The position numbers were made by a program, and so were the translations under genes. Below, in pieces: positions 1 through 64,000 of a stretch of DNA of 64,000 nucleotides. The notes under the pieces were generated by a model, which saw nothing but the letters and a program-made list of their open reading frames with translations, was not told the origin of the DNA and did no database searches. The stretch is from contig JAYOXR010000001.1 in NCBI GenBank assembly GCA_038152885.1, forward strand, positions 5,273 to 69,272, given 5' to 3'. The stretch is from Candidatus Nitrosopumilus brisbanensis. GTDB lineage: Archaea; Thermoproteota; Nitrososphaeria; Nitrososphaerales; Nitrosopumilaceae. Position 1 is the stretch's first letter. Each line of letters starts with the position of its first letter.

Positions 1-321
1 GATTGCTTCAGTCTTTCCGCCAGTGACTCCCAACTCTTTTTCAACTTGTAATTCCACTGGTAGTCCCTGAGTATCCCAGCCACCATTAAAGTCGATTTTC
101 TTTCCTTGTAAAGTATTGAATCTGTACCATAGGTCTTTGATGACTCTACCTCTCAAATGTCCTGCATGAGGAATTCCATTCATTGTGGGTGGTCCCTCTA
201 TGAATCTGACTCGCTCTTTCTTATCTGATGCAAAAATTTTTTCTTCTAAATTAATTGAGCCAATATAATCTCGAACTTGATTCTCTATTGCCTTTGCATC
301 AAACTTTGTAGAAAGTTCCAA
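1..321 (-). CDS. ileS: isoleucyl-tRNA synthetase, N-terminal fragment (gene continues beyond window start)
   Basis: Not in the ORF track because it runs off the window. Reverse-strand translation reads (TTG)ELSTKFDAKAIENQVRDYIGS...RFIEGPPTMNGIPHAGHLRGRVIKDLWYRFNTLQGKKIDFNGGWDTQGLPVELQVEKELGVTGGKTEAI. This is a class-I aaRS HIGH-type signature followed by GWDTxGLPVE, which I associate with type-2 IleRS. The only in-frame start candidate after the upstream stop is TTG at 321-319. Confidence 0.7.
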   Translation of the reverse strand, partial: MELSTKFDAKAIENQVRDYIGSINLEEKIFASDKKERVRFIEGPPTMNGIPHAGHLRGRVIKDLWYRFNTLQGKKIDFNGGWDTQGLPVELQVEKELGVTGGKTEAI

Positions 322-385
322 TGGATTTTGGTACTATTCAGGCATTATAAAGCTAAATTGGAAACTCAAGACTTGGAATATATAA

Positions 386-1666
386 TTGCCAAAAAGAGAT
401 TTTTCATTGGTTAATGTTTTAGTTGTGGGCTCTGGAGGACGAGAGCATGCATTATCTTGGAAACTATCTCAAAGCTCCAAAGTTGATACAGTTTTTACTG
501 CACCTGGAAATGGTGGAACTCAAAACAACATTCCAATTAATGTTGAAGATTTAGATGCACTTGCAGATTTTGCTCAAAAAAATAATTGTTTTACTGTTGT
601 TGGACCAGAAGCTCCTCTAGCTATGGGGATTGTAGATAAATTTCAAAAACAAAATCTCAAAATCTTTGGTCCATCAAAGCAAGCAGCACAATTAGAATCA
701 AGTAAAATCTGGGCAAAAAATTTCATGAAAAGAAACAACATTCCAACTGCAAGATTTGAGATATTTGACGATCCTCAAAAGGCAAAAGAACATCTGGATT
801 CAATTGATTATGATGTAGTAGTAAAAGCAGATGGTTTGGCTGCTGGAAAAGGTGTAATTGTATGTAGTAACAAGGAAGAAGCAATCTCTGCAATTGAGAC
901 AATTCTTACAAAAAAAACTTTTGGTGATGCTGGAAACAAAATCATTATTGAGGAACGCATTGATGGAATCGAGGCGTCATTTATCGCACTATCTGATGGA
1001 AAGATTGCAATTCCTATGGCTTCAAGTCAAGACCACAAACGAATCTTTGATGATGACAAGGGACCTAACACTGGTGGTATGGGTGCATATTCTCCAACAC
1101 CAATTATTGATGAATCTCTTGCAAAAAAAATCCAAGATAAAGTAATTGACAAAACAATCCAGTCTATGAAATCTGAAGGAATTGAATTTCGAGGATTTCT
1201 TTATGCTGGAATAATGCTCAAAGATGGTGAGCCATATGTACTTGAATACAATGTTCGCATGGGTGATCCTGAATGCCAGCCAATTACAATGAGAATGGAT
1301 TTTGATTTGTTTGATTATCTTACTGCAAGCTCTGAAGGGCAATTACAATCACTTCCACAAATCAAATGGAAGAACCAATATGCTGTGTGCATAGTTTTAG
1401 CATCCAAAGGTTATCCTGAAAAATATCCCAAAGATGAGCCAATCTCTGGAATCTCAAATTCTGAAGATTCTTACGTTTTTCATGCAGGAACCATCAAAAA
1501 AGATCAAGTCATTCTCTCAAATGGTGGACGAGTCCTAGGTGTAACTGCACTTGGTGATACACTAGAACAAGCAATTCAAAATGCATACAAGCAGTCAGAT
1601 AAAATTTCATGGTCCAACAAATATTGCAGACGCGATATTGGCAAAAAGGGACTATCTTATCTCTGA
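386..1666 (+). CDS. purD: phosphoribosylamine-glycine ligase (GAR synthetase)
   Basis: 426-aa ORF with a VLVVGSGGREHAL N-terminus, an ATP-grasp core and a GGRVLGVTA C-terminal region. The track start is TTG 386. TTG at 407 (M-VNVLVVGSGG...) fits family N-termini better. Confidence 0.93.
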   Translation: MPKRDFSLVNVLVVGSGGREHALSWKLSQSSKVDTVFTAPGNGGTQNNIPINVEDLDALADFAQKNNCFTVVGPEAPLAMGIVDKFQKQNLKIFGPSKQAAQLESSKIWAKNFMKRNNIPTARFEIFDDPQKAKEHLDSIDYDVVVKADGLAAGKGVIVCSNKEEAISAIETILTKKTFGDAGNKIIIEERIDGIEASFIALSDGKIAIPMASSQDHKRIFDDDKGPNTGGMGAYSPTPIIDESLAKKIQDKVIDKTIQSMKSEGIEFRGFLYAGIMLKDGEPYVLEYNVRMGDPECQPITMRMDFDLFDYLTASSEGQLQSLPQIKWKNQYAVCIVLASKGYPEKYPKDEPISGISNSEDSYVFHAGTIKKDQVILSNGGRVLGVTALGDTLEQAIQNAYKQSDKISWSNKYCRRDIGKKGLSYL

Positions 1667-2229
1667 GTATTAATTAATTGGTCTTCAGTCACAATCCAGT
1701 CAATCTGAATATCGTGTTGTGCAACGGGGATATTTTTGACAATTTGTTTTTCCAAAGTAATTGCAATTGTGGGAATTTTATTTTTTGAGAGGAATCTGTC
1801 ATAAAATCCCAATCCATATCCCAATCTATCTCCACTTGATGTAATTCCGATACATGGGACAATTATTACGTCAAGTGAATTATCTGATTGACAATTTTCT
1901 TTTGGCTCTAAAATATCAAATTTTCCTGACTCTAAATCAGAAAAATCATTAATTTTTTTAAATTCTAAATTCTCCCCAATTACTTTTGGCAAATAGACCT
2001 CTTTACTCTCACTAAGTAATTTTTGAATAATGTCGTTTGTGTAAATCTCACTTCCTGTGGGATAATACAGCCCAATCTTTTTTGCCTTTTTGAAGACCTC
2101 TATTCGTTCCAACTTTTTTTGAATTTTCTTACTTGCAATCTCCATCAAATTTGCAGATGTATTGTCTCTTTTTTCAAGCAGAATCTTTCTGAGAGATTTT
2201 TTTTCTAAATCAATGTCCAATTTGACCAC
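1657..2229 (-). CDS. 5-formyltetrahydrofolate cyclo-ligase
   Basis: 190 aa. Both the size and the C-terminal RLGYGLGFYDRFL motif fit the MTHFS family. Its start overlaps the folD stop by 20 nt. Confidence 0.8.
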   Translation of the reverse strand: MVKLDIDLEKKSLRKILLEKRDNTSANLMEIASKKIQKKLERIEVFKKAKKIGLYYPTGSEIYTNDIIQKLLSESKEVYLPKVIGENLEFKKINDFSDLESGKFDILEPKENCQSDNSLDVIIVPCIGITSSGDRLGYGLGFYDRFLSKNKIPTIAITLEKQIVKNIPVAQHDIQIDWIVTEDQLINTQR

Positions 2230-3073
2230 TCAATGAAGCAGCAGTTACTGTATTTTTTAAAAGCATTGCAACTGTCATGGGTCCAACACCACCTGGAACT
2301 GGTGTGGCAAATGATGCTTTAGAAATAATCTCATCATAATCTGCATCTCCTGCCAACTTGTCATTGTGTCTAGTTATGGCAACATCAATTACGACTGCAC
2401 CTTCTTTAATCATGTCTGAAGTCAATGTGAATTTGGTTCTATCGCCAACTGCTGAAATTACAATGTCTGCTTCTCTGCAAACTTGATCAAGATTCTTTGT
2501 TTTTGAATGACATGTAATGACTGTGGCATTTCTTTGTAGTAGCAAGTGATACAATGGCTTTCCAACTAGATTGCTTCTATTAATCAAGACGATATTTTTT
2601 CCCTCCAAATCAATATTGTGATAATCAAACATTTCCATTACTCCTGATGGTGTACATGCAACAAGTGCTGCTTTTTTCATTGATAACAACCCTGCATTAT
2701 GTGGTGTGAGTCCATCTACATCTTTGAGTGGTGAAATTCTAGATATTGTTGTAAATTCATCTAGGTGTTTTGGAAGTGGTAATTGAACTAAAATTCCATG
2801 AACTTGATTATCTGAATTTAATTCATCAATTATTTTGTTTAATTCTTCTTGTGTGATACTTGACTCTAATTTGTGATCCTTTGTGGCAATTCCTACTTCT
2901 TGACATGCATTGTGTTTGTTTCTAACATATGTGGCTGAAGCCGGATTGTCTCCAACAAGTACTGTTGCAAGACATGGGTTGATTCCTTGAGTTTTTAATT
3001 GCTCCACTGCTTGCTTTACTCTATCTTTAACTGATTGAGCGATAACTTTGCCATCAATCTTGGTACCTGTCAT
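2210..3073 (-). CDS. folD: bifunctional methylene-THF dehydrogenase / methenyl-THF cyclohydrolase
   Basis: 287 aa with ATVLVGDNPASATYVRNK, the VQLPLP motif and PVPGGVGPMTVAMLL at the C-terminus, all canonical FolD signatures. Confidence 0.95.
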   Translation of the reverse strand: MTGTKIDGKVIAQSVKDRVKQAVEQLKTQGINPCLATVLVGDNPASATYVRNKHNACQEVGIATKDHKLESSITQEELNKIIDELNSDNQVHGILVQLPLPKHLDEFTTISRISPLKDVDGLTPHNAGLLSMKKAALVACTPSGVMEMFDYHNIDLEGKNIVLINRSNLVGKPLYHLLLQRNATVITCHSKTKNLDQVCREADIVISAVGDRTKFTLTSDMIKEGAVVIDVAITRHNDKLAGDADYDEIISKASFATPVPGGVGPMTVAMLLKNTVTAASLSGQIGH

Positions 3074-3154
3074 GGGATTGATTTACTTGTTTGATATTTA
3101 ATTCTTGGATTTGTTTTCAAAAACAATTTTAACGGCAAATAAATCACAAATATC

Positions 3155-3439
3155 ATGTTCATTATGATGGCAGATATTCAATTGAAGGAAGGTGCCGAAG
3201 ACGACTTTAAGAAATGGTTCTCAGAATCAAATGGTGTCTTGCGTAATTTTCCAGGATTCATCTCCAGACGATTTTTGAAATCCGGTGATGGCAGTTATAG
3301 GATAATTGTAGAGCATGAAAGCAAAGAGACTTTTATCTCAATGCACAATAGTCCTGAGCACGAAAAATTGCACCCAACTGGTCATTCATTCATGAGTGCT
3401 CCTCCTGCAAGAAAGACATACACCGTTTCAGCTGAATAG
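3155..3439 (+). CDS. ABM (antibiotic-biosynthesis-monooxygenase-like) domain protein
   Basis: 94 aa. The ferredoxin-like ABM pattern (DFKKWF...FPGFISRRFLKS..GSYRIIVEHESKETF) is recognised by eye only. Confidence 0.5.
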   Translation: MFIMMADIQLKEGAEDDFKKWFSESNGVLRNFPGFISRRFLKSGDGSYRIIVEHESKETFISMHNSPEHEKLHPTGHSFMSAPPARKTYTVSAE

Positions 3440-3441
3440 AT

Positions 3442-3762
3442 GTGAAATTAGAATTCGAATTAGAACCGATTCTTGAAAAGATAAAGAACGGCTCTTCATA
3501 TTTTCATACTTTTATCAACAAAGACAGCCTTGCTGCCGGAGTTTTGTATCTAAAACCAGGAGAAGAAGACACTCAAGAACCTCACAGCAGTGATGAGGTT
3601 TATTTTATTATCTCCGGCGATGGATTTCTAAAAATCAAAGACACTGATTATGCTGTTTCAAAAGACAAATTCTTTTTTGTAAAAAAAGATATTCCTCACC
3701 ATTTTCATGGAAATAAAAAACCACTCAAAGTCCTGTACTTTTTTGGTGGACCTGATGATTAA
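3442..3762 (+). CDS. cupin-domain protein
   Basis: 106 aa with GTG start. It has cupin-like motifs (G..EDTQEPHSSDEVYFIISG ... PHHFHG) and sits 2 nt after the preceding ORF. Confidence 0.55.
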   Translation: MKLEFELEPILEKIKNGSSYFHTFINKDSLAAGVLYLKPGEEDTQEPHSSDEVYFIISGDGFLKIKDTDYAVSKDKFFFVKKDIPHHFHGNKKPLKVLYFFGGPDD

Positions 3763-4376
3763 CTAATTACTGTTTTTCTTCCTGAAACTTTGACTTTACC
3801 TTTAGCAATCAAATTCACTGCTTCAGGATAAATCCTGTGCTCTTCTTTGAGGATTCTTTTTGATAATTCTTTGTCAGTATCTCCTTCTTTTACTGGAACC
3901 ACAGCTTGAATAATAATTGGACCTGTATCCATTCCAGAATCTACAAAATGCACTGTACAACCAGTAAATTTTACACCATAATCTAGCGCTTGCTTTTGTG
4001 AATCTAATCCTGGAAATGCTGGAAGTAATGCTGGATGAATATTGAGAATTTTATTTTTGTATTTTTTTACAAACTCTGGACTAATTATTCTCATAAATCC
4101 TGCAAGACATACAAGACCGTTTTTTTGAGTCACTCCATATTTTGTTAATACTGAAATTATCTTTTTATCATAATCTGCCCTACTCCCTTCAAATCCCTTA
4201 CTCTGAACTACTTCAATTGGTACTCCCATCTTTTGTGCAATCTTTAATCCTGCAGCATCTGGTTTGTTTGAAATTACAACTGCTGCTTTGATCGGAATTT
4301 TTTTCTTTTTGATTGCTTTGAGAATGTACTCCATGTTGCTTCCGCGACCAGATATGAGAATTCCAAGATTTAGCAA
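3759..4376 (-). CDS. purN: phosphoribosylglycinamide formyltransferase (folate-dependent)
   Basis: 205 aa with LGILISGRGSN, NIHPALLPAF and a GCTVHFVD..MDTGPII core typical of PurN. Confidence 0.92.
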   Translation of the reverse strand: MLNLGILISGRGSNMEYILKAIKKKKIPIKAAVVISNKPDAAGLKIAQKMGVPIEVVQSKGFEGSRADYDKKIISVLTKYGVTQKNGLVCLAGFMRIISPEFVKKYKNKILNIHPALLPAFPGLDSQKQALDYGVKFTGCTVHFVDSGMDTGPIIIQAVVPVKEGDTDKELSKRILKEEHRIYPEAVNLIAKGKVKVSGRKTVIS

Positions 4377-4433
4377 GTAGTCAATAGTGGATCAATCCTG
4401 CAATTTATATCAAATCCAAACTGTGTTTGTTTA

Positions 4434-5414
4434 TTGGCTCATACAGTCAGAATGACAAAAAATGGCATCTTGTGTGAAGTCAATCAACAACGTGTTTTTC
4501 TTGATCCAAAAAATACTGATGCTGATGGGATAAATTTTGTCTCACACGCACATCATGATCATCTTCCAAAAAAGAAGGGTGGGCTCATTTTATCCTCGCA
4601 GGAGACAAACAAACTGGCACATCTTCGAGGCTACACAATGGAGAATCATGTGGATTCCATGCCTGATTTTGAATTATTGGACAGCGGTCACATTTTAGGC
4701 TCAAAAGGGCTGTTCTTTGATGATTTGTTTTTTACAGGTGATATTTGCACTCGAGACCGAGGTTTTCTTAAAGGTGCCAAAATTCCTAAATGCAAAACCC
4801 TCATCACTGAATGCACTTTTGGTTTACCTGAATTTGTATTTCCAAAATTAGATGAAATTAAAAATCAAGTCAATGAATTAATTTCTGAACTTTATGGTAA
4901 AGGAATTCCTGTAATCTTGATGGGATACCAACTTGGAAAAGCTCAAACCATTACCCAACTTTTTGGACATTGGGGTCCAATGTATTTTCATGATTCTGTA
5001 AAAGAGATGAATGAACTACACAAAAATTTAGGAGTTGAACTAATTGATGGAATTGGACATTCAGAAGCTGAAGAAAAAGGATTACTGTCAAAAAAACCCT
5101 GGATAATGGTTGCTCCAATGACTACATACAAAAACAAATTTGTCCAAGAAATGAAATCAAAATACGGTGCAGTAACTATTGGATTTAGCGGTTGGGCAAG
5201 GTCTACAAAATTTTCTTTTGGAAGAAGAACTGATTACTCTATACCAATGAGTGATCATTGTGATTTTAATGAATTAATTTCAATGGTGGAACAATCAGGT
5301 GCTCAAAAGGTCTACACGATTCACGGATTTGTAAATGAATTTGCTCAAGAATTAAGAAAACGTGGAATTGATGCTAGTCCGCTCAAAGAAAATACTTTGG
5401 AAAATTTTATTTGA
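4434..5414 (+). CDS. metallo-beta-lactamase-fold hydrolase, beta-CASP-like (nucleic-acid-processing exonuclease type)
   Basis: 326 aa. It carries the SHAHHDH zinc motif near the N-terminus and a C-terminal MSDHCDF...IHG pattern. The size and layout resemble ligase-associated or mRNA-3'-end-processing MBL exonucleases. Confidence 0.55.
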   Translation: MAHTVRMTKNGILCEVNQQRVFLDPKNTDADGINFVSHAHHDHLPKKKGGLILSSQETNKLAHLRGYTMENHVDSMPDFELLDSGHILGSKGLFFDDLFFTGDICTRDRGFLKGAKIPKCKTLITECTFGLPEFVFPKLDEIKNQVNELISELYGKGIPVILMGYQLGKAQTITQLFGHWGPMYFHDSVKEMNELHKNLGVELIDGIGHSEAEEKGLLSKKPWIMVAPMTTYKNKFVQEMKSKYGAVTIGFSGWARSTKFSFGRRTDYSIPMSDHCDFNELISMVEQSGAQKVYTIHGFVNEFAQELRKRGIDASPLKENTLENFI

Positions 5415-5652
5415 TAAATTTACCACATTCACAATCCCTTACAAGACATGTCTCTGCATTTCTAATATGATCATGTGACAAATGTTTACATGATTCATTT
5501 TTACAAGTTCTCTTTAGTGCCTCTTTTTGAACAACTGCTTGAGCAATCTGATTTGCCTTTTCTTTAGAATACCCCTTTTTGTCCATATAGAAATGAACGA
5601 CACTGTTGTAAAGTTGCTCTGGATTGAATTGTTTTTCAAGCATGAAATTCAA
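5407..5652 (-). CDS. hypothetical small Cys/His-rich protein
   Basis: 81 aa. The C-terminal CKNESCKHLSHDH...CLVRDCECG cluster suggests metal binding. It overlaps the preceding gene by 8 nt in convergent orientation. Confidence 0.4.
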   Translation of the reverse strand: MNFMLEKQFNPEQLYNSVVHFYMDKKGYSKEKANQIAQAVVQKEALKRTCKNESCKHLSHDHIRNAETCLVRDCECGKFIK

Positions 5653-5701
5653 TTCCTAATGCGTCTTTCTTGTATTAAAAGTTCGATCAAATATTGAGAA
5701 A

Positions 5702-6970
5702 TTATCTCAAAATCACGCCTATATCTTGCAAATTTGTATGTGTAAATCCAGTTACAATGTTTGATTTTTGTTTTTGAAAGAACCTTCCAGAATCACTATT
5801 TTTTAAAAATTCCTTTATTGTTTCAGAATCAAATTTTACATTCTCTGTAATTGCTCCTGCAAAAACTGAATTTCCATCAATTCCATCAGTTCCCATTGAT
5901 GCAATGACAATTTTTTTTAATTTTTGTGTATTTTTCAAAATTCTCAAAACAAGTTCCTGATTTCGTCCACCCATTCCTTTTCCTAACACTTTGACTGTAG
6001 GTTCTCCACCAAAAATCAAACAAGTTTTTTCTTCTTCAGAAATATTTTCTACAATTTTTCTAACTTGCTCTTTAATGTCTCCGTAAATCTCAATTAATTT
6101 GACTTGATAACCCTTCTCTATTGCAGCTTGTTTCATCTTTGATACTACTAGTTGATTATTTGCAATTACGATATTTTCAATAGGCTCTACTTTCACTGAC
6201 TCTTTATCTACTCCTTGTTCTAATACATTAAGAACTTCAATTGGTGTCTTTTTTCTTAGATTGTATTTTTCTAAAACATCTAATGCATCTTTGTAGGTTG
6301 TGTTATCTGCAAAAGTTGTACCTGATGCAATTGATGATAAATCATCACCTTCAACATCTGACATGACTAGAGATATTCCCTTACATCTCATACTTTCTAA
6401 AATTTTTCCACCTTTGATTTTTGAGATGTGTTTTCTAACACAATTTATCTCTTGAATTGAAGCACCTGTTTTGAGAAGTAAATTTGTCATGAATATCTTA
6501 TCTTCCAATGTGATTTTATCTGGCAATGCCACAAGAGATGAACCTCCACCTGATACCAAAAACACTACTAATTCATCTGATTTTCTTGATGACAAAAACT
6601 TGATAATTTCTTTTGCAGCCTTGACACTTGTTTTGTCTGGTTGTGGGTGTTTCGAGTTAAAAATCTGAAATTTCTTACCTTTGACCAAAGACTTTGAGCC
6701 TTTAGGAATGACAATTATTCCTGCTTTGACTGGAATTATGGCATTTACTGCTCTAGTCATGGAATCTCCTGCTTTTCCAAATGCAACTGTGTAAATGTTT
6801 GAAAATTCATTCAACTTTATTGATTTTGAACCAATTTTGATTTCATTTGGAAATAGATAATCAGGAATAATATTTTGTGGATTTGCAGCTTCTAATCCTT
6901 TCTCTAAAATCTCTAAACATTCTCTCTTTCTAGATGTATCTGACAAATCTTCAAAATTTTGAATAATCAT
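5702..6970 (-). CDS. glycerate 2-kinase / hydroxypyruvate reductase family (MOFRL)
   Basis: 422 aa with VSGGGSSL, a GGEPTVKV.GKGMGGRNQE motif and a GTDGIDG signature of the MOFRL glycerate-kinase family. Confidence 0.8.
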   Translation of the reverse strand: MIIQNFEDLSDTSRKRECLEILEKGLEAANPQNIIPDYLFPNEIKIGSKSIKLNEFSNIYTVAFGKAGDSMTRAVNAIIPVKAGIIVIPKGSKSLVKGKKFQIFNSKHPQPDKTSVKAAKEIIKFLSSRKSDELVVFLVSGGGSSLVALPDKITLEDKIFMTNLLLKTGASIQEINCVRKHISKIKGGKILESMRCKGISLVMSDVEGDDLSSIASGTTFADNTTYKDALDVLEKYNLRKKTPIEVLNVLEQGVDKESVKVEPIENIVIANNQLVVSKMKQAAIEKGYQVKLIEIYGDIKEQVRKIVENISEEEKTCLIFGGEPTVKVLGKGMGGRNQELVLRILKNTQKLKKIVIASMGTDGIDGNSVFAGAITENVKFDSETIKEFLKNSDSGRFFQKQKSNIVTGFTHTNLQDIGVILR

Positions 6971-7013
6971 ATCTTATCTATGCAATGCAAGATATAATAA
7001 TAATCAATGATGT

Positions 7014-7967
7014 TTGTGTTTTATGCATACAGTACGCATTCCAAAAGTTATCAACTTTGGAGAAAATGCACTTGGTGAAACAGATTATCCAAAAAATGCT
7101 CTAGTTGTCACTACTGCTCCGCCAGAAATGTCAAGCAAGTGGTTAGACAAAATGGGTATTCAGGATTACATGCTGTTTGACAAAGTAACACCAGAACCAT
7201 CAATTGATGATGTAAATGCAGTAATCTCAGAATACAAAAGCAAAGATCCTTCCGTGATCATTGGTTTAGGTGGTGGAAGTTCTATGGACGTTGTAAAATA
7301 TGCAGCACCAGAACTTGGAAAACCAAAAATCCTAATTCCAACAACATTTGGAACAGGAGCTGAGATGACTACATACTGTGTCTTGAAATTTGACGGAAAG
7401 AAAAAACTTCTCCGTGAAGACAGATTTCTTGCAGACATGGCAGTCGTTGATTCTTACTTCATGAAAGGTACTCCACAACAAATCGTAAACAACTCAGTAT
7501 GTGATGCACTAGCACAAGCATCTGAAGGTTATGATAGCAAACTAGGAAATGATTTGACTAGAACTTTGTGTAAGCAAGCATTTGAGGTTTTGTATGATGC
7601 AATAATGAATGACAAGCCAGAAAACTACCCATACGGTTCAATGATTTCTGGAATGGGCTTTGGAAATTGCTCAACTACACTTGGACATGCATTATCATAT
7701 GTATTCTCAAATGAGGGAGTTCCACACGGATATTCATTATCCTCATGTACTACTGTAGCTCACAAACACAACAAATCCATCTTCTATGATAGATTCAAAG
7801 AATGTATGGAAAAATTAGGATTTGAGAAATTAGAACTCAAAGCCGATGTTAGTGAAGCTGCTGATGTCGTTATGACTGATAAAGGACACTTGGACCCAAA
7901 CCCAATTCCAATATCAAAAGATGACGTAGTAAAATGTCTTAATGAAATTAAGGCAGGAACCTGGTAA
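7014..7967 (+). CDS. iron-containing (family III) alcohol dehydrogenase, short form; possible malonic semialdehyde reductase
   Basis: 317 aa (or 314 from ATG 7023) with the GLGGGSSMDVVKY dinucleotide motif and GHALSY..PHG metal-ligand region. The specific function is inferred from recalled literature on Nitrosopumilus, not from the sequence. Confidence 0.7.
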   Translation: MCFMHTVRIPKVINFGENALGETDYPKNALVVTTAPPEMSSKWLDKMGIQDYMLFDKVTPEPSIDDVNAVISEYKSKDPSVIIGLGGGSSMDVVKYAAPELGKPKILIPTTFGTGAEMTTYCVLKFDGKKKLLREDRFLADMAVVDSYFMKGTPQQIVNNSVCDALAQASEGYDSKLGNDLTRTLCKQAFEVLYDAIMNDKPENYPYGSMISGMGFGNCSTTLGHALSYVFSNEGVPHGYSLSSCTTVAHKHNKSIFYDRFKECMEKLGFEKLELKADVSEAADVVMTDKGHLDPNPIPISKDDVVKCLNEIKAGTW

Positions 7968-8062
7968 GAAATTCTTATTTCTTTACTTTTTTCTATTTAT
8001 TTAAAACAACGAATTCCTGAGTTTGATTAAACTTTTTATTCCATTACTGATGCCTAAATTCA

Positions 8063-9163
8063 ATGGCACAAAGAAAATTAAAGTTTGGAATTCAAAACGG
8101 ATTAAACGTAGCTAGAGCTGGCTACACTGAAGATCAAATTCTTACAGCATGCATGCTCGCTGATAAGACCGGATACGACTCTATTTTTTACATGGATCAC
8201 ACAAACGTTCCTCAATGGAAAAAGGCAATTGTCTTAGACCCTTGGGTAATGTTATCTGCAATTGCTGCAGTTACTCAAAATGTTGAATTAGGTACATGTG
8301 TAACTGATGCAATTAGACGTCATCCTTCAAACATTGCACTAGCTGCAATCACTCTTGATAGAGTTTCTAAAGGAAGAGCTATCTTGGGAATTGGCGCAGG
8401 TGAAGCACAGAATCTCAAAGAATTTTGTATTCCATTTGAAAAACCAGTTTCAAAATGGGAAGAACAAATTGAAGTAATTCATACATTATACAATTCAACT
8501 CCAGACAATACTGTTGATTATGAAGGCAAGTATTACAAATTAGAACAAGCCTGTCTTCAAGCACCTCCAATTAGAAAACCACGTCCACCAACCTACATGG
8601 CTTCTGGTGGAAAGAGAACATTGGAACTAACTGGAAAATTAGGCGACGGTTGGTTGCCAATTGGTTACACTCCAGAATTGTTTGCAGATCATAGAATACA
8701 AATCGAATCTGCAATGGACAAGTATGGTAGAACACAAGAAGAAAAAGACAACTTTGAAATGGCACTTGACATTGATGTCTACTTTTCTGATGATGCTGAA
8801 GAATCATGGGCAAAGATGAAAGAAGCAGTAAAAGTAAGTTTGTTCAAACCTGAAATTCTTAGAGTACATGATATCAAAGATATTCAAGGATTTGACTTTA
8901 TCAAATACTTTACAGAATATTCAATGTCAAACCAAGACTGGATTGTAAAAATGAGAGAAGCAGCAACAAAGATTCCAGATAAAATTGCACGTTCATCAAC
9001 TGCAATCGGAACTCCTGAAGATATTATTCCAACATTTGAGAAATTCATGGAAGCAGGAGTTAATCACTTTGTGATTAGATTCTGGGGAAAGAACTACTTT
9101 GGCTCTATTGACAAATTCGCCAGTCATGTAATGCCTGTATTAAGAGAGAAAGCAAAACAATAA
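8063..9163 (+). CDS. luciferase-like (LLM class) F420-dependent oxidoreductase
   Basis: 366 aa with the Mer/LLM TIM-barrel pattern (LGTCVTD...RHP...A..A.TLD..S.GR..LGIGAGE). Confidence 0.6.
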   Translation: MAQRKLKFGIQNGLNVARAGYTEDQILTACMLADKTGYDSIFYMDHTNVPQWKKAIVLDPWVMLSAIAAVTQNVELGTCVTDAIRRHPSNIALAAITLDRVSKGRAILGIGAGEAQNLKEFCIPFEKPVSKWEEQIEVIHTLYNSTPDNTVDYEGKYYKLEQACLQAPPIRKPRPPTYMASGGKRTLELTGKLGDGWLPIGYTPELFADHRIQIESAMDKYGRTQEEKDNFEMALDIDVYFSDDAEESWAKMKEAVKVSLFKPEILRVHDIKDIQGFDFIKYFTEYSMSNQDWIVKMREAATKIPDKIARSSTAIGTPEDIIPTFEKFMEAGVNHFVIRFWGKNYFGSIDKFASHVMPVLREKAKQ

Positions 9164-9205
9164 CTCTCTGATCATATTTTTTAATCCCTTTTTTTCAGAA
9201 TTATT

Positions 9206-9430
9206 ATGAATGATGATCTTCCAGACACTGTAAAAAAGTGCATTGACTTACTGGAAGAAAATCTGGCAATTCTCTCAAACTTGGAATATGACCTAAATGA
9301 TGAACAAGAAGATAAACTCCAATCTGATTTGAAGTTACATCAACTCTATGACATGGCCGAAGATGTTTCTGAATCTTCAAAATTAAAGCGTGCAGAAAGT
9401 AATTTTGTAAGACGTATGGCTGAAGACTAG
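9206..9430 (+). CDS. hypothetical acidic protein
   Basis: 74-aa ORF in a gene-sized gap with no recognisable motif. Confidence 0.35.
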   Translation: MNDDLPDTVKKCIDLLEENLAILSNLEYDLNDEQEDKLQSDLKLHQLYDMAEDVSESSKLKRAESNFVRRMAED

Positions 9431-9904
9431 CTATGATTTATGCGGTCTCTTGTTCTTTGCTTTAGTAAATGCTTTAGCTCGTCGTTTGTTCATCTGTTTT
9501 TGTAATCTCTTTCTAGTTCTTTCTGTATTTTTTGTTGCCCCCTGAATGAATTTCTGTCTGCTGCCATCTTTTAGAGTGGTTTCAATTCCTTTGAATCTAA
9601 ACTCTACATCTTTGCATTTTCGATAATATTTGCTTAGACAAAAGTAAATTCTATTGTTTGATGCTTTCATCTCTTTTACTTCGCGAGATTTTTTTAATTC
9701 ATTCAAAATATTTCTTAAAAGACCCTTGTCGATATCTGAAATCTTATGCAATTCTCTAAACCATAAAAATTTTGAATCTTTTCCAAATTCTTCAAGAATT
9801 TTAATGACTTGATCGGTGGCAACTTCTTTTTCATCTGAATTTTCAGAATAATCCTCATTGACACCCTCATCAAATTCCTCATACTCTTCTTCAAAATTCT
9901 CCAT
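9431..9904 (-). CDS. hypothetical protein (acidic N-terminus, possible winged helix, basic C-terminal tail)
   Basis: 157 aa. The middle segment (FRELHKISDIDKGLLRNILNELKKSREV) looks wHTH-like and the C-terminus is Lys/Arg-rich. Confidence 0.45.
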   Translation of the reverse strand: MENFEEEYEEFDEGVNEDYSENSDEKEVATDQVIKILEEFGKDSKFLWFRELHKISDIDKGLLRNILNELKKSREVKEMKASNNRIYFCLSKYYRKCKDVEFRFKGIETTLKDGSRQKFIQGATKNTERTRKRLQKQMNKRRAKAFTKAKNKRPHKS

Positions 9905-10004
9905 AATTGATTGCTAAATTCCTCAATTATGTAATTTTGCATATGTCTAAAAATCTCAAAATTTTCATTTAGTTTATTACTTTGATGACTAAATTTTCAC
10001 TAAA

Positions 10005-10637
10005 ATGAAGTTAATTGGGAAATTAGAAATAAAATCTTCAGAAAAAATCTCCAAATTTCTAAATGAAGAACACGTAGGCAGAGTTGCAAGCATTGATGAA
10101 AATGGTTTTCCTCAAATAATTCCTATGAATTTTGTATTTGTAAATAATTCCATCTACATGCATTCGTTTCCCAGAGGAGAAAAAATTCAAAATATCATTA
10201 AAAATAATAAAGTTGGTTTTGAGGTTGACAGAGAACTAGAATTTTTACCCTCATATTTTTCTCATCCCACTGATGCATCTCAAGCAGATACATTGTACAT
10301 TAGTGTGGTAATCAAAGGTATTGGAACTTTGATTGAAGATGATTCAGAAAAAGCATTGGCATTAAATGCATTGATGGAAAAATATCAGCCAGAGGGACAT
10401 TATGAAAAAATACAAGACAATGATCTTGTTTTAGATGAGGTTGCAATTATCAAAGTAATTCCACAACAAATGAAAGGAAAATACAAAATTGGACAACAAT
10501 TGCCCCCCGAGTCTAGAATCATTCTGGCAAAAAAAATTCTACAAAGAAATTCAGAAAATGCCAAAAAAACCATCAAGACAATGGGCTTTGAAATTACCCC
10601 TGATGGACTAAAAATGATAGAAGATCCTGATTGGTAA
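10005..10637 (+). CDS. pyridoxamine 5'-phosphate oxidase-family FMN-binding protein
   Basis: 210 aa. GRVASIDENGFPQIIPMNFVFVNNSIYMHS is the typical split-barrel N-terminal pattern. Confidence 0.65.
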   Translation: MKLIGKLEIKSSEKISKFLNEEHVGRVASIDENGFPQIIPMNFVFVNNSIYMHSFPRGEKIQNIIKNNKVGFEVDRELEFLPSYFSHPTDASQADTLYISVVIKGIGTLIEDDSEKALALNALMEKYQPEGHYEKIQDNDLVLDEVAIIKVIPQQMKGKYKIGQQLPPESRIILAKKILQRNSENAKKTIKTMGFEITPDGLKMIEDPDW

Positions 10638-10671
10638 TTGACATAATCACCATTGCTTTAAATTCAGTTTT

Positions 10672-12639
10672 TTGAAATTTTGTTTATTGTCTCAGAAAAT
10701 TAAATTTGAATTATCTTCAGATTATGTTCCAACTGGTGATCAACCACAGGCAATTGATTCACTAGTTAAAGGAGTAGAGAAAAATAAAGTCCAGACACTC
10801 ATTGGTGTAACTGGTAGTGGAAAGACATTCACTGTTGCAAATGTAATTGCTCGAACTGGAAAAAATACTCTGGTAATATCTCACAATAAAACACTGGCAG
10901 CACAACTGTATTCTGAATTAAAACAATTTTTTCCAAAAAACAATGTAGGTTATTTTGTATCGTATTACGATTATTATCAACCAGAAAGCTATCTACCTCA
11001 AACCGACACCTATATTGAAAAAGATACTCAAATCAATGAAAAAATTGAAAAAATGAGGCTAGAGGCAACTGCCATGCTCTTGTCCGGTGAGCCTACAATT
11101 ATTGTATCAACTGTTTCTTGTATTTACTCACTAGGAAATCCTCAAGATTGGAAAGACCTCTCAATTGTAATTAATTCTGGTGATGAAGTAAAACGAAATG
11201 ACATAATCAAAAGACTAGTTGATGCAAGATATGAGCGAAATGATACCGAAGTCCAACCTGGATTCTTTAGAGTAAAAGGTGATACTTTGGATATAATTCC
11301 TGCATACTCTGAAGATATTGTTCGCATCTCTATGTTTGGTGATGAAGTAGAAAAAATCACTTTACTAGATCATGTATCATTAAAAGAAAAAACTAGTCTG
11401 TCCCAAATCAAAATTTTTCCTGCAAAACATTATCTTATTGCAAAAGATGTTCGTGAAAATGCAGTAAAATCGATTCGAGATGAACTTGAATCTAGATTAC
11501 CTGAATTAAAAGAACTTGAAAAACAAAGACTATTGATGAGAACTAATTTCGATTTAGAAATGATTGAAGAACTCGGATATTGTTCAGGAATTGAAAACTA
11601 TTCTAGACATTTTGATGGCAGAAAGGCAGGTGAACAAGCTTTTTGTTTAATGGATTTCTTTGAAAATGATTATCTTTTAGTAATTGATGAGTCACATGTT
11701 ACATTACCTCAATTACATGGAATGTACAAAGGTGATCATTCTAGAAAAAAGGAACTTGTAACTTATGGATTCAGATTACCTAGTGCATATGATAATAGAC
11801 CATTAAAATTCGAAGAGTTTGAAAAATATCTAAAAAACACAATCTTTGTTTCTGCAACTCCTGCAGATTATGAAAAAAAGATTTCATCAAATATTGCAGA
11901 ACAAGTGGTTAGACCGACTGGATTGCTTGATCCTGAAATTGAAATTCGTTCAACTAAAAATCAAATGGATGATCTTATTTCTGAAATTAATAAAAAAGTA
12001 GAAAAATCCGAGCGCGTTTTAGTCACAACCTTGACTAAAAGAATGGCTGAAGATTTGGCTGAATATTTGTCAAAAAAACAGGTACGTGTCAGATACATGC
12101 ACTCTGAAATTGACGGTCTACAGCGTACTGAACTAATTAGACAACTTCGTTTAGGTGAATTTGATGTACTTGTAGGCATAAATCTGCTCAGAGAAGGACT
12201 GGACATACCCGAAGTTTCATTGGTGGCAATTCTTGATGCAGACAAGGAAGGATTTTTGAGAAACTTTACTAGTTTGATTCAGACTTTTGGAAGAGCTGCA
12301 AGAAATTCAAATGGTTCAGTGATTATGTATGCTGATTCAGTAACAATGTCAATGAAAAATGCAATTAATGAAACCAAAAGGCGTAGAGAAAAACAAATCA
12401 CTTACAATAAAGAAAACAACATAGTTCCAAAAACAATTATCAAATCTGTTCCAGAACAAGTGACTACACTTGATGACGTAAAGCTAAAATCAACACATGA
12501 TATTTCAACAGATATTATCGAGCTTGAAGCACAAATGAAAAAATATTCAGATGATCTTGATTTTGAAAAAGCAATTGAATGCAGAGATAGGATAAAACAT
12601 CTTGAAAGGGAGATTAAAATTAAAAATGATAGAAAATAA
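10672..12639 (+). CDS. uvrB: excinuclease ABC subunit B
   Basis: 655 aa with PTGDQPQAI, GVTGSGKT, DESH, the helicase motifs and a C-terminal UVR domain (FEKAIECRDRIKHLE). The start could be TTG 10672 or TTG 10687. Confidence 0.97.
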   Translation: MKFCLLSQKIKFELSSDYVPTGDQPQAIDSLVKGVEKNKVQTLIGVTGSGKTFTVANVIARTGKNTLVISHNKTLAAQLYSELKQFFPKNNVGYFVSYYDYYQPESYLPQTDTYIEKDTQINEKIEKMRLEATAMLLSGEPTIIVSTVSCIYSLGNPQDWKDLSIVINSGDEVKRNDIIKRLVDARYERNDTEVQPGFFRVKGDTLDIIPAYSEDIVRISMFGDEVEKITLLDHVSLKEKTSLSQIKIFPAKHYLIAKDVRENAVKSIRDELESRLPELKELEKQRLLMRTNFDLEMIEELGYCSGIENYSRHFDGRKAGEQAFCLMDFFENDYLLVIDESHVTLPQLHGMYKGDHSRKKELVTYGFRLPSAYDNRPLKFEEFEKYLKNTIFVSATPADYEKKISSNIAEQVVRPTGLLDPEIEIRSTKNQMDDLISEINKKVEKSERVLVTTLTKRMAEDLAEYLSKKQVRVRYMHSEIDGLQRTELIRQLRLGEFDVLVGINLLREGLDIPEVSLVAILDADKEGFLRNFTSLIQTFGRAARNSNGSVIMYADSVTMSMKNAINETKRRREKQITYNKENNIVPKTIIKSVPEQVTTLDDVKLKSTHDISTDIIELEAQMKKYSDDLDFEKAIECRDRIKHLEREIKIKNDRK

Positions 12640-15445
12640 ACTAAAAATTCGTGGTGCACGTCATCATAATCTAAAAAACATTGATGTTGATATTCCTAAA
12701 AATAAACTAGTTGTAATTAGTGGTTTGTCTGGTTCTGGAAAATCAACATTGGCATTTGATACAATTTATGCTGAAGGTCAAAGAAGATATGTTGAATCAC
12801 TCTCAGCTTATGCAAGACAATTTCTTGAAATGATGGATAAACCCGATGTTGATTCAATTGAAGGATTATCTCCTGCAATTTCTATTCAACAAAAAACTAC
12901 AAGTAAAAATCCTCGTTCTACTGTTGGTACTACTACTGAAATCTATGATTACATGAGATTACTTTTTGCTCGAATTGGAATTCCACATTGTACAAACTGT
13001 GGTAGAAAAATTTCTACTCAATCAATTGAAACAATTTGTGATACTGTATTAGGTGAATTTTCAGATAAAAAAATACTGATTCTCTCACCAATAATTAAAA
13101 GGAAAAAAGGAACATACGAAAAATTATTTGAGCAAATCAAAAAAGATGGATACTCTAGAATCCGCCTAAATGGTGAAATTTTGAGCCTAAATGAGGAAAT
13201 TCCGCCTCTTGACCGTCAAAAATGGCATAATATTGAGATTGTAGTTGATAGAATAACAATAGAAAAATCAGAGCGTTCTAGATTGTTTGAGGCAATTCAA
13301 ACTGCAATCAAAGCATCAAAAGGTGAAGTAATGGTTGTCTCAGATGACACTGAAAAAATATTTTCACAAAATAATGCATGTCCTTACTGTGGATTAACTA
13401 TTGGTGAACTTGAACCAAGAAATTTCTCATTTAACTCTCCATTTGGTTTGTGTAAAGATTGTAATGGTTTAGGTGTAAAAATGAAATTTGATGCAGAACT
13501 TGTAATTCCTGATAAATCAAAATCAATTCTTGAAGGTGCAATTGTTCCTTGGAGTGGAAGATTTTCCTCATTTAGAAAACAAGCACTTCGTGCAGTTGGA
13601 AAAAAATTTGGATTTGACTTGATGACTCCAATTGAGAAAATCAAACCACAACATCTGAAGATAATTTTAGAAGGCACTGATGATATGATTGATTTTAGCT
13701 ACGAGTCTCATTCAGGTGATTCTTCATGGCAATACACAAATTCCTTTGAGGGTGTATTAGATAATCTTCAACGTGTTTTCATGGAGACTGATTCAGAGTC
13801 AAAAAGAGAATGGCTAAAACAATTCATGAGAGATACTCCATGTACTTCATGTAATGGGAAAAAACTCAAACCAGAATCTCTAGCAGTAAAAATTAATGAT
13901 AAAGGAATCATGGATGTATGTGATTTGTCCATTGACAAATGTTATGATTTCTTTGCAAATATCAAATTGACTGAAACTGAAACATACATTGCACGAGATG
14001 TCCTCAAGGAAATCAAAGAGCGATTAGAATTTTTAATGAATGTGGGTTTGAACTATCTAACTTTGAATAGACTAAGTTCTACTCTTTCTGGAGGAGAATC
14101 ACAAAGAATTCGTTTGGCTACTCAAATAGGCTCAAATCTGACAGGTGTCTTGTATGTTCTTGATGAGCCTACAATCGGGCTTCATCAGCGTGATAATGAG
14201 CGACTAATTCATACACTAAACAAACTACGAAATCTAGGAAATACTGTAATTGTTGTAGAGCATGACGAAGAAGTAATTAGAAATTCAGATTGGATGATTG
14301 ACCTTGGTCCTGGCGCAGGTGTTCATGGTGGAGCTATAGTTTTTGAAGGCACTGTAAAACAAATACTCAAAGGACAAAAATCAATAACTGGTAAATATCT
14401 AAAAGACAATTCATTAATACAATTAACTGATAAAATCAGAAATCGTTCTGGAACTCTTGAAATAAAAAAAGCATCAGAGAATAATCTCAAAAACATTGAC
14501 GTTGAAATTCCACTTGGTTTGTTTGTTTCAGTTACTGGTGTTTCTGGCTCTGGAAAATCTACACTAATCAATGATATTTTACTTACTGCTCTTGAAAGCC
14601 ACTTTTACAAATCAAATTCAAAACCTGGAGCACATAAAGAAATCAAAGGTATTGAGAATTTAGATAAAGTGATTGCAATTGATCAATCTCCAATTGGAAG
14701 AACTCCTAGATCAAACCCTGCTACATACATTGGTGCATTTACTCCAATTCGTGAACTATATGCAAATACAGAATTATCCAAAGAGCGTGGATACTCACCT
14801 GGACAATTTTCATTTAATGTTCCAGATGGAAGATGTTTTTCATGTGATGGTGATGGTGTAAAACAAATTGAAATGCAATTTCTTTCAGATGTCTATGTTA
14901 GATGTGATGAATGTAAAGGAAAACGATACAATTCTGAAACATTATCTGTTTTGTACAAGGGGAAAAATATCTCAGATATTTTAGACATGACTGTTTTTGA
15001 AGCACTAAACTTTTTTGAAAATGTACCATCAATTAAAAGAAAATTAGAGACAATTAATGATGTAGGCTTGGGTTACATAAAATTAGGACAATCATCCACT
15101 ACTCTCTCCGGAGGTGAGGCTCAAAGAGTTAAACTTGCCTCAGAATTATCAAAACGTTCCACTGGTAAAACTCTGTATATTTTAGATGAACCAACAACTG
15201 GACTGCATTTTGCAGATGTTCAAAAATTACTAGATGTACTAAATAGATTAGTGAATTTAGGAAATACTGTTGTGGTAATTGAGCACAACATGGATGTGAT
15301 AAAAAATTCTGATTGGATTATTGATTTAGGTCCAGAGGGTGGTGATTCTGGTGGTTCCATAGTTTCATGCGGGACCCCCATTGAAATCTCAAAGGACTCT
15401 AAGAGTTATACTGGAAAATATCTTAAAAAACTCATTAAAAAATGA
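12626..15445 (+). CDS. uvrA: excinuclease ABC subunit A
   Basis: Has a tandem ABC ATPase (GLSGSGKST and GVSGSGKST, two LSGGE signatures) and zinc modules (CPYCG, CxxCxGxG). I place the start at ATG 12626 ([17 protein letters not shown]), which overlaps the uvrB stop by 14 nt. The track ORF opens at TTG 12602. Confidence 0.97.
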
Positions 15446-17028
15446 CTTTTGATATCTCGAAAATCACAATTCCAACTGATCCTGGAATTTATTTGATGAA
15501 AGACAAGGATGAAAAAATTATCTATATTGGAAAGGCAAAAAATCTCAAAAAACGCGTAAAGTCATATTTTCTTAAAAACCAAAATTACAAGACTCAAAAA
15601 CTAGTTGAAAATATTTCATCCATTGAATTTGTTTTAACAGATAATGAAAGTGAAGCATTTCTTTTAGAATCCAATATGATCAAAAAATACCGACCACGAT
15701 TTAATATTGAATTAAAAGATCAACAACGTTACACATATCTTCGAGTAACTGATGAAAAATATCCAAGATTACTTGTTGCGCGTAGAACTAGAGACGGAAC
15801 ATTTTTGGGAAAAGGGAAGATTTATGGTCCTTTTACACAAGGTAGTTCAAAATTACTTACTATTGGAGCATTACGTAAAGCATTTCAAATTAGGATTTGT
15901 AAAACATTACCAAAAAAAGTTTGTCTTGAATACCATTTAGGTAATTGCGAAGGTCCATGTGAATTCAAAGATGCTCAAGACAGATATTCTTCACATGTTG
16001 AATCACTAGAAGAAGTTCTCAAAGGAAAAAATCAAACAAAAATTTTCACAAAAAAATTAGAAGATGAAATGAAACTAGCAGCAGATCTTCAACAATTTGA
16101 GCGTGCAAAAGAAATTAGGGATACTTTGATTCGGTTGGGAAGCCTTCAAACAAAACAAAAAATGGAATATGTTGAAAATTCTGATGAGGAATATTTTGGT
16201 ATTGCAATAAAGGAATATTCTGCAATAGTAATGAATTTCAGAATGATCAATGGTGTTATCCGTGATAGTGACAAATTCTTTTTTGATCTTGTTGGAGAAA
16301 ATTCATTTTCAAATTTCCTCTATCAGTACTATTCGACACATCAAATTCCAAGGCACATTATTGTCAGTGAACTTCCTGATGAAAGTAGTATGTTGGAGTC
16401 TTTGTTATCTGAACAATCAGGTTTTCCTGTAACTATTTCTTTGCCACAAAAAGGAAAGAAAAAAGATATCATGAATTTAATTATGAAAAATATCGCAATT
16501 ATTGAGGAAAAAGGAACTGAACCTGGATTAGTTGAACTACAAGATTTGTTAGGATTGAAAATACTTCCCAAGGTCATTGAATGTTTTGATATTTCCAATC
16601 ATGGTGACTCTTTTGCAGTGGGTTCTATGGCACAATTTGTTGATGGGCAACCTCAAAAATCAGGCTATAGAAAATTCAAAATTAAAACCGTCGAGGGTCG
16701 TGATGATTTTGCCATGATTGAAGAGGTAATCAAGAGAAGATATCTTCGATTATTAGAGGAGAAAAAACCATTGCCCGATTTAATAGTCATTGATGGGGGA
16801 AAAGGTCAGCTATCTTCTGCATTAAATTCTCTTAAATCCCTTGGCCTGGATATTGATTGTATATCTCTTGCAAAAGAAAATGAAGAAGTTTTCATACCAA
16901 AAATTAAGGAATCAATAAAAATTCCAAAAGAAAATCAATCACTTAAAATTCTCCAACATATTCGAGATGAGACTCATAGATTTGGAGTACTGTATAATCG
17001 TACGATTAGAAAAAATCAAATAAAATAG
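15442..17028 (+). CDS. uvrC: excinuclease ABC subunit C
   Basis: 528 aa with a GIY-YIG N-terminus (GIYLMKD..IIYIGKAKNLKKRV), a UVR domain (FERAKEIRDTL) and an Endo-V-like C-terminal domain. ATGA overlap with the uvrA stop. Confidence 0.95.
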   Translation: MTFDISKITIPTDPGIYLMKDKDEKIIYIGKAKNLKKRVKSYFLKNQNYKTQKLVENISSIEFVLTDNESEAFLLESNMIKKYRPRFNIELKDQQRYTYLRVTDEKYPRLLVARRTRDGTFLGKGKIYGPFTQGSSKLLTIGALRKAFQIRICKTLPKKVCLEYHLGNCEGPCEFKDAQDRYSSHVESLEEVLKGKNQTKIFTKKLEDEMKLAADLQQFERAKEIRDTLIRLGSLQTKQKMEYVENSDEEYFGIAIKEYSAIVMNFRMINGVIRDSDKFFFDLVGENSFSNFLYQYYSTHQIPRHIIVSELPDESSMLESLLSEQSGFPVTISLPQKGKKKDIMNLIMKNIAIIEEKGTEPGLVELQDLLGLKILPKVIECFDISNHGDSFAVGSMAQFVDGQPQKSGYRKFKIKTVEGRDDFAMIEEVIKRRYLRLLEEKKPLPDLIVIDGGKGQLSSALNSLKSLGLDIDCISLAKENEEVFIPKIKESIKIPKENQSLKILQHIRDETHRFGVLYNRTIRKNQIK

Positions 17029-17044
17029 AAAAAGGAAAGTCTGT

Positions 17045-17731
17045 TTAGTTAACAGTAACTTTTCCGGTCATCCATGGGTGTACCATACAGAAGTAATCAT
17101 AAGAACCTGCTGCATCAAATGTGAATGAATATGATGCTCCGGCCATGAGTAAGCTACTGTCAAATGCACCAGATGGACCTTCTGCTGGACTACCTGCGGT
17201 TACAGTGTGAGCTGCGGTATCAATATTGTCCCACTCTACAGTATCACCTACACTTACTGAAAGTGATGCTGGTAAGTAACAAGAGTTTGACTCTTCACAT
17301 CCAGGTGATGCGGTTCCTGCTGGAACGTCAACTATGTGAGTGGTTGGTCCTGCTGCTGCGGCTGCTGCTGCATCTGCTGCGGCTTGTGCTGCTGCTGCTT
17401 TAGCTGCTGCATCTGCTGCTGCTTTAGCTGCTGCTGCATTTGCTGCGGCTTGTGCTGCTGCTGCATCTGCTGCTGCTTTTTCAGCTGCTGCGGCTGCTGC
17501 TTTTTCAGCTGCTGCTGCTTTAGCTGCTGCATCTGCTGCTGCTTTTTCAGCTGCTGCATCTGCTGCTGCTTGAGAAGCTGCAGAGTTTTGAGATTCCATT
17601 GGTTTGGAAACTACAGGTGCTGAAACTGCTGGACCTGCTGTTTGAACTCCATCCATGTAGAATGCGAATCCAATACCTATAGCTACAATTGCAACTGTAA
17701 ATCCAATTGCGATTTGGTCTATACTAGCCAT
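17045..17731 (-). CDS. membrane-anchored blue copper protein (plastocyanin/amicyanin-like cupredoxin) with Ala-rich spacer
   Basis: 228 aa with an N-terminal TM helix (IAIGFTVAIVAIGIGFAFY) and a ~77-aa Ala/Asp/Lys/Glu/Gln spacer. The C-terminal cupredoxin carries the type-1 copper ligand pattern H...YDYFCMVHPWMTGKVTV. Confidence 0.85.
   Translation of the reverse strand: MASIDQIAIGFTVAIVAIGIGFAFYMDGVQTAGPAVSAPVVSKPMESQNSAASQAAADAAAEKAAADAAAKAAAAEKAAAAAAEKAAADAAAAQAAANAAAAKAAADAAAKAAAAQAAADAAAAAAAGPTTHIVDVPAGTASPGCEESNSCYLPASLSVSVGDTVEWDNIDTAAHTVTAGSPAEGPSGAFDSSLLMAGASYSFTFDAAGSYDYFCMVHPWMTGKVTVN
17351..17581 (-). repeat. GCT/GCA-rich low-complexity coding repeat (Ala-rich spacer of the cupredoxin)
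   Basis: The plus strand reads gctgctgc(a/t)tctgctgctgcttt(a/tttc)agctgctgc... reiterated. A near-identical block gctgctttagctgctgcatctgctgctgcttt recurs 120 nt apart (about 17393 and 17513). The region is locally very GC-rich relative to the window and is open in most frames. Confidence 0.9.
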
Positions 17732-17878
17732 AATTGATCTAGAAATCTGAATATACTAAATAAATCTAATTCCAATTTTTGATATATTCTATGAATTAAC
17801 ACTAGAAACTTTAGTTTTTTGCTATTTTTTAGAAATAATGATATTTTTATGATTTTTTTATTGGAATTTTAACATTTT

Positions 17879-18262
17879 TTATTTTTCAAATCTGTTTGCT
17901 TTATTGTCCTCTGGTATAATCACCTCCCATGAAACTTCTAATTTTCTTTGATTGATCAATTGTCTGATAAATCCAATCCTTTTTTGGATCAGTTCACTTT
18001 GTGATTTTTTCTTACCTGTAAATTCATCAAAAATTTCAGTGTCATCAATTTTGATTTTAATGGAATCTTTATTTTTAATAATGAATACTCCAATACCCCA
18101 AAAAATTCCTACATGGAGAGCAATAGTTTTTGATTCAGAATTTGAAATTTTATCTTTATAATTTTCTACATGTTCTCTATTCTCAAAAACTGTTTTCTCA
18201 TCTGATTCAATTAGCCATGAAATTCTTTCTTTATCCCCATAGGCATACAAAACATGTTTCAA
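17879..18262 (-). CDS. hypothetical protein
   Basis: 127-aa ORF with no recognised motif. Confidence 0.4.
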   Translation of the reverse strand: MKHVLYAYGDKERISWLIESDEKTVFENREHVENYKDKISNSESKTIALHVGIFWGIGVFIIKNKDSIKIKIDDTEIFDEFTGKKKSQSELIQKRIGFIRQLINQRKLEVSWEVIIPEDNKANRFEK

Positions 18263-18338
18263 TTGTCAACCAAAAAGTGGTTTTTTATCAATATATTTTG
18301 AATCCCTCACTTATGATCAAAGATAAAAAGATGTTATC

Positions 18339-18545
18339 ATGCTTGAATCCCAACAGTTCTTTTCACGAATGGTTGATGAATTAGTAGAGTTTTCCGAATA
18401 TGATCCTGAACTTGCTGACGGAATCAAATGGTTAGATGAACAGGCTCAGAAAAAAGGAATTACTTTCTATGATATGGTTTTTGAAGTTTTGTACAAACAT
18501 GATGTTAATTCAAAAGCAAAAGATTGGCTTAGTACACGAAACTAA
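18339..18545 (+). CDS. hypothetical small acidic protein
   Basis: 68-aa ORF that fills the gap before citrate synthase. Confidence 0.35.
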   Translation: MLESQQFFSRMVDELVEFSEYDPELADGIKWLDEQAQKKGITFYDMVFEVLYKHDVNSKAKDWLSTRN

Positions 18546-18546
18546 A

Positions 18547-19710
18547 CTATTTTCTCAAATCTAATCGCTCATATTTACAACCTTCAGGTCCACAATATTT
18601 TCCAACATATGTCGCCTTTGGTCTATAGAGTGCAGGTTTTGGAGCTGCCTCTGCAAATTTCTCTTCAATGATATGTGCTGCCCATCCAACAACTCTTGAA
18701 ATTGCAAATATTGGTGTGTTCAAATCTACAGGAATTTTTAGCATATAGTATAATGATGCACTATACAAGTCAACGTTTGGATAGATATCTTTTCCTTTCA
18801 TCTCTTTCATTAATTTTATTGTTGTAGTTTCAACTTTTTCCGTAATTGCAAACCATGGTTCTTTTGTTTTTTCTGCAAGTTCCCTAGATAATTTTTTGAG
18901 TACTGTTGCTCTTGGGTCATAAGTTCTATAGACTGCATGACCCATTCCCATAATTCTATCTCCTTTATCCATTCTTTCTTTGATCCATGATTCGACTCTA
19001 TCAATTTCTTGAATGTCTAACAACATCTTCATAACTTCTGTGTTAGCTCCTCCATGAAGTTCACCACTTAGTGCTCCAATTGCTGCACTTGATGCAGAAT
19101 ACATATGTGCTCTAGTTGATGCAACTTGCCTTGCAGTAAATGTTGATGCATTGAATGTATGGTCTGCATGTAAAATCAAACATCTATCGAAAATCTTTTC
19201 AACTTCTGGATCAGGTTTCTCACCTGTCATCATGTAAAGAAAATTTGCTGCATGGCTCAAAGTAGGATCTGGATCCACTAGAGGTAACCCATCTCTGATT
19301 CTTTGCCAACTTGCAATAATTGTTGGAACTTTTGCAATCAGATTAATGGCTTTTTCATAACTTGCATCTTTATTTGAAAATTCTTCATCATAATATCCTG
19401 CTAGTGCAGAAACAAATGCTTGTAACATATCCATTGGGTCTGCATCTTTTCTCCAGTTTCCCATGTTTTTTTGCATTTGCTTTGGAATGTATCTTGCCTC
19501 GATTAATTTGGCATTAAAATCATCTAATTGTACTTTGGTAGGTAAGTTATCATATAGTAAGAGATATGCGGTTTCTTCAAAGGTTGAATTTTCAACCAAA
19601 TCCATAATGTCGTATCCACGATAGATTAGTCTGCCTTTCTCACCATCAATATTGGAAATTCTCGTATCTGCAACTTCGACACCTCTCAATCCAATATTTT
19701 TTGTCTCCAT
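18547..19710 (-). CDS. gltA: citrate synthase
   Basis: 387 aa with LILHADH, GELHGGAN and MGMGHAVYRTYDPRA catalytic signatures. Confidence 0.95.
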   Translation of the reverse strand: METKNIGLRGVEVADTRISNIDGEKGRLIYRGYDIMDLVENSTFEETAYLLLYDNLPTKVQLDDFNAKLIEARYIPKQMQKNMGNWRKDADPMDMLQAFVSALAGYYDEEFSNKDASYEKAINLIAKVPTIIASWQRIRDGLPLVDPDPTLSHAANFLYMMTGEKPDPEVEKIFDRCLILHADHTFNASTFTARQVASTRAHMYSASSAAIGALSGELHGGANTEVMKMLLDIQEIDRVESWIKERMDKGDRIMGMGHAVYRTYDPRATVLKKLSRELAEKTKEPWFAITEKVETTTIKLMKEMKGKDIYPNVDLYSASLYYMLKIPVDLNTPIFAISRVVGWAAHIIEEKFAEAAPKPALYRPKATYVGKYCGPEGCKYERLDLRK

Positions 19711-19792
19711 ACTGAGCCTAGAAAAAAACTGCTATTATATTTTCTCAAAAAAAGGTCTATGAAATTGATCTTTTTGTCTATATTGGCAACAC

Positions 19793-20014
19793 TTGATCAT
19801 AAAAGAGAATTATTCATCAATTATTATGAATCAATCCGAAAGAAAACAACTTTCAAATTTAGATGACTTGATTCTATCTGCTTCAAAAGAGGAATTGAAC
19901 AAAATTCAAGAAATCGATCGACAAAATCAATTAGAGGGACACTCACTTTATGAAATCTACCTTGATTCAACAAATTTGATTGATCAAAAAATCAAAAATT
20001 CTAGAAAAAACTAG
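19793..20014 (+). CDS. hypothetical protein
   Basis: 73 aa from TTG. ATG at 19826 gives 62 aa. No motif recognised. Confidence 0.3.
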   Translation: MIIKENYSSIIMNQSERKQLSNLDDLILSASKEELNKIQEIDRQNQLEGHSLYEIYLDSTNLIDQKIKNSRKN

Positions 20015-20054
20015 ATTCTATATTTCATTTAAATGAGGGACAGCGTCGGTTTTC

Positions 20055-21209
20055 GTGTTGGCAGTTAAAAAATCAGTTACTAAAAAAACTGCAAAATCAT
20101 CTACTAAAAAAACCACCAAGAAAACTGGTGTAAAAAAATCAGTTACTAAAAAATCACCAAAATCATCTACTAAAAAAACCACCAAGAAAACTGTCACAAA
20201 AAGGGTTACTAAAAAATCACCAAAATCATTACGAACTAAATTAATTTGTATTTCTCACAAGGAAGATAATGATGGAATCAGTTCTGCTGCATTAATTCGT
20301 CAAGCATTTGGCGGTGATGCAATTTTAGTTGATTATCCTGGTCAAATGGATGCAATTAGACAAGTTGCAACTGATGAAAAATTAAAAACATTATTTATCT
20401 GTGATTTGGGTCTAAGTAAGAACACTCAAGATGAGTTCATTAACCTTCTGAGTAATTTGAGAAAAAACAAAGTGTCTGTCACTTACATTGATCATCATGA
20501 TATTGATCCTAATGTAGTCAAGGCTTTAGAAAAAATCAAAGTTAAAGTTATTCACAATGTAAACGAATGTACCACTGTTCAAGTTTATGATGCCTTTAAA
20601 TCAAAATTAAATGATCATGCTAGCTTTGTTGCATGTTGTGCTGCAATTACTGATTATATGGAAGAACGTCCAGTCGCATCAAAATTACTTCAAATGTATG
20701 ACAGACAGTTTGCACTGATTAGTGCAACAACAATGACTTACAATATTGTTGGACATCAAAAGGATCCTGATTATTTACTATATTTGGTCGAAGAGTTGGC
20801 AGACTCTAAATTCCCACATGATATTCCAAACACCTATGAATTTGCACAACTTCAAGTTGAAAAATTAGCACAAATAATTGCCAAAGTAAAACAAGGAATG
20901 AAAACAATGAAGAATCTAGGATATATGGAAATTCTTGATTCAGGAGCAAGCGGTGCAGTCAACTTTGTAATGGGATTATCCAAAAAAGATGTTGGTGTTG
21001 CATACAAAGAAAGAGTTGATCATGGAATCTACGCAGTATCTGTAAGAGGTTCAAAGAACTGTAAGGTTCATCTTGGAAAAATTGTTAATCTCCTTGCATC
21101 TGAATTGGGTGGTTCTGGAGGTGGTCATGATAAAGCATGCGGCGCAGTCATTCCAAAACCAAAAATAAAAAAATTCATCACAGAATTAAATAAAAAAATT
21201 AAAAATTAA
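20055..21209 (+). CDS. DHH/DHHA1-family phosphoesterase with Lys-rich N-terminal repeat tail
   Basis: 384 aa with GTG start. Residues 4-58 are K/T/S repeats. They are followed by DHH motifs (HKEDNDGISSAAL, IDHHD) and the DHHA1 motif GGSGGGHDKACGA. Confidence 0.8.
   Translation: MLAVKKSVTKKTAKSSTKKTTKKTGVKKSVTKKSPKSSTKKTTKKTVTKRVTKKSPKSLRTKLICISHKEDNDGISSAALIRQAFGGDAILVDYPGQMDAIRQVATDEKLKTLFICDLGLSKNTQDEFINLLSNLRKNKVSVTYIDHHDIDPNVVKALEKIKVKVIHNVNECTTVQVYDAFKSKLNDHASFVACCAAITDYMEERPVASKLLQMYDRQFALISATTMTYNIVGHQKDPDYLLYLVEELADSKFPHDIPNTYEFAQLQVEKLAQIIAKVKQGMKTMKNLGYMEILDSGASGAVNFVMGLSKKDVGVAYKERVDHGIYAVSVRGSKNCKVHLGKIVNLLASELGGSGGGHDKACGAVIPKPKIKKFITELNKKIKN
20064..20228 (+). repeat. 66-nt tandem coding repeat, about 2.5 copies (22-aa unit VKKSVTKK(TA/SP)KSSTKKTTKKT(G/V))
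   Basis: Units at 20064-20129 and 20130-20195 are nearly identical at the DNA level. A partial third copy spans 20196-20228. Confidence 0.9.
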
Positions 21210-21210
21210 T

Positions 21211-21663
21211 TTATTTTATCTGAACAACTGCATCAATTTCAGTCATTGAATTAAGTGGTAGATTCGAAACACCAAGAGCAATTCTAGTATGTTTTCCTTT
21301 ATCACCAAAAATTTCAAACAACAAGTCAGATGCTCCATTGATGACTTTGGGATGCATTGAAAATTCTGGACCTGCATTGACAAATCCATTTAATCTAACA
21401 AATTTTTCAATTCTGTCCAGGTCGCCAAGTTCTTTTTTCAATTGTGATAAAATATTGATTACACACAATCTGGCAGATTTTTGACCTGTCTCAATTGTAT
21501 CATCAGTCACTTTGCCAGTGAACTCGACTTTACCATTCAGAAATGGAATTTGACCTGAAACATATGCCAAATTACCTGTAATGACTACTGGAATGTAAGA
21601 ACCTGCAGGAGCTGGAGGTGCTTCTAAAGTAATTCCCATTTCTTTGATTTTATCTTCAATCAT
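21211..21663 (-). CDS. RidA/YjgF/UK114-family protein
   Basis: 150 aa with a chorismate-mutase-like fold pattern (AYVSGQIP ... R.A.GV..LP....EI.A). Confidence 0.7.
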   Translation of the reverse strand: MIEDKIKEMGITLEAPPAPAGSYIPVVITGNLAYVSGQIPFLNGKVEFTGKVTDDTIETGQKSARLCVINILSQLKKELGDLDRIEKFVRLNGFVNAGPEFSMHPKVINGASDLLFEIFGDKGKHTRIALGVSNLPLNSMTEIDAVVQIK

Positions 21664-21689
21664 GAAAATTATTCAAAAAAAGCGTGATT

Positions 21690-22850
21690 TTAGTTTTTAG
21701 AAATTTTAATTAGAACTTTTTCGCCTTTTGTAGAATTACTATTGTATACAGTTCGTGTTTTGTAACCTTGTTTTTGTAGGCAACCATCTAAAATTGAAAC
21801 CCATGGTAATGAATGACCACTATTTAATTTGGATTCCACTGTGATGTTTTTTGTATTTGCCTCAAAATTTACATGTCCTGAACAGGTAATCTTGACTACT
21901 GCATCCATCATCTCAATAATGTCATCAAGGGATTTTGTTTTCAATGATACACCATTTTTCTCTAGTAATTTGAATAACTCAATTTCGGGTTTCTTTGAAA
22001 CAAATGATGAATTTAGTATGTGAATCAAACCAAATTCTGAAACTGTTTTGATAATTTTGTATATCTCTTGAGCCTCATTTTTTGACATGTCTGCAAGTGC
22101 TTTTGTCTTTACAGCACTTCTCCAAATATTTGAAAATATTTTCTCTTGATTATGACTAAGAATATCTGTTGATGAAAAAGTTGCACCCTTTCCATTATCA
22201 TTATCAACAAGCAGAATTTCTGTTTCATCAAAAATAAAACAATTCTGTGTTATCTCTGATGATCTAATATCTACACCATCAGGTATCATTCTATAATGCT
22301 CTGAACAAATGTGTGATGGCGTAATTAGTAATTTGACATCAAGATTTCTTCTCAATACAGAAACCATTTGCTCTTTGCATTCGGCAAGTAATCCTAATCC
22401 CCATTGGTCAGCCATTATCTTAATTGATGATTTTGCTCCTTCAATCATCATTTGCAATTGTGGTAAAACATTATTACCACTAATATGGAAATATCTTTTT
22501 TCTTCTGAACCTCTTGCCTTCCTACTTTCCTCACTTGCCTTTTTCAGATTAGATACAAGGGAGTTCATAGCATTTACTTTGTTAATCTGCTCGTGAATAA
22601 TATCATCAAATGCATCTTCAGGAGCAATTGCTGTACACATGATGGGTTTGCTCTTTGAAATTATTGCCAATTTCTTGTTTTCTAGTTTAAGTAAAGTTGG
22701 ATAGATTTTTGTTCTTGGAATCTCTGAATAATATGCTAATTCTCCTGCCGAAATCGTACCTTTTGAGATAAGTGCTACGTATGCCTGAGCCTCATATTTG
22801 CTCAATCCGAACTCTTCTAGGCTTACAGTCAATGAGCGTTCATTTGTCAT
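21690..22850 (-). CDS. TrmB-family transcriptional regulator (long form)
   Basis: 386 aa. The N-terminal wHTH LSKYEAQAYVALISKGTISAGELAYYSEIPRTKIYPTLLKLENKKLA is characteristic of TrmB. Confidence 0.75.
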   Translation of the reverse strand: MTNERSLTVSLEEFGLSKYEAQAYVALISKGTISAGELAYYSEIPRTKIYPTLLKLENKKLAIISKSKPIMCTAIAPEDAFDDIIHEQINKVNAMNSLVSNLKKASEESRKARGSEEKRYFHISGNNVLPQLQMMIEGAKSSIKIMADQWGLGLLAECKEQMVSVLRRNLDVKLLITPSHICSEHYRMIPDGVDIRSSEITQNCFIFDETEILLVDNDNGKGATFSSTDILSHNQEKIFSNIWRSAVKTKALADMSKNEAQEIYKIIKTVSEFGLIHILNSSFVSKKPEIELFKLLEKNGVSLKTKSLDDIIEMMDAVVKITCSGHVNFEANTKNITVESKLNSGHSLPWVSILDGCLQKQGYKTRTVYNSNSTKGEKVLIKISKN

Positions 22851-22964
22851 AATTTTGATTGCTTTGTTATTAGGTAAAATTGAGAGCTAAATTCCTTTAC
22901 ACAATTACTCAAAATTTTTCAAAATTGTATCTCTGGTATCATGTAACTGCGGTGACTAAATAAT

Positions 22965-23567
22965 TTGGTACATCTTACTCAAATACAAAATATAGAATTC
23001 TTTCTCATGTTAGTAGAAATAAATGAAAATCTCATCGATGAAAAAATCTCTCATTCAGTAACAATTGTTCCTAGATTGGATTACTCGATGAAATTATTAG
23101 ACGATATTGTCTCTCAAATTCATGAAAAGAGACTAGTTGTCAACACTTCAAATCAAGATTTCATGAATGATTTTGATGAATCAGATAAATCTCATGTGTA
23201 TGGGTTTGAATTAGAAAAAACATTACTATTTTCCCAAGAAGTACTCTCTTTAGTCAAAAAACAGTTACAATGCATCTCAGGAATACACAGTATTCCTGAA
23301 AAACTTCCTTCTGTGATACCTGTAATTAGAACAATCAGTGCAAGACTGTTCTCATTGATGCCTTTTTCTAGTCAAAAATTATCAGAGTTATCCGTCCATT
23401 TGGGTAGCATCGTTCTTGATTCAGCAGCTTTAACAAAAGCAAGATTTGATTTTTCGACGTCTAGTCATGATTCTGCAAAAATGATTGATAAAGTAAATTT
23501 GATCGTGGACTCTAAATTAAGTAAGCAGTATCCATATCTTGATTTTTCTAAAGTTAGTACTACTTGA
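22965..23567 (+). CDS. hypothetical helical protein, ESCRT-III/CdvB-like (tentative)
   Basis: 200 aa from TTG, or 186 aa from ATG 23007. The segment IPEKLPSVIPVIRTISARLFSLMPFSSQKLSELSVHLGSIVLDSAALTKARF...AKMIDKVNLIVDSKL resembles, from memory, the helix 3-5 core of archaeal CdvB/Snf7. It is the first gene of an operon ending in cdvC. Confidence 0.4.
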   Translation: MVHLTQIQNIEFFLMLVEINENLIDEKISHSVTIVPRLDYSMKLLDDIVSQIHEKRLVVNTSNQDFMNDFDESDKSHVYGFELEKTLLFSQEVLSLVKKQLQCISGIHSIPEKLPSVIPVIRTISARLFSLMPFSSQKLSELSVHLGSIVLDSAALTKARFDFSTSSHDSAKMIDKVNLIVDSKLSKQYPYLDFSKVSTT

Positions 23568-24064
23568 ACATGTTATCTTCCAAGTTTGATTTTCTAAAGG
23601 ATATTGATAGAATCAAATCTCTTTCATCAAAAATCGACAAAAAAATTACAGAACTAAAACCCTCTGATGAAAAACTAGTTGAAAAATTATCCCTCGAGGA
23701 ATTACAGGATTTAAAAAAAATTGTAGGTATTGCTGATTTTCTAATCTGTAAATATGAAGATAAGAAGGAAATGTCTGAAATTCTAAAGCATTTTGCAGGC
23801 GTGGTATCTGACGCTGCCGGCTCTATTACCAATCTAGATGATGAGATTTCTGAATTAATTTTGTCTGCAGAAGACTCTATCAATAAAATCAAAGATACTC
23901 ATATTGATATTACTAAAAAATCTGATTTCAAGCCTGAATTTGATAACGGACCTGAATATAACGAATATGAAACTAGTCCAATTAATTTAACCAATTTTGT
24001 CACACATGTTAACTCACAAGGTTACCATGAAAATTCTCAAGAAAATTCTGAACAAGGTAATTAA
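23564..24064 (+). CDS. hypothetical coiled-coil protein with acidic disordered tail
   Basis: 166 aa. The TTG start overlaps the upstream stop (TTGA), or ATG 23570 could be used. It ends 2 nt before the cdvC ATG. No recognised motif. Confidence 0.5.
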   Translation: MNMLSSKFDFLKDIDRIKSLSSKIDKKITELKPSDEKLVEKLSLEELQDLKKIVGIADFLICKYEDKKEMSEILKHFAGVVSDAAGSITNLDDEISELILSAEDSINKIKDTHIDITKKSDFKPEFDNGPEYNEYETSPINLTNFVTHVNSQGYHENSQENSEQGN

Positions 24065-24066
24065 AA

Positions 24067-25260
24067 ATGAGCATGGCACCACAAGAACTAGAAAACACTG
24101 CAAGCAAATATGCTTCAGAGGCAATAAAATGCGATTCTCAAGGAGCCAGAGGTATGGCCATAACACATTATCAACATGCAATTGACGCACTAGTAAAATT
24201 AATCCAATTATATCCAAACAGTAAACTAAACCCAATTTACAAAGATAGATGCAATTCATATCATAATAGAATCAATGCTCTTCAACAGGCACATGGTGTT
24301 GAACCCGTTGTAGATTCAAAAGCAACTGATGAAGAGCAGAAAAAATCAATTCAAAGACAAGAATCTGAAAATGATTTTGAAGAACTTGTTTTAAAAGAAA
24401 AACCTGATGTAACTTGGGATCAAGTTATTGGCTTAGATGATGCAAAAAGTGCATTAAGAGAATCAATTGTTTATCCAACTAAAAGACCTGATTTGTTTCC
24501 ACTAGGTTGGCCAAAAGGAATGTTACTATATGGTCCACCTGGAACTGGAAAGACAATGCTTGCAGCTGCAACTGCAAATGAAATGGACGGTTACTTTATC
24601 AATGTAGATGCATCATCAATGATGAGTAAATGGTTAGGTGAAGCAGAAAAAAATGTGTCAAAATTATTTACTATGGCAAGAAGTTATGCTGAAAAAGAAG
24701 GAAAACCTGTAATTTTATTTGTTGATGAAGTTGATTCACTTTTAGGTTCTAGAAACAGTGAGGTTGGTGGAGAAGTAAGAACCAAGAACCAATTCTTGAC
24801 TGAAATGGACGGTGTAAACGGAAAAGGCAAAGATTTGATGTTGTATGTAATTGGTGCTACAAACAAACCATGGAGTCTTGATTGGCCATTTTTGAGAAGA
24901 TTCCAAAAGAGAATCTATGTCTCATTACCAACTCTTGAAGCAAGAGTGAATCTCTTTGAACAATATACTGCAAAACTCAAAAAAGATTATCGTGTCAACA
25001 CTACTGAACTTGCAAAATTATTTGACGGTTACAGTGCAAGTGACATTAAAGATATTTGTCAAGCAGCACAAATCAAAACTGTTCATGAAATCTTCAATGC
25101 TCCTGATTATCATGAACCAGTAGAAGGTGAAGAGCCAATTCAACCAAGAGATCTTACTACATCTGACTTTAAGGATATAATGGCAAGAAGAAAACCAAGT
25201 GTTTCCATGGATATGATTCGAGCATATCATAAATGGAGTGAAGAATTCCAAGCATTGTAG
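24067..25260 (+). CDS. cdvC: Vps4-like AAA+ ATPase with N-terminal MIT domain (CdvC)
   Basis: 397 aa with an MIT-like three-helix N-terminus, Walker A GPPGTGKT, Walker B ILFVDEVD, the second region of homology ATNKPWSLDWPFLRRF and a Vps4-type C-terminal helix. Confidence 0.92.
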   Translation: MSMAPQELENTASKYASEAIKCDSQGARGMAITHYQHAIDALVKLIQLYPNSKLNPIYKDRCNSYHNRINALQQAHGVEPVVDSKATDEEQKKSIQRQESENDFEELVLKEKPDVTWDQVIGLDDAKSALRESIVYPTKRPDLFPLGWPKGMLLYGPPGTGKTMLAAATANEMDGYFINVDASSMMSKWLGEAEKNVSKLFTMARSYAEKEGKPVILFVDEVDSLLGSRNSEVGGEVRTKNQFLTEMDGVNGKGKDLMLYVIGATNKPWSLDWPFLRRFQKRIYVSLPTLEARVNLFEQYTAKLKKDYRVNTTELAKLFDGYSASDIKDICQAAQIKTVHEIFNAPDYHEPVEGEEPIQPRDLTTSDFKDIMARRKPSVSMDMIRAYHKWSEEFQAL

Positions 25261-25341
25261 ATTTTCTGCGATCAAAAATTTCTTCCAAAAGTTATACACT
25301 AAATTTAAATTCCCTTTGACTACGACTATTCGAGGGTCACA

Positions 25342-26484
25342 ATTACTACAAAGAAATCTCAACACGCAAAGAAGTTTGGAAAACTGATCTTTGACGATGG
25401 ATCTGTTCTTGAAGGTGAAGGTTTTGGTTTTTCAACTACTGTTTTTGGAGAGATTGTTTTTAACACTGGAATGGTCGGTTATACTGAAGCACTAACTGAT
25501 CCATCATATAATGGACAAATTCTTACTCTTACTTATCCTCTAGTTGGAAATTATGGTGTTCCTGACCCATCTGCAAAAGATGAAGATGGAATTTCAAAAT
25601 ATTTTGAATCTGATGTCATGCAAATTAGAGGTCTTGTAGTTCATGAATTATCTCACACTGCTAGTCATTGGAATATGCATATGACTTTAGATGAATGGCT
25701 GTTTAATGAAAAAGTTCCAGGTATATCTGGAATTGATACTAGGGAATTAACAAAAAAACTACGAAATGGTGGTGTAATGATGGCTGCATTAGCCGTATCT
25801 GATACCCCAATCAATGATGAAGAAATAAAACAACAACTCAATCAGGCTCCCGATTATAATTCTGAGCAATTCATGGATAGGGTTTCAACAAAACAAGAAA
25901 AACAATACGGCTCAGAAGATGAATGCATTGTAGTAGTTGACACTGGCGCAAAAAATGCTATTATTCGAAATGTTCGTGATTTAGGATACAAAGCAATATT
26001 GGTTCCATGGGACACTCCATTTGAAAAAATAATGTCATACAATCCAAAAGGAGTTGTGTTGAGTAGTGGTCCAGGTGATCCACAAAATTGTCCTGCAACA
26101 ATTGATACTGCAAAAAAATTAATTGAAACAAACACTCCAACATTAGGAATCTGTTTGGGTGCACAAATTATTGGAATTGCAGGAAATACTGAAACTTACA
26201 AATTAAAATATGGACATAGAGGTCAAAACAAACCTTGTATTAATTTAGAAAATAATCAAGTTTATGTCACTAGTCAAAATCATGGATATGGAATAAAGCC
26301 TGAATCCCTTGCAAATTCTGATTTTAATTTATGGTTTACAAATGCTGATGATAAAACTGTTGAAGGAATCAAACATAAAAAACAAAACTGTATTGCAGTT
26401 CAATTTCATCCAGAAGCTGCTCCAGGACCATTTGATTGCAAATTTGTTTTTGAAGAATTAAAAAAATTAATGGAGAAAAAGTAA
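25342..26484 (+). CDS. carA: carbamoyl-phosphate synthase small (glutaminase) subunit
   Basis: Has the GICLGAQ nucleophile elbow and the HPE triad. The track ORF starts at ATG 25471 (MVGYTEALTDPSY), but the conserved CarA N-terminus KLIFDDGSVLEGEGFGFSTTVFGEIVFNTG is in frame upstream. The frame is open from 25309 with no ATG, GTG or TTG. ATT at 25342 is my best start guess, so the start coordinate is uncertain. Confidence 0.85.
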   Translation: MTTKKSQHAKKFGKLIFDDGSVLEGEGFGFSTTVFGEIVFNTGMVGYTEALTDPSYNGQILTLTYPLVGNYGVPDPSAKDEDGISKYFESDVMQIRGLVVHELSHTASHWNMHMTLDEWLFNEKVPGISGIDTRELTKKLRNGGVMMAALAVSDTPINDEEIKQQLNQAPDYNSEQFMDRVSTKQEKQYGSEDECIVVVDTGAKNAIIRNVRDLGYKAILVPWDTPFEKIMSYNPKGVVLSSGPGDPQNCPATIDTAKKLIETNTPTLGICLGAQIIGIAGNTETYKLKYGHRGQNKPCINLENNQVYVTSQNHGYGIKPESLANSDFNLWFTNADDKTVEGIKHKKQNCIAVQFHPEAAPGPFDCKFVFEELKKLMEKK

Positions 26485-29400
26485 TTGCCAAAAAACGAAT
26501 CATTAAACAAAATACTTGTTCTTGGTAGTGGTGCAATTAAAATCGGCGAAGCTGGTGAATTTGATTATTCTGGAAGTCAATGTCTAAAAGCAATTCATGA
26601 AGATGGTATCAAAAGTGTTTTAATCAATCCAAATATTGCAACAATTCAAACAGATACTAGATTTGCAGACCAAGTGTATCTCTTACCAGTTACTCCTCAA
26701 TATGTTGAATCAATAATTGAAAAAGAAAGACCTGATGGAATCATGTTGGCATATGGTGGACAAACTGCACTAAACTGTGGAGTCAAATTAGAAGAAAATA
26801 ATGTTTTACAAAAATATGGTGTCAAAGTTCTTGGAACTCAAGTCAAAGGTATTCAGAGAACAGAGGACCGTCAATTATTCAAAGATTCTATGACTGAAGT
26901 AGGTGTACCAGTGCTTAAGAGCAGAACCGTCACAAATTTTGAAGATGCCAAAAAAACTGCTGAAGAACTCAGCTATCCTGTCATTATTCGAGTTGCATAC
27001 ACACTAGGAGGAAGAGGAGGAGGTGTTGCCTATAATGAGATAGAATTACACGAGATAGTTGAGAGGGGTCTTAGAGCAAGTCTTGTTGGGCAGGTCTTAA
27101 TTGAAGAATACATTGGTCACTGGAAGCAAATTGAATATGAGGTAATGCAAGACTATGATGGAAATAATGTAATTGTATGTAATATGGAAAATGTTCTTTC
27201 AATGAAAGTTCATACAGGTGACAACATTGTTGTTGCTCCATCTCAAACAATTGATAATCATGAATATCACATGTTACGTTCTGCTGCACTACGTGCAACA
27301 AAACATGTTGGCATCGTAGGAGAATGTAATATCCAATATGCACTTGATTCTGATTCTGATAGATATGTTGCAATTGAAATCAATCCCAGACTGTCACGTT
27401 CCTCTGCACTTGCAAGTAAAGCAACTGGATATCCACTTGCTTACATGTCTGCAAAAATTGGATTGGGATATAATTTATCAGAACTAGTAAATAGAATTAC
27501 AAAAAGTACTACTGCATGTTTTGAACCTTCATTAGATTATATTGTTTGTAAACACCCAAGATGGGATTTCTCAAAATTTGAACTTGTAAATCGTAGATTG
27601 GGACCAACAATGAAATCAGTTGGTGAAGTAATGGCAGTAGGCAGAACCTTTGAAGAATCATTCCAAAAAGCAATTCGTATGCTGGATATTGGAAACGATG
27701 GTTTAGTTTTGAATCGTTCAAATGGTCAAACATTTACTGAGGAAGAAATTGAATTCAAATTATCTCATCATGATGACCAAATTTTGTACAATGTTGCAAT
27801 TGCTCTAAAGATGGGAATTTCAGTCCAGAGAATTTACCAGTTATCTTCAATTGATCCTTGGTTTATTGAAAAAATCAAAAACATTGTTGATACTCAAAAG
27901 CAATTAGAAGATTCAGAACTAGATGAATCATTACTACGTTCTGCAAAAAAACAAGGTTTTTCAGATAAACAGATTGCCAGAGCAAAAAATACAACCCCTG
28001 ATGATGTTCGAAGCATGCGTAAAAAGCATGGAATTGTGCCTGCAGTAAAGCAAATTGATACTCTAGCAGCTGAGTGGCCTGCAGTAACAAATTATCTCTA
28101 CTTGACATATGGGGGTAATTCCAATGATGTTCAAATTTCAGATGATGAAAAAGGAATCACTGTTCTTGGAGCCGGACCATACAGAATTGGAAGTAGCGTT
28201 GAATTTGATTGGGGAACAGTTAACATGGTTTGGGGTTTGCAAGAAAATGGAGAAAAAAATGTCTCTGTTGTAAATTGTAACCCTGAAACTGTTTCAACTG
28301 ATTATGATATTTGTAGTAGGTTGTATTTTGAAGAATTGACTGAAGAACGAATTTTAGATATAATTGATTTTGAAAATCCTAAAGGTATAATCACATGTGT
28401 TGGTGGACAAACTGCAAATAATTTAACACCGTCATTGTCAAAACATGGCGTTAAAATTCTTGGAACTTCTGCACACGATGTAGACCGTGCAGAAGATCGT
28501 TCTAAATTTAGTGCGGAACTAGACAAACTACACATTAAACAACCATTATGGCAAGCATTTTCAAATTTGAGTGAAGCAAAAAGCTTTGCAGACACAGTAG
28601 GATTTCCAGTAATTGTCAGACCTTCTTATGTATTATCTGGTGCTGCAATGAAAGTAGTTTGGTCTCAAGATGAATTAAAGACCTATGTCAAAGAGGCAAC
28701 AGATGTTTCTCCGGATCATCCCGTAGTTATTTCAAAATTCATGTTAAACTCGTTGGAAGTAGATGTTGATGGAGTAAGTAATGGTAAAGAAGTTGTAATT
28801 GGTGCAATTGTTGAACATATTGACAGTGCAGGTGTTCACTCTGGTGATGCAATGATGTGTATTCCTCCATGGAGATTAAGTAACAAAATAATTGAAACCA
28901 TTACTGAATATACAAAAAAGATTGCATTAACCTTTAATGTGAAAGGTCCATTCAATCTCCAATTTCTTATTCATGATGATCATGTCTATGTAATTGAACT
29001 AAACATTAGAGCATCTCGTTCAATGCCTTTTGTTTCCAAATTTGTCAAAACCAATTTGATTTCACTTGCATCTAAAGCCATTTTGGACAAACCTCTGCCT
29101 AAAATTCCTGAAAACAAGTGGCAAAAAATTCATAATTATGGAATCAAAGTACCTCAATTCTCATTTATGCAGTTAGAAGGCGCAGATATTGCATTAGGCG
29201 TTGAAATGCAATCTACTGGTGAGGCTGCATGCTTTGGAGACAGTTTTTACGACGCTCTTTCTAAAGGATTGACTTCAGTAGGATTCAACTTGCCTGACAA
29301 AGGTACTGCAGTTGTAACTGTCGGCGGCTCTGCTAACAAAGAAAAATTACTCCCATCTATTGCCAAACTTAAAGAACTGGGATTTCAAATTTTAGCAACT

Positions 29401-29727
29401 GAACATACAAAAGAATTCTTTGAAGAAAAATTGGGAACAATTGATGTTGTTCATAAAATTTCAGAACCTCAAAGAAAACCAAACATTGCTGATTTACTTT
29501 ATGAGCGAAAAATTGATTTTATAATTAATATTCCTAGTACCTCAACATTGGAAAAATATGTTGGTATGCTAGAAGATGAATATCAAATTAGAAGAAAATC
29601 CTTAGAGTTAGGAATTCCAGTATTAACTACCATTGAGTTAGCAGATTCATTTGTAAAGACATTAGAGTGGTTAAGAACAAATGAAACTACAAAAAATCCT
29701 ATAGAATCATATGATGATTATTCTTAA
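26485..29727 (+). CDS. carB: carbamoyl-phosphate synthase large subunit
   Basis: 1080 aa with two ATP-grasp halves, an oligomerisation domain and an MGS-like C-terminal domain. The TTG start lies immediately after the carA TAA. Confidence 0.97.
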   Translation: MPKNESLNKILVLGSGAIKIGEAGEFDYSGSQCLKAIHEDGIKSVLINPNIATIQTDTRFADQVYLLPVTPQYVESIIEKERPDGIMLAYGGQTALNCGVKLEENNVLQKYGVKVLGTQVKGIQRTEDRQLFKDSMTEVGVPVLKSRTVTNFEDAKKTAEELSYPVIIRVAYTLGGRGGGVAYNEIELHEIVERGLRASLVGQVLIEEYIGHWKQIEYEVMQDYDGNNVIVCNMENVLSMKVHTGDNIVVAPSQTIDNHEYHMLRSAALRATKHVGIVGECNIQYALDSDSDRYVAIEINPRLSRSSALASKATGYPLAYMSAKIGLGYNLSELVNRITKSTTACFEPSLDYIVCKHPRWDFSKFELVNRRLGPTMKSVGEVMAVGRTFEESFQKAIRMLDIGNDGLVLNRSNGQTFTEEEIEFKLSHHDDQILYNVAIALKMGISVQRIYQLSSIDPWFIEKIKNIVDTQKQLEDSELDESLLRSAKKQGFSDKQIARAKNTTPDDVRSMRKKHGIVPAVKQIDTLAAEWPAVTNYLYLTYGGNSNDVQISDDEKGITVLGAGPYRIGSSVEFDWGTVNMVWGLQENGEKNVSVVNCNPETVSTDYDICSRLYFEELTEERILDIIDFENPKGIITCVGGQTANNLTPSLSKHGVKILGTSAHDVDRAEDRSKFSAELDKLHIKQPLWQAFSNLSEAKSFADTVGFPVIVRPSYVLSGAAMKVVWSQDELKTYVKEATDVSPDHPVVISKFMLNSLEVDVDGVSNGKEVVIGAIVEHIDSAGVHSGDAMMCIPPWRLSNKIIETITEYTKKIALTFNVKGPFNLQFLIHDDHVYVIELNIRASRSMPFVSKFVKTNLISLASKAILDKPLPKIPENKWQKIHNYGIKVPQFSFMQLEGADIALGVEMQSTGEAACFGDSFYDALSKGLTSVGFNLPDKGTAVVTVGGSANKEKLLPSIAKLKELGFQILATEHTKEFFEEKLGTIDVVHKISEPQRKPNIADLLYERKIDFIINIPSTSTLEKYVGMLEDEYQIRRKSLELGIPVLTTIELADSFVKTLEWLRTNETTKNPIESYDDYS

Positions 29728-29728
29728 T

Positions 29729-30478
29729 TTACAAAACCTGTTTGATTATTGATTCATCTCCCAAAATAACTCCATCTAGAGAAACAATTTTTGCAGATAA
29801 AATTTCTGCACGATTTATTATTGGGGAAATTGATTTTTTATAATTTCTTTTATGAGTTGCATAAAAGTATCTATTAAAAGATGGAATGATAATGACTTCT
29901 AATTCGCCTGACGATGATGGAAAAATATTTTCTTTTTTTATTTTCATTGATACCCATACTCTTTGACCATTCATAATTGACTCTTCTTGAAAAAATACTG
30001 GATGAACATGTCCCATGATAATTTTTTCCACTTGAGAAAAATTTTCAGTCGGCATTGTATGTCCATGTGTAAAAAGAATATTTTCATCAATCATACCAAT
30101 CGAACTAATCGTTGTAATATTATCTGGAATTAGTTTCTCCAAATTTCCATCATGATTGCCTGGAACCGTGATGATGTCACATTTCTCACTAATTTTTTTA
30201 AAAAATAGTGGTACTTCGTCCCATTCGTTTTTTGAAATAACTTTTACGCTTGATTTTATATCTCCAAGCAAAATAAGTGAATCTGGTTTTTCATCATCAA
30301 TTAATGATTCGACTTCCTCAATTGTCTGATGAATTGATGAATTCTTTCCAAGAAATATTTCATTTGATTGCATGGAACTTTCAAATCCAATGTGCAGATC
30401 TGTGATTACAAGATATTTTTTTAGTCCCTCTAAAATCAGTGCGGGTTTTGATGGAACTATTCTTGTCTGCAACATCAA
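29729..30478 (-). CDS. calcineurin-like metallophosphoesterase (SbcD/Mre11-related archaeal type)
   Basis: 249 aa with DLHIG, LGDIKSS, GNHDG, HGH and GHVH motifs in canonical order. Confidence 0.75.
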   Translation of the reverse strand: MMLQTRIVPSKPALILEGLKKYLVITDLHIGFESSMQSNEIFLGKNSSIHQTIEEVESLIDDEKPDSLILLGDIKSSVKVISKNEWDEVPLFFKKISEKCDIITVPGNHDGNLEKLIPDNITTISSIGMIDENILFTHGHTMPTENFSQVEKIIMGHVHPVFFQEESIMNGQRVWVSMKIKKENIFPSSSGELEVIIIPSFNRYFYATHKRNYKKSISPIINRAEILSAKIVSLDGVILGDESIIKQVL

Positions 30479-30509
30479 AGTTATTTTGAGGTTAAGTGAT
30501 TAAATTCTT

Positions 30510-30833
30510 GTGAAGTCTGATTCTGAAAAAATTGAGTTCATGGTATCTGAAAAACGAGTAAAGTTACATGTTTTTGAACCAAGCATGACAAAGATCTGGA
30601 CTGTTGTTGGTAAAGGAGAAGAACACTGGATAGACCCTGATTCGATTTATTGCTCATGTCCTGGATTCTATTTTGGAAAATTAAATGGAAAAGATTACTG
30701 TTATCATTTAGATTCTGCCAAAATCGCAATTGAGACAAACCAATTTGAAAAAATCACATTTTCTGATGATGAATTTGAAAATTTCATATCTGCATTAATT
30801 TCTGATCTTAAGGGAAACTTTCGAATCCATTAA
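30510..30833 (+). CDS. SWIM zinc-finger protein
   Basis: 107 aa with GTG start. CSCPGFYFGKLNGKDYCYH matches the CxCx(n)CxH SWIM signature. Confidence 0.65.
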   Translation: MKSDSEKIEFMVSEKRVKLHVFEPSMTKIWTVVGKGEEHWIDPDSIYCSCPGFYFGKLNGKDYCYHLDSAKIAIETNQFEKITFSDDEFENFISALISDLKGNFRIH

Positions 30834-30848
30834 TAACTAGAATAATCT

Positions 30849-31109
30849 ATGATGTCTATGGATGAAAATACTCAAAACATAGAGATTGAAAAAATTGCTA
30901 ATTTGATGATTCATGATGGAGTTTCTCCTGATGAGCAAGATGATTCTGTATTGGAAAAATACAAGAACATGATAAAATCTGATTGTAATTTAGATGATGA
31001 ATCAGCTATGAAACTTGTTTATGAAACTCTACTTTATAGAAAATTAAAAAATTCAGATTCTGGCGATTTGTTAGATAAAGGCTCTGAGTTTGGTGCAGGA
31101 TTTAGTTAG
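30849..31109 (+). CDS. hypothetical acidic protein
   Basis: 86-aa ORF with no motif. Confidence 0.35.
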   Translation: MMSMDENTQNIEIEKIANLMIHDGVSPDEQDDSVLEKYKNMIKSDCNLDDESAMKLVYETLLYRKLKNSDSGDLLDKGSEFGAGFS

Positions 31110-31111
31110 AA

Positions 31112-31411
31112 TTATCCGAGAGGGATAGATTCAATGTCATCCTTTGAAACTCCTTTCCACAAACCAATCATTCCTTCTGGTTCAACTTGTTCAACTTTTG
31201 TGATTTGCTGAATTTTGATTTGATCTGGATTTGGAGGCATCCACAACATTGCCATATAATCTCCAACATTTCCAACTTTAGTTGGTAGTGCCATTGTGAT
31301 TTTATCTGCAGAAAATCCCTTTGCAGTCAAAGCATTGGTTGCTTTTTCTTTAAGATCCATTCTACCATGCAAAAAGAGAAAAACATCTTTTTGTGTATCT
31401 ATTTCTGACAT
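31112..31411 (-). CDS. hypothetical protein
   Basis: 99-aa ORF with no motif. Confidence 0.4.
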   Translation of the reverse strand: MSEIDTQKDVFLFLHGRMDLKEKATNALTAKGFSADKITMALPTKVGNVGDYMAMLWMPPNPDQIKIQQITKVEQVEPEGMIGLWKGVSKDDIESIPLG

Positions 31412-31496
31412 GTTTTATCTAAATTTCTAAACTAAATCAATCTTTCCAGATCTATCTCTCCAAAAAGGGTTAAATTGGTAATAACGGGAATTTTTC

Positions 31497-31793
31497 TTGA
31501 TGAAGATCTTCACTGTTGGAAGCAAATCTTTTGTAACTAGTTTTCAATTAGCAGGCGTTCCTGGAAAAATTGTAGATTCACCAAAAAATGCCCTCTCTGA
31601 AATTCAAAAATTAACTGATGACTCAGATGTTGGACTTGTTTTGGTAAGTGATGATATTTCTGAACCAATCAATGATCAATTGACACAATTAAGAGCTCAA
31701 AAATCAACTCTTGTATTTGCATTACCTGCAACTGGTAGTGAAAAAAGTGAAGTAGACTATAGAGTAATGCTCAAAAAGATTCTCGGTGTCTAA
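31497..31793 (+). CDS. atpF: A/V-type ATP synthase subunit F
   Basis: About 97 aa. ATG 31500 is likely the true start. MKIFTVGSKSFVTSFQLAGV ... VGLVLVSDDISE ... LVFALP matches the subunit F pattern. No other ATPase genes are nearby. Confidence 0.65.
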   Translation: MMKIFTVGSKSFVTSFQLAGVPGKIVDSPKNALSEIQKLTDDSDVGLVLVSDDISEPINDQLTQLRAQKSTLVFALPATGSEKSEVDYRVMLKKILGV

Positions 31794-31833
31794 ATTTTTA
31801 ATCTACTTATATTCAATTCAAACGTAAATTTGT

Positions 31834-32862
31834 ATGAAAACTGCTTTTGTCAAAGAGCCATCTGTAATCTCTGTATCTGATTCACAACCTCCTGAATTAT
31901 CCTCTGGTGAAATTTTAGTTCAAATGCATGCATGTGGAATATGTGGTTCAGACTTGGAAAAAGTATTTGGTGAATATGGTCAACCATCTATGCGTTTAGG
32001 ACATGAACCTGCAGGAGTAGTAATTGATGTTGCAAATGATGTTACTGATTTTAAAAAGGGTGATCGTGTTTTTACACATCATCATGTTCCGTGTTATGAT
32101 TGCCATTTTTGCAATCATGGAAACGAAACAATGTGTAAAAAATACTATGAAACAAATCTCTCCCCATGTGGACTATCTGAACAGTATGTAGTTCCAGCAT
32201 GGAATGTGTCTCATGGTGGAGTTTTAAAAATTGCTGAATCAACATCTTTTGAAGCCGCAGCAATGATTGAACCTCTTGCATGCTGTGTTAGAGCATGGAC
32301 CAAATTCAATTACCAAAGTGGAGATAGTGTTGCTATTTTTGGAGTTGGTCCCACCGGAATGATGCATGTTAAAATTGCACAAGCAAAAAAATTCTCTAAA
32401 ATATTTTGTTTTGATGTAAATGATTTTCGATTAGATTTTGCAAAAAAACTCAATATCACAGAATCAATTAATTCTATGGATGAAAAGAGATTTGAAAAAA
32501 TTTCACAACACACAAATGAAATCGGTGTAGATGTTGCGATTGTTGCAACAAGTAGTCTGAAACCACTTGAAGATGCAATTGAAATGGTAAGAAAAGGTGG
32601 CTCTATTATGATGTTTGGTGTTCCTTCTAAAGGTGCAAAAATTAATCTTGATATGAGTAAAATTTATTCAAAAGAAATTACTTTGGTTACAAGTTATGCT
32701 GCATCTGACTCTGATACTAAAGAAGCACTAAATTTGATTGAATCAAAACAAATTGATGTTGAATCCTTAATCACTCACAAATACTCTATAATGGATACTC
32801 AAAAGGCATTTGAACATGCTAGAACTGGAGAGGGTGCCATGAAAATTATCATTACTAAATGA
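31834..32862 (+). CDS. zinc-dependent medium-chain dehydrogenase (threonine/sorbitol dehydrogenase-like)
   Basis: 342 aa with GICGSDLE and GHEPAGVV, a structural-zinc Cys cluster CYDCHFCNHGNETMC and the Rossmann motif IFGVGPTG. Confidence 0.8.
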   Translation: MKTAFVKEPSVISVSDSQPPELSSGEILVQMHACGICGSDLEKVFGEYGQPSMRLGHEPAGVVIDVANDVTDFKKGDRVFTHHHVPCYDCHFCNHGNETMCKKYYETNLSPCGLSEQYVVPAWNVSHGGVLKIAESTSFEAAAMIEPLACCVRAWTKFNYQSGDSVAIFGVGPTGMMHVKIAQAKKFSKIFCFDVNDFRLDFAKKLNITESINSMDEKRFEKISQHTNEIGVDVAIVATSSLKPLEDAIEMVRKGGSIMMFGVPSKGAKINLDMSKIYSKEITLVTSYAASDSDTKEALNLIESKQIDVESLITHKYSIMDTQKAFEHARTGEGAMKIIITK

Positions 32863-32897
32863 GAAAGGCTTAAGAAAGGTATTTTCAAACCGCCCAC

Positions 32898-33908
32898 ATG
32901 GATTGGGGATTAAAAAATAGATTATCTAGTATTATCAAACCACACAATAACCGTGCTTTAATGTTAGCAGTTGATCATGGTTATTTTCTTGGACCAACTG
33001 AGAAATTAGAAAATCCAAAAAAAGTAATTGCCCCTCTTTTGAAATATTGTGACTCTTTAATGCTAACTAGAGGTGTTCAAAGAACCTCTGTTGCACCTGA
33101 AACAAATACTCCTATGGTACTTCGAGTGTCTGGCGGTTCAAGTATTATTGGAGATGACCTCTCACAAGAAGACATTACAGTATCCATTCAGGACGCAATT
33201 AGACTTAATGCAAGTGCATTAGCAATGTCTATCTTTGTTGGCTCAAAATATGAATATCAAACAGTTGTGAATTTGGGAAAATTAGTTAGTGAGGCAGAAT
33301 CTTATGGAATTCCTGTATTAGCTGTTACTGCGGTTGGAAAAGAATTAGGAAAAGATGCTAGATATCTTTCACTTGCATGTAGAATGGCAGCAGAACAAGG
33401 TGCCCATATTGTAAAAACTTACTATTGTGAAAACTTTGAAAAAGTTGTTCAATCATGTCCAGTTCCAATTATTGTTGCTGGTGGTAAAAAAATTCCTGAA
33501 CGTGATGCTTTGCAATTAACATACAATGCAATCAAAGGTGGTGCTGTTGGTGTTGATATGGGAAGAAACATTTGGCAATCTGATCATCCAGTAGCAATGA
33601 TTCGTGCAGTTAGAGCAATTGTTCATGGAAATGCAAATGTCGATCAAGCCTTTAAAATTTACAAACAACTCATTAATGAAGAATCTAAAAACAAAAAGAA
33701 TTCTAACAAACAAAACAAAAAACCAAACAACAATCCTAACAAGAATAACAAACCTAACAACAAACAAAAAAAATCAAACAACAATCCTAAAAAAAATAAC
33801 AATAAACCAAACACTCAAAACAAAAAACCAAACAACAATCCTAATAAGAGTAACAAACCAAACACTCAAAACAAAAAACCAAACAACCAAAAACCCAATT
33901 CTAAATAA
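32898..33908 (+). CDS. class I aldolase of the DhnA/FbaB family (possibly ADH synthase of the archaeal shikimate route) with 74-aa Asn/Lys/Pro tail
   Basis: The LAVDHGYFLGP start, the IVKTYY Schiff-base-lysine region and the VAGG...GAVGVDMGRNIWQ pattern fit this family. Residues 263-336 contain only N, K, P, S, Q and T. Confidence 0.6.
   Translation: MDWGLKNRLSSIIKPHNNRALMLAVDHGYFLGPTEKLENPKKVIAPLLKYCDSLMLTRGVQRTSVAPETNTPMVLRVSGGSSIIGDDLSQEDITVSIQDAIRLNASALAMSIFVGSKYEYQTVVNLGKLVSEAESYGIPVLAVTAVGKELGKDARYLSLACRMAAEQGAHIVKTYYCENFEKVVQSCPVPIIVAGGKKIPERDALQLTYNAIKGGAVGVDMGRNIWQSDHPVAMIRAVRAIVHGNANVDQAFKIYKQLINEESKNKKNSNKQNKKPNNNPNKNNKPNNKQKKSNNNPKKNNNKPNTQNKKPNNNPNKSNKPNTQNKKPNNQKPNSK
33684..33905 (+). 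repeat. A/C-rich degenerate tandem coding repeat (Asn/Lys/Pro tail)
   Basis: The motif aacaaaaaaccaaacaacaatcctaa(c/t)aag occurs at about 33711 and 33821. The motif aaaccaaacactcaaaacaaaaaaccaaacaac occurs twice, at about 33806 and 33856. There is almost no G for over 200 nt. Confidence 0.85.
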
Positions 33909-33913
33909 AATAT

Positions 33914-34315
33914 CTAGTCTGTTCTAGATAGATGGAAATGTGCTATCTTCCATTCTGGAGTTTTTACTAATACAAATGAGGCCCGTCCATGAATTTCCAT
34001 ATGTTCACCAGTGTATGTTCTATTGTCAACCAACATTCCTTTTTGAATTAATTCCATTGCTACAATTGCCATATCATCAAAAATACTGATTTTTGGATTC
34101 TTTATCTGGTAACTGTAATCCGAAATACTGACAAATCGTAATTCTTCTAATTCAATTGTTGTCTGGAAATCTTTTAGATCAAATGGTGGCAAATCACTAA
34201 AACTAGAAAATTTTGGATCATTCAAATGAATTTCTCTTAATATCCCAGTATCTTTTGAAATACCTGCCTCAAACAGTGATTCAATAACTCTGATAATTTC
34301 TTCATTATCTGACAT
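33914..34315 (-). CDS. NTF2/SnoaL-like fold protein
   Basis: 133 aa. The pattern of an N-terminal helix, a cone of beta strands and a terminal W.I.H.H is recognised by eye only. Confidence 0.4.
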   Translation of the reverse strand: MSDNEEIIRVIESLFEAGISKDTGILREIHLNDPKFSSFSDLPPFDLKDFQTTIELEELRFVSISDYSYQIKNPKISIFDDMAIVAMELIQKGMLVDNRTYTGEHMEIHGRASFVLVKTPEWKIAHFHLSRTD

Positions 34316-34427
34316 GTTTAATCAAATCCGTTAGATTCTAAGTTTAAGTCTTATGAGATTAATCATAGTGTCAAAAGTTTGATAGAGAATCTTTATTAAT
34401 CAAAATTTGGTTATTTTTTTGATTTCA

Positions 34428-34475
34428 ATGAATAAAAGATTACCAAAAAATTGTGAGTTGTTATTACTCCTTTAG
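34428..34475 (+). promoter_or_regulatory. candidate leader-peptide uORF MNKRLPKNCELLLLL* upstream of ilvB-ilvN-leuA-leuB
   Basis: ATG at 34428 opens 15 sense codons, the last five being Leu (TTG TTA TTA CTC CTT), followed by TAG at 34473-34475, 57 nt before the ilvB ATG. A TATA-like TTTATTAA sits at 34392-34399, about 30 nt upstream. Confidence 0.35.
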
Positions 34476-34531
34476 ATTAGTCACTAAACTATAACACATT
34501 AAAATTATGGAAAAAAATTTGGTGAAATAAT

Positions 34532-36220
34532 ATGGAAACAATGACAGGCGCCAAAGCGCTCATGACTGCAATGGAAAAAGAAGGTGTAAAACAGGTATTT
34601 GGATTACCTGGCGGTGCAAATCTTCCAATGTATGATGAATTTGCAAGATGTAATATTCGTCATATTCTTGTTAGACATGAACAATCAGCTGCACATATGG
34701 CTGATGGATTTGGTAGAGTTAGTAGAAAACCTGGAGTCTGTTTTGCAACCTCAGGTCCTGGCGCAACAAATATTCTAACTGGTATTGCAACAGCACAAGC
34801 TGATTCTGCTCCCATGGTGGCAATTACTGGACAAGTTCCTGTCGCAATGATTGGAAGAGATGCTTTTCAAGAGAGTGATATTATTGGAATGGCAAATCCT
34901 TGTGTCAAGTACGCATTTCAACCAAGAACTGCTCAAGAAATTCCAAGTGTAGTGAAAAAGGGTTTCTATATTGCAGAGACTGGAAGACCTGGACCTGTAT
35001 TGATTGACATTCCAAAAGATGTCCAACAAAATGAGGCTCCTATGGAATTTCCAGAAATTTTTAAAATTCGAGGATATCACCCTTATTCTGATCCTGATAT
35101 CGTAAATGTTGAAAGAGCTATCGATATGCTTCTCTCTTCCCAGAGACCAGTTATTTTAGCTGGTGGTGGAACCATTATCTCTTCAGCTTTTGCTGAATTA
35201 CAAGCAATTGCTGAAACATTAATGCTTCCAGTAGTTACAACATTCAAGGGAAAGGGCGCATTTCCTGAAACTCATCCATTATCTCTAGGTCCAATTGGAA
35301 TGCACGGTCATGCTGAAGCAAATAAAATTATGTCTGAAGCTGATTGTGTTTTGGCAATTGGTACACGTTTTTCAGATAGGTCTGTAGGAACCTTTGAAGA
35401 ATTTGAAAAGAATCTGAAAATTATTCACATGGACGTTGATCCTGCAGAAATTGGAAAGAATCAAACTACTCAAGTTGCAGTTATTGGTGATGTCAAAGTT
35501 TCACTGAGAGTTATGGTAAAATTATTACTTCAAAAAGCAATTAAAAAAACAGAAGAAAATGAATGGGTGAAACATGTTAAAGAAACAAGAAATTATTGGC
35601 GAGAAAATCTAAAACTCCATCCTGGTGAAATGGGTGCTGCAAAATTATTAAGAAAATTAAGAGAACTTTTACCAAAGGAATCTATCATTACAACAGAAGT
35701 TGGACAACACCAAATGTGGGCATCATTATTTTATGATGTAATTCAACCTGGAACATTCTTTAGTTCTACTGGATTAGGTACAATGGGTTGGGGATTCCCA
35801 GCAGCAATCGGTGCTAAAGTTGCACGACCCGACGTACCTGTCGTAGATATTGCAGGTGATGGTAGTTTTTCAATGACTGAGAATTCTCTTGCTACTGCTG
35901 TTTTAGAAGACATCCCTGTCATTGTATTTTTACTAAATAATTTCACATTGGGAATGGTTGCTCAATGGCAAAGAACATTTTATGATAGAAGAATGATTGG
36001 TGTTGATCAAGGAAAATGTCCTGACTATGTGAAATTAGCACAATCGTATGGTGCTCAAGGAATTCGTGCACAATCAATGGATGAATTAGATAAAGCAATC
36101 AAAGATGCTCTTAGCAGTGATGTTGCAACTGTAATTGATATTCCAATTGATCCTGAAGAAGACGTATTGCCTTTTGTTGCACCTGGAACTTCATTAAAGG
36201 ACATGATTTTACCATCATAG
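34532..36220 (+). CDS. ilvB: acetolactate synthase, large (catalytic) subunit
   Basis: 562 aa with the ThDP enzyme pattern (GLPGGANLP, HEQSAAHMADGF, GDGSFSMT...LNN). Confidence 0.93.
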   Translation: METMTGAKALMTAMEKEGVKQVFGLPGGANLPMYDEFARCNIRHILVRHEQSAAHMADGFGRVSRKPGVCFATSGPGATNILTGIATAQADSAPMVAITGQVPVAMIGRDAFQESDIIGMANPCVKYAFQPRTAQEIPSVVKKGFYIAETGRPGPVLIDIPKDVQQNEAPMEFPEIFKIRGYHPYSDPDIVNVERAIDMLLSSQRPVILAGGGTIISSAFAELQAIAETLMLPVVTTFKGKGAFPETHPLSLGPIGMHGHAEANKIMSEADCVLAIGTRFSDRSVGTFEEFEKNLKIIHMDVDPAEIGKNQTTQVAVIGDVKVSLRVMVKLLLQKAIKKTEENEWVKHVKETRNYWRENLKLHPGEMGAAKLLRKLRELLPKESIITTEVGQHQMWASLFYDVIQPGTFFSSTGLGTMGWGFPAAIGAKVARPDVPVVDIAGDGSFSMTENSLATAVLEDIPVIVFLLNNFTLGMVAQWQRTFYDRRMIGVDQGKCPDYVKLAQSYGAQGIRAQSMDELDKAIKDALSSDVATVIDIPIDPEEDVLPFVAPGTSLKDMILPS

Positions 36221-36714
36221 TGATAAAGATGTGGGCAATTCTTTCAATTCTTGTAGAAAATAAACCGGGAATTTTATTTCAAGTTACACACTTGTTTAGA
36301 TCTAGAAATTTCAATATTGATAGTATCTCTGTAGGGGTAACAGAGAATCCTGAATTATCAAAAATGACCATTACCACAATTGGTGATGAAAAACAAATAG
36401 ATCAAATTGTAAAACAACTCGATAAAATGATTGATACTGTAAAAGTTGAGCGTTTAGATGAGCACAAATCTGTATTTAGAGAACTTAGTATTTTTAAGAT
36501 AAAGATACGTAATGCTAATGATAGTATGGAAATTAACAAACTGGCAAATGCCTATGGGGGAAAAGTTCATGATGTTAAAAAAGACTCAATTATGGTTGAA
36601 TTAACTGCAACCCCTGATCAAATTAAAGCATTTGAAGAATTGGCTAAACCATTTGGAATTATTGATGTTGCACGTACTGGTGTTGCAGCATTACAAAGAA
36701 GTGGTGCAGATTGA
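36220..36714 (+). CDS. ilvN: acetolactate synthase, small (regulatory) subunit
   Basis: 164 aa from GTG, which overlaps the ilvB TAG. ATG 36229 is an alternative start. It has the ACT domain ILVENKPGILFQVTHLFRSRNFNIDSISVG. Confidence 0.9.
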   Translation: MIKMWAILSILVENKPGILFQVTHLFRSRNFNIDSISVGVTENPELSKMTITTIGDEKQIDQIVKQLDKMIDTVKVERLDEHKSVFRELSIFKIKIRNANDSMEINKLANAYGGKVHDVKKDSIMVELTATPDQIKAFEELAKPFGIIDVARTGVAALQRSGAD

Positions 36715-38225
36715 AAGTAAGAATTTTTGATACCACTTTAAGAGATGGAGAGCAAACAATCGGTGTCTCTTTATCGCCAGATCAAAAACTCTCAATTGCA
36801 AAAAAATTAGATGAATTAGGCGTAGATGCAATTGAAGCAGGATTTCCAGTAATTTCTGAAGGTGAATCAAAAGCAGTTAAGATGATCACTTCTGAGGGAT
36901 TATCTTGTGAAATTACTGGTCTTACTAGAACAATCAAAAAAGATATTGATGCTGCAGTTGACGCAGGTCTAAATTATATTCATACATTCATTGCTACATC
37001 TGATATTCATTTACAATACAAACTTCAAATGACAAGAGAACAAGCATTAGAAAAAGCAATTGAAGCAGTTGAATATGGTAAATCCCGTGGGTTACAAGTA
37101 GAATTTTCAGCAGAAGATGCATCTAGAACTGATAGGGAATTTTTGAAAAAAGTTTTTGGTGAAGTTGCAAAAGCTGGTGCAGATAGAGTCAACATTCCTG
37201 ATACTGTTGGTTATTCAACTCCTGAATATATGGCTCAAATAACTAAAGATACTATAGAGGCAACAAAACTTCCAGTCAGTGTTCATTGTCATAATGATTT
37301 TGGATTGGCTGTTGCAAATTCGTTGGCAGGAATTCATGCAGGTGCTGCATGTGCACATGTTACAATTAACGGAATTGGTGAACGTGCAGGCAATGCTTCT
37401 CTTGAAGAACTTTCTATGGCACTCAAATGTTTACCATATGATCAAAAATATGAAACTAATATCAAATCTGAATTAATTTATGAGACATCGCGATATATTT
37501 CAAAAACTGTTGGAATTATTGTCCAACCAAATAAAGCAATTGTAGGAGCAAATGCATTTGGCCATGAATCTGGTATTCACACTCATGGTGTTTTAAACAA
37601 TCCTCTAACCTATGAACCAATTAGCCCTGAATTAGTTGGAAGGAAGAGATGGCTTCAAGTAGGAAAACATGCAGGAATTCATGGAATGAATGCTATGCTT
37701 GCTGAATATGGTGTAAAACCAAGTGAATCTCAATCAAAACAAATTTTGGATAAGGTAAAAGTGATTGGTGATCAAGGAAAACAATTGACTGATGTTGAAC
37801 TTCTATCTATTGCTAGTGAAGTAATGGGTGATAAAGAATTAAAGCGATTAGTACAACTAACCGGATTTTCGGTATCTACTGGAATTGGAACAATGCCATA
37901 TGCATTTGTAAAATTAAATGTAAATGGAGAAGATCATGTTGGAACTGATTATGGTGTGGGTCCAGTTGACGCTGCTCTAAATGCAATTCAGAAAATTACT
38001 GGAAAACTTTCCGAAATCCGTATCAAAGATTATGGTCTGGCATCAATCAGCGGTGGTTCTAGTGCTTTATGTGAAGTAACTGTTAAAGTAGAAGATGCAA
38101 TGGGAAACAAAGTCTCAGCAAAATCTGTTGGTGAAGATATTGTAACTACTTCAGTCAAAGCTGTTATTGACGCTATAAACAGAATCATGCTAAAAAAAAT
38201 CCTACAAGAAAAACAAACTAACTAA
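36711..38225 (+). CDS. leuA: 2-isopropylmalate synthase (LeuA/CimA family)
   Basis: 504 aa with IFDTTLRDGEQ, HCHNDFGLAVANSLAG and a C-terminal LeuA-dimer regulatory domain. The TTG start overlaps the ilvN TGA (TTGA). Confidence 0.85.
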   Translation: MKVRIFDTTLRDGEQTIGVSLSPDQKLSIAKKLDELGVDAIEAGFPVISEGESKAVKMITSEGLSCEITGLTRTIKKDIDAAVDAGLNYIHTFIATSDIHLQYKLQMTREQALEKAIEAVEYGKSRGLQVEFSAEDASRTDREFLKKVFGEVAKAGADRVNIPDTVGYSTPEYMAQITKDTIEATKLPVSVHCHNDFGLAVANSLAGIHAGAACAHVTINGIGERAGNASLEELSMALKCLPYDQKYETNIKSELIYETSRYISKTVGIIVQPNKAIVGANAFGHESGIHTHGVLNNPLTYEPISPELVGRKRWLQVGKHAGIHGMNAMLAEYGVKPSESQSKQILDKVKVIGDQGKQLTDVELLSIASEVMGDKELKRLVQLTGFSVSTGIGTMPYAFVKLNVNGEDHVGTDYGVGPVDAALNAIQKITGKLSEIRIKDYGLASISGGSSALCEVTVKVEDAMGNKVSAKSVGEDIVTTSVKAVIDAINRIMLKKILQEKQTN

Positions 38226-38245
38226 AAAATATGTTTTGAATAATT

Positions 38246-39259
38246 ATGTATAAAATCTCCTTGATTACTGGTGATGGAATTGGTCCTGAATTATCTGAAT
38301 CAGCAATTTCAGTGCTTGAAACAATTCATGATAAAACTGATTTAAAATTTGATATACAAAAACTTCTTGCAGGAGATATTGCATTAAAACAAACTGGAAA
38401 TGCTTTACCTGAAGATACTGTAAAATCAATAAAAAATTCAGATGTATGTCTTAAAGCTCCTGTAGGTGAGAGCGCAGCAGATGTTATAGTTGTTTTAAGA
38501 CGAATGTTTGATTTGTATGCAAATATTCGTCCGGCAAAATCATATCCACAAATGCCTGCATTAAGAGATGATATTGATATGGTGATAGTAAGAGAAAATA
38601 CTGAAGATCTGTATACTGGGAAAGAATTTCGTCTTGATGATGCTGCTGTTGCTCTGAGAATTATCTCAAAAAAGGCATCCACAAGAATTGCCAAATATGC
38701 ATTTGAAACTGCAGTTCAAAGAAACAATATGAAAAAAGTCACATGTGTACACAAATCAAATGTAATGCGTGTAACTGATACACTTTTTGCTGATTCTTGT
38801 AAGGAAATTGCCAGAGAGTATCCTCAGATAGAATTTGAAGAGATGTATGTTGATGCATGCGCTATGAATCTGATTAGACAACCACAAAAATTTGATGTAA
38901 TTGTCACTACTAATCTATTTGGCGACATTCTATCTGATGAATCGTCTCAAGTTGTTGGAGGATTAGGCATGGCACCTGCAGCTAATATTGGAGATAATTT
39001 TGCATTGTTTGAACCCGTTCATGGTGCAGCATTTGATATCGCAGGACAAAATATTGCAAATCCTTCATCATTTCTTTTATCATTAAAAATGATGTTTGAT
39101 TGGTTGGGCAAGAAAAACAATGATTCAAAATGTTTTGATGTTGGTGCAAAAATTGAATCAGTAATTTTTGATCTAGTCAAAAAGGGTTTGAAAACCAAAG
39201 ATATTGGTGGAGATAAAACCACTTCTGAATTTACAAGAGAAATTACAAAATTACTCTAG
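38246..39259 (+). CDS. leuB: 3-isopropylmalate dehydrogenase (beta-decarboxylating dehydrogenase family)
   Basis: 337 aa with ITGDGIGPE, VRENTEDLY and NLFGDILSDE signatures. Confidence 0.85.
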   Translation: MYKISLITGDGIGPELSESAISVLETIHDKTDLKFDIQKLLAGDIALKQTGNALPEDTVKSIKNSDVCLKAPVGESAADVIVVLRRMFDLYANIRPAKSYPQMPALRDDIDMVIVRENTEDLYTGKEFRLDDAAVALRIISKKASTRIAKYAFETAVQRNNMKKVTCVHKSNVMRVTDTLFADSCKEIAREYPQIEFEEMYVDACAMNLIRQPQKFDVIVTTNLFGDILSDESSQVVGGLGMAPAANIGDNFALFEPVHGAAFDIAGQNIANPSSFLLSLKMMFDWLGKKNNDSKCFDVGAKIESVIFDLVKKGLKTKDIGGDKTTSEFTREITKLL

Positions 39260-39612
39260 TCTTTTTTTCTTTTTAAATCTGATTTTGGTGGATTCAATGA
39301 CCAAAAAAATAACGCTAAACAGATTGGAATCATAATTAGTAATGCTGCAACAACTGAAATTGCATAAAAGTTAGGATCAAGTCCTGGTAAAAATGGTCCT
39401 GGAAAAACTGCATAAAACCACAAACAACCAATAAAAATTAAAACAACTTTATTCCTCTTGATGATTTTCTTCCATCCTAGTTTTCTTTTTTTAATGTAGC
39501 ATTCTTTACATCTTGTTCTGTCGTCTACCATACATGATGTACAGCAATCCCTTTCACAAAAATAGCATACTCTATCTCCAAAATTTGAACCACAAAAATC
39601 ACATTTGTACAC
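39256..39612 (-). CDS. membrane protein with N-terminal Cys-rich zinc-ribbon region
   Basis: 118 aa with CDFCG...CYFCERDCCTSC...CKEC followed by two predicted TM helices. It overlaps the leuB stop by 4 nt in convergent orientation. Confidence 0.5.
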   Translation of the reverse strand: MYKCDFCGSNFGDRVCYFCERDCCTSCMVDDRTRCKECYIKKRKLGWKKIIKRNKVVLIFIGCLWFYAVFPGPFLPGLDPNFYAISVVAALLIMIPICLALFFWSLNPPKSDLKRKKD

Positions 39613-39691
39613 TATACTAGATCCTCATCTTTGAATTTATCTCTTTTTCAAAATTCCTAATTTTTATTAATTAGATACCATTTAATTTTTT

Positions 39692-39823
39692 ATGGTTAAA
39701 TGTTGTATTTGTAAACTCGCTGAAGGTACCTTAAAAATTAAAGAAGGAAATCCAAAATACAAAGGTAAACCTATCTGTAAAGAATGTCAGGGTTACAGAA
39801 AATTATTACTTGAAACCAAATAA
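39692..39823 (+). CDS. small zinc-ribbon protein (43 aa)
   Basis: Below the ORF-track size cutoff. ATG 39692 encodes MVKCCICKLAEGTLKIKEGNPKYKGKPICKECQGYRKLLLETK and ends at TAA 39821-39823. The CxxC...CxxC module resembles the repeats in ORF 62920-63330. Confidence 0.35.
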   Translation: MVKCCICKLAEGTLKIKEGNPKYKGKPICKECQGYRKLLLETK

Positions 39824-39824
39824 T

Positions 39825-40070
39825 TTACTCTGATTTTGATTTGTTTTTATTCACCCAATCTTCGTACATTTTGATTAATTCATCAACATCTTGCCCATTT
39901 TCAGAATATGTTACAATAACTCCAAAGTTTCCTTTTGTATCGTGACCTCTGGCAAAATATCCCCAGAATTCATCTGGTAGTTTCACAAAACTCTTTGAGT
40001 CATGTGATACTCCAATCAAATTATTGCCAATTACTTCTAGGACTTTTTTTGCATCTTCTTTTTCAATCAT
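39825..40070 (-). CDS. hypothetical protein
   Basis: 81-aa ORF with no motif. Confidence 0.4.
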   Translation of the reverse strand: MIEKEDAKKVLEVIGNNLIGVSHDSKSFVKLPDEFWGYFARGHDTKGNFGVIVTYSENGQDVDELIKMYEDWVNKNKSKSE

Positions 40071-40109
40071 ATTTTCTTCTAAATTTGAAATAATAAAAAT
40101 CTGAATGAA

Positions 40110-41396
40110 TTATGGGTGTAATCTATCGGGATCTCTTGGATAAAGTACTACTTCACGTACATTATCAATTCCAATCAATGTAGTCATCAGTCTGTCTAAT
40201 CCCATTCCCCAACCAGAATGTGGCGGCATTCCCCAATCAAATGCTTTCAAATGGTCTCCAAATTGACTAGGGTCAAGACCTTGTTCCTTCAATCTGTTTC
40301 TAAGCATTTCTGGATTATGAAGTCTGGTTCCTCCTGAGGAAAGTTCTAGATATCCAAATTGTAAATCAAACGAGCGTGAAAGTGTTGGGTCTTCATCTTT
40401 TGCTCTAATGTAAAATGGTTTTAGTTTTAGTGGCCAATCTGTCAAGAAGAAAAATCCCGGATGTTTTTCACCAATTATTCTGAGATGAGAGTCTAACAAG
40501 TCATCACCAAACTCAATCTTTTCACCTTCACTTTTTAATTCCTCAACACATTGATTGTATGTAACTCGTTCAAACGGTGATTTTGGAACTTCAATTTTAT
40601 GACCTATAGTTTCTTGTTCTTGTTTACAATTCTCTGAAGTGTACTTGTAAACCTCCATGACAAGAGATTCTAAAACATCCATCACATCACTATAATCCAT
40701 AAATGCTGCTTCGATGTCAATGCTTGTAAATTCACTCAGGTGTCTTCCTGTATGAGAATTTTCAGCTCTGTAGAAATTTGAAATCTCAAATACTCTTTCT
40801 AAACCAATTGTCATTTGCTCTTTGTATAGTTGTGGGCTTTGTGCAAGGTATGCCTTTTTCCCAAAATATTCCAGTGAGAAAAGATTTGCTCCTCCTTCAC
40901 TAGCACTTCCTATAATTTTAGGTGTTGTTATCTCAAGAAACTTTTTCTCAGATAATGTTTTTCGTAATGACTGAAGTACATAATGTCTCAATTTAAAAAT
41001 CGATGCAGTTTTTTGATTTCTCATATCTAACGCTCTATGGTTTAATCTTGTGTCAATGTTGCTTTCAACTCTGCCAATTGGGTCCACAGGTAGTGGATGA
41101 ATTGCTTTTCCTAAAACTTCAATCTCTTCAGCATTAATCTCAAATTTGAAATCTCTTGCTTTAGTTTCTTGTACAATTCCTTTAATGCTTACTACACTTT
41201 GTCTGTTGATTTCTCCAAGATTTTCATTCAATTGTCCCTTGACAATTATTTGGGAAATTCCAGAAATATCTCTTAATGTAATAAAAGACATTTTTCCTAA
41301 TTTTCTTAAATCTTCAATCCAACCTCCTAATACCACCTGTTTTCCTATTAGTTCTGATGATAATTCTGAAATATCATGTGTTTTGACAAAAACCAT
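40110..41396 (-). CDS. aspS: aspartyl-tRNA synthetase, archaeal type
   Basis: 428 aa with an N-terminal OB fold and class II motifs ([33 protein letters not shown]). Confidence 0.93.
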
Positions 41397-41401
41397 TTTT
41401 C

Positions 41402-41917
41402 TTACCTTTTCTGTACCTCAAATTCTATATCAATGTCAAGGTTTCGGGCTTTTTTTACAATTTCCTTGACATGATCTATATTTATTGGAAATTTGGAGGT
41501 CCATCTGCCTGAAACAACTGCTTTTGTTTTTTGTAATCCTCCTGGTGCCCATACTGAATTGATAGATAGGATTTTTGTTGGAAAAAACAAATCCTCGATA
41601 AATTGTTTATCTGACTCATTTGCTTCAACCAGCCAAATTTTTCCCTTAAATTGCTCCTGTAATGCTCTATACAGAGTTCTACTTTGTCTGATCCTAATTA
41701 TGTCCTCCTTTGCAAGTGAAATTACATAATTTCCTTGAAATTCTTTACATGAAAACAATGAAAAATTATCAACATCTGAAACTGTTTTTGCAGTTTTTGC
41801 AAGAATAAATGATGCTTCAATATCTGACTTGGAAATTTTTCCAGATTCCAATTTTGTTTCACACTGTGGGCATAATACCTGATTTTTTGCATCAAAAATA
41901 CATATTGGAAGCATCAT
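41402..41917 (-). CDS. NusA-like KH-fold protein with N-terminal zinc ribbon (tentative)
   Basis: 171 aa. It has a CPQC ribbon at the N-terminus, and the KGKIWLVEANESDKQFIEDLFFPTKILSINSV segment resembles archaeal NusA-type KH modules. The GxxG loop is not evident. Confidence 0.3.
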   Translation of the reverse strand: MMLPICIFDAKNQVLCPQCETKLESGKISKSDIEASFILAKTAKTVSDVDNFSLFSCKEFQGNYVISLAKEDIIRIRQSRTLYRALQEQFKGKIWLVEANESDKQFIEDLFFPTKILSINSVWAPGGLQKTKAVVSGRWTSKFPINIDHVKEIVKKARNLDIDIEFEVQKR

Positions 41918-41999
41918 TTGAATCGATTTTTTTAATTTTAGTGATGTTGTTTATATCCTTAGTGACTGATAAGATTCTGTAATCTTATGTAAAACAAAA

Positions 42000-42962
42000 A
42001 TGTCAGTATTTCATAATAATGATATGAAATTTCTTGATGTATCTTCTCTTTCAACACAATACCGCACTCAAAAAGAATCCATTTATGCAGTGACTAATGT
42101 TGATTTTTCAATTACTTCTGGAGAATCAATCGGAATTGCAGGTGAAAGTGCATGTGGAAAAAGTACATTGGGATTATCTTTAATCCGATCTATACAAAAT
42201 GGGGATTCAGAGGGTAAAATAATTTTTAATGGTGAAGATTTGCTATCTATCTCTGAACAAGAATTTAGTGAGAAATTTAGATGGAAAGAAATTTCTATGA
42301 TTTTTCAAGGAGCAATGAATTCTCTGGATCCTGTTTTTACTATCAATGAACAATTTTTGGAAATTTTAACTCAACATCATTTTTCAGGTAACAAAGAAAA
42401 ACTAATTGAAGACTCGCTTGAATCTGTTAATTTATCCCATGATATCCTTTCCAAGTATCCTCATGAACTAAGCGGTGGTATGAAACAAAGAGTAATTATT
42501 GCTATGGCATTAATTTTATCTCCCAAATTTGTTATTGCTGATGAACCTACTACTGCTTTAGATGTCCTAACTCAAGCTCAAATCATTAACACATTAAAAA
42601 AATTAAAAGCTAAAGGTATGTCTTTCATGTTTATCACTCATGATTTAGGAGTCTTATCTGAAATTTCTGATAAAATTGGAATTATGTATGGTGGAAACAT
42701 GGTTGAATTTGGCTCATTAGATGATGTTTTCTCTAATCCAAAACATCCGTATACTCAAGGATTATTGAAATCAATTCCAACTCTTAATGGTCAAAAACCT
42801 CAATCAATAGAAGGAGTTCCTCCAAGTTTAAACATGATACCTACTAAGTGTCAATTTGTTGATAGATGTCCTCATGCTTTTGAGAAATGTGAATCAATTC
42901 CTCCAAAGTTCATAACAGAAACTGGATATGTTAGATGCTGGTTATATGACGAGAAAGAATAA
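42000..42962 (+). CDS. ABC transporter ATP-binding protein, oligopeptide/dipeptide (OppD/DppD) type
   Basis: 320 aa with Walker A GESACGKST, the signature LSGGMKQR, Walker B VIADEPTTALD and a C-terminal HPYTQGLL oligopeptide-type extension. Confidence 0.85.
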   Translation: MSVFHNNDMKFLDVSSLSTQYRTQKESIYAVTNVDFSITSGESIGIAGESACGKSTLGLSLIRSIQNGDSEGKIIFNGEDLLSISEQEFSEKFRWKEISMIFQGAMNSLDPVFTINEQFLEILTQHHFSGNKEKLIEDSLESVNLSHDILSKYPHELSGGMKQRVIIAMALILSPKFVIADEPTTALDVLTQAQIINTLKKLKAKGMSFMFITHDLGVLSEISDKIGIMYGGNMVEFGSLDDVFSNPKHPYTQGLLKSIPTLNGQKPQSIEGVPPSLNMIPTKCQFVDRCPHAFEKCESIPPKFITETGYVRCWLYDEKE

Positions 42963-42964
42963 TT

Positions 42965-43255
42965 TTATTTTTTAAGATATTTCTCATCAATTTTATGCAA
43001 ATATATTTCCTGAATTTTTGAAATTTCTCTTTGTGTTGTGTTTTTTGAAATCATTTTAAGATATTCTACAAAATCTTTATCTTTTGATTTTTGTTCAAAC
43101 TCTTCGATTTTTTTAACTGCTTTTTGTTCAAATTCCATAATCATTCGTAATTCATTGCTAATCTCTTCTACTTCCATATCTTCATAATTTTTTGATTTTG
43201 TTTTAATAAATGAAATTTCATCTATTATTTTTTCAATTTCATTTGTATCTGTCAC
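42965..43255 (-). CDS. hypothetical coiled-coil protein
   Basis: 96 aa, rich in charged residues with heptad periodicity. Confidence 0.4.
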   Translation of the reverse strand: MTDTNEIEKIIDEISFIKTKSKNYEDMEVEEISNELRMIMEFEQKAVKKIEEFEQKSKDKDFVEYLKMISKNTTQREISKIQEIYLHKIDEKYLKK

Positions 43256-43383
43256 AGCTTTTCTTACTTTTTCTAATAAAAATAAGTTAAGATTGATTAT
43301 TTTTTTTATGCTCCAGAATATGTTTTAGACCTTCAGACATGTTTAGTGAGTCTAGATTAATCTCACAGTAAGGGCATTTCAAT

Positions 43384-43767
43384 TTATGAGAATTTCTTTA
43401 CAACTGGGAGACATGCATCAATTATTCGTAACATTTCTGATCTGATGACTTTTTTATCAATTGATACCCATACTCTGGATTTTTTTATTGCAAATGAAAT
43501 GGTTTGTACTTTCTTTCTTTCTTCCCACACAAATTCTATTTCTCCAAGATTCTTATCAAAAAATCCTTCAAGGTCTGTTTTAATTGCAATGTGAGAAAAT
43601 TGATACTGAGTATTTTTTTCATTAAGAAGTGGAACTAAATCTGTTCTTCTTTTATACGCTAACAACTCGCCGCTTTCACCAATTACGCCTACAAATCTAA
43701 TATATGGACTAATTTTTGCTATAGAGTCACAGATTTCTTGCTGATCTTTTTTTACCATGTCTGTCAT
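43384..43767 (-). CDS. hypothetical protein (possibly roadblock/LC7-like fold)
   Basis: 127 aa. The alpha-beta pattern IRFVGVIGESGELLAY is weakly reminiscent of roadblock domains. Confidence 0.35.
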   Translation of the reverse strand: MTDMVKKDQQEICDSIAKISPYIRFVGVIGESGELLAYKRRTDLVPLLNEKNTQYQFSHIAIKTDLEGFFDKNLGEIEFVWEERKKVQTISFAIKKSRVWVSIDKKVIRSEMLRIIDACLPVVKKFS

Positions 43768-43841
43768 TCAAAAATTAGATATTTTAATGATCCTAGAATG
43801 ATTTTGGGTTTAATTAAATATCTCGTGTAGAAACAATTCAT

Positions 43842-44486
43842 GTGGATCTTGTTGATTTATTCCCTTTTGCTCCTGAATTAGGATATCTCAGTTTAGCATT
43901 GGTTAATTTTTTTGGTTCTTTGGTTCCATTCATACCATTACCAGGATTCTTGTTATTGGCAACCATGGCAGTTGGTGACCAATTCGATCTTCATATTCTA
44001 GCACTACTTTCTGCAATAACTGCTACAATTGCAAAACAAATTATTTTCTATGTAAGCTATGGGGGAAGAAAAATTATTGCAGAAAAAACAAGAAAACGAA
44101 TGCGCCCTTTTGAACGTCTTGTCAAAAGATATGGTGCCGCCGCCGCATTCTTTGCAGCTGCTACTCCTATTCCTGATGATTTGGTTTATGTTCCATTAGG
44201 TTTAGCAAAGTATAATCCAAAAAGATTTTTTGTGGCAACTTTGGCTGGAAAAATTGTCTTAAGTTACATCATTGTAGCTATCTCACATTATCTAGGATTT
44301 TCTCTTGTTGAACCATTTTTAGAAAATATTGATGATTCTACTCCCATCTACATTGGAATTATTGTTTTTGGAATAAGTATGGCTGCGGTAATTATTTTGC
44401 TTTTAAGATTAGATTGGACTAGGATTTTAGGTCGTTTTGCACCATGGACATTAGTTGATGATGAAGATTCTAAAAAATCATCTTGA
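43842..44486 (+). CDS. DedA/VTT (SNARE-associated) family membrane protein
   Basis: 214 aa with GTG start and multiple TM helices. It has the VTT-like PIPDDLVYVPLGLAK motif. Confidence 0.6.
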   Translation: MDLVDLFPFAPELGYLSLALVNFFGSLVPFIPLPGFLLLATMAVGDQFDLHILALLSAITATIAKQIIFYVSYGGRKIIAEKTRKRMRPFERLVKRYGAAAAFFAAATPIPDDLVYVPLGLAKYNPKRFFVATLAGKIVLSYIIVAISHYLGFSLVEPFLENIDDSTPIYIGIIVFGISMAAVIILLLRLDWTRILGRFAPWTLVDDEDSKKSS

Positions 44487-45027
44487 AATTCCATTTTTTT
44501 TCTGTAGCTACACTGATTCCTATCCTAGGTGAAGATGTGATTTTTTCAGGAGTAACTCCGTTTGTAATGAATAATTTTGAATTATTTACAAGATCTACTC
44601 CGTTATCTTCTTTGGAAATTTTTAATGCTTGAGTCAATTTTGCAGGACCGTTTGAGATGTTTTTCAAATCATTGATTTTTCTGTTCTTAATCATTTGATC
44701 AATTCCGTCTACTGGTATTATAGAACGAATAAGGACCGCCCCTGCTTTGTAATTTTTACTTCTTCCTACAACATTAAAACAAAAATGCATTCCATATGTG
44801 AAATAAACATAGGCAAAACCTACCTCGCCAAACATTGGTTTATTTCTATTTGAGATTTTTTTATATGCATGACTTGCAGGATCATCTGATGCCCTGTATG
44901 CTTCGGTTTCTGAAATAATTCCTGATAAAATTTTATCATTTGAAATTCTCACAATTTTCATTCCTAGCAAATTTTTTGCTAGTTGAAGTGTATTGTTGCA
45001 ATAAAATTCTCTAGGAAGAGATTTCAA
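44470..45027 (-). CDS. mpg: DNA-3-methyladenine glycosylase (Mpg/AAG family)
   Basis: 185 aa. ETEAYRASDDPASHAY...RNKPMFGEVGFAYVYFTYGMHFCFNVV is the family signature. Confidence 0.88.
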   Translation of the reverse strand: MKSLPREFYCNNTLQLAKNLLGMKIVRISNDKILSGIISETEAYRASDDPASHAYKKISNRNKPMFGEVGFAYVYFTYGMHFCFNVVGRSKNYKAGAVLIRSIIPVDGIDQMIKNRKINDLKNISNGPAKLTQALKISKEDNGVDLVNNSKLFITNGVTPEKITSSPRIGISVATEKKWNFKMIF

Positions 45028-45604
45028 TATCTATTGAAACCTCCAATGATTTTTTTAAATTATCTACTAGCGAAAATAGTCGTTCTATATCTTCATCTAG
45101 AACTTGAATTAATTTTTGATTATAGATAGTTGCAGCAGGATGAATTGTAAGAAAATAGATTTGATTATTTTTTCTAACTGTTTTACCTCTAAATTTGGTA
45201 ATTTCTCCGCCTCCTAACATGGAATTAAATGCGGTATTCCCCAAAATACAAATAATTTTTGGTTGAATGATCTTAATTTCATTTTCAATGTAATCTTGAC
45301 ATGCTTTTCGCTCTTCGTCAATAGGAACTCGATTTGAGGGTGGTCTACATTTTACTACATTTGTAATATAGACATCTTTTCTTTCAATTCCTGTTTTTTT
45401 TAATGCCTCTTCAAGTCTTTTTCCAGCAGCGCCCACAAATGGTTCTCCATTTTTATCTTCATTTCTACCAGGTGCCTCACCAATCAAAATTACATCTGCC
45501 TTGAAATTTCCTTTTCCAGGAACTGAATTTGTTCTAGTTTCACTCAATTTGCATTTTTTACAATTAATTACTTGTTGTTTTATTCTCTCAATTGTATTAT
45601 TCAT
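45011..45604 (-). CDS. udg: uracil-DNA glycosylase, family 4
   Basis: 197 aa with [33 protein letters not shown] and HPAA motifs. It overlaps the mpg start by 17 nt. Confidence 0.9.
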
Positions 45605-47020
45605 TTAATCCACACTCTTTACAGTTGCTTTTCCTCTTATTGATGGTCCCCCATTTCCCATTATCATTGATTGCATTGGATCACCTTTTCCACAATTAAC
45701 GATTGGTCTTACTGTAAAATCATCTCCACAGGCATCAATTGAATTAAAAAATTCAGGAGCGGTGCCCATCACGATTACATCCCTTAGTAAATCTGTAATT
45801 TCACCATTTTCAATTTTATTTGCATATTGACATGATATGCTCCAATTATATCGATTCATATCTATTGATGGAATTTTCATATCTGAAATCAAATATCCAT
45901 CCTTAACCTCGCTTATCATCTCATCAACCTTGTAATCTCCTTGTCCAATACATGTACATGCCATTCTGATTAGAGGAACATATCTAAAATTGGTGGCTCT
46001 CATATTTCCAGTCGGTTCTGTATTGAAAATTTTTGAAGTTTCTCTACTTTGAAAATGCTTTTTCAAAACTCCTTTTTCGATTATGTCTGTTCTTTTTGTT
46101 TCGACTCCTTCGTCATCAAAATAATACCATCCTAACGTTTTTTCTAATGTCGGATCATCAAAAACATTAAGAAATTCCGAACCAATTTTTTCATTGAGTT
46201 TTCCTTTCCACCATGACCCCCCTGCCCATGCAATCTCTTTACCTAGAACTCGATCTCCTTCAGATGGGTGCCCTAGAATTTCATGGGTTAATAGTGCAAC
46301 AAAATCTGGATTCATCACAACTGATGCATTTTCTTCTTTGATTGTTTTTGCAGAAAGTAATTCAACTGATTTTGAGGCTATTCTTTTGGCTGTTTCAAAT
46401 ATCTTATTTTTGCCTGTGATTAATTCTAATCCTCCTCTACCTCCTTCTGTGGCATTTATTGATTGTGTAATGCCTTCTTCATGGGCAATCACATTTATTT
46501 CAAAAACTACATCTGAAAATTTTTGAATTATTTCACTTCCTTCTGAATTGATAAAAATTTTTGTATTATCTGTGAACCATGGATTAATTATGGACTTTTT
46601 AATTTTTTTATATTCGTGAATTATGTGGCTGCATTCCTTGGAAATTTTTATAATCTCATCAATATTGGGTTTTTCCTTTAATGAATAATCAATTTCAGTT
46701 TTTGTGATGGGTATAGATGTAATGTTTTTTTTATTATTTTTATTTTGATTACTTTCTGAATTTTTAAAAATCGTATCTAAATTTGATTCAATTTGATCAT
46801 AGTTTATTGGATCTGAAATTGAAAAAAAATGCCATGTGTTATTTTTTAAAAATTTTATTCCATATCCAACATCTCTTTCTGATTTAATTGATTCAATCTC
46901 ATTATTTTCAAACAAACATGATTTTCTTTCTTTTTCTTCAAATCTTACATCACAATAATCAATTGAATATTTCTTACTTCTTTCAATAATTTTATTTGAT
47001 ACTTGAATCGGTTCTAGCAT
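45605..47020 (-). CDS. TldD/PmbA-family metalloprotease
   Basis: 471 aa with a [11 protein letters not shown] zinc site and a Gly-rich C-terminal region. Its stop abuts the udg start. Confidence 0.85.
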
Positions 47021-47508
47021 TATTACTAATTTAACTGCGGCATTCCTATATCTTATGTTTAATTATGATTTGATATGGCTGGTAGTGTGAAGAAATACTC
47101 ATCTTCAAATTCAAAATCTGTTTTTCCCTCTTTTCTTAAAAAATCAAAATATTCATTACAATTATTGTAAAAGTCATGATTCTTTTCTGTGTCTGTCATG
47201 AGTATTTGTCATAATTTGTGAATTTTTTACCCGTTGTGAGCATTTTTAGTTTCCATAGCTTGTTTTCTTTGATCTACTTTGATTGTATCATAATTTCTTA
47301 AGATTATGATATTTGTTTTAAAATATTTGCTAAATCAATTCCCTTCATGTCTGAACCAAAATTATTGAAGGATCATCGTGAAAGATCTTTTCTCTTTATC
47401 GGTTTTCTTGTAATTGTGGGTACTGCGGTTCTTCTCGTGCCTTGATTTTTTAGATTCTATAGTTCCAATTGATAAAGTAATTTAGGATCACACTATAGGG
47501 TATCTTAG

Positions 47509-49323
47509 ATGGAAAAATTTGTTCCTGATACCAGTGTTATTATCAACGGATTGTTTCTTTCACACCTAGTATCTAAAAATTATTCTGAGTGCGAAATAAT
47601 TTTGCCTCAACCAGTTTTTGATGAATTACAATCGCAGGCTTCTAGGAATTCTCCTGAAGGGTTTATCGGATTGGAACAAATCACAAACATTAGAATATTA
47701 TCCAATCAAAAAAACTATGTTTTTACAACTACTGGTGATCATGTAACTAGTGATGATGTAAAATTTGCTAAAGTTGGTAGAATTGATTCAAAAATTATTG
47801 ATTTTGCAAAAGAATTTCAAGCAACATTAGTAACATCTGATAACCTACAAAATATTCTTGCCACCTCAAAGGGTGTTTCTTCCATATTGCTTTCACCTGA
47901 AAATTTAATCCAAAATCCTAGTTTTGAAAAATACTTTGATTCTCAGACAATGAGTATTCATCTTAAAGAAAATGAATTCCCGCTTGCTAAGCGTGGCTTT
48001 CCTGGAAATTTTACACTAGAAAAAATTTCTGAACAAAAATTAACCCTTGAAAATTTAAAGGAACTTGTATCTCATATACTTGATTTATGTAAAAATCAAA
48101 AAATTCTTCCTGATTTAACAAAAAATGGAGCTACAGTTATTCAATATCTCGATTATAGAATTGTAATTACTTTTCCACCCTTTTCTGAAAATTATGAAGT
48201 AACCATAGTTCATCCAATTAAAAAAATGTCCTTGATTGATTACTCTCTTCCTGAAAAACTAATGGAACGATTTTCACAAAGAGCTGAAGGAATAGTGATT
48301 TCTGGTGCTCCTGGTTCTGGAAAAAGTACACTTGCTTCTGGATTGGCAAATTTCTATAATTCACAACAAAAAATTGTTAAAACTTTTGAATCCCCTCGTG
48401 ATTTACAGGTTGATTCTGGGATTACTCAATATAGCAAATTGGATGGAAGTTTTGATAATTCTGCAGATATTTTACTACTGGTACGACCTGATTATGTAAT
48501 TTTTGATGAGGTTAGAAGAAAAGAAGATTTTAGAACGTTTGCAGATCTCAGATTAACTGGTGTTGGCATGGTTGGAGTCATTCATGCAAATGCTCCAATT
48601 GATGCAATTCAAAGATTTATTGGAAAGATAGAACTTGGTATGATTCCTAGTATACTTGATACTGTAGTATTTGTTCAAGGTGGTGAAATTAAAAACGTCT
48701 ATGAATTAGAATTAAAAGTTAAAGTTCCTTCTGGAATGACTGAATCCGATTTAGCAAGACCTGTAATTGAGATAAGAAACTTTTATGATCAAAATCTTGA
48801 ATATGAAATCTATACATTTGGTGAGGAAAATGTGCTTATTCCAGTAAATAAAAAAAATAAAAACAGTGTCCAAAAATTAGCTGAAGATAAAATATCTGAA
48901 TTTTTTAAAAAATTTGATTCAGAAGCGATTGTGGAATTACTAAGTGAAAATAGTGTCCGTGTTAAAGTGAATTCTAATGTTATTCCGTCTATAATTGGAC
49001 GCGGAGGAAGTAAAATTAATGAAATTGAAAAAATTCTGAATATTCATGTGGATGTTGTTGAACGAGAAACTGACTCTGAATTAATTAATTCTAATTCATT
49101 AGCATTTTCATTTAATGAATCTAAAACATCTTTTTTAATTGATGTGGGTAGAAAATATGCTTCTCAATATGCAGAAATTTTTGTTAATGGAAATCTTTTA
49201 TCATCAGAAAGAATTGGAAGAAAGGGACAAATAAAAATCCCTAGACGTTCACAAACTGGAAGGGATCTTATGGAATTTGCAACATCTAAAAATGATATAA
49301 AGATTTTTCTTAAAGATTATTGA
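47509..49323 (+). CDS. PIN-domain / PilT-like ATPase / KH-domain protein (archaeal COG1855-type)
   Basis: 604 aa with an N-terminal PIN-like FVPDTSVIING...TSD, Walker A GAPGSGKST, Walker B VIFDEV and a C-terminal KH motif IIGRGGSKINEIEKIL. Confidence 0.75.
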   Translation: MEKFVPDTSVIINGLFLSHLVSKNYSECEIILPQPVFDELQSQASRNSPEGFIGLEQITNIRILSNQKNYVFTTTGDHVTSDDVKFAKVGRIDSKIIDFAKEFQATLVTSDNLQNILATSKGVSSILLSPENLIQNPSFEKYFDSQTMSIHLKENEFPLAKRGFPGNFTLEKISEQKLTLENLKELVSHILDLCKNQKILPDLTKNGATVIQYLDYRIVITFPPFSENYEVTIVHPIKKMSLIDYSLPEKLMERFSQRAEGIVISGAPGSGKSTLASGLANFYNSQQKIVKTFESPRDLQVDSGITQYSKLDGSFDNSADILLLVRPDYVIFDEVRRKEDFRTFADLRLTGVGMVGVIHANAPIDAIQRFIGKIELGMIPSILDTVVFVQGGEIKNVYELELKVKVPSGMTESDLARPVIEIRNFYDQNLEYEIYTFGEENVLIPVNKKNKNSVQKLAEDKISEFFKKFDSEAIVELLSENSVRVKVNSNVIPSIIGRGGSKINEIEKILNIHVDVVERETDSELINSNSLAFSFNESKTSFLIDVGRKYASQYAEIFVNGNLLSSERIGRKGQIKIPRRSQTGRDLMEFATSKNDIKIFLKDY

Positions 49324-49774
49324 ATTCCTTTATAATTTTAGGGTTTGATTTAAGAAATGTTATGAATTTTCTTAGTTGTTTGATTGTCTTAGGATTGAGG
49401 TGATGTTCAATTCCTTCTGTATCTTGATTAGCAGTATCATACCCTACACCTAAAATTTCAAAAAATTCTAACAATATTCCATGTTTCTGCCTAATTCCTT
49501 CTGCAATTTGTATTCCCTTGGATGTGAGGTTAATCCCATGATATTTTTCGTATTCTAGAAATCCAGCTTCATCTAGTCTTTGTAGCATTTTTGTAACACT
49601 AGGAGCACTAACATGCATGTATCTTGAAATATCTAATGTCGTTGCATATCCTTTTAATTCGACCAATTCTGAGATAATTTCCAAATAATCCTCCATTCTG
49701 GTACTTGATTTAGTTTTTTCAGATTCATGGGCAGCTTTAATCGAATCAAGTCGTTTAGAATCTCTGGATTTCAT
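49310..49774 (-). CDS. DtxR/MntR-family metal-dependent transcriptional repressor
   Basis: 154 aa with the N-terminal wHTH MEDYLEIISELVELKGYATTLDISRYMHVSAPSVTKMLQRLDEAGFLEYEKY and a metal-site region. Confidence 0.8.
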   Translation of the reverse strand: MKSRDSKRLDSIKAAHESEKTKSSTRMEDYLEIISELVELKGYATTLDISRYMHVSAPSVTKMLQRLDEAGFLEYEKYHGINLTSKGIQIAEGIRQKHGILLEFFEILGVGYDTANQDTEGIEHHLNPKTIKQLRKFITFLKSNPKIIKEFNNL

Positions 49775-49902
49775 TTATTTTTCTTGATTTTACTGATATA
49801 ATTGAGTGTCTCAGTGGAAATTTAGGTTATTCTTTATTGACATGAAAGTAACAGATACTGATCTTTGTTTTTTATCTAATTTTTTATCGAATCAAACTAT
49901 TC

Positions 49903-50253
49903 ATGATTGATCCTTTAAAAGCAAGATTAGAGAAAATTCGAAAATTTACTGACTCTGCAAATAGAAGAGCAAATTTGTATTCGGATATGGCAAAAATGGA
50001 TGGTCCTGGAACCGCCTCTTCTCTAAGATCTCTTCAAAAGGCGCCTGCACCTGGTAAAAAAATTCAAAAAATTGGTTTTTTGATGTTGTGGATTCCTGAA
50101 CCAACTGGCATCACATGTGCTGTGGGTGCACCGATGATTTTGGCTGGACGCTATTTGGAAAAAAAATACAACAGTTCCACAATTAACGATATAGGTTTAC
50201 ACACCAAAGATACATTTTCATCAATTAATGATTTTAAAAGCAAAGTCTTTTAG
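49903..50253 (+). CDS. hypothetical protein (one or two hydrophobic segments)
   Basis: 116-aa ORF with no motif. Confidence 0.4.
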   Translation: MIDPLKARLEKIRKFTDSANRRANLYSDMAKMDGPGTASSLRSLQKAPAPGKKIQKIGFLMLWIPEPTGITCAVGAPMILAGRYLEKKYNSSTINDIGLHTKDTFSSINDFKSKVF

Positions 50254-50255
50254 AA

Positions 50256-50987
50256 TTAGATAAAAATTTCATTTCCATTATTTGAAAATGGTTTTCTGTC
50301 CAAACTAGGAATTTCAAATGAATTAAGATAATTCAAGTATTTTTTTAAATCTCTAGATTCATCTGAAATTAAAATTCTATCATTTTGTTTAATTATGTAT
50401 TCTGATAAATTATCATTAAATTTATTTTCATTAAGGTAAATTTGTAATCCCCCCTCATTACAAAATTCTTTTTCTTTAAAATCGTTATAATCTTCAATAA
50501 TAATACAATTTTTTGTAATTGCTAAACCAATACTTGAAAATAGCATTTCCAATGGAGCACCTGTTGCATGTCTATGAATTAGATATGTATTGCTATTTTC
50601 TAAATGGATATACTTGCTTTTTAATTGAAATTGCTCTATGCCTAAATTCAGTTGTTCGCCATTAATTGTAATTAAAATTGCTGCATGTTGATGATCACTA
50701 CCAAATTTTCCTACTTGGAATTTTTTAATCAGTAATGCTTCATCATTACCTATTGTATTTTTAGAAATTTCACTATCAATTTCTGACTGATTGAAATAAT
50801 AAAATGAATAAAATCCTATTGAAAATACCCCAAAAATTATCACTCCTATGATTAATGCATTATTTTTTGGTTTATTGGATATTGTTGGTTGAAAAATTAT
50901 TTCATATTCTCTGTTGCTCTCTTCATATCTTCCAGGCATACTTTTGTCTGAATTGAAATCTAAAGGAAGGGCTCCTCCTCTACTCAT
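50256..50987 (-). CDS. hypothetical single-pass membrane protein
   Basis: 243 aa. A TM helix (ALIIGVIIFGVFSIGFYSFYYF) follows a short cytoplasmic N-terminus. Confidence 0.5.
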   Translation of the reverse strand: MSRGGALPLDFNSDKSMPGRYEESNREYEIIFQPTISNKPKNNALIIGVIIFGVFSIGFYSFYYFNQSEIDSEISKNTIGNDEALLIKKFQVGKFGSDHQHAAILITINGEQLNLGIEQFQLKSKYIHLENSNTYLIHRHATGAPLEMLFSSIGLAITKNCIIIEDYNDFKEKEFCNEGGLQIYLNENKFNDNLSEYIIKQNDRILISDESRDLKKYLNYLNSFEIPSLDRKPFSNNGNEIFI

Positions 50988-51064
50988 ATCTAAATTGAAA
51001 TGATATTGTATAAAGTTGTAATTGAATAATTAACGTATTTTAGAAGCTTAGAAAAATAATTTTT

Positions 51065-51556
51065 ATGACTACTAGAACGCAGGCATTAATTCCTATTACA
51101 ATCGCCGCCGTAATTATTGGCGTAATTGGTTTGTTATCTATTCCCAGTGAAAGTAAATTAGAAACAGTAGAATTTCCACGAGGAACTATTCTTATAGATG
51201 ATATTGCACTTGAGGTACAAATCGCTGATACTGAACCTAGAAGGGTAAGAGGATTAATGTTTCAAGATCCTCTACCAAGTGATCAAGGAATGATCTTTGT
51301 ATTTGATTCTCCTGGGATGTATTCATTATGGATGCTAAACATGCAATTTTCTTTAGATATGATGTGGTTTGATCAAAATGGAGATTTGGTTCACTTTGAA
51401 AAAGATGTTCCCCCATGTAAAGCCGTTCTGGAAATTGCAACCTGTCAGAGTATTATTCCTGATGCTGAATCATTATACGTAGTAGAGGTGACGTCAGGTT
51501 TTATTGATAGACATCAAATAAATTCTGACTCAAAATTAACAATCATCTCGATTTAG
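51065..51556 (+). CDS. DUF192-family protein (membrane-anchored or secreted)
   Basis: 163 aa. ADTEPRRVRGLMF...GMIFVF......WMLNMQFSLDMMWFD is the DUF192 pattern. Confidence 0.7.
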   Translation: MTTRTQALIPITIAAVIIGVIGLLSIPSESKLETVEFPRGTILIDDIALEVQIADTEPRRVRGLMFQDPLPSDQGMIFVFDSPGMYSLWMLNMQFSLDMMWFDQNGDLVHFEKDVPPCKAVLEIATCQSIIPDAESLYVVEVTSGFIDRHQINSDSKLTIISI

Positions 51557-51584
51557 TATTGCAAAAGCTTATCAGAGAAAGTTA

Positions 51585-52217
51585 TTGATTAGATTTGTGA
51601 ATAAATTAATTTTAATTCCCATAATTGGTGTGATTATTTTTTCCATATTCCTAGTTCTGCCAATGAATGAATCTGAACCAAATTCTGTTCTAAATTTAGA
51701 TGGTTTTTCATATTATGACATTGAAAAACTACAAAATTCTTTAAAACAACAAAATATTGTTGTCTCGACACCTGTTGCTATAACTGATTATACCATAGAA
51801 TCATACTGTCCAAATATTTCAGATGCTGATTTATCATTAATTACATACTGCACAACAACCTCTGTAGTAAATTCTAAAGGGGATTCTATTGGAAATATCA
51901 ATTTTGGAGGTACTCAAGAAATTACTATGATGGCATTAGCCACACTTGAAACAAGTTCTATAGATGAGCCTAGCGTGCCTATAATTTTTGAGATAATGAT
52001 CAAAGATTTGGTTTGTGATTGTTGGGCTGAGTATAATTCTACATCATTTCCAGATATTTCTAGCTGGATTTTGGGTTCTCATGAATTATTTCTTGACAGC
52101 AATAAACCATTTATGAAATCTACTGTCAATAATTTATCTGACACAAAACTGGTTTTAGAAATTACCCAAAATGAAAATTCCATTATTCAGACATTATACA
52201 TAATTAAAAAAGTCTAA
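51585..52217 (+). CDS. hypothetical membrane-anchored protein
   Basis: 210 aa with TTG start, an N-terminal TM helix and a Cys-containing extracytoplasmic domain. Confidence 0.45.
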   Translation: MIRFVNKLILIPIIGVIIFSIFLVLPMNESEPNSVLNLDGFSYYDIEKLQNSLKQQNIVVSTPVAITDYTIESYCPNISDADLSLITYCTTTSVVNSKGDSIGNINFGGTQEITMMALATLETSSIDEPSVPIIFEIMIKDLVCDCWAEYNSTSFPDISSWILGSHELFLDSNKPFMKSTVNNLSDTKLVLEITQNENSIIQTLYIIKKV

Positions 52218-52250
52218 TTATTCAGTTATCATTGAATCAATTGACTCAAA

Positions 52251-53027
52251 ATGATTGAACAATTTTGGTTAATTCCATTAGGTTTTGCCGCCGGCGTCTT
52301 GGGTTCTATGATTGGTTTAGGTGGTGGAATTATTGTTGTTCCTGTTTTAACATTTTTGGGATTTCCTCCAACAACTGCAGCTAGTAATAGTTTGTTTGCA
52401 GCATTAAGTAATTCTGTTGCTTCAACAATTTCTTACGCTCAACAAAAAAGAATTGATTATTCATTGGGCATCAAACTTGGTCTGTTATCCATTCCTGGGA
52501 CCATCTTGGGAGCTTTATTTTCATCTGACGTATCATCTGATTTTTTTAAAATCTTATTTGGATTAGTTTTGGTAGCTTCGGCAGTTTACATTTTTGTCAG
52601 GCGTAATTTAGAGAGAAAACAAAAAAAACTTGCTAAACAAATGTTATTCTTTTCTGTTTTTGCTAGTTTCTTTGCTGGGATTATTTCATCATTCTTTGGG
52701 ATAGGTGGTGGAATAATTTTTGTTCCATTGATGGTTGTTGGAATGGGAATGATGATGAAAAAAGCAGCTCCTACATCTCAATTAATTTTACTTTTTGCAT
52801 CTGTTTCTGGTGTACTAGTTCATAGCTTTTTAGGACATCCTGATTTTCTACAATCTGGATTACTAGCATTTGGATCTTTTATTGGTGGATTAGTAGGTGC
52901 AAGATTATCATTAGAAGTTAAAGAGAAATATCTTCAAATTTTGGTTTCAACTGTTATTTTAATTGCAGCAATAAAATTATTTTATGATTCTGCCACGGGA
53001 AATCAATTTAGCCTCGGATTTTTTTAA
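52251..53027 (+). CDS. TauE/SafE-family anion exporter
   Basis: 258 aa, polytopic, with duplicated GxGGGxxxVP motifs (GLGGGIIVVP, GIGGGIIFVP). Confidence 0.8.
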   Translation: MIEQFWLIPLGFAAGVLGSMIGLGGGIIVVPVLTFLGFPPTTAASNSLFAALSNSVASTISYAQQKRIDYSLGIKLGLLSIPGTILGALFSSDVSSDFFKILFGLVLVASAVYIFVRRNLERKQKKLAKQMLFFSVFASFFAGIISSFFGIGGGIIFVPLMVVGMGMMMKKAAPTSQLILLFASVSGVLVHSFLGHPDFLQSGLLAFGSFIGGLVGARLSLEVKEKYLQILVSTVILIAAIKLFYDSATGNQFSLGFF

Positions 53028-53084
53028 CTGCTTTTATACAAATTTTGTAATGTATATTGTTCTCAAATCTTTTGATTTGGGGTG

Positions 53085-53113
53085 GGAGAGACAATGTCGG
53101 CTCTCCTGTTTTT
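53085..53113 (+). terminator. hairpin plus T-run, putative terminator between convergent genes
   Basis: GGAGAG (53085-53090) pairs with CTCTCC (53101-53106) around a 10-nt loop and is followed by TGTTTTT. It is the most GC-rich intergenic spot nearby, about 58 nt after the TauE stop. Confidence 0.3.
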
Positions 53114-53119
53114 AATTAA

Positions 53120-53569
53120 CTATTTTGATGGTTCTTTTTTTATTCTGTATATGTTTCTCTTTGAGATAACTATAGTTTCTCCTTCATTATTGGTTCCTTC
53201 ATAATCAACAAAAATTTTTCCATATTCTTCATCAATTTCTTCTAATCCTGAAATTGTGAATTTTAATTTTAAAACTTGATCCGTTAACAATGGTTTTAGA
53301 AATCTAGTGTTTCTATTATCCCAATTTAAATCTCCATCAGTGCCCAAAAATATAATGTGATTTCCATAAATTTGACTTAACCTAGTAAATTCTCCTTCCA
53401 TTCTTGATAAAATTGCCCTCCCAGAAATCATTTGCTCTCCTTTTTTCTTGTTTTCTAAAAATGCATTTCTGACTCTAGAGAAATTAAGATATTCTTCAAA
53501 TTCTTTTTCAGATATACTACAAGTTGAAAAAAATGAATCTCCTATCCTAAACTCTGAAAATTTTTTCAT
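53120..53569 (-). CDS. hotdog-fold (MaoC-dehydratase-like) protein
   Basis: 149 aa. It has the FRIGDSF N-terminus, a central long helix and a RFLKPLL strand typical of MaoC-like hotdogs, but the usual D-x4-H catalytic pair is not evident. Its ATG shares one base with the TAA of the upstream SDR gene (TAATG). Confidence 0.45.
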   Translation of the reverse strand: MKKFSEFRIGDSFFSTCSISEKEFEEYLNFSRVRNAFLENKKKGEQMISGRAILSRMEGEFTRLSQIYGNHIIFLGTDGDLNWDNRNTRFLKPLLTDQVLKLKFTISGLEEIDEEYGKIFVDYEGTNNEGETIVISKRNIYRIKKEPSK

Positions 53570-55338
53570 TATCTGGATTCATCAACACAGAATGTCACTT
53601 CTGATGATTCTGCTGCATGTTCAGAAACTAGAAAGTTCAATGCATCAGCAATTCTTTGGTGATTTGGTTCATCACCCGCAATTGAACCTGGGAAAATTGA
53701 GAATATTCTTATTTTTGAATTTAATACATCACTTAGTTCTTGATTTGTAGTTGTTGTAAATGGTCTTAATGCCCCTCTGAATACTTCAACTTGAGCTCTA
53801 GCAGTACCTGATACCTTCCTACCTGAAGGTAAATCTGGACCAATGATCATGATTGCTCCTTTTGCATCTTTGTATAATCTTGGATCCTTGTCTCCACCTG
53901 GGACGAATTGTTCTAATGCTCTTTGTGCGACATTAGCTGGGGTTGAAATGAATTTCTCGGTTAACTCTTCCCATCCTGCACGATTTAGTTCTGTTAATTT
54001 TGAAATTTCAGGTAATTTACCTGTAATGTGAATGACTGCTAAAATCTCACCCAAGTTGGTTTTTGCGGTGTTTAACCATCTTTGAACTTCTTCTGGATTC
54101 TTGATATCTACAATATGAGAATGACATTTTGAACTAATTTGTTCTTGTACGTTTGTTGGGGTTGATGGTGAAATGAAACATGCTACTTTTCCACCATTCT
54201 TTTGAATGTAATCTGCTAAAAATATCACTCTATCCGCGTCACTTGCATCTGTTCCATCAATTGTAAAAACAATTGATTTTCCAGAAAAATTAATTTGATG
54301 AACATTTGGGGTTGTTGTTCCAACATGTGGTTTAACTGGATAAAACACTCTATCTCCTGGAATTACTTTACCGTTCAAAATTCTTGCAATTTCGTCATCA
54401 CATAGATTTAGAACTGATTCTGCAACTTGTGATTGTGATAGAAATTCTCTATTTGCAATCATATGTGATGTATTATTTTGTACTTTTTCAGCAATTGTTT
54501 GTATTTTATTTAAGAGATTAGAAAATGTGGTTTTTAATTTTTCAACATCTTTACCATTTGCAAGTTTTGTTGCAGCTTCTGTAATTCCATTTTGAATAAA
54601 TGATTCTTCTTCACCAAGTAATGGCAATAGTTCTTTAGCAGCTGATTCCACTTCAATTGGTGTAAGTTCTTCAAATCCACTAACTCTCATAAATTCTGCT
54701 GCAGCTTTAGGATATACTGTCTTGTAAATTCTGTCAGAATGAACTGGACCAGGATTTGTTGCAATTGAAATTATTCCTTTATCTGTTAATTCCCATGACA
54801 TTGCTTCTGCAAGTCTATTTTTTGCACCTTGTGATGCTGTGTAAGGACTTCTAAATCTATATGGTCTTTGTTCTAATGGTCTCTCTTCAGTAAAGAAAGT
54901 AGAAATTGTGATGATTTTTGAACCCTCTTTCATTACTTTTAGAGCTTGTACTGAGCCCCAAAATGTTCCAGTAAGATGAATTCCAATTGTACTTTTAAAA
55001 TCATCTAATGAAGCATTTGCAAAACATGTAACTGGACCTGAGACTCCTGCATTATTAATTAAATAATCTATATTCGTATTTTCATTTTTTAAAGTATCAA
55101 ACATTTGGTTCATGGCTGATTCATCAGCAACATCTACACCTGGAAATATCTTAACTGATGCTCCTGTATTTTTTTCTGAAATAATTTTTTGCAACTCATT
55201 TGCTGCTTCTTCTAAAGGTTCTTTCCTTCTGCCAAGAATTATTACTGTGGCTCCATTTTCGACAAATTTTGTGGCAATTGCTTTTCCAATTCCCGTTCCA
55301 CTTCCTGTTACTAGTGCAACTTTGCCCTGAAACTTCAT
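53569..55338 (-). CDS. 589-aa double short-chain-dehydrogenase-fold protein (SDR plus pseudo-SDR), malonyl-CoA-reductase-N-like
   Basis: The N-terminal classical SDR has VALVTGSGTGIGKA, NNAG and PGPVHSDRI. Its catalytic motif reads YTASQ (Y166, Q170) instead of YxxSK. The second half (from about GKSIVFTIDGTD) looks Rossmann-like but lacks a Gly-rich loop. Confidence 0.7.
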   Translation of the reverse strand: MKFQGKVALVTGSGTGIGKAIATKFVENGATVIILGRRKEPLEEAANELQKIISEKNTGASVKIFPGVDVADESAMNQMFDTLKNENTNIDYLINNAGVSGPVTCFANASLDDFKSTIGIHLTGTFWGSVQALKVMKEGSKIITISTFFTEERPLEQRPYRFRSPYTASQGAKNRLAEAMSWELTDKGIISIATNPGPVHSDRIYKTVYPKAAAEFMRVSGFEELTPIEVESAAKELLPLLGEEESFIQNGITEAATKLANGKDVEKLKTTFSNLLNKIQTIAEKVQNNTSHMIANREFLSQSQVAESVLNLCDDEIARILNGKVIPGDRVFYPVKPHVGTTTPNVHQINFSGKSIVFTIDGTDASDADRVIFLADYIQKNGGKVACFISPSTPTNVQEQISSKCHSHIVDIKNPEEVQRWLNTAKTNLGEILAVIHITGKLPEISKLTELNRAGWEELTEKFISTPANVAQRALEQFVPGGDKDPRLYKDAKGAIMIIGPDLPSGRKVSGTARAQVEVFRGALRPFTTTTNQELSDVLNSKIRIFSIFPGSIAGDEPNHQRIADALNFLVSEHAAESSEVTFCVDESR

Positions 55339-55426
55339 AATTATAATTCAAAATCATTTGTGATATTTATTTGGATCTGGAACATTTTCTTGATATCTTT
55401 ATTTGTGGGTAAATTTGTGAATAATT

Positions 55427-55663
55427 ATGCATGATTCCGAATCTGACACATTTGTTTATCAAACATGGCCTGAAAAATTCAGTAGCATGTTAAAAGAAAT
55501 TGGAATTGATTCTAAAGCTAAAGACATTGGTACTGATGATGTCGAACATGGTGATTATTACAGTAGATATTTTGCACATTCTCCAAGAATGATTACTAAT
55601 CGTGGTAGTCTTGAAATTGAAAATTCAAATATTGACGTCGTTCAAATAATTCAGAAGGGATAA
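55427..55663 (+). CDS. hypothetical protein
   Basis: 78-aa ORF, 2 nt upstream of the next ORF. Confidence 0.35.
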   Translation: MHDSESDTFVYQTWPEKFSSMLKEIGIDSKAKDIGTDDVEHGDYYSRYFAHSPRMITNRGSLEIENSNIDVVQIIQKG

Positions 55664-55665
55664 AA

Positions 55666-56043
55666 ATGCAAGATCCAAATCCTATGCCTTGGGGTGCTTT
55701 AGATAGATTTCAAGCACACTTTATTGTTAGAAAAGATACTTCTTCTGATGACGGCAATTATGTTGCAAAGAGTATTTTGTCTACCAAAGGACATTTTGCA
55801 TCAAAAACTGTAACTTCAGTTTCTTGGAATGGTCCTGGTTTAATTGCAGTAAAACTAAATGAAGATAATGAATTAAATGAAATGCTTTCAAAACAATCTG
55901 TAAAAAATGCCTCAATTTACATTGAACCAACAAATGGTGCTGTCAGAATTCGAGGTAAATGGGACAATCATTTATCATTTGGTATTTCAAAAGAAATGTT
56001 TGAAATTTATGATAGGATAGCAGGTCACATAAAATCTATCTAA
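55666..56043 (+). CDS. hypothetical protein
   Basis: 125-aa ORF with no motif. Confidence 0.4.
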   Translation: MQDPNPMPWGALDRFQAHFIVRKDTSSDDGNYVAKSILSTKGHFASKTVTSVSWNGPGLIAVKLNEDNELNEMLSKQSVKNASIYIEPTNGAVRIRGKWDNHLSFGISKEMFEIYDRIAGHIKSI

Positions 56044-56576
56044 GCTTTCCACCAATCAAGTGCTAAATAATCTACTTCGTTTTTTCCTTTTGGAATTGCT
56101 AAAATGAACTGTTTTTTTACTGATGTTGCTAACCTTCCCGCTAAAACAATTCCTGTTGTAGAGATTGTTTCTCCTCTGTTGTACACTTGTACTAAGTATG
56201 GTGCATGATCAATACCTGGACCTTTTTCGTAAACTGCAAAATCACATCCAAACTTTATTCCTGGGTTAACAATGTATCCTTTATCTCTGAAATTTTTATA
56301 GACTTGATATTTTTTTTCAAAATCTTGATGCTCTAATTTACAAATTTCAATCATCTCATCTATGGATATTTTATTTTTTGATTTAGAGATGTTGATTTTT
56401 TTATTTTCCAACAAGTACAAAGATTCAATTAAATCTAAAACAAGAGGAGCATCAATCTCTTCAATTTTTGGTTTTGGAATTCCGATTGGTTTTCCAAAAT
56501 ATCCATTTTGAAATAATTTTTTCGAGTCTTCAATATTCCAAACTATTACTCTATTCTCAATTAATTCTCCCTTCAC
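56040..56576 (-). CDS. endA: tRNA-splicing endonuclease (catalytic subunit)
   Basis: 178 aa. GCDFAVYEKGPGIDHAPYLVQV ... SVKKQFILA carries the Tyr/His/Lys catalytic pattern. Confidence 0.85.
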   Translation of the reverse strand: MKGELIENRVIVWNIEDSKKLFQNGYFGKPIGIPKPKIEEIDAPLVLDLIESLYLLENKKINISKSKNKISIDEMIEICKLEHQDFEKKYQVYKNFRDKGYIVNPGIKFGCDFAVYEKGPGIDHAPYLVQVYNRGETISTTGIVLAGRLATSVKKQFILAIPKGKNEVDYLALDWWKA

Positions 56577-56647
56577 ACAAATTCCTAATGATTGATGTAT
56601 ATGAATTCAATGAAAAATAAATGAAAAGTAAAAAGTGAATCTGAGTT

Positions 56648-57301
56648 TTATAGACTCAATGCTAGAAGAATGAATGAATCAGAAACTCTTTGACATTTAT
56701 CTGCCATCTCTTCAATACCTTCAATCACATCCTTTAACAACAATAATTCTTTTGTGTTTGTGATTTCATTGAGAAGAGTTAATGTTGCTTGTCTGTATTT
56801 AATGTCTATTTCTCTTTCAATCTTTTGTGTTTCTTGAGCAAGCTCAATTGCATTTGCAGTGTTTGTACTGAGACTTCTAATAATCTCATTTAGTTTGTAA
56901 ACTTGGTCTACAACTAATCCGATAAGATTTGTTAACTCTTTGTCTAATTTTGCACTCTTGAGAGTGGTGGATTTTACATTTGAAAGTTTGAATGATATTC
57001 CAGTAATGTATCCTGCAATTTCATCCATAGTGTATGCTGTGTTGAGAAGATTTTCTCTATTCATGATTAATCCTCCGACATCGGCAACTTCACGTGTGAT
57101 CTTTCTTCTCAAATTTTCAACTTCTTCTTCAATTGTTGAAATTTGCTCTAATGCATTTTTTATACCGCTTTTGTCTTTTTTTATCATCAACTCTGGGAGT
57201 GATGCTAATTCTCTAGATGCATTAAGAATTCTATTGATCTCATCTTGTAGAACTGCGATAGCCTTTCTTTTTGCTTGAACTTCAAGCTCTCCGCTATACA
57301 T
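56648..57301 (-). CDS. DUF47 / PhoU-like family protein
   Basis: 217 aa, all-helical, with TIGR00153-like repeated E..AD motifs (EEEVENLRRKITREV, IEEMADKC). No phosphate transporter is adjacent. Confidence 0.55.
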   Translation of the reverse strand: MYSGELEVQAKRKAIAVLQDEINRILNASRELASLPELMIKKDKSGIKNALEQISTIEEEVENLRRKITREVADVGGLIMNRENLLNTAYTMDEIAGYITGISFKLSNVKSTTLKSAKLDKELTNLIGLVVDQVYKLNEIIRSLSTNTANAIELAQETQKIEREIDIKYRQATLTLLNEITNTKELLLLKDVIEGIEEMADKCQRVSDSFILLALSL

Positions 57302-57356
57302 AACAAAGTCTTAAACAACCTCAGGTAATTTAAATCCTAATTGAATTTGATAAATT

Positions 57357-59123
57357 TTACATCAAACTTTTGTCATGAGCGATTTTTTTCTGGCTCTGGT
57401 ATAACGTGATAACTTCCTCATTGGTAGATGCGTCCTCTGGAGTTTTTTCTAATCTGATCTTTCCTGTAAATTTAGGAAATCTAAGAGCTAATCCTGCTCC
57501 TTTTCGAATATGGTCCCTTGCCGCCTTGTGAATTGGACTAAGTGTAATTTCGGAAGCTACGACTTCAATTACTAATTCTGGCTCAAACCAAACGTCTGCT
57601 TCCATCTCACTATCAATTCTAGGATTTTTTTTGATTGTAACTTTTGGATATAGTATTTGATATAATTGGTCCAAACTCTCGTCTGAGAATCCTGTTCCAA
57701 CTTTACAAATGCTTGTGAATGTGTCTTCATCTTCGTCATATGATGCAAGTAATAGAGTTCCATAATTTCCTGTTCTTCTTCCTTTTCCAAAATATCCTCC
57801 AATTACAACAAGATCTAAACTGTCTCCTAATTCATTTTGATATTCTCTTTTTAGCTTTAACCAAAAACTTCCTCTTGAACCTGCCTGATATGGTTTGTTT
57901 GGCATTTTTAACATTAAACCTTCACTGCCTGCATTGATACTATTTTCAAAAAATTCTATAATGTCTGATTCTTTTTTAATTATGGTCATTGGTATATGCT
58001 TGACAAAATTATTTTCTTTAACGATATCTTCCATCTTTTTTCTTCTTTCACTGTATGATAAATCTAGGCAACTTTCATTATTACAAAATAAAATATCAAA
58101 CAGATTAATTGTAATTGGATATTGAGAAACAGCTTTTTCTATTTTGTATTTTCTTCTCCTGTGCATTAATTCTTGAAACGGTAAAAATTCTCCAGTATTC
58201 TCATTTATTGCAACCGCCTCTCCTTCAAGAATTATATTTTCTGCAGAAATAGTTTCAGGAATTTTTTCAATGATATCTGGATAAAAACTAGAAATATTTT
58301 CTAAACTTCTTGAAAATAATACTACCTTTTCACCTTCTACATGAATCTGAACTCTTTCACCATCTAGTTTGTATTCTGCGGCAAACTCATCACCCATTTT
58401 TTCTATTGCTTCATTTTCACTCTTTACTCGTTCAGCCAACATTGGTCTTATTGGATTAAACAAAATTGCTTTGAATTTTTTTATTCCTTCTAGCCCTTCA
58501 TATGAAACAACTTCTGCAACTTTACCCAGATCACTTGAAACGTTATATGCTAACTCGAGAATTTTTCGATTTTCTTTTTCTGATGTAAAACATATTGATA
58601 ATGCATCCATTACAGTATTTTCTGCAACTCCTAGTCTTAATGTTCCAAGTAAAATCTTTAAAATGAAACTGGCTTCGAGTGGATTTGCATCATTAAGGAG
58701 ACTAGAAATGTATTTCATCTTCATATCTTGTGAGCGATTACCTTCCAACTTTGCGATTTTGAATAATGTCTCGTAGACTCTTTCTACTGTGATATCCTCT
58801 ACAAGAAACGTTGTCTGTGTTTTTTGTTCAAGTATTTTTGTTGCAGCATGTCCAAGATCTCCTCCTTTTCTATATTCTTCCTCAATTTTTTTAATTGGAA
58901 TACCTGATGATTTTGAAATTGATTTTATTGCTAATTTTTCTGCAACACCTAATTCAATTCCTTCAAAATCTGGTCGTAATTTTCCTTGAAGAAGATATAC
59001 AATTTTCGATATTGTCTCTTTAGGTGTTTTTTCAAATAATTCTACTAGAAATTGTGTTAACTCTAGTCTTTTTCTGGTTGATTCCATTTTGCTAAATGTC
59101 TCTGCTAAAATGGCAAATTCCAT
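57357..59123 (-). CDS. lig: ATP-dependent DNA ligase
   Basis: 588 aa with the adenylation motif EYKLDGERVQIH, EGLMLK, and DLVVIGGYFGKGRR in the OB domain. Confidence 0.95.
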   Translation of the reverse strand: MEFAILAETFSKMESTRKRLELTQFLVELFEKTPKETISKIVYLLQGKLRPDFEGIELGVAEKLAIKSISKSSGIPIKKIEEEYRKGGDLGHAATKILEQKTQTTFLVEDITVERVYETLFKIAKLEGNRSQDMKMKYISSLLNDANPLEASFILKILLGTLRLGVAENTVMDALSICFTSEKENRKILELAYNVSSDLGKVAEVVSYEGLEGIKKFKAILFNPIRPMLAERVKSENEAIEKMGDEFAAEYKLDGERVQIHVEGEKVVLFSRSLENISSFYPDIIEKIPETISAENIILEGEAVAINENTGEFLPFQELMHRRRKYKIEKAVSQYPITINLFDILFCNNESCLDLSYSERRKKMEDIVKENNFVKHIPMTIIKKESDIIEFFENSINAGSEGLMLKMPNKPYQAGSRGSFWLKLKREYQNELGDSLDLVVIGGYFGKGRRTGNYGTLLLASYDEDEDTFTSICKVGTGFSDESLDQLYQILYPKVTIKKNPRIDSEMEADVWFEPELVIEVVASEITLSPIHKAARDHIRKGAGLALRFPKFTGKIRLEKTPEDASTNEEVITLYQSQKKIAHDKSLM

Positions 59124-59157
59124 TTCTAATCTATCTCATTGAATAATAAAAATTGAA

Positions 59158-59568
59158 TTAGATATATCTGAAGATTGTTGGTTTATCTGAATTTGGACTG
59201 GCTGAAATTAAACCAAAGTTGTATAGTGGAAACATCTCTTTGTATTGTTTCATGAAACTCCATGCTACGTCATGATTCTTGAATTCCGTTCTAATTCCTG
59301 AAATGTGACTTTTTTTCCCATAAATATCGAACACCACAATTGAATAATTTTTGGGCTTATTGTTTGGTTTTGCTTTAAAGTACCAAGTCAGCGCAAACAC
59401 AAAAACCACACCTAAAATGACACATTCTCCAGCCACTTTAAAAAAATCTAATACTATCGATGGAATTGTTTGACCAAAAAGTACGGCAACAAAGTTTGAA
59501 AATGAAATTACTGCAATTGCTGTAAAAATATAGTTCTTCCAATTAAAGACTTCAAGAAATTTCAGCAT
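59158..59568 (-). CDS. hypothetical membrane protein
   Basis: 136 aa with two N-terminal TM helices and a soluble C-terminal domain. Confidence 0.45.
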   Translation of the reverse strand: MLKFLEVFNWKNYIFTAIAVISFSNFVAVLFGQTIPSIVLDFFKVAGECVILGVVFVFALTWYFKAKPNNKPKNYSIVVFDIYGKKSHISGIRTEFKNHDVAWSFMKQYKEMFPLYNFGLISASPNSDKPTIFRYI

Positions 59569-59608
59569 ATCTTTTAAGAATGCTTTTTTGATTTAACTAT
59601 TTCTAGAA

Positions 59609-60745
59609 TTAATCTGGATCTTCGTAATTTTCTTTTCTATCTGCTGTAGATGATGCGTCTTCCATTGGTTTCATTTTGCTTTCCAAAATATCCATTCTTG
59701 CTCTATATCCTTCAGCATATTCCAATTCAGATGGTACTAAAGTCGCTGGATGAATGAATCCTTGACTTCTTATTGCTAATGCTCTTTTTGTTGCTGTTTC
59801 TCTAATTAGATCCCAATCTGGAGTTGAAAATCCGTCAAATGGTCCAGTCAGTTTTCCATTATGCATACTGAAAACAAGTGATTCTACAATTGGAATACAA
59901 AAGTTGATTGTAGCTGCTGAATTTAGTTTAACTGGCATTAATGGCATGTTGTGACTTCCTCTAGTGTTTCCTGCAACTAAATGTGGATTATTGAAAACAC
60001 TTCCTACTTCTTCAGTAGCTGGAAATCTTTTTTGTGTTCTAACAACACATATCGGATCATCTTTTCCAACATAAGTTCCAGCTATGTTATGTAGTCTATC
60101 AGTTGATGCAGCTAAAATGGGTTCTCCATCTTTTGTTGTTACAGAGTCAACAACATATCTGCCGGGATACATTAATGCAGCTTCAACTGTTGGTTTATCT
60201 TGCCATAATTCTAATTCTGCAATTTGTGCTTTTTCAACATCCATTATGTTAATCTTAACACCTTCTGCAAGATTCTTGTTAACAATTAATCCTGTGTTAC
60301 TAAGTGCGTCTACAAACATTCTATAAATTGGATAATTGAATGCACCTGGTTCAGTTTTATCAGCTGCAAAAACTGTGAATGCCTCATTTGGTCTTTCTTC
60401 AAACTCCATCTCAGCAACACCTGGGCCCATTCCCTTTACATTTCCTGAAAAAGAATCTTTTAACAAATCTTGTCCAGCTCCATACAGTCCCTCTTCTTTA
60501 GCTACTTGAGTTCCTGCCATGAATGCATCCCATGCAAGTTTGTGAATTTTCTCATTATCGACTCCATGTGTATGAGTCATAACAATGTGGGTATCATCCC
60601 CACAATATCCAATGTAATAATCGATTAAAAGATCTGATGAATTTTTTATGGTATTTTTCACTGCGTCTAAAAGACCATCACTTGGTTTGGTATGACCTCC
60701 AACTCCTCCAACATCTGCTTTGATTACTGAAACTGTAATTTTCAT
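59609..60745 (-). CDS. fbp: bifunctional fructose-1,6-bisphosphate aldolase/phosphatase (class V FBPase)
   Basis: 378 aa with the MKITVSVIKADVGGVGGHTKP N-terminus and overall family pattern. Confidence 0.93.
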   Translation of the reverse strand: MKITVSVIKADVGGVGGHTKPSDGLLDAVKNTIKNSSDLLIDYYIGYCGDDTHIVMTHTHGVDNEKIHKLAWDAFMAGTQVAKEEGLYGAGQDLLKDSFSGNVKGMGPGVAEMEFEERPNEAFTVFAADKTEPGAFNYPIYRMFVDALSNTGLIVNKNLAEGVKINIMDVEKAQIAELELWQDKPTVEAALMYPGRYVVDSVTTKDGEPILAASTDRLHNIAGTYVGKDDPICVVRTQKRFPATEEVGSVFNNPHLVAGNTRGSHNMPLMPVKLNSAATINFCIPIVESLVFSMHNGKLTGPFDGFSTPDWDLIRETATKRALAIRSQGFIHPATLVPSELEYAEGYRARMDILESKMKPMEDASSTADRKENYEDPD

Positions 60746-60871
60746 AATTTTTCATTTACACCCTTTGATTTATGTGCTTTTGAAAAATTCTTTGATCCGA
60801 AAAAATTCAAACTTTGAAAAAATTTTTCAAAAATTCATAACAGTAATAAATGCCCTCAATTACGCCAACAT

Positions 60872-62170
60872 ATGGCAGATAAACCACACTTGAACCTGAT
60901 TGTTACAGGTCATATTGATAATGGAAAATCAACAACTATGGGTCATTTCTTAATGGATCTTGGTGTAGTCGATGAAAGAACCATTGCATCTCATGCCGCC
61001 GAATCCGAAAAAACCGGTAAAGGTGACACATTCAAGTATGCTTGGGTTATGGACAACATTAAAGATGAGAGAGAAAGAGGAATTACTATAGACTTAGCTT
61101 TCCAAAAGTTTGAGACTCCAAAGTACTTCTTCACATTAATTGATGCTCCTGGTCACAGAGATTTTATTAAAAACATGATTACTGGCGCATCTGAAGCCGA
61201 TGCCGCCATTTTGGTACTCTCCGCAAAAGAAGGAGAAACAGATACCGCTATTGCCCCAGGTGGACAAGCAAGAGAACACGCATTCTTGCTCAAGACTTTG
61301 GGTGTAAACCAACTAATTGTTGCTATCAACAAAATGGACGATAGTAATTTCTCAGAAGCTGCATTCAAAACAGCAAAAGAGAAAGGTGAAAAATTAGTTA
61401 GATCAGTCGGTTACAAACTAGAAAATGTCCCATTCATTCCAGTTTCTGGATGGAAAGGAGACAACTTAGTTAAAAAATCTGAAAACATGGCTTGGTACAC
61501 TGGTAAAACATTGTTACAAGCATTTGATGATTTCACTAATCCTGAAAAGCCAATTGGAAAACCATTACGTGTTCCAATTCAAGATGTCTATACCATCACT
61601 GGTGTAGGTACAGTACCAGTAGGTAGAGTTGAAACCGGAGTTATGAAGCCTGGCGAAAAAATCGTTGTCATGCCTTCAGGCGCTCCTGGTGAAATCAAAT
61701 CTATTGAGACACACCACACAGAGATGCCAAAAGCAGAAGCAGGTGACAACATTGGTTTTAACCTCAGAGGTGTTGAAAAGAAAGACATCAAAAGAGGTGA
61801 TGTACTCGGAACTCCTGACAACCCACCAAAAGTTGCAAAGGAATTCAAAGCACAAATCATTGTAATTCACCATCCAACAGCAATTGCACCTGGATACACT
61901 CCAGTAATGCATGCACATACTGCACAAGTTGCAGCAACAGTTACTGAGTTCTTACAAAAAATCAACCCAGCATCTGGTGCAGTTGAGGAAGAAAATCCAA
62001 AATTCCTCAAAGTTGGTGACTCTGCAATTGTCAAAATTAGACCTGTGCGACCAACTTGCATAGAAACTTTCCAAGAATTCCCTGAAATGGGCAGATTTGC
62101 ACTCAGAGATATGGGTGCAACCATTGCAGCAGGTATTGTAAAGGAAGTTACAGAAGAGTACAAACCATAG
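60872..62170 (+). CDS. tuf: translation elongation factor EF-1 alpha
   Basis: 432 aa with GHIDNGKST, DAPGHRDF and NKMD G-motifs. Confidence 0.98.
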   Translation: MADKPHLNLIVTGHIDNGKSTTMGHFLMDLGVVDERTIASHAAESEKTGKGDTFKYAWVMDNIKDERERGITIDLAFQKFETPKYFFTLIDAPGHRDFIKNMITGASEADAAILVLSAKEGETDTAIAPGGQAREHAFLLKTLGVNQLIVAINKMDDSNFSEAAFKTAKEKGEKLVRSVGYKLENVPFIPVSGWKGDNLVKKSENMAWYTGKTLLQAFDDFTNPEKPIGKPLRVPIQDVYTITGVGTVPVGRVETGVMKPGEKIVVMPSGAPGEIKSIETHHTEMPKAEAGDNIGFNLRGVEKKDIKRGDVLGTPDNPPKVAKEFKAQIIVIHHPTAIAPGYTPVMHAHTAQVAATVTEFLQKINPASGAVEEENPKFLKVGDSAIVKIRPVRPTCIETFQEFPEMGRFALRDMGATIAAGIVKEVTEEYKP

Positions 62171-62182
62171 GCGGATTTTTTT

Positions 62183-62491
62183 ATGACCCAAACCGCCCGT
62201 GTAAAACTCACCTCTACTAGTTTACCTAAACTAGATGGAGTGTGCGGTGAAATCATGGGCATTGGGAAAAAAACTGGTGTCAAAGTTAAGGGTCCAACCC
62301 CTCTACCAGTTAAGAGATTACATGTCGCTACGAGAAAATCTCCATGCGGCAATGGTACTGAAACTTATGAAAAATGGGAAATGAAAATGCATAGAAGAAT
62401 TATCAATATTAGTGCAGATGATAAAGCAATAAGACAATTAATGAGATTAAAAATTCCTGATGATGTCTATATTGAATTATCCTTGACATAG
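62183..62491 (+). CDS. rps10: 30S ribosomal protein S10
   Basis: 102 aa in the canonical position after EF-1 alpha, with the PTPLP..RLHVATRKSPCG..G..T.E.WEMKMH.R pattern. Confidence 0.95.
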   Translation: MTQTARVKLTSTSLPKLDGVCGEIMGIGKKTGVKVKGPTPLPVKRLHVATRKSPCGNGTETYEKWEMKMHRRIINISADDKAIRQLMRLKIPDDVYIELSLT

Positions 62492-62526
62492 AAAATACCT
62501 AAATTATAGAAAATTTGTGAATAATC

Positions 62527-62721
62527 ATGGCAGACGATAATTTTGATGATTTAAGTGAATCTTCAGTAGAGACATTTGAAGTAAATTATTCTTGTCTTAG
62601 ATGCGGAACACTGGTTTCAAATACCGAACTTTCACGATTACCTGAAATCAAGTGTATTTGTGGTTTTAGAGTTTTTACCAAAGTAAGACCTCCAGTAGTA
62701 AAATCTGTTAAAGCAATTTAA
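62527..62721 (+). CDS. rpoP: DNA-directed RNA polymerase subunit P (Rpo12) with acidic N-terminal extension
   Basis: The YSCLRCGT...LPEIKCICGFRVFTKVRPPVVKSVKAI core matches my recollection of archaeal RpoP (CxxC...CxxCG.R...K.R....VKAI). About 20 acidic residues precede it. Confidence 0.75.
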   Translation: MADDNFDDLSESSVETFEVNYSCLRCGTLVSNTELSRLPEIKCICGFRVFTKVRPPVVKSVKAI

Positions 62722-62723
62722 TA

Positions 62724-62918
62724 TCAAATTTTTTTATAACTATGTTTTCTCATTAAATGGGTTCTCATATCTTCCATGTTCGTAAAAAATTCATTACATT
62801 CTTTACAATCATACTTGAGATCTTTACCATGAAAAATTTCTATATGATTCATTAATTCTTCTTGTTTTGAAAATTTTCTATCGCAATTGTTACATTTAAC
62901 TTTCTTCAAAAATCCCAT
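62724..62918 (-). CDS. tandem C2H2 zinc-finger protein
   Basis: Two fingers fit C-x2-C-x3-F-x5-(L/M)-x2-H-x4-H: CNNCDRKFSKQEELMNHIEIFH and CKECNEFFTNMEDMRTHLMRKH. They are joined by GKDLKYD. I prefer ATG 62918, one nt after the upstream TGA, over the track start at 62945. Confidence 0.65.
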   Translation of the reverse strand: MGFLKKVKCNNCDRKFSKQEELMNHIEIFHGKDLKYDCKECNEFFTNMEDMRTHLMRKHSYKKI

Positions 62919-62919
62919 T

Positions 62920-63330
62920 TCATCCAAACTCAGCTTTTTTCTCATCCCAACAATTTCTACACAATTGTCCCTCTACTTTCCATTTTGCTTTTGGATTGTA
63001 TCTAATCAATCCTATTTTTCCACCACATAATGAACAAAAATTCTTCTTTTTTCCAAAATTATCTTCCTTTTTGTCAAAACAGTTCTTACAAAGTAATCCT
63101 TCCATATCCCATTGCCATCTTGGCTCCCAAAGATCAGTGATTTTTTGCGTAGTTCCACACACTACACAGGGTTGTCTTACTTTTCCTTCATAGTATTCTT
63201 TTTGTTTCTCAAAGTGACAGTCGCCACAAAGTGAACCTTTGATATTCCATTCTCTTTTCGGTTTGTGTTTGTGAGTTAGCTCTTTTTCACATACTGCACA
63301 AAAGGTAGGTTTTTTTGAAAATAATCCCAT
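62920..63330 (-). CDS. protein made of three tandem zinc-ribbon repeats
   Basis: 136 aa with three copies of C-x2-C-x(12-15)-W-x3-G-x-LC-x2-C-(F/W/H)-(D/E)-(K/E)K: CAVCEK...WNIKGSLCGDCHFEK, CVVCGT...WDMEGLLCKNCFDKK and CSLCGG...WKVEGQLCRNCWDEK. Confidence 0.6.
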   Translation of the reverse strand: MGLFSKKPTFCAVCEKELTHKHKPKREWNIKGSLCGDCHFEKQKEYYEGKVRQPCVVCGTTQKITDLWEPRWQWDMEGLLCKNCFDKKEDNFGKKKNFCSLCGGKIGLIRYNPKAKWKVEGQLCRNCWDEKKAEFG

Positions 63331-63392
63331 TTCAAATTAGATTAAAAACGATATTGTATAAATGTCAATAAAATAAAAATATCTGAAAAGCG

Positions 63393-63515
63393 TTATTCGC
63401 TTAATATTTTCTCAAGAGCTTGGCTTGCGTTAAGCATACCTTGTCTCTTGGCAAGTTCTTCGATCATTTTGTATTGTTTTTCTGTAAAACAAACAGGCAT
63501 TGAACGTCTTTCCAT
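63393..63515 (-). CDS. small ribbon-helix-helix (CopG/Arc-like) protein, 40 aa
   Basis: Below the track cutoff. Encodes MERRSMPVCFTEKQYKMIEELAKRQGMLNASQALEKILSE, which has a beta strand followed by two helices, the RHH layout. Confidence 0.4.
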   Translation of the reverse strand: MERRSMPVCFTEKQYKMIEELAKRQGMLNASQALEKILSE

Positions 63516-63589
63516 ACCTAATACACTTTATTTTTACTAATATCTTTTACTCTAGAAAAATTTTTGAATAGATCCTTTTTTCATATATT

Positions 63590-64000
63590 GTGGTCAAAAA
63601 AATCCAAATTCTTGTTATTGGAAATAATACAAATGGTTGTACTACTGAACATGAAAAAATTGCATTTGAAGTAGGACAAGAAGTAGGAAAATCTGGTTCT
63701 GTGCTTATCACTGGTGGTCTTGGAGGGATAATGCAAGCTGCCTCAAAAGGTGCAAAAAGTGTTGATGGGATTACTGTGGGGATAATTCCTCAGGATGATC
63801 CTTCTGAGGCAAATGAGTATTGCGACATTGTAATTCCATCTGGAATGGGATTCACTAGAGATTTTCTTAATGCATTGTCTGCAGATGGAGTAGTAATTGT
63901 AGGCGGTGGCTCTGGAACTTTGTCTGAGGTATGTGCTGCATATATGAGTAAGAAACCTATGGTTGCAATTCGTAGTTTAATTGGTTCAATTACTCCCTAT
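63590..64000 (+). CDS. LOG/TIGR00725-type Rossmann-fold protein (lysine-decarboxylase-like), partial, runs off window end
   Basis: GTG 63590 opens VVKKIQILVIGNN...LITGGLGGIMQAASKGAKSVDGITVGIIP...VVIVGGGSGTLSE. The GGxGGxM and GGxGTxxE motifs mark the family. There is no stop before 64000. Confidence 0.6.
   Translation, partial: MVKKIQILVIGNNTNGCTTEHEKIAFEVGQEVGKSGSVLITGGLGGIMQAASKGAKSVDGITVGIIPQDDPSEANEYCDIVIPSGMGFTRDFLNALSADGVVIVGGGSGTLSEVCAAYMSKKPMVAIRSLIGSITPY

What the first reader, a model, noticed from the sequence alone, without database searches (positions are those of the whole stretch)
34392..34534. Leader-peptide-like uORF ending in five consecutive Leu codons upstream of the ilvB-ilvN-leuA-leuB operon
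**The uORF.** In the 216-nt region upstream of ilvB, an ATG at 34428 opens a 15-codon ORF, MNKRLPKNCELLLLL. Its last five sense codons are all leucine, using four different Leu codons (TTG TTA TTA CTC CTT), and it stops at 34473-34475.

**Context.** The downstream operon encodes acetolactate synthase plus the first and third leucine-specific enzymes. This is the context in which bacterial leu and ilv operons use Leu/Val/Ile-rich leader peptides for attenuation. By rough reasoning, a run of five Leu codons inside an ATG-initiated ORF at this spot is unlikely by chance in about 200 nt.

**Promoter geometry.** A TATA-like TTTATTAA at 34392-34399 would place a transcription start a few nt before the uORF ATG, giving a leaderless or short-leader mRNA.

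**Second uORF.** A 7-codon uORF (34507-34530, MEKNLVK) ends one nt before the ilvB ATG.

**Caveats.** I did not see a convincing terminator/antiterminator hairpin pair by eye. Any mechanism may therefore differ from the bacterial one, for example ribosome-occupancy-dependent reinitiation or oligo-T pausing. To my knowledge leader-peptide control has not been demonstrated in archaea.
Basis: partly seen in the sequence, partly recalled or inferred. Interest (0 to 1): 0.65.

Follow-up and report, generated by a model that had tools for sequence, protein, structure and literature searches.

The report
Archaeal branched-chain amino acid leader peptide
A tiny leucine-rich reading frame in front of the leucine/valine/isoleucine biosynthesis operon is conserved across ammonia-oxidising archaea, which points to bacterial-style 'leader peptide' sensing of amino-acid supply in a domain of life where I found no report of it; this genome carries a shortened, partly eroded copy.

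Summary
**Observation.** It is exact: ATG 34428, MNKRLPKNCELLLLL, stop 34473-75, upstream of ilvB-ilvN-leuA-leuB. Such a Leu run arose in 3 of 20,000 shuffles of the spacer.

**Conservation.** It is not a one-off. 59 of 88 distinct thaumarchaeal ilvB upstream regions carry a 15-30-codon ATG ORF whose last ten codons are at least 60% Leu/Val/Ile (1.5 expected). These include Nitrosopumilus, Nitrosarchaeum, Nitrosotenuis, Nitrosotalea and Nitrososphaera viennensis. The enrichment is frame-specific and not generically hydrophobic.

**Shared anatomy.**
- A conserved TATA box lies 27-39 nt before the leader ATG, giving a leaderless or near-leaderless mRNA.
- In several clades a hairpin overlaps the last Leu codon and the stop, and a U-run ends about 20 nt after the stop.
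- Transcript-like contigs in N. viennensis start 10 nt inside the leader and run into ilvB.

**Best reading.** This is a ribosome-stalling leader-peptide attenuator.

**The window's copy.** It is a derived form:
- An in-frame 12-nt deletion created the LLLLL-stop ending.
- The hairpin and U-run are gone.
- A second promoter-like box 33 nt before the ilvB ATG probably makes most ilvB mRNA. Metatranscriptome contigs start at 34525 or later.

**Second uORF.** It is not a conserved ORF.

**Limits.** Mechanism and sign of regulation are inferred, not shown.

The parts
34384..34399 (+). Promoter P1. It consists of the BRE-like AGAGAATC plus the TATA box TTTATTAA (34392-34399).
   Evidence: - The block GAGAATCTTTATTA is conserved in relatives.
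- A TTTAT[AT]A-type box lies 27-39 nt (mode 36) before the leader ATG in 61 of 63 loci.
- Other genes of this window show TATA-like boxes at similar distances, about 27-34 nt before the ATG.
34421..34427 (+). Predicted transcription start (G 34421, after T 34420) and a 7-nt 5' UTR, GAUUUCA. The start is inferred, not mapped.
   Evidence: - It lies 29 nt after the first T of the TATA box.
- TGATTTCAATG is conserved in the Nitrosopumilus/Nitrosarchaeum group.
- There is no RNA evidence in this clade.
- In N. viennensis, transcript-like contigs begin at the 11th nucleotide of the leader ORF.
34428..34475 (+). Leader ORF MNKRLPKNCELLLLL plus its stop codon TAG.
   Evidence: - Sequence read directly.
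- Homologous leader ORFs occur in 59 of 88 thaumarchaeal ilvB upstream regions (1.5 expected).
- The alignment shows it is an in-frame 12-nt deletion derivative of the ...LLLLVDxVL type.
- The one population variant seen, 34442 A>G, is synonymous (TTA to TTG).
34458..34472 (+). Five consecutive Leu codons (TTG TTA TTA CTC CTT). This is the presumed sensor tract, and it abuts the stop codon.
   Evidence: - Sequence read directly.
- Across the family the last 10 codons are 67% Leu/Val/Ile in frame 0, against 21% and 17% in the other two frames.
- The last codon is Leu in 52 of 62 distinct leader peptides.
34493..34507 (+). Conserved motif AACACATTAAAATTA, here called P2. It is a probable second TATA-type promoter giving a leaderless ilvB mRNA.
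   Evidence: - The first T of TTAAAATTA lies 32-33 nt before the ilvB ATG in 31 of 44 loci.
- It is the only conserved upstream element left in marine lineages that lack the leader.
- RNA contigs start at 34525, 34539 and 34545.
- The geometry matches other genes of the window.
34507..34530 (+). The 'second uORF' MEKNLVK. It is not a conserved ORF and is a by-product of the P2 motif.
   Evidence: In relatives the ATG within the motif is in frame with ilvB in 24 of 44 loci. In the other 20 it is broken into ORFs of 2-7 codons.
34521..34525 (+). Shine-Dalgarno-like GGTGA, 6 nt before the ilvB ATG. It would serve only transcripts that start upstream, at P1.
   Evidence: - Sequence read directly.
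- GGTGA or GGAG sits in the same place in clades that have no P2: Nitrosotalea, Nitrosotenuis and Nitrososphaera.
34532..39259 (+). The controlled operon: ilvB (34532-36220), ilvN (36220-36714), leuA (36711-38225) and leuB (38246-39259).
   Evidence: - Pfam domains.
- The same gene order ilvB-ilvN-leuA occurs in N. oxyclinae and N. viennensis.
33914..34315 (-). Divergent SnoaL-like gene. It bounds the regulatory spacer.
   Evidence: - Pfam domain.
- Conserved synteny in N. oxyclinae and N. viennensis.

Best explanation
**What it is.** The uORF is a member of a conserved family of cis-acting leader ORFs of the ilvBN-leuAB operon of ammonia-oxidising archaea (Nitrososphaerota).

**How the family is built.**
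- Promoter P1 makes an mRNA whose 5' end is at, or a few nucleotides before, the leader AUG.
- Ribosomes translate a peptide of about 15-30 codons whose last 7-10 codons are mostly Leu, Val and Ile and run up to the stop codon.

**How it most likely works (inferred).**
- When charged Leu/Val/Ile-tRNA is scarce, ribosomes linger on these codons.
- In the well-preserved clades (Nitrosotalea, Nitrosotenuis, an unnamed aquatic clade, one soil clade), a ribosome on the last four codons or the stop covers the 5' arm of a hairpin. That hairpin overlaps the last Leu codon and the stop, and is followed by a U-run ending about 20 nt after the stop.
- Blocking this terminator-like module lets RNA polymerase read on into ilvB. 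With ample amino acids the leader RNA folds and transcripts end early.

**What is shown and what is inferred.**
- Shown: conservation, reading frame, promoter spacing, hairpins with some covariation, and a transcript 5' end at the leader in N. viennensis.
- Inferred: translation of the ORF, stalling, premature termination, and the sign of regulation.

**The window's own copy.** It is a derived version.
- An in-frame 12-nt deletion fused the Leu codons into LLLLL-stop and removed the hairpin arm.
- No U-run is left.
- A second promoter, P2, 33 nt before the ilvB ATG, probably supplies most ilvB mRNA.
- Here the leader can at most modulate the P1-derived share of expression, and it may be on its way to being lost.
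For: **ORF conservation**
- 59 of 88 distinct upstream regions carry the ORF, against 1.46 expected from shuffles. At the stricter threshold of 7 of 10 it is 43 against 0.28.
- The last ten residues are L 41.5%, V 19% and I 6.6%, but F 1%, M 1% and A 3%.
- Leu/Val/Ile codons number 422 of 630 in frame, against 132 and 104 in the other two frames of the same nucleotides. At each position 5-10 different synonymous or class-conserving codons are used.

**Taxonomic range**
- It is present in cultured N. oxyclinae, in an N. cobalaminigenes-type contig and in N. viennensis.
- It is absent before ilvB in 9 methanogen loci.

**Promoter**
- The TATA box lies 27-39 nt before the leader ATG in 61 of 63 loci.

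**RNA structure**
- Two helices are in register in 31 sequences: 79.5% of cells are paired, against 14-50% when the partner is slid.
- The covariation score is 0.172 against 0.119 in shuffles (0 of 500 reach it). One pair switches AU(18)/GC(10) at a synonymous site.
- The stop-overlapping hairpin has mean z of -2.1, -2.0 and -2.9 in three clades. Whole leaders have z of -2.0 to -3.4.
- A run of four or more T is present in 39 of 63 loci and ends at +20 from the stop (interquartile range 20-21).
- Modelling a ribosome footprint abolishes the hairpin for A-site positions -4 to the stop, and not for -6 or further upstream.

**Transcripts**
- Contigs from two runs of N. viennensis end at the same nucleotide, the 11th of the leader ORF, joined to an Illumina adapter. 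They continue through the leader into ilvB-ilvN-leuA. Eleven similar places were not shown.
- A soil metatranscriptome contig of a Nitrosotalea relative starts 4 nt after the leader ATG and runs into ilvB.

**Window-specific**
- The in-frame deletion keeps ORF and stop intact.
- The only variant seen in four metagenomes is synonymous.
Against: - **No antiterminator.** No alternative structure was found. With a modelled ribosome on the first hungry codons (A-site -8 to -6) the hairpin still forms. In a strictly kinetic, coupled picture, slow ribosomes could therefore favour termination, which is the wrong sign. How polymerase and ribosome would be synchronised is unknown.
- **Hairpin dependence.** From my own knowledge, not tested here: archaeal termination is reported to need only U-runs and aCPSF1/FttA, so a hairpin-dependent step is not established.
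- **Weak structure in some clades.** In the window's own Nitrosopumilus-type clades the local hairpin is not significant (mean z +0.1 and -0.5). The window RNA is unstructured (z +0.29) and has no U-run of four or more.
- **No transcript over the window leader.** All RNA contigs on the window start at 34525 or later. No run labelled as RNA holds leader words.
- **Losses.** Several marine lineages and at least one soil clade have lost or never had the leader.
- **Run type unverified.** I could not verify the run type of the N. viennensis contigs. Two Nitrosotalea-type contigs (run X51, labelled RNA, and X50, labelled uncertain) extend upstream of the TATA box.
- **Relatedness.** The loci are phylogenetically related, so the counts overstate independence.
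Confidence: 0.5

Rival explanations
1. **Relic in this genome.** The family is or was functional, but the window's copy no longer regulates anything. ilvB is transcribed from P2 as a leaderless mRNA. P1 and its leader make, at most, a short useless transcript that is decaying, as in the marine lineages that have already lost it.
For: - The hairpin arm is deleted, there is no U-run, and the RNA is unstructured.
- RNA contigs start at 34525 or later in all 13 metatranscriptome runs.
- P2 is conserved at a fixed 32-33 nt from the ilvB ATG.
- Lineages L081, L093, L094, L096 and L116 keep P2 only.
Against: - The deletion is in frame and keeps ATG, Leu run and stop.
- P1 is intact and identical to that of relatives.
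- A GGTGA Shine-Dalgarno-like site, useful only on P1 transcripts, sits 6 nt before the ilvB ATG.
- Nitrosopumilus species with equally weak structure still keep Leu/Val/Ile-rich leaders across many diverged sequences.
- Short terminated leader RNAs would be missed by RNA-seq assemblies.
Confidence: 0.25
2. **Same sensor, different output.** Stalled ribosomes act after transcription. They might protect the operon mRNA from 5'-to-3' decay or from cleavage at the hairpin/U-run. Or they might open structure so that ilvB is translated, as in ermC/cat or the mycobacterial poly-Cys leaderless sORFs. Transcription termination would not be the controlled step.
For: - The equilibrium logic fits without any need for polymerase-ribosome timing: ribosome occupancy of the last codons opens the hairpin.
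- The closest known analogue with a leaderless sensory sORF works on translation (10.1101/834739).
- In Nitrosotalea the U-run can pair with the A-run that abuts the ilvB AUG, with the SD in the loop.
- Read-through transcripts are assembled in N. viennensis.
Against: - The Shine-Dalgarno sequence and the AUG are not inside the stop-overlapping hairpin, and I found no complementarity between the Leu/Val/Ile tract and the ilvB ribosome-binding site.
- The U-run at a fixed +20 after the stop looks like a terminator.
Confidence: 0.15
3. **Coupling sensor with the opposite sign (pyrBI-like).** A ribosome that keeps up with the polymerase blocks the hairpin and gives read-through. A slow ribosome lets the hairpin form and terminates. 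The leader would then report translation capacity rather than give negative feedback.
For: - The geometry fits. The U-run ends about 20 nt after the stop, so a ribosome touching the polymerase there would have its A site on codons -3 to -1 (the spacing argument rests on my own knowledge of bacterial expressome structures).
- No antiterminator was found.
Against: - It gives positive feedback on a biosynthetic operon, which makes no physiological sense.
- It would not explain why the codons are specifically Leu, Val and Ile.
Confidence: 0.06
4. **Not a sensor at all.** The ORF would be incidental to a conserved RNA or DNA element, such as a protein-binding site (for example Lrp-type) or a non-coding RNA. 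Alternatively it would encode a small hydrophobic peptide with a function of its own.
For: - The helices are conserved at the nucleotide level, and part of the Leu/Val/Ile tract is also a helix arm.
- The palindrome-like GCTGTAAATTTACAGC occurs in some clades.
- Leu-rich short ORFs are common in this AT-rich genome.
Against: - The enrichment is frame-specific: 422 codons against 132 and 104.
- ATG and stop are kept while sequence and length vary (15-30 codons).
- Leu, Val and Ile are enriched but not Phe, Met, Ala or Trp, and Asp/Glu sits inside the tract.
- The hairpin loop length varies from 3 to 9 nt, which does not fit a protein-binding palindrome.
- There is no Rfam, Pfam or NCBIfam match.
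Confidence: 0.04

Closest known systems
Bacterial ribosome-mediated transcription attenuators of branched-chain amino-acid operons (E. coli leu, ilvBN and ilvGMEDA leaders; Corynebacterium ilvBNC leader/uORF, PMC11857589, PMC10272879)
   Same: - A short ORF directly upstream of ilvB/leuA is packed with the cognate Leu/Val/Ile codons.
- It has its own promoter upstream.
- In several clades a hairpin plus U-run lies between the leader and the first gene.
- The expected logic is negative feedback through tRNA charging.
   Different: - The domain is Archaea, with a TATA/BRE promoter and no sigma factor.
- The leader mRNA is leaderless or has a 0-9-nt 5' UTR and no Shine-Dalgarno sequence.
- The regulatory codons run right up to the stop codon.
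- The hairpin's 5' arm overlaps the last codon and the stop, instead of lying about 50-70 nt downstream.
- No mutually exclusive antiterminator was found.
- There is no sequence relation to the bacterial leader families.
Mycobacterial polycysteine leaderless short ORFs ('Cys ribulon'; Canestrari et al., bioRxiv 10.1101/834739)
   Same: - A leaderless sensory sORF is the first cistron of an operonic mRNA.
- It carries a run of codons for the amino acid that the downstream genes make.
- A single RNA duplex is blocked by the stalled ribosome, rather than a three-hairpin switch.
   Different: [quoted passage not shown]
- Here the hairpin does not contain the ilvB SD or AUG and is followed by a U-run.
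- The organisms differ in domain, and the amino acid sensed differs.
E. coli pyrBI leader (the ribosome shields a terminator that lies within reach of the leader ORF)
   Same: - The terminator hairpin is within ribosome reach of the leader ORF.
- There is no antiterminator. Read-through depends on physical occlusion by the ribosome.
   Different: - pyrBI senses UTP through polymerase pausing, not amino acids.
- Its sign (tight coupling gives read-through) would be the wrong one for a Leu/Val/Ile sensor.
Archaeal U-tract / aCPSF1 (FttA) transcription termination
   Same: A U-run of 4-6 lies at a fixed distance after the leader stop in 39 of 63 loci. It is the kind of signal reported for archaeal terminators (my own knowledge).
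   Different: These terminators are known as 3'-end signals of genes. To my knowledge they have not been described as conditional 5' attenuators controlled by a leader peptide.

Membership tests
Leader-peptide (ribosome-mediated) transcription attenuator | A short ORF upstream of a biosynthetic operon, enriched in codons for the end-product amino acid(s) | tested here: met
   - The window ORF ends in LLLLL.
- Across the family, 67% of the last 10 codons are Leu/Val/Ile, and the enrichment is frame-specific.
- 59 of 88 loci carry such an ORF, against 1.5 expected.
Leader-peptide (ribosome-mediated) transcription attenuator | The leader ORF lies on the same transcript as the operon, downstream of the operon promoter | tested here: inconclusive
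   - Met in relatives. N. viennensis contigs start at the 11th nucleotide of the leader ORF and run into ilvB-ilvN-leuA. A contig of a Nitrosotalea relative does the same.
- Not seen for the window. RNA contigs start at 34525 or later.
- The conserved TATA box before the leader is present in the window.
Leader-peptide (ribosome-mediated) transcription attenuator | A terminator (hairpin plus U-run) between the leader and the first structural gene | tested here: not met
   - Window: there is no terminator-like site, the local hairpin has z = -0.1, and there is no run of four or more T.
- Relatives: it is met in clades A, B and D (mean z -2.1, -2.0 and -2.9). The U-run ends at +20.
Leader-peptide (ribosome-mediated) transcription attenuator | An alternative antiterminator structure, mutually exclusive with the terminator, favoured when the ribosome stalls | tested here: not met
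   - Masked-ribosome partition-function folding of 41 leaders shows the hairpin is lost only by direct occlusion (A-site -4 to the stop).
- It is unaffected at A-site -6 and further upstream.
- RNAalifold run per clade shows two independent helices.
Leader-peptide (ribosome-mediated) transcription attenuator | Operon expression responds to supply of the amino acid through translation of the leader | not testable with these tools
   This needs starvation experiments, ribosome profiling and Term-seq in a cultured ammonia-oxidising archaeon.
Translational attenuation (ermC/cat type; mycobacterial Cys leaderless sORFs) | The ribosome-binding site or start codon of the downstream gene is sequestered in a duplex that the stalled ribosome opens | tested here: not met
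   - The SD (GGTGA or GGAG) and the AUG lie outside the stop-overlapping hairpin.
- I saw no complementarity between the Leu/Val/Ile tract and the ilvB ribosome-binding site.
- A weak pairing of the U-run with the A-run next to the AUG exists in Nitrosotalea.
Curated leader-peptide and leader-RNA families (Pfam and NCBIfam leader peptides; Rfam leader RNAs) | A sequence or structure match to a curated model | tested here: not met
   - Rfam: nothing with E-value below 1.6 on the window region, and nothing up to E-value 0.1 on 7 relatives.
- NCBIfam and Pfam: no hit for 8 leader peptides at E-value up to 10.
Archaeal TATA/BRE promoter giving a leaderless mRNA (P1 and P2) | An AT-rich TATA box about 25-35 nt upstream of the start codon, with conserved spacing | tested here: met
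   - P1: 27-39 nt before the leader ATG in 61 of 63 loci.
- P2: 32-33 nt before the ilvB ATG in 31 of 44 loci.
- Other window genes show the same geometry.
- Promoter activity itself was not tested.

The most novel reading that the evidence does not exclude
Ammonia-oxidising archaea regulate their ilvBN-leuAB operon by leader-peptide attenuation. A leaderless mini-ORF rich in Leu/Val/Ile codons reports tRNA charging through ribosome stalling. It controls a terminator built from a stop-codon-overlapping hairpin plus an archaeal U-tract, without an antiterminator. This would be the first ribosome-mediated attenuator in Archaea, and direct evidence that transcription-translation coupling is used for gene control in that domain. 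It would also be old (shared by Nitrosopumilales and Nitrososphaerales) and be in the course of replacement by a plain promoter in marine lineages such as this one.
Probability: 0.5. Interest if true: 0.9.

Novelty: new variant of a known kind. Interest (0 to 1): 0.8.

Why it matters
**The gap it would fill.** Leader-peptide attenuation is a textbook bacterial mechanism. Seven full-text literature searches found no report of it in Archaea, and I know of none. Very little is known about how ammonia-oxidising archaea, among the most abundant microbes in oceans and soils, regulate biosynthesis.

**What a conserved element would show.**
- Archaeal ribosomes and RNA polymerase can be functionally coupled for regulation.
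- Leaderless mRNAs can carry sensory mini-ORFs.
- Attenuation either arose independently in this lineage or is older than thought.

**Why it is testable.** N. viennensis, Nitrosopumilus species and Nitrosotalea devanaterra are in culture and carry the element.

**Side benefits.**
- The element gives annotators a family of unannotated small ORFs.
- It explains the inconsistent ilvB start-codon calls (562, 565 or 570 aa).
- It offers a natural series from a full attenuator to a promoter-only arrangement for studying how such switches decay.

Tried and rejected
- **Known RNA families.** Rfam scans of the window region and of 7 relatives found nothing.
- **Known leader-peptide families.** Pfam and NCBIfam found nothing.
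- **Bacterial-type terminator scan of the window.** None found.
- **Classical 1:2 / 2:3 / 3:4 switch.** I used RNAalifold per clade and partition-function folding with a modelled ribosome at every codon. This gave only two independent helices and no antiterminator.
- **Sequestration of the ilvB SD/AUG by the Leu/Val/Ile tract.** Not seen.
- **Long-range pairing of the post-stop element with the 5'-terminal AUG region.** It is suggestive by eye in Nitrosopumilus and Nitrososphaera, with a few compensatory changes. It was not tested statistically, and whole-leader z-scores there are not significant. I left it as an idea.
- **The second uORF as a regulatory ORF.** Rejected.
- **Other sensory uORFs in the 64-kb window.**
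  - An LIIII uORF (7028-6978, minus strand) precedes a glycerate-kinase-like gene, so it is probably chance.
  - MDKFLLLLIL at 25511 lies inside carA in another frame.
- **Leaders before ilvB in methanogens.** None in 9 loci.
- **Direct RNA evidence for the window leader.** There were no raw-read runs, only assembled contigs of metatranscriptomes, and none covers the leader.
- **TSS papers for Nitrosopumilus or N. viennensis in the held library.** None found.
- **Kinetic reasoning about the sign of regulation.** It did not converge. The sign is inferred from physiology only.


Full report
**1. The observation**

- ATG 34428 opens MNKRLPKNCELLLLL. The five Leu codons TTG TTA TTA CTC CTT are at 34458-34472, and the stop TAG at 34473-34475.
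- TTTATTAA is at 34392-34399. A 7-codon ORF is at 34507-34530. The ilvB ATG is at 34532.
- Pfam confirms ilvB, ilvN, leuA and leuB downstream, and a divergent SnoaL-like gene upstream.
- A Leu run of five or more inside an ATG ORF arises in 0.015% of dinucleotide shuffles of the 216-nt spacer.
- Leu-rich short ORFs are otherwise not rare in this AT-rich window. The window alone is therefore only suggestive.

**2. The ORF is conserved**

I fetched ilvB loci from species-representative genomes and from metagenomes, using the ilvB N-terminus as query.
- Nearly every thaumarchaeal locus has, 90-155 nt before ilvB, an ATG ORF of 15-30 codons that ends in a Leu/Val/Ile tract.
- Examples:
  - MSTKLTGPISKNLQVVVLL (Nitrosopumilus type)
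  - MSTTTNYALGVLSLVYLVL (Nitrosarchaeum)
  - MEKISSISIVSILLLVDLEL and MQRIRATSTVGILLLVDLVL (an unnamed aquatic clade)
  - MNMTIYSSTALAVLLPVELVL (Nitrosotenuis)
  - MTKVDSTSISSILLQVELVL (Nitrosotalea devanaterra)
  - MNEHGNATSLVELLLLVVLLD, MPRADSEHWQKVHVLVLLRLA and MPYANGEEYVVDPSQLQVNVPSVAIVMLL (soil clades)
- 59 of 88 distinct upstream regions have such an ORF with at least 6 of the last 10 residues Leu/Val/Ile. Shuffles give 1.46. At 7 or more it is 43 against 0.28.
- The last ten residues are 41.5% Leu, 19% Val and 6.6% Ile, but only 1% Phe, 1% Met and 3% Ala. Asp or Glu is frequent at position -4. This is not a generic hydrophobic peptide.
- In the same 30 nucleotides, Leu/Val/Ile codons number 422 of 630 in the ORF frame, against 132 and 104 in the other frames. 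Five to ten different codons are used at each Leu/Val/Ile position. The amino-acid class is what is conserved, not the nucleotides.
- Cultured strains carry it:
  - N. oxyclinae: MNTKLAKIFGDDLLFVVLL.
  - An N. cobalaminigenes-type contig: MDVKLTKKFGNDLPLVILL.
  - Nitrososphaera viennensis EN76: [22 protein letters not shown].
- Nine methanogen ilvB loci have nothing comparable.
- The loci are related by descent, so these counts are not independent trials. However, the sequences have diverged so far that only the features listed are shared.

**3. Promoter and transcript**

- A TTTAT[AT]A-type box lies 27-39 nt (mode 36) before the leader ATG in 61 of 63 loci. In the window's group it sits within the conserved block GAGAATCTTTATTA.
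- Other genes of the window show TATA-like boxes about 27-34 nt before their ATGs, so leaderless or near-leaderless mRNAs appear to be the norm here.
- For the window I infer a start at about G 34421 and a 7-nt 5' UTR.
- RNA evidence comes from relatives.
  - For N. viennensis, contigs assembled from two separate runs (5,283 and 3,004 nt) end at exactly the same nucleotide, the 11th of the leader ORF. There they are joined to an Illumina adapter. They continue through the leader into ilvB, ilvN and leuA. Eleven similar places were not displayed.
  - I could not check the library type. An identical end in several runs and operon-sized contigs argue for RNA with a 5' end at the leader.
  - A soil metatranscriptome contig of a Nitrosotalea relative starts 4 nt after the leader ATG and runs into ilvB.
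  - Two other contigs there extend upstream of the TATA box, which is unexplained.

**4. What follows the leader**

- In Nitrosotalea/Nitrosotenuis (clade A), the unnamed aquatic clade (B) and one soil clade (D), two helices are conserved.
  - Helix 1 pairs codons of about -15 to -12 with the Leu-Leu-Val-Asp/Glu codons at -8 to -5.
  - Helix 2 has a 5' arm made of the last Leu codon plus the stop (GCUGUAA...UUACAGC). Its loop is 3-9 nt.
- A U-run follows helix 2.
- On a 31-sequence alignment, 79.5% of cells pair in register, against 14-50% when the partners are slid. The covariation score exceeds all 500 shuffles. One pair alternates AU(18)/GC(10) at a synonymous Val position. Covariation is otherwise modest, because both arms are also coding.
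- The stop-overlapping hairpin has mean z of -2.1, -2.0 and -2.9 in clades A, B and D. Whole leaders have z of -2.0 to -3.4.
- A run of four or more T occurs in 39 of 63 loci and ends at +20 from the first base of the stop (interquartile range 20-21).
- Modelling a ribosome footprint gives a clear result. The hairpin forms (probability about 0.9) in free RNA and with the A site at or before -6. It is abolished with the A site on -4 to the stop. No hidden antiterminator appears.
- The Nitrosopumilus-type clades and Nitrososphaera do not show a significant local hairpin. By eye, the post-stop segment there can pair with the 5'-terminal AUG region. I did not establish this statistically.

**5. 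The window's copy**

- Aligned with its nearest relatives (L099 MTEKLPENTGLLLLVDPVL, L100), the window lacks 12 nt, which is four codons (Val-Asp-x-Val). This fuses the Leu codons into LLLLL next to the same CTT-TAG ending.
- The deletion is in frame. It keeps the ATG and the stop but removes the 5' arm of the small stop-overlapping hairpin.
- The leader RNA folds no better than shuffles (z = +0.29). There is no U-run of four or more and no terminator-like site.
- The leader is identical in four metagenomes from different studies, apart from one synonymous TTA to TTG change.

**6. A second promoter**

- The motif AACACATTAAAATTATGG (34493-34510) is conserved in the marine and freshwater clades. 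The first T of TTAAAATTA lies 32-33 nt before the ilvB ATG in 31 of 44 loci.
- It is the only upstream element retained in marine lineages that have lost the leader. It is absent from Nitrosotalea, Nitrosotenuis and the soil clades, which instead have GGTGA or GGAG before ilvB.
In 20 it is interrupted after 2-7 codons. It is therefore not a conserved ORF. This also explains why databases list ilvB as 562, 565 or 570 aa.
- In 13 metatranscriptome runs, all contigs on the window's ilvB begin at 34525, 34539, 34545 or later. None covers 34305-34524, and no run labelled as RNA holds leader words.
- This weak evidence says that, in nature, most ilvB mRNA of this organism starts at P2. It equally fits P1 transcripts that terminate early and are too short to be assembled.

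**7. How it most likely works**

- The conserved design is a Leu/Val/Ile tract that ends at the stop codon, which in turn abuts or overlaps a hairpin followed by a U-run.
- The straightforward reading is that ribosomes lingering on the last Leu/Val/Ile codons keep the hairpin open, so the polymerase reads through. With ample amino acids the leader folds and transcripts end.
- Shown: anatomy, conservation, and transcripts that start at the leader.
- Inferred: translation, stalling, termination and the sign.
- The main weakness is kinetic. Without an antiterminator, a ribosome held at the first hungry codons does not block the hairpin. The U-run is so close to the stop that only a ribosome touching the polymerase could do so. 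A post-transcriptional output, or even an inverse, pyrBI-like logic, cannot be excluded.
- For the window, whose output module is eroded and which has P2, I rate a residual or lost function as a serious alternative.

**8. Comparison and novelty**

- The element works like bacterial leu/ilv leader-peptide attenuators. In its leaderless, single-duplex layout it resembles the mycobacterial poly-Cys sORFs (10.1101/834739).
- It is not a sequence member of any curated family, and it fails the antiterminator criterion of the classical class.
- Seven full-text searches found no archaeal leader-peptide attenuator. The library lacks most subscription journals, so prior description cannot be ruled out.
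- I classify it as a new variant of a known kind, of high interest at the family level. The window holds a degenerate example of it.

Noticed in passing
window 34493-34538; also L001, L082, L087, L101, L106: - In relatives, the U-run after the leader and the P2 motif form a near-perfect AU palindrome (AAUUUUAA-cacA-UUAAAAUU).
- In the window, Tandem Repeats Finder sees about three copies of AAAATTATGGAAA across P2 and the ilvB start.
- In Nitrosotalea, AAAATTATGG is the ilvB start itself. P2 may therefore have arisen by duplication of the start region.
   Followed up: partly
window 33679-33898 (3' end of the DeoC-like gene 32898-33908): - The aldolase-like gene ends in a Lys/Asn/Pro-rich low-complexity tail encoded by 51-nt and 33-nt A/C-rich tandem repeats. 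GC skew here is -0.89 and AT skew +0.74.
- Metagenome and metatranscriptome contigs show indels and rearranged copies in this tail, so its length varies between strains.
   Followed up: partly
window 7028-6978 (minus strand): A 16-codon uORF, MHKTQTSLIIIISCIA, with four consecutive Ile codons ends 7 nt before the ATG of gene 5702-6970. That gene is a DUF4147/MOFRL (glycerate-kinase-like) protein and is not linked to Ile, so the uORF is probably chance in AT-rich sequence.
   Followed up: partly
window 31834-36714; L161; L164: The gene order Zn-alcohol dehydrogenase, DeoC-like aldolase, SnoaL-like (opposite strand), ilvB, ilvN, leuA is shared by this marine genome and soil Nitrososphaera viennensis. 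N. oxyclinae shares the part visible in its locus, from the aldolase onwards. This synteny is unusually deep.
   Followed up: no
window 34507/34523/34532; proteins P0001-P0120: Public annotations give ilvB of close relatives as 562, 565, 570 or 571 aa, because of in-frame ATGs 9 and 24 nt upstream of the conserved METM start. The promoter spacing favours the 562-aa start.
   Followed up: partly
window 17266-17466 (both strands, inside gene 17045-17731, minus strand): This is a Gln-rich repetitive stretch (MQQQLKQQQ... on the minus strand, which reads Leu-rich on the plus strand). It marks a low-complexity repeat protein.
   Followed up: no
L136, L142, L155, L157 (soil loci; ilvB begins MSEMSGAKAL): This soil clade has no leader. 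Instead it has a conserved GACAACGAGTATATATACGAAGCATCAATGAATATTCCTACA block directly before the ilvB ATG. This appears to be a different, promoter-only arrangement. I did not determine the genus.
   Followed up: no
L009 2700-3068 (runs X50 and X51): Two contigs of Nitrosotalea relatives, one from a run labelled RNA and one labelled uncertain, extend upstream of the leader TATA box, unlike the contig from X49. They may reflect DNA carry-over, antisense transcription or read-through from the divergent gene. This is unexplained.
   Followed up: no

Follow-up and report, generated by a model that had tools for sequence, protein, structure and literature searches.

A tandem SDR protein of ammonia-oxidising archaea resembling bacterial malonyl-CoA reductase, a candidate for the malonyl-CoA/succinyl-CoA reductase of the thaumarchaeal carbon fixation cycle

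Malonyl-CoA reductase (MCR) of Chloroflexus, Roseiflexus and Porphyrobacter is a bifunctional enzyme of ~1,220 aa, both halves of which are built from paired SDR domains. The C-terminal subenzyme (MCR-C; PDB 8A30, 8I6Z, 8HI5, 6K8S), the CoA-ester reductase, pairs a catalytic SDR with a non-catalytic one and has helices inserted between the PGP motif and the return strand, whereas the N-terminal half (MCR-N, SDR1-SDR2; PDB 8AEW, 8HI6, 6K8V) is a tandem SDR of ~550 aa with a short catalytic loop, a canonical YxxxK and no large helical insertion. The YXXRXXY motif, which binds the malonate carboxylate in MCR, and the Arg that follows PGP are common to MCR-N and MCR-C (PMC10470521) and thus do not discriminate between them. 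Residues S719, Y731, R734, Y737 and R773 of CaMCR-C are essential by mutagenesis (bioRxiv 10.1101/2023.03.21.533589), and K753A abolishes the activity of RfxMCR (PMC10470521). The malonyl-CoA/succinyl-CoA reductase of Sulfolobales (aspartate-semialdehyde-dehydrogenase family, K15017) would share the reactions considered here, in the crenarchaeal 3-hydroxypropionate/4-hydroxybutyrate (HP/HB) cycle; however, its fold is unrelated to that of the protein described below, for which Pfam and NCBIfam return SDR families alone and in which the semialdehyde-dehydrogenase fold with its catalytic Cys is absent.

Ammonia-oxidising archaea (AOA) account for a large share of chemoautotrophic CO2 fixation in the dark ocean and in soil, and the thaumarchaeal HP/HB cycle has been described as the most energy-efficient aerobic pathway of CO2 fixation. 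Extracts of N. maritimus are reported to display NADPH-dependent malonyl-CoA and succinyl-CoA reductase activities to which no gene was assigned (PMC6038301). In agreement with the preliminary description of this DNA, the corresponding thaumarchaeal gene is still treated as unidentified in the literature searchable to September 2026, so the conversions of malonyl-CoA to malonic semialdehyde and of succinyl-CoA to succinic semialdehyde appear as blank steps in metagenomic pathway calls. The idea of an MCR-like SDR as a candidate is not entirely new: it was partly anticipated in 2006, when Hallam et al. drew attention to a long SDR of C. symbiosum whose N-terminus resembles MCR (PMC1403158); its gene is probably an orthologue of the one analysed here. 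The step is still listed without a gene 20 years later, a silence that counts against the candidate, since unpublished tests could have failed. A specific candidate backed by motifs and by fusion proteins makes the reductase question directly testable.

The gene was found in a window of 64,000 nt from Candidatus Nitrosopumilus brisbanensis (GCA_038152885.1, contig JAYOXR010000001.1, positions 5,273 to 69,272). Its features and those of its neighbours are collected in Table 1.

Table 1. Features of the tandem-SDR locus (coordinates in the window)
Feature	Coordinates	Strand	Basis
Tandem-SDR gene (589-aa, Q-type MCR-like module)	53569..55338, stop codon included	-	ORF list, homologues, AF2 model
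Catalytic SDR core, aa 1-205	54724..55338	-	Pfam adh_short and alignment to MCR SDR1/SDR3
Active-site motif Y160-x2-R163-x2-Y166-x3-Q170-x2-K173 (YRFRSPYTASQGAK)	54820..54861	-	invariant columns
Helical insertion, ~aa 206-295, starting with the family signature DRIYKTVYPKAAAEF	54454..54723	-	AF2 and hhalign
Second, non-catalytic SDR-like domain, ~aa 350-589	53572..54291	-	AF2, profile and hhalign
TAATG stop/start overlap, SDR gene / 149-aa ORF	53567..53571	-	read from sequence
149-aa ORF, MaoC-like hotdog fold	53120..53569	-	fold comparison
Divergent intergenic region, 88 nt	55339..55426	.	read from sequence
Two small ORFs (78 aa, 125 aa), family not recognised	55427..56043	+	adjacency conserved across AOA orders

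The open reading frame, its motifs and the AlphaFold (AF2) model (pLDDT 84.5, pTM 0.86) all agree with the double-SDR architecture proposed at the outset: a catalytic SDR is followed by a helical insertion of ~100 aa and then by an SDR domain without a glycine loop. The first domain (aa 6-202 match Pfam adh_short, E 7.5e-41) carries TGSGTGIG at aa 11-18 (55285-55308), NNAG at 95-98, YTASQ at 166-170 and PGP at 196-198, together with an NADPH-type GRR (Arg37/38) in the catalytic core; within the AOA alignment TGSGTGIG and G36-R37-R38 do not vary, and they align to MCR R41 and R616. Neither the AOA alignment nor the distant fusion relatives show any variation at Y160, R163, Y166, Q170, K173 or R203, the last at the position of the Arg three residues after PGP. 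In the AF2 model the insertion is predicted to form four helices (202-220, 227-240, 245-259 and 265-292), and the second half, in which both the glycine loop and YxxxK are missing, folds as a Rossmann/SDR-like beta-alpha domain (E354-360 ... E542-549), which bears out its initial reading as a Rossmann domain that has lost the glycine loop. More than 4,500 homologues are present in AOA, with orthologues in both Nitrosopumilales and Nitrososphaerales (including N. gargensis); identity is ~83% within Nitrosopumilus and 47-51% to Nitrososphaerales.

A resemblance to MCR had been noted from the sequence, and the outcome depends on the level of comparison. In a single-sequence phmmer search the catalytic domain scored 74.5 bits against glucose dehydrogenase and 57-65 bits against each MCR domain, and an exhaustive search of 1.84 billion representatives with the C-terminal half yielded only 93 matches, with no MCR among them. 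At the level of plain sequence, and for the C-terminal half taken alone, the similarity is thus no better than that to generic SDRs, but this reading is overturned by the family profile, profile-profile alignment, fold and motifs. The family profile searched against the PDB gave 126-133 bits for MCR-C chains, 110-122 for MCR-N and 112 for the best generic SDR, and the second domain matched MCR SDR2 and SDR4 colinearly but weakly; hhalign also covered this domain, against SDR4 of MCR-C. With hhalign, the AOA alignment matched Chloroflexus MCR-C with Prob 99.3 and E 3.5e-20 over 505 columns, and MCR-N with Prob 99.2 and E 2.2e-19 over 360 columns (the Chloroflexus MCR sequence used here and in the loop comparison was entered by hand, has the correct length of 1,219 aa and agrees with all MCR segments returned by the PDB searches). 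When the AF2 model was used for a fold search of the PDB, the best 24 matches were all MCR-C or MCR-N modules spanning the whole protein (E 1e-24 to 1e-17, TMq 0.66-0.72), followed by the tandem-SDR MFE-2 (7e-17), whereas generic SDRs reached 1e-12 and covered half of the protein. The likeness to MCR therefore exceeds generic SDR similarity, but only in architecture and motifs.

The fold comparison, which relies on a predicted model, does not distinguish between the two halves of MCR: MCR-C gave the best E-values (1e-24), and MCR-N the higher target-normalised TM (0.73-0.77) and the lower rmsd. The preliminary description had favoured the N-terminal half; catalytic-loop length and the helical insertion instead favour the C-terminal subenzyme. 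The loop from the catalytic Ser/Thr to the Tyr comprises 19 residues, compared with 18 in MCR-C and 13 in MCR-N and in classical SDRs, and a loop of this length, together with the helical insertion between the SDR domains, points to the C-terminal and not to the N-terminal type. The MCR string quoted in support of the earlier assignment is a true N-terminal (SDR1) Chloroflexus segment, but it can be aligned only with a 6-residue gap in the catalytic loop, whereas the C-terminal module aligns across that loop with a length difference of just one residue. In the hhalign alignments, the insertion was placed against the MCR-C lid region (with insertions on the MCR-C side), while the MCR-N alignment skipped query aa 232-300 and offered no counterpart.

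Residues S719, Y731, R734, Y737 and R773 of CaMCR-C correspond to T147, Y160, R163, Y166 and R203 (R773 being the equivalent of the post-PGP Arg R785 / R215 of Rfx). The last four are invariant even in relatives of 29-35% identity, and position 147 varies in Ser/Thr identity. The likeness to MCR-C thus comprises a catalytic and a non-catalytic SDR, the insertion between PGP and the return strand, the long loop, YxxRxxY, the Arg after PGP, an NADPH-type Arg after beta2 and the longest hhalign coverage. There are also differences, and those in the MCR-C-specific elements count against a CoA-ester reductase. Identity is ~17-24%; MCR-C is half of a bifunctional enzyme, whereas the present protein stands alone; its lid measures ~100 aa instead of ~150 aa; YxxxK is replaced by YxxxQ with a Lys at +7; and hhalign shows a deletion in place of the MCR-C hairpin 771-783, a Leu of which has been implicated in CoA binding. 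In the same alignment neither the substrate-binding lid Arg nor the CoA-binding Arg of SDR4 has an identifiable equivalent: Rfx Arg799 falls on Ala212, next to the basic Lys211, and no conserved Arg is found at the position aligned with Rfx R1164, in a region where hhalign is of low confidence.

We tentatively propose that this 589-aa protein serves the thaumarchaeal HP/HB cycle as a stand-alone reductase of malonyl-/succinyl-CoA that depends on NADPH; its closest functional analogue would be MCR-C. Put for the gene and with slightly more reserve, it possibly encodes the malonyl-CoA, and probably also succinyl-CoA, reductase of that cycle in the form of an MCR-C-like tandem SDR without the canonical Lys (Tyr-x3-Gln, Lys at +7), akin to enzymes of the bacterial 3-HP bi-cycle and not to the crenarchaeal reductase. 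Substrate, direction and role in the cycle are what we infer in the following scheme, which is modelled on the proposal for MCR-C, where the corresponding Arg would be the proton donor and Ser/Tyr would form the oxyanion hole. Tyr160-Arg163-Tyr166 would grip the malonyl-CoA carboxylate (and probably that of succinyl-CoA), NADPH would occupy TGxGxGxG/GRR, and Arg203 would close the active site; hydride transfer would then lead via a hemithioacetal to malonic or succinic semialdehyde and CoA. The semialdehyde would afterwards be reduced in ammonia oxidisers by separate, non-homologous reductases. If this proposal is true, an MCR-type module alone in archaea would constitute a third independent recruitment pattern for the reaction, the gene would be a marker for the thaumarchaeal cycle, and the protein would represent a compact, oxygen-tolerant CoA-ester reductase with an unusual Tyr/Gln/Lys active site for 3-hydroxypropionate/4-hydroxybutyrate engineering.

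The architecture of fusion proteins from bacterial relatives bears on all of the alternatives. In P0197 a Q-type module is followed by a module colinear with MCR-N residues 4-435, in P0164 by two short-loop YxxxK modules, and in P0145 a propionyl-CoA-synthase-like region (6EQO, E 7e-49) is combined with one YxxxK module of the short-loop kind and one Q-type module. All three lack a long-loop module of the canonical MCR-C type, so the Q-type module would fill that role. Cluster look-ups of the fusion proteins returned one Thermomicrobiales fragment.

The gene could also encode a tandem SDR of the MCR type whose substrate is a different carboxylate-bearing carbonyl or thioester outside the HP/HB cycle, its conservation in AOA reflecting another core pathway, which we regard as somewhat unlikely. 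The very small family to which relatives of the C-terminal half are confined is consistent with such a function, the Lys-to-Gln change suggests altered chemistry, and no HP/HB-cycle genes were found near the SDR gene. Of the neighbouring genes, those retained in more than one AOA order code for two small uncharacterised proteins and are not CO2-fixation genes: the 78-aa and 125-aa ORFs adjoin the SDR gene in 70 and 68, respectively, of 80 Nitrosopumilaceae loci and have counterparts in two loci of Nitrososphaerales, L081 and L083, with blastp E-values of 1e-15 to 9e-37, and neither had any match in Pfam, NCBIfam or the PDB. However, the malonyl-carboxylate-binding residues of MCR are invariant here, and the fusions with a propionyl-CoA-synthase-like region and with MCR-N-like modules tie the Q-type module to 3-hydroxypropionate metabolism.

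Alternatively, the same scaffold could serve, like MCR-N, as an NADPH-dependent aldehyde-to-alcohol reductase that converts malonic or, more likely, succinic semialdehyde to 3-hydroxypropionate/4-hydroxybutyrate. YxxRxxY and the post-PGP Arg, being present in both halves (PMC10470521), are compatible with either activity; the stretch after PGP reads SDRIYKTVY, closer to that of MCR-N (SDRIRTVF; pattern SDRI...TV[FY]), and the protein has no MCR-C hairpin. MCR-N likewise gives the best TMt and rmsd, and succinic semialdehyde reductase is also listed as unidentified in SCM1 (PMC6038301). Nevertheless, this activity appears unlikely: the catalytic loop has the MCR-C length, and the three fusions join the Q-type module to YxxxK modules resembling MCR-N but in no case to a canonical MCR-C, so that they would possess redundant alcohol-forming modules and no CoA-ester reductase. 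In addition, Otte et al. (2015) are cited for a characterised, non-homologous malonic semialdehyde reductase in N. maritimus.

The active site departs from MCR at one position, which counts against a malonyl-/succinyl-CoA reductase: the catalytic Lys is absent. That the canonical YxxSK reads YTASQ here, with a Lys three residues further on, was noticed from the start and is correct. Codon 170 is CAA (54829-54831) and encodes Gln in this genome; Gln is found at this position in 85 of the 85 genes checked (CAA in 70, CAG in 15) and in every distant relative examined. The canonical Tyr-x3-Lys has no counterpart in any family member, and Lys173, at Tyr+7, is invariant. Since Gln170 is specified by two codons throughout the genes and recurs in the distant relatives, a base-call error or other sequencing artefact is excluded. 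In the reductase that we propose, Gln170 could still hydrogen-bond the nicotinamide ribose, and Lys173 is a candidate for the lysine in a new position. Loss of the canonical Lys would also agree with a pseudo-enzyme that is catalytically dead and serves a structural or regulatory purpose, and MCR itself has non-catalytic SDR domains (bioRxiv 10.1101/2023.03.21.533589; PMC10470521). We consider such a pseudo-enzyme very unlikely, as the first domain, unlike the degenerate second one, strictly conserves all its motifs for binding NADPH and substrate, and as the Q-type module is the sole candidate for the first reduction in the fusion proteins.

Tyr-x6-Lys is the spacing found in FabI/InhA-type enoyl reductases ('divergent' SDRs), and it is matched by Tyr166-x6-Lys173 with its invariant Lys. 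An enoyl-CoA reductase (acting, for example, on acryloyl-CoA, the reductase for which is also unassigned in SCM1; PMC6038301) would suit this spacing and a Pfam adh_short_C2 match, but it is the least probable function, since the cofactor and NNAG motifs are classical and not of the divergent type, Tyr166 falls on the canonical Tyr in the MCR alignment, the carboxylate-binding YxxRxxY would have no use with acryloyl-CoA, and P0145 already has a Pcs-type reductase domain for that step.

The small ORF downstream of the SDR gene had been described as a MaoC-like hotdog protein, which holds at the level of fold and no further. Foldseek with its model (pLDDT only 63.6) returned 4ffu, 1q6w, 3exz and PhaJ1 (E ~1e-5, TM 0.55-0.69), and the E-values for 4ffu, 1q6w, 3exz, 5cpg and HadAB ranged from 9e-6 to 1e-3; the profile match to 1q6w was borderline (E = 0.09). 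It shares with the MaoC-like/(R)-specific enoyl-CoA hydratases (4FFU, 1Q6W, 3EXZ, PhaJ1) a single hotdog fold of ~150 aa, but lacks their Pfam MaoC_dehydratas match and D-x-N-P-x-H motif: searches of Pfam (MaoC, E<=0.1) and NCBIfam gave no match, the hydratase-2 motif [YF]-x(1,2)-[LVIG]-[STGC]-G-D-x-N-P-[LIV]-H is absent from the ORF and from 22 homologues, and hhalign against a PhaJ sequence was not significant. An assignment as a MaoC hydratase was consequently rejected.

The coupling of the two genes had been taken to imply co-translation as a pair. The overlap itself can be read directly (...AGA TAA TG..., the TAA at 53571-53569 and the ATG at 53569-53567 having one base in common) and both ORFs exist, but in most relatives a 2-nt gap separates the SDR stop from the start of the small ORF. 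Where present, the hotdog gene is conserved (mean column identity 90%); in ~13 of 80 Nitrosopumilaceae loci, however, it is either decayed or missing without trace, and four Nitrososphaerales loci do not have it, which argues against a conserved pair and rules out an obligatory operon. The hotdog protein is therefore a Nitrosopumilaceae-specific accessory outside the core function. On the other side of the SDR gene, an A/T-rich TATA-like sequence, aaataaatat (55363-55372), lies ~29 nt upstream of the ATG and is a putative promoter element of this gene.

The 589-aa tandem-SDR protein (SDR protein) is read here, tentatively and with somewhat less than even confidence, as a putative stand-alone NADPH-dependent malonyl-CoA and/or succinyl-CoA reductase resembling the C-terminal half of bacterial malonyl-CoA reductase, its active site being the non-canonical Tyr/Gln(+Lys+7); the interpretation offered in the preliminary description is supported in part. 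The double-SDR ORF reported there is present in the window sequence with its motifs: TGSGTGIG (aa 11–18), GRR (36–38), NNAG (95–98), PGP (196–198) and YTASQ (166–170), the last followed by Lys173. Direct reading likewise gave CAA at 54829-54831 for codon 170 and a TAATG overlap in which the SDR stop and the start of the hotdog ORF have one base in common. Pfam assigned only an SDR domain at aa 6–202, and the C-terminal 380 residues had no family match in Pfam or NCBIfam. G+C content of the window is ~32%, and the nearest relatives of the genes studied were all from Nitrosopumilus or Nitrosopumilaceae, which assigns the DNA to an ammonia-oxidising archaeon of marine type. Centred ~29 nt ahead of the SDR start codon is an A/T-rich TATA-like element (aaataaatat in minus-strand reading, 55363-55372), which suggests that the transcript may be leaderless or near-leaderless.

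Coordinates of the SDR gene and adjoining features in the window
Feature	Position	Strand	Remark
TauE/SafE-family membrane protein gene	52251-53027	plus	convergent to and downstream of SDR gene in Nitrosopumilus
Hotdog ORF, 149 aa	53120..53569	minus	from ORF list; joined to SDR gene by TAATG
SDR gene, 589 aa	53569..55338	minus	from ORF list
78-aa ORF, no family assignment	55427-55663	plus	immediately upstream of SDR gene
125-aa ORF, no family assignment	55666-56043	plus	immediately upstream of SDR gene

In a single-sequence search, the similarity of this protein to the bacterial bifunctional malonyl-CoA reductase (MCR) was no more than generic for SDRs: glucose dehydrogenase scored 74.5 bits against 57 and 65 bits for the two catalytic MCR domains, and the alignment to MCR was limited to aa 1–207. 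The C-terminal half is very isolated in sequence; aa 211–589 alone gave only 93 matches in an exhaustive HMMER search of 1.84 billion representative proteins, and MCR was absent among them. With a family profile the link to MCR appeared modest, since among PDB chains the C-terminal, CoA ester-reducing half (MCR-C; SDR3-lid-SDR4) scored 126–133 bits, the N-terminal half (MCR-N; SDR1-SDR2) 110–122 and the best generic SDR 112, with weak colinear matches of the second half of the protein to SDR2 and SDR4. Profile-profile alignment pointed to a clear relationship with both Chloroflexus MCR-C (probability 99.3, E 3.5e-20, 505 columns, query 4–535) and MCR-N (probability 99.2, E 2.2e-19, 360 columns), the Chloroflexus sequence used having the correct length and matching all segments shown by the PDB searches. 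Comparison of the AlphaFold model (pLDDT 84.5, pTM 0.86) also argued for a clear link: the 24 best PDB matches were all MCR modules with whole-protein coverage (E 1e-24 to 1e-17, TMq 0.66–0.72), followed by the tandem-SDR MFE-2 (E 7e-17), and ordinary SDRs covered half of the protein (E 1e-12). The protein therefore has the architecture of an MCR module, with a catalytic SDR and a degenerate one.

In MCR-C of Chloroflexus aurantiacus, the oxyanion hole is made up of S719 and Y737, the proton donor is proposed to be R734, both the binding of malonyl and the closing of the lid require Y731 and R773, and K741 makes a hydrogen bond to the cofactor ribose (bioRxiv 10.1101/2023.03.21.533589); in Roseiflexus MCR the malonate carboxylate is bound by a YXXRXXY motif common to SDR1 and SDR3 (PMC10470521). 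The key positions correspond to T147, Y160, R163, Y166 and R203 of the SDR protein, the last four being invariant family-wide in our alignments, and only the Lys is missing. The Lys-to-Gln change is genuine: position 170 is Gln in 85 of 85 genes (84 related loci and the window; CAA 70 times, CAG 15 times), throughout an alignment of 39 sequences from across Nitrosopumilales and Nitrososphaerales, and in bacterial relatives only 29–35% identical. The Lys previously pointed out three residues further on, Lys173 (Tyr+7), is present and equally invariant. YAVSKAGQ of Chloroflexus MCR-C stands against YTASQGAK in this family, so that Lys and Gln have swapped positions. No recognisable CO2-fixation gene was found in the neighbourhood of the SDR gene, which holds genes for TauE, a tRNA-intron endonuclease, PhoU_div and DNA ligase; action on an unrelated carboxylate-bearing substrate is an appreciable, if lesser, possibility beside malonyl-CoA and/or succinyl-CoA reduction.

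The preliminary description had likened the protein to the N-terminal half of MCR. The relationship to MCR stood, on profile-profile, fold and motif evidence, while the catalytic loop and the helical insertion, being of the MCR-C kind, point to the other half. Ser/Thr and the catalytic Tyr are spaced by 19 residues, compared with 18 in MCR-C and 13 in MCR-N and classical SDRs, so that the loop aligns to MCR-C with a length difference of one residue only. The insertion between PGP and the return strand, predicted to form four to five helices, has ~100 residues, compared with ~150 in MCR-C (the lid/extra domain) and 44 in MCR-N. However, hairpin 771–783 of MCR-C is absent, the CoA-binding Args of the Roseiflexus lid and SDR4 have no clear equivalents in the alignment, and SDRIYKTVY, right after PGP, resembles SDRIRTVF of MCR-N and fits MCR-C poorly; fold scores did not separate MCR-N from MCR-C. 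An MCR-N-like semialdehyde reductase keeps a minor share of our expectation and is on the whole unlikely. These proteins form what is best regarded as a third MCR-type lineage, which we named Q-type.

Q-type modules were also found in bacterial fusion proteins, which are among the few relatives from outside the archaea. In P0197 (1,137 aa) such a module precedes one that is colinear with MCR-N residues 4–435, whose loop is 13 residues long and whose motif reads YTVSK; in P0164 (5,945 aa; locus L088, 568-18405) it precedes two short-loop YxxRxxYxxxK modules. P0145 (5,572 aa) carries enoyl-CoA hydratase and AMP-binding domains, and also a region whose best PDB match is 6EQO (E 7e-49), the Erythrobacter sp. 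NAP1 propionyl-CoA synthase, which bears a PDB label of acetyl-CoA synthetase; next comes a short-loop YIEPK module, and the C terminus is formed by a Q-type module. Because no canonical long-loop YxxxK (MCR-C) module was found in these three proteins, the simplest reading, by domain complementarity, is that the Q-type module would do the job of MCR-C (CoA ester to aldehyde) and the K-type modules that of MCR-N. P0145 and P0164, giant single ORFs of uncultured bacteria with apparently hydrophobic stretches (by eye only), join MCR-like SDR modules to a propionyl-CoA-synthase-like region, enoyl-CoA hydratases, PEP carboxykinase (GTP) and alanine-dehydrogenase/PNT domains. In another fusion, P0168 (1,465 aa; L087 2937-7334), a Q-type module in which ~60 aa are inserted into the helix that follows the active site is joined to an N-terminal kinase/P-loop-like region (by eye) and a C-terminal HATPase_c (histidine-kinase-type ATPase). 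For the archaeal protein, a pseudo-enzyme is very improbable and an enoyl-CoA reductase slightly more so.

Hallam et al. (2006; PMC1403158) proposed as a candidate a C. symbiosum gene whose N-terminal SDR domain is 32% identical to Chloroflexus MCR; it is very probably an orthologue of the SDR gene. That the thaumarchaeal malonyl- and succinyl-CoA reductases are without an assigned gene still holds in later work: according to a 2018 metabolic model, the malonyl-CoA, acryloyl-CoA, succinyl-CoA and succinic semialdehyde reductases, although measured as activities in extracts, "have yet to be identified" (PMC6038301). For the malonyl-CoA step, a 2020 study found the N. maritimus enzyme not identifiable bioinformatically (PMC6964070), and in a preprint of September 2026 the gene is regarded as missing from the thaumarchaeal variant or replaced there. 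No paper characterising the SDR protein was found in the literature searched. With this candidate, a gap of long standing in a pathway of global importance becomes accessible to a simple test by enzymology.

Orthologues of 589–605 aa occur throughout Nitrosopumilaceae (80 loci, 78–84% identity) and in Nitrososphaerales including N. gargensis, where the gene is annotated "glucose/ribitol dehydrogenase family protein". The coupling proposed earlier is seen in the window as TAATG, but the pair is not generally conserved: the hotdog ORF follows the SDR gene within a few nt in ~63 of the 80 Nitrosopumilaceae loci, is absent or decayed in ~13, and is absent from four Nitrososphaerales loci. Among the ~13, loci L024, L042 and L052 have ~160 nt between the SDR stop and the end of the convergent TauE gene. 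Truncated remnants in some Nitrosopumilus genomes (L043 7773-7856; L005 7810-7947) indicate repeated loss of the hotdog gene rather than one presence/absence split; in L058, also a remnant locus, ~270 nt separate the SDR stop from the TauE end. The ORF is strongly conserved where present. As for its description as MaoC-like, the fold was recovered, with MaoC-like hotdogs as best PDB matches of a weak AlphaFold model (pLDDT 63.6; E ~1e-5, TM up to 0.69) and, independently, 1q6w in a profile search (E 0.09), but neither a hydratase motif nor a Pfam match was found. The hotdog protein is accessory, probably a non-hydratase and possibly an acyl-CoA binder.

In N. gargensis the TauE/SafE gene (L081 8862-9632) is likewise convergent and comes directly after the SDR gene, the hotdog gene being absent there; it is not at this place in the other Nitrososphaerales locus, L083. 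The 78-aa and 125-aa ORFs adjoin the SDR gene in 70 and 68 of the 80 Nitrosopumilaceae loci, respectively, and both also occur in Nitrososphaerales (L081 6209-6925; L083 6311-6930); across these groups they are divergent from or co-directional with it. Since their linkage to the SDR gene is better kept than that of the hotdog gene, these two small ORFs may encode functional partners or regulators.
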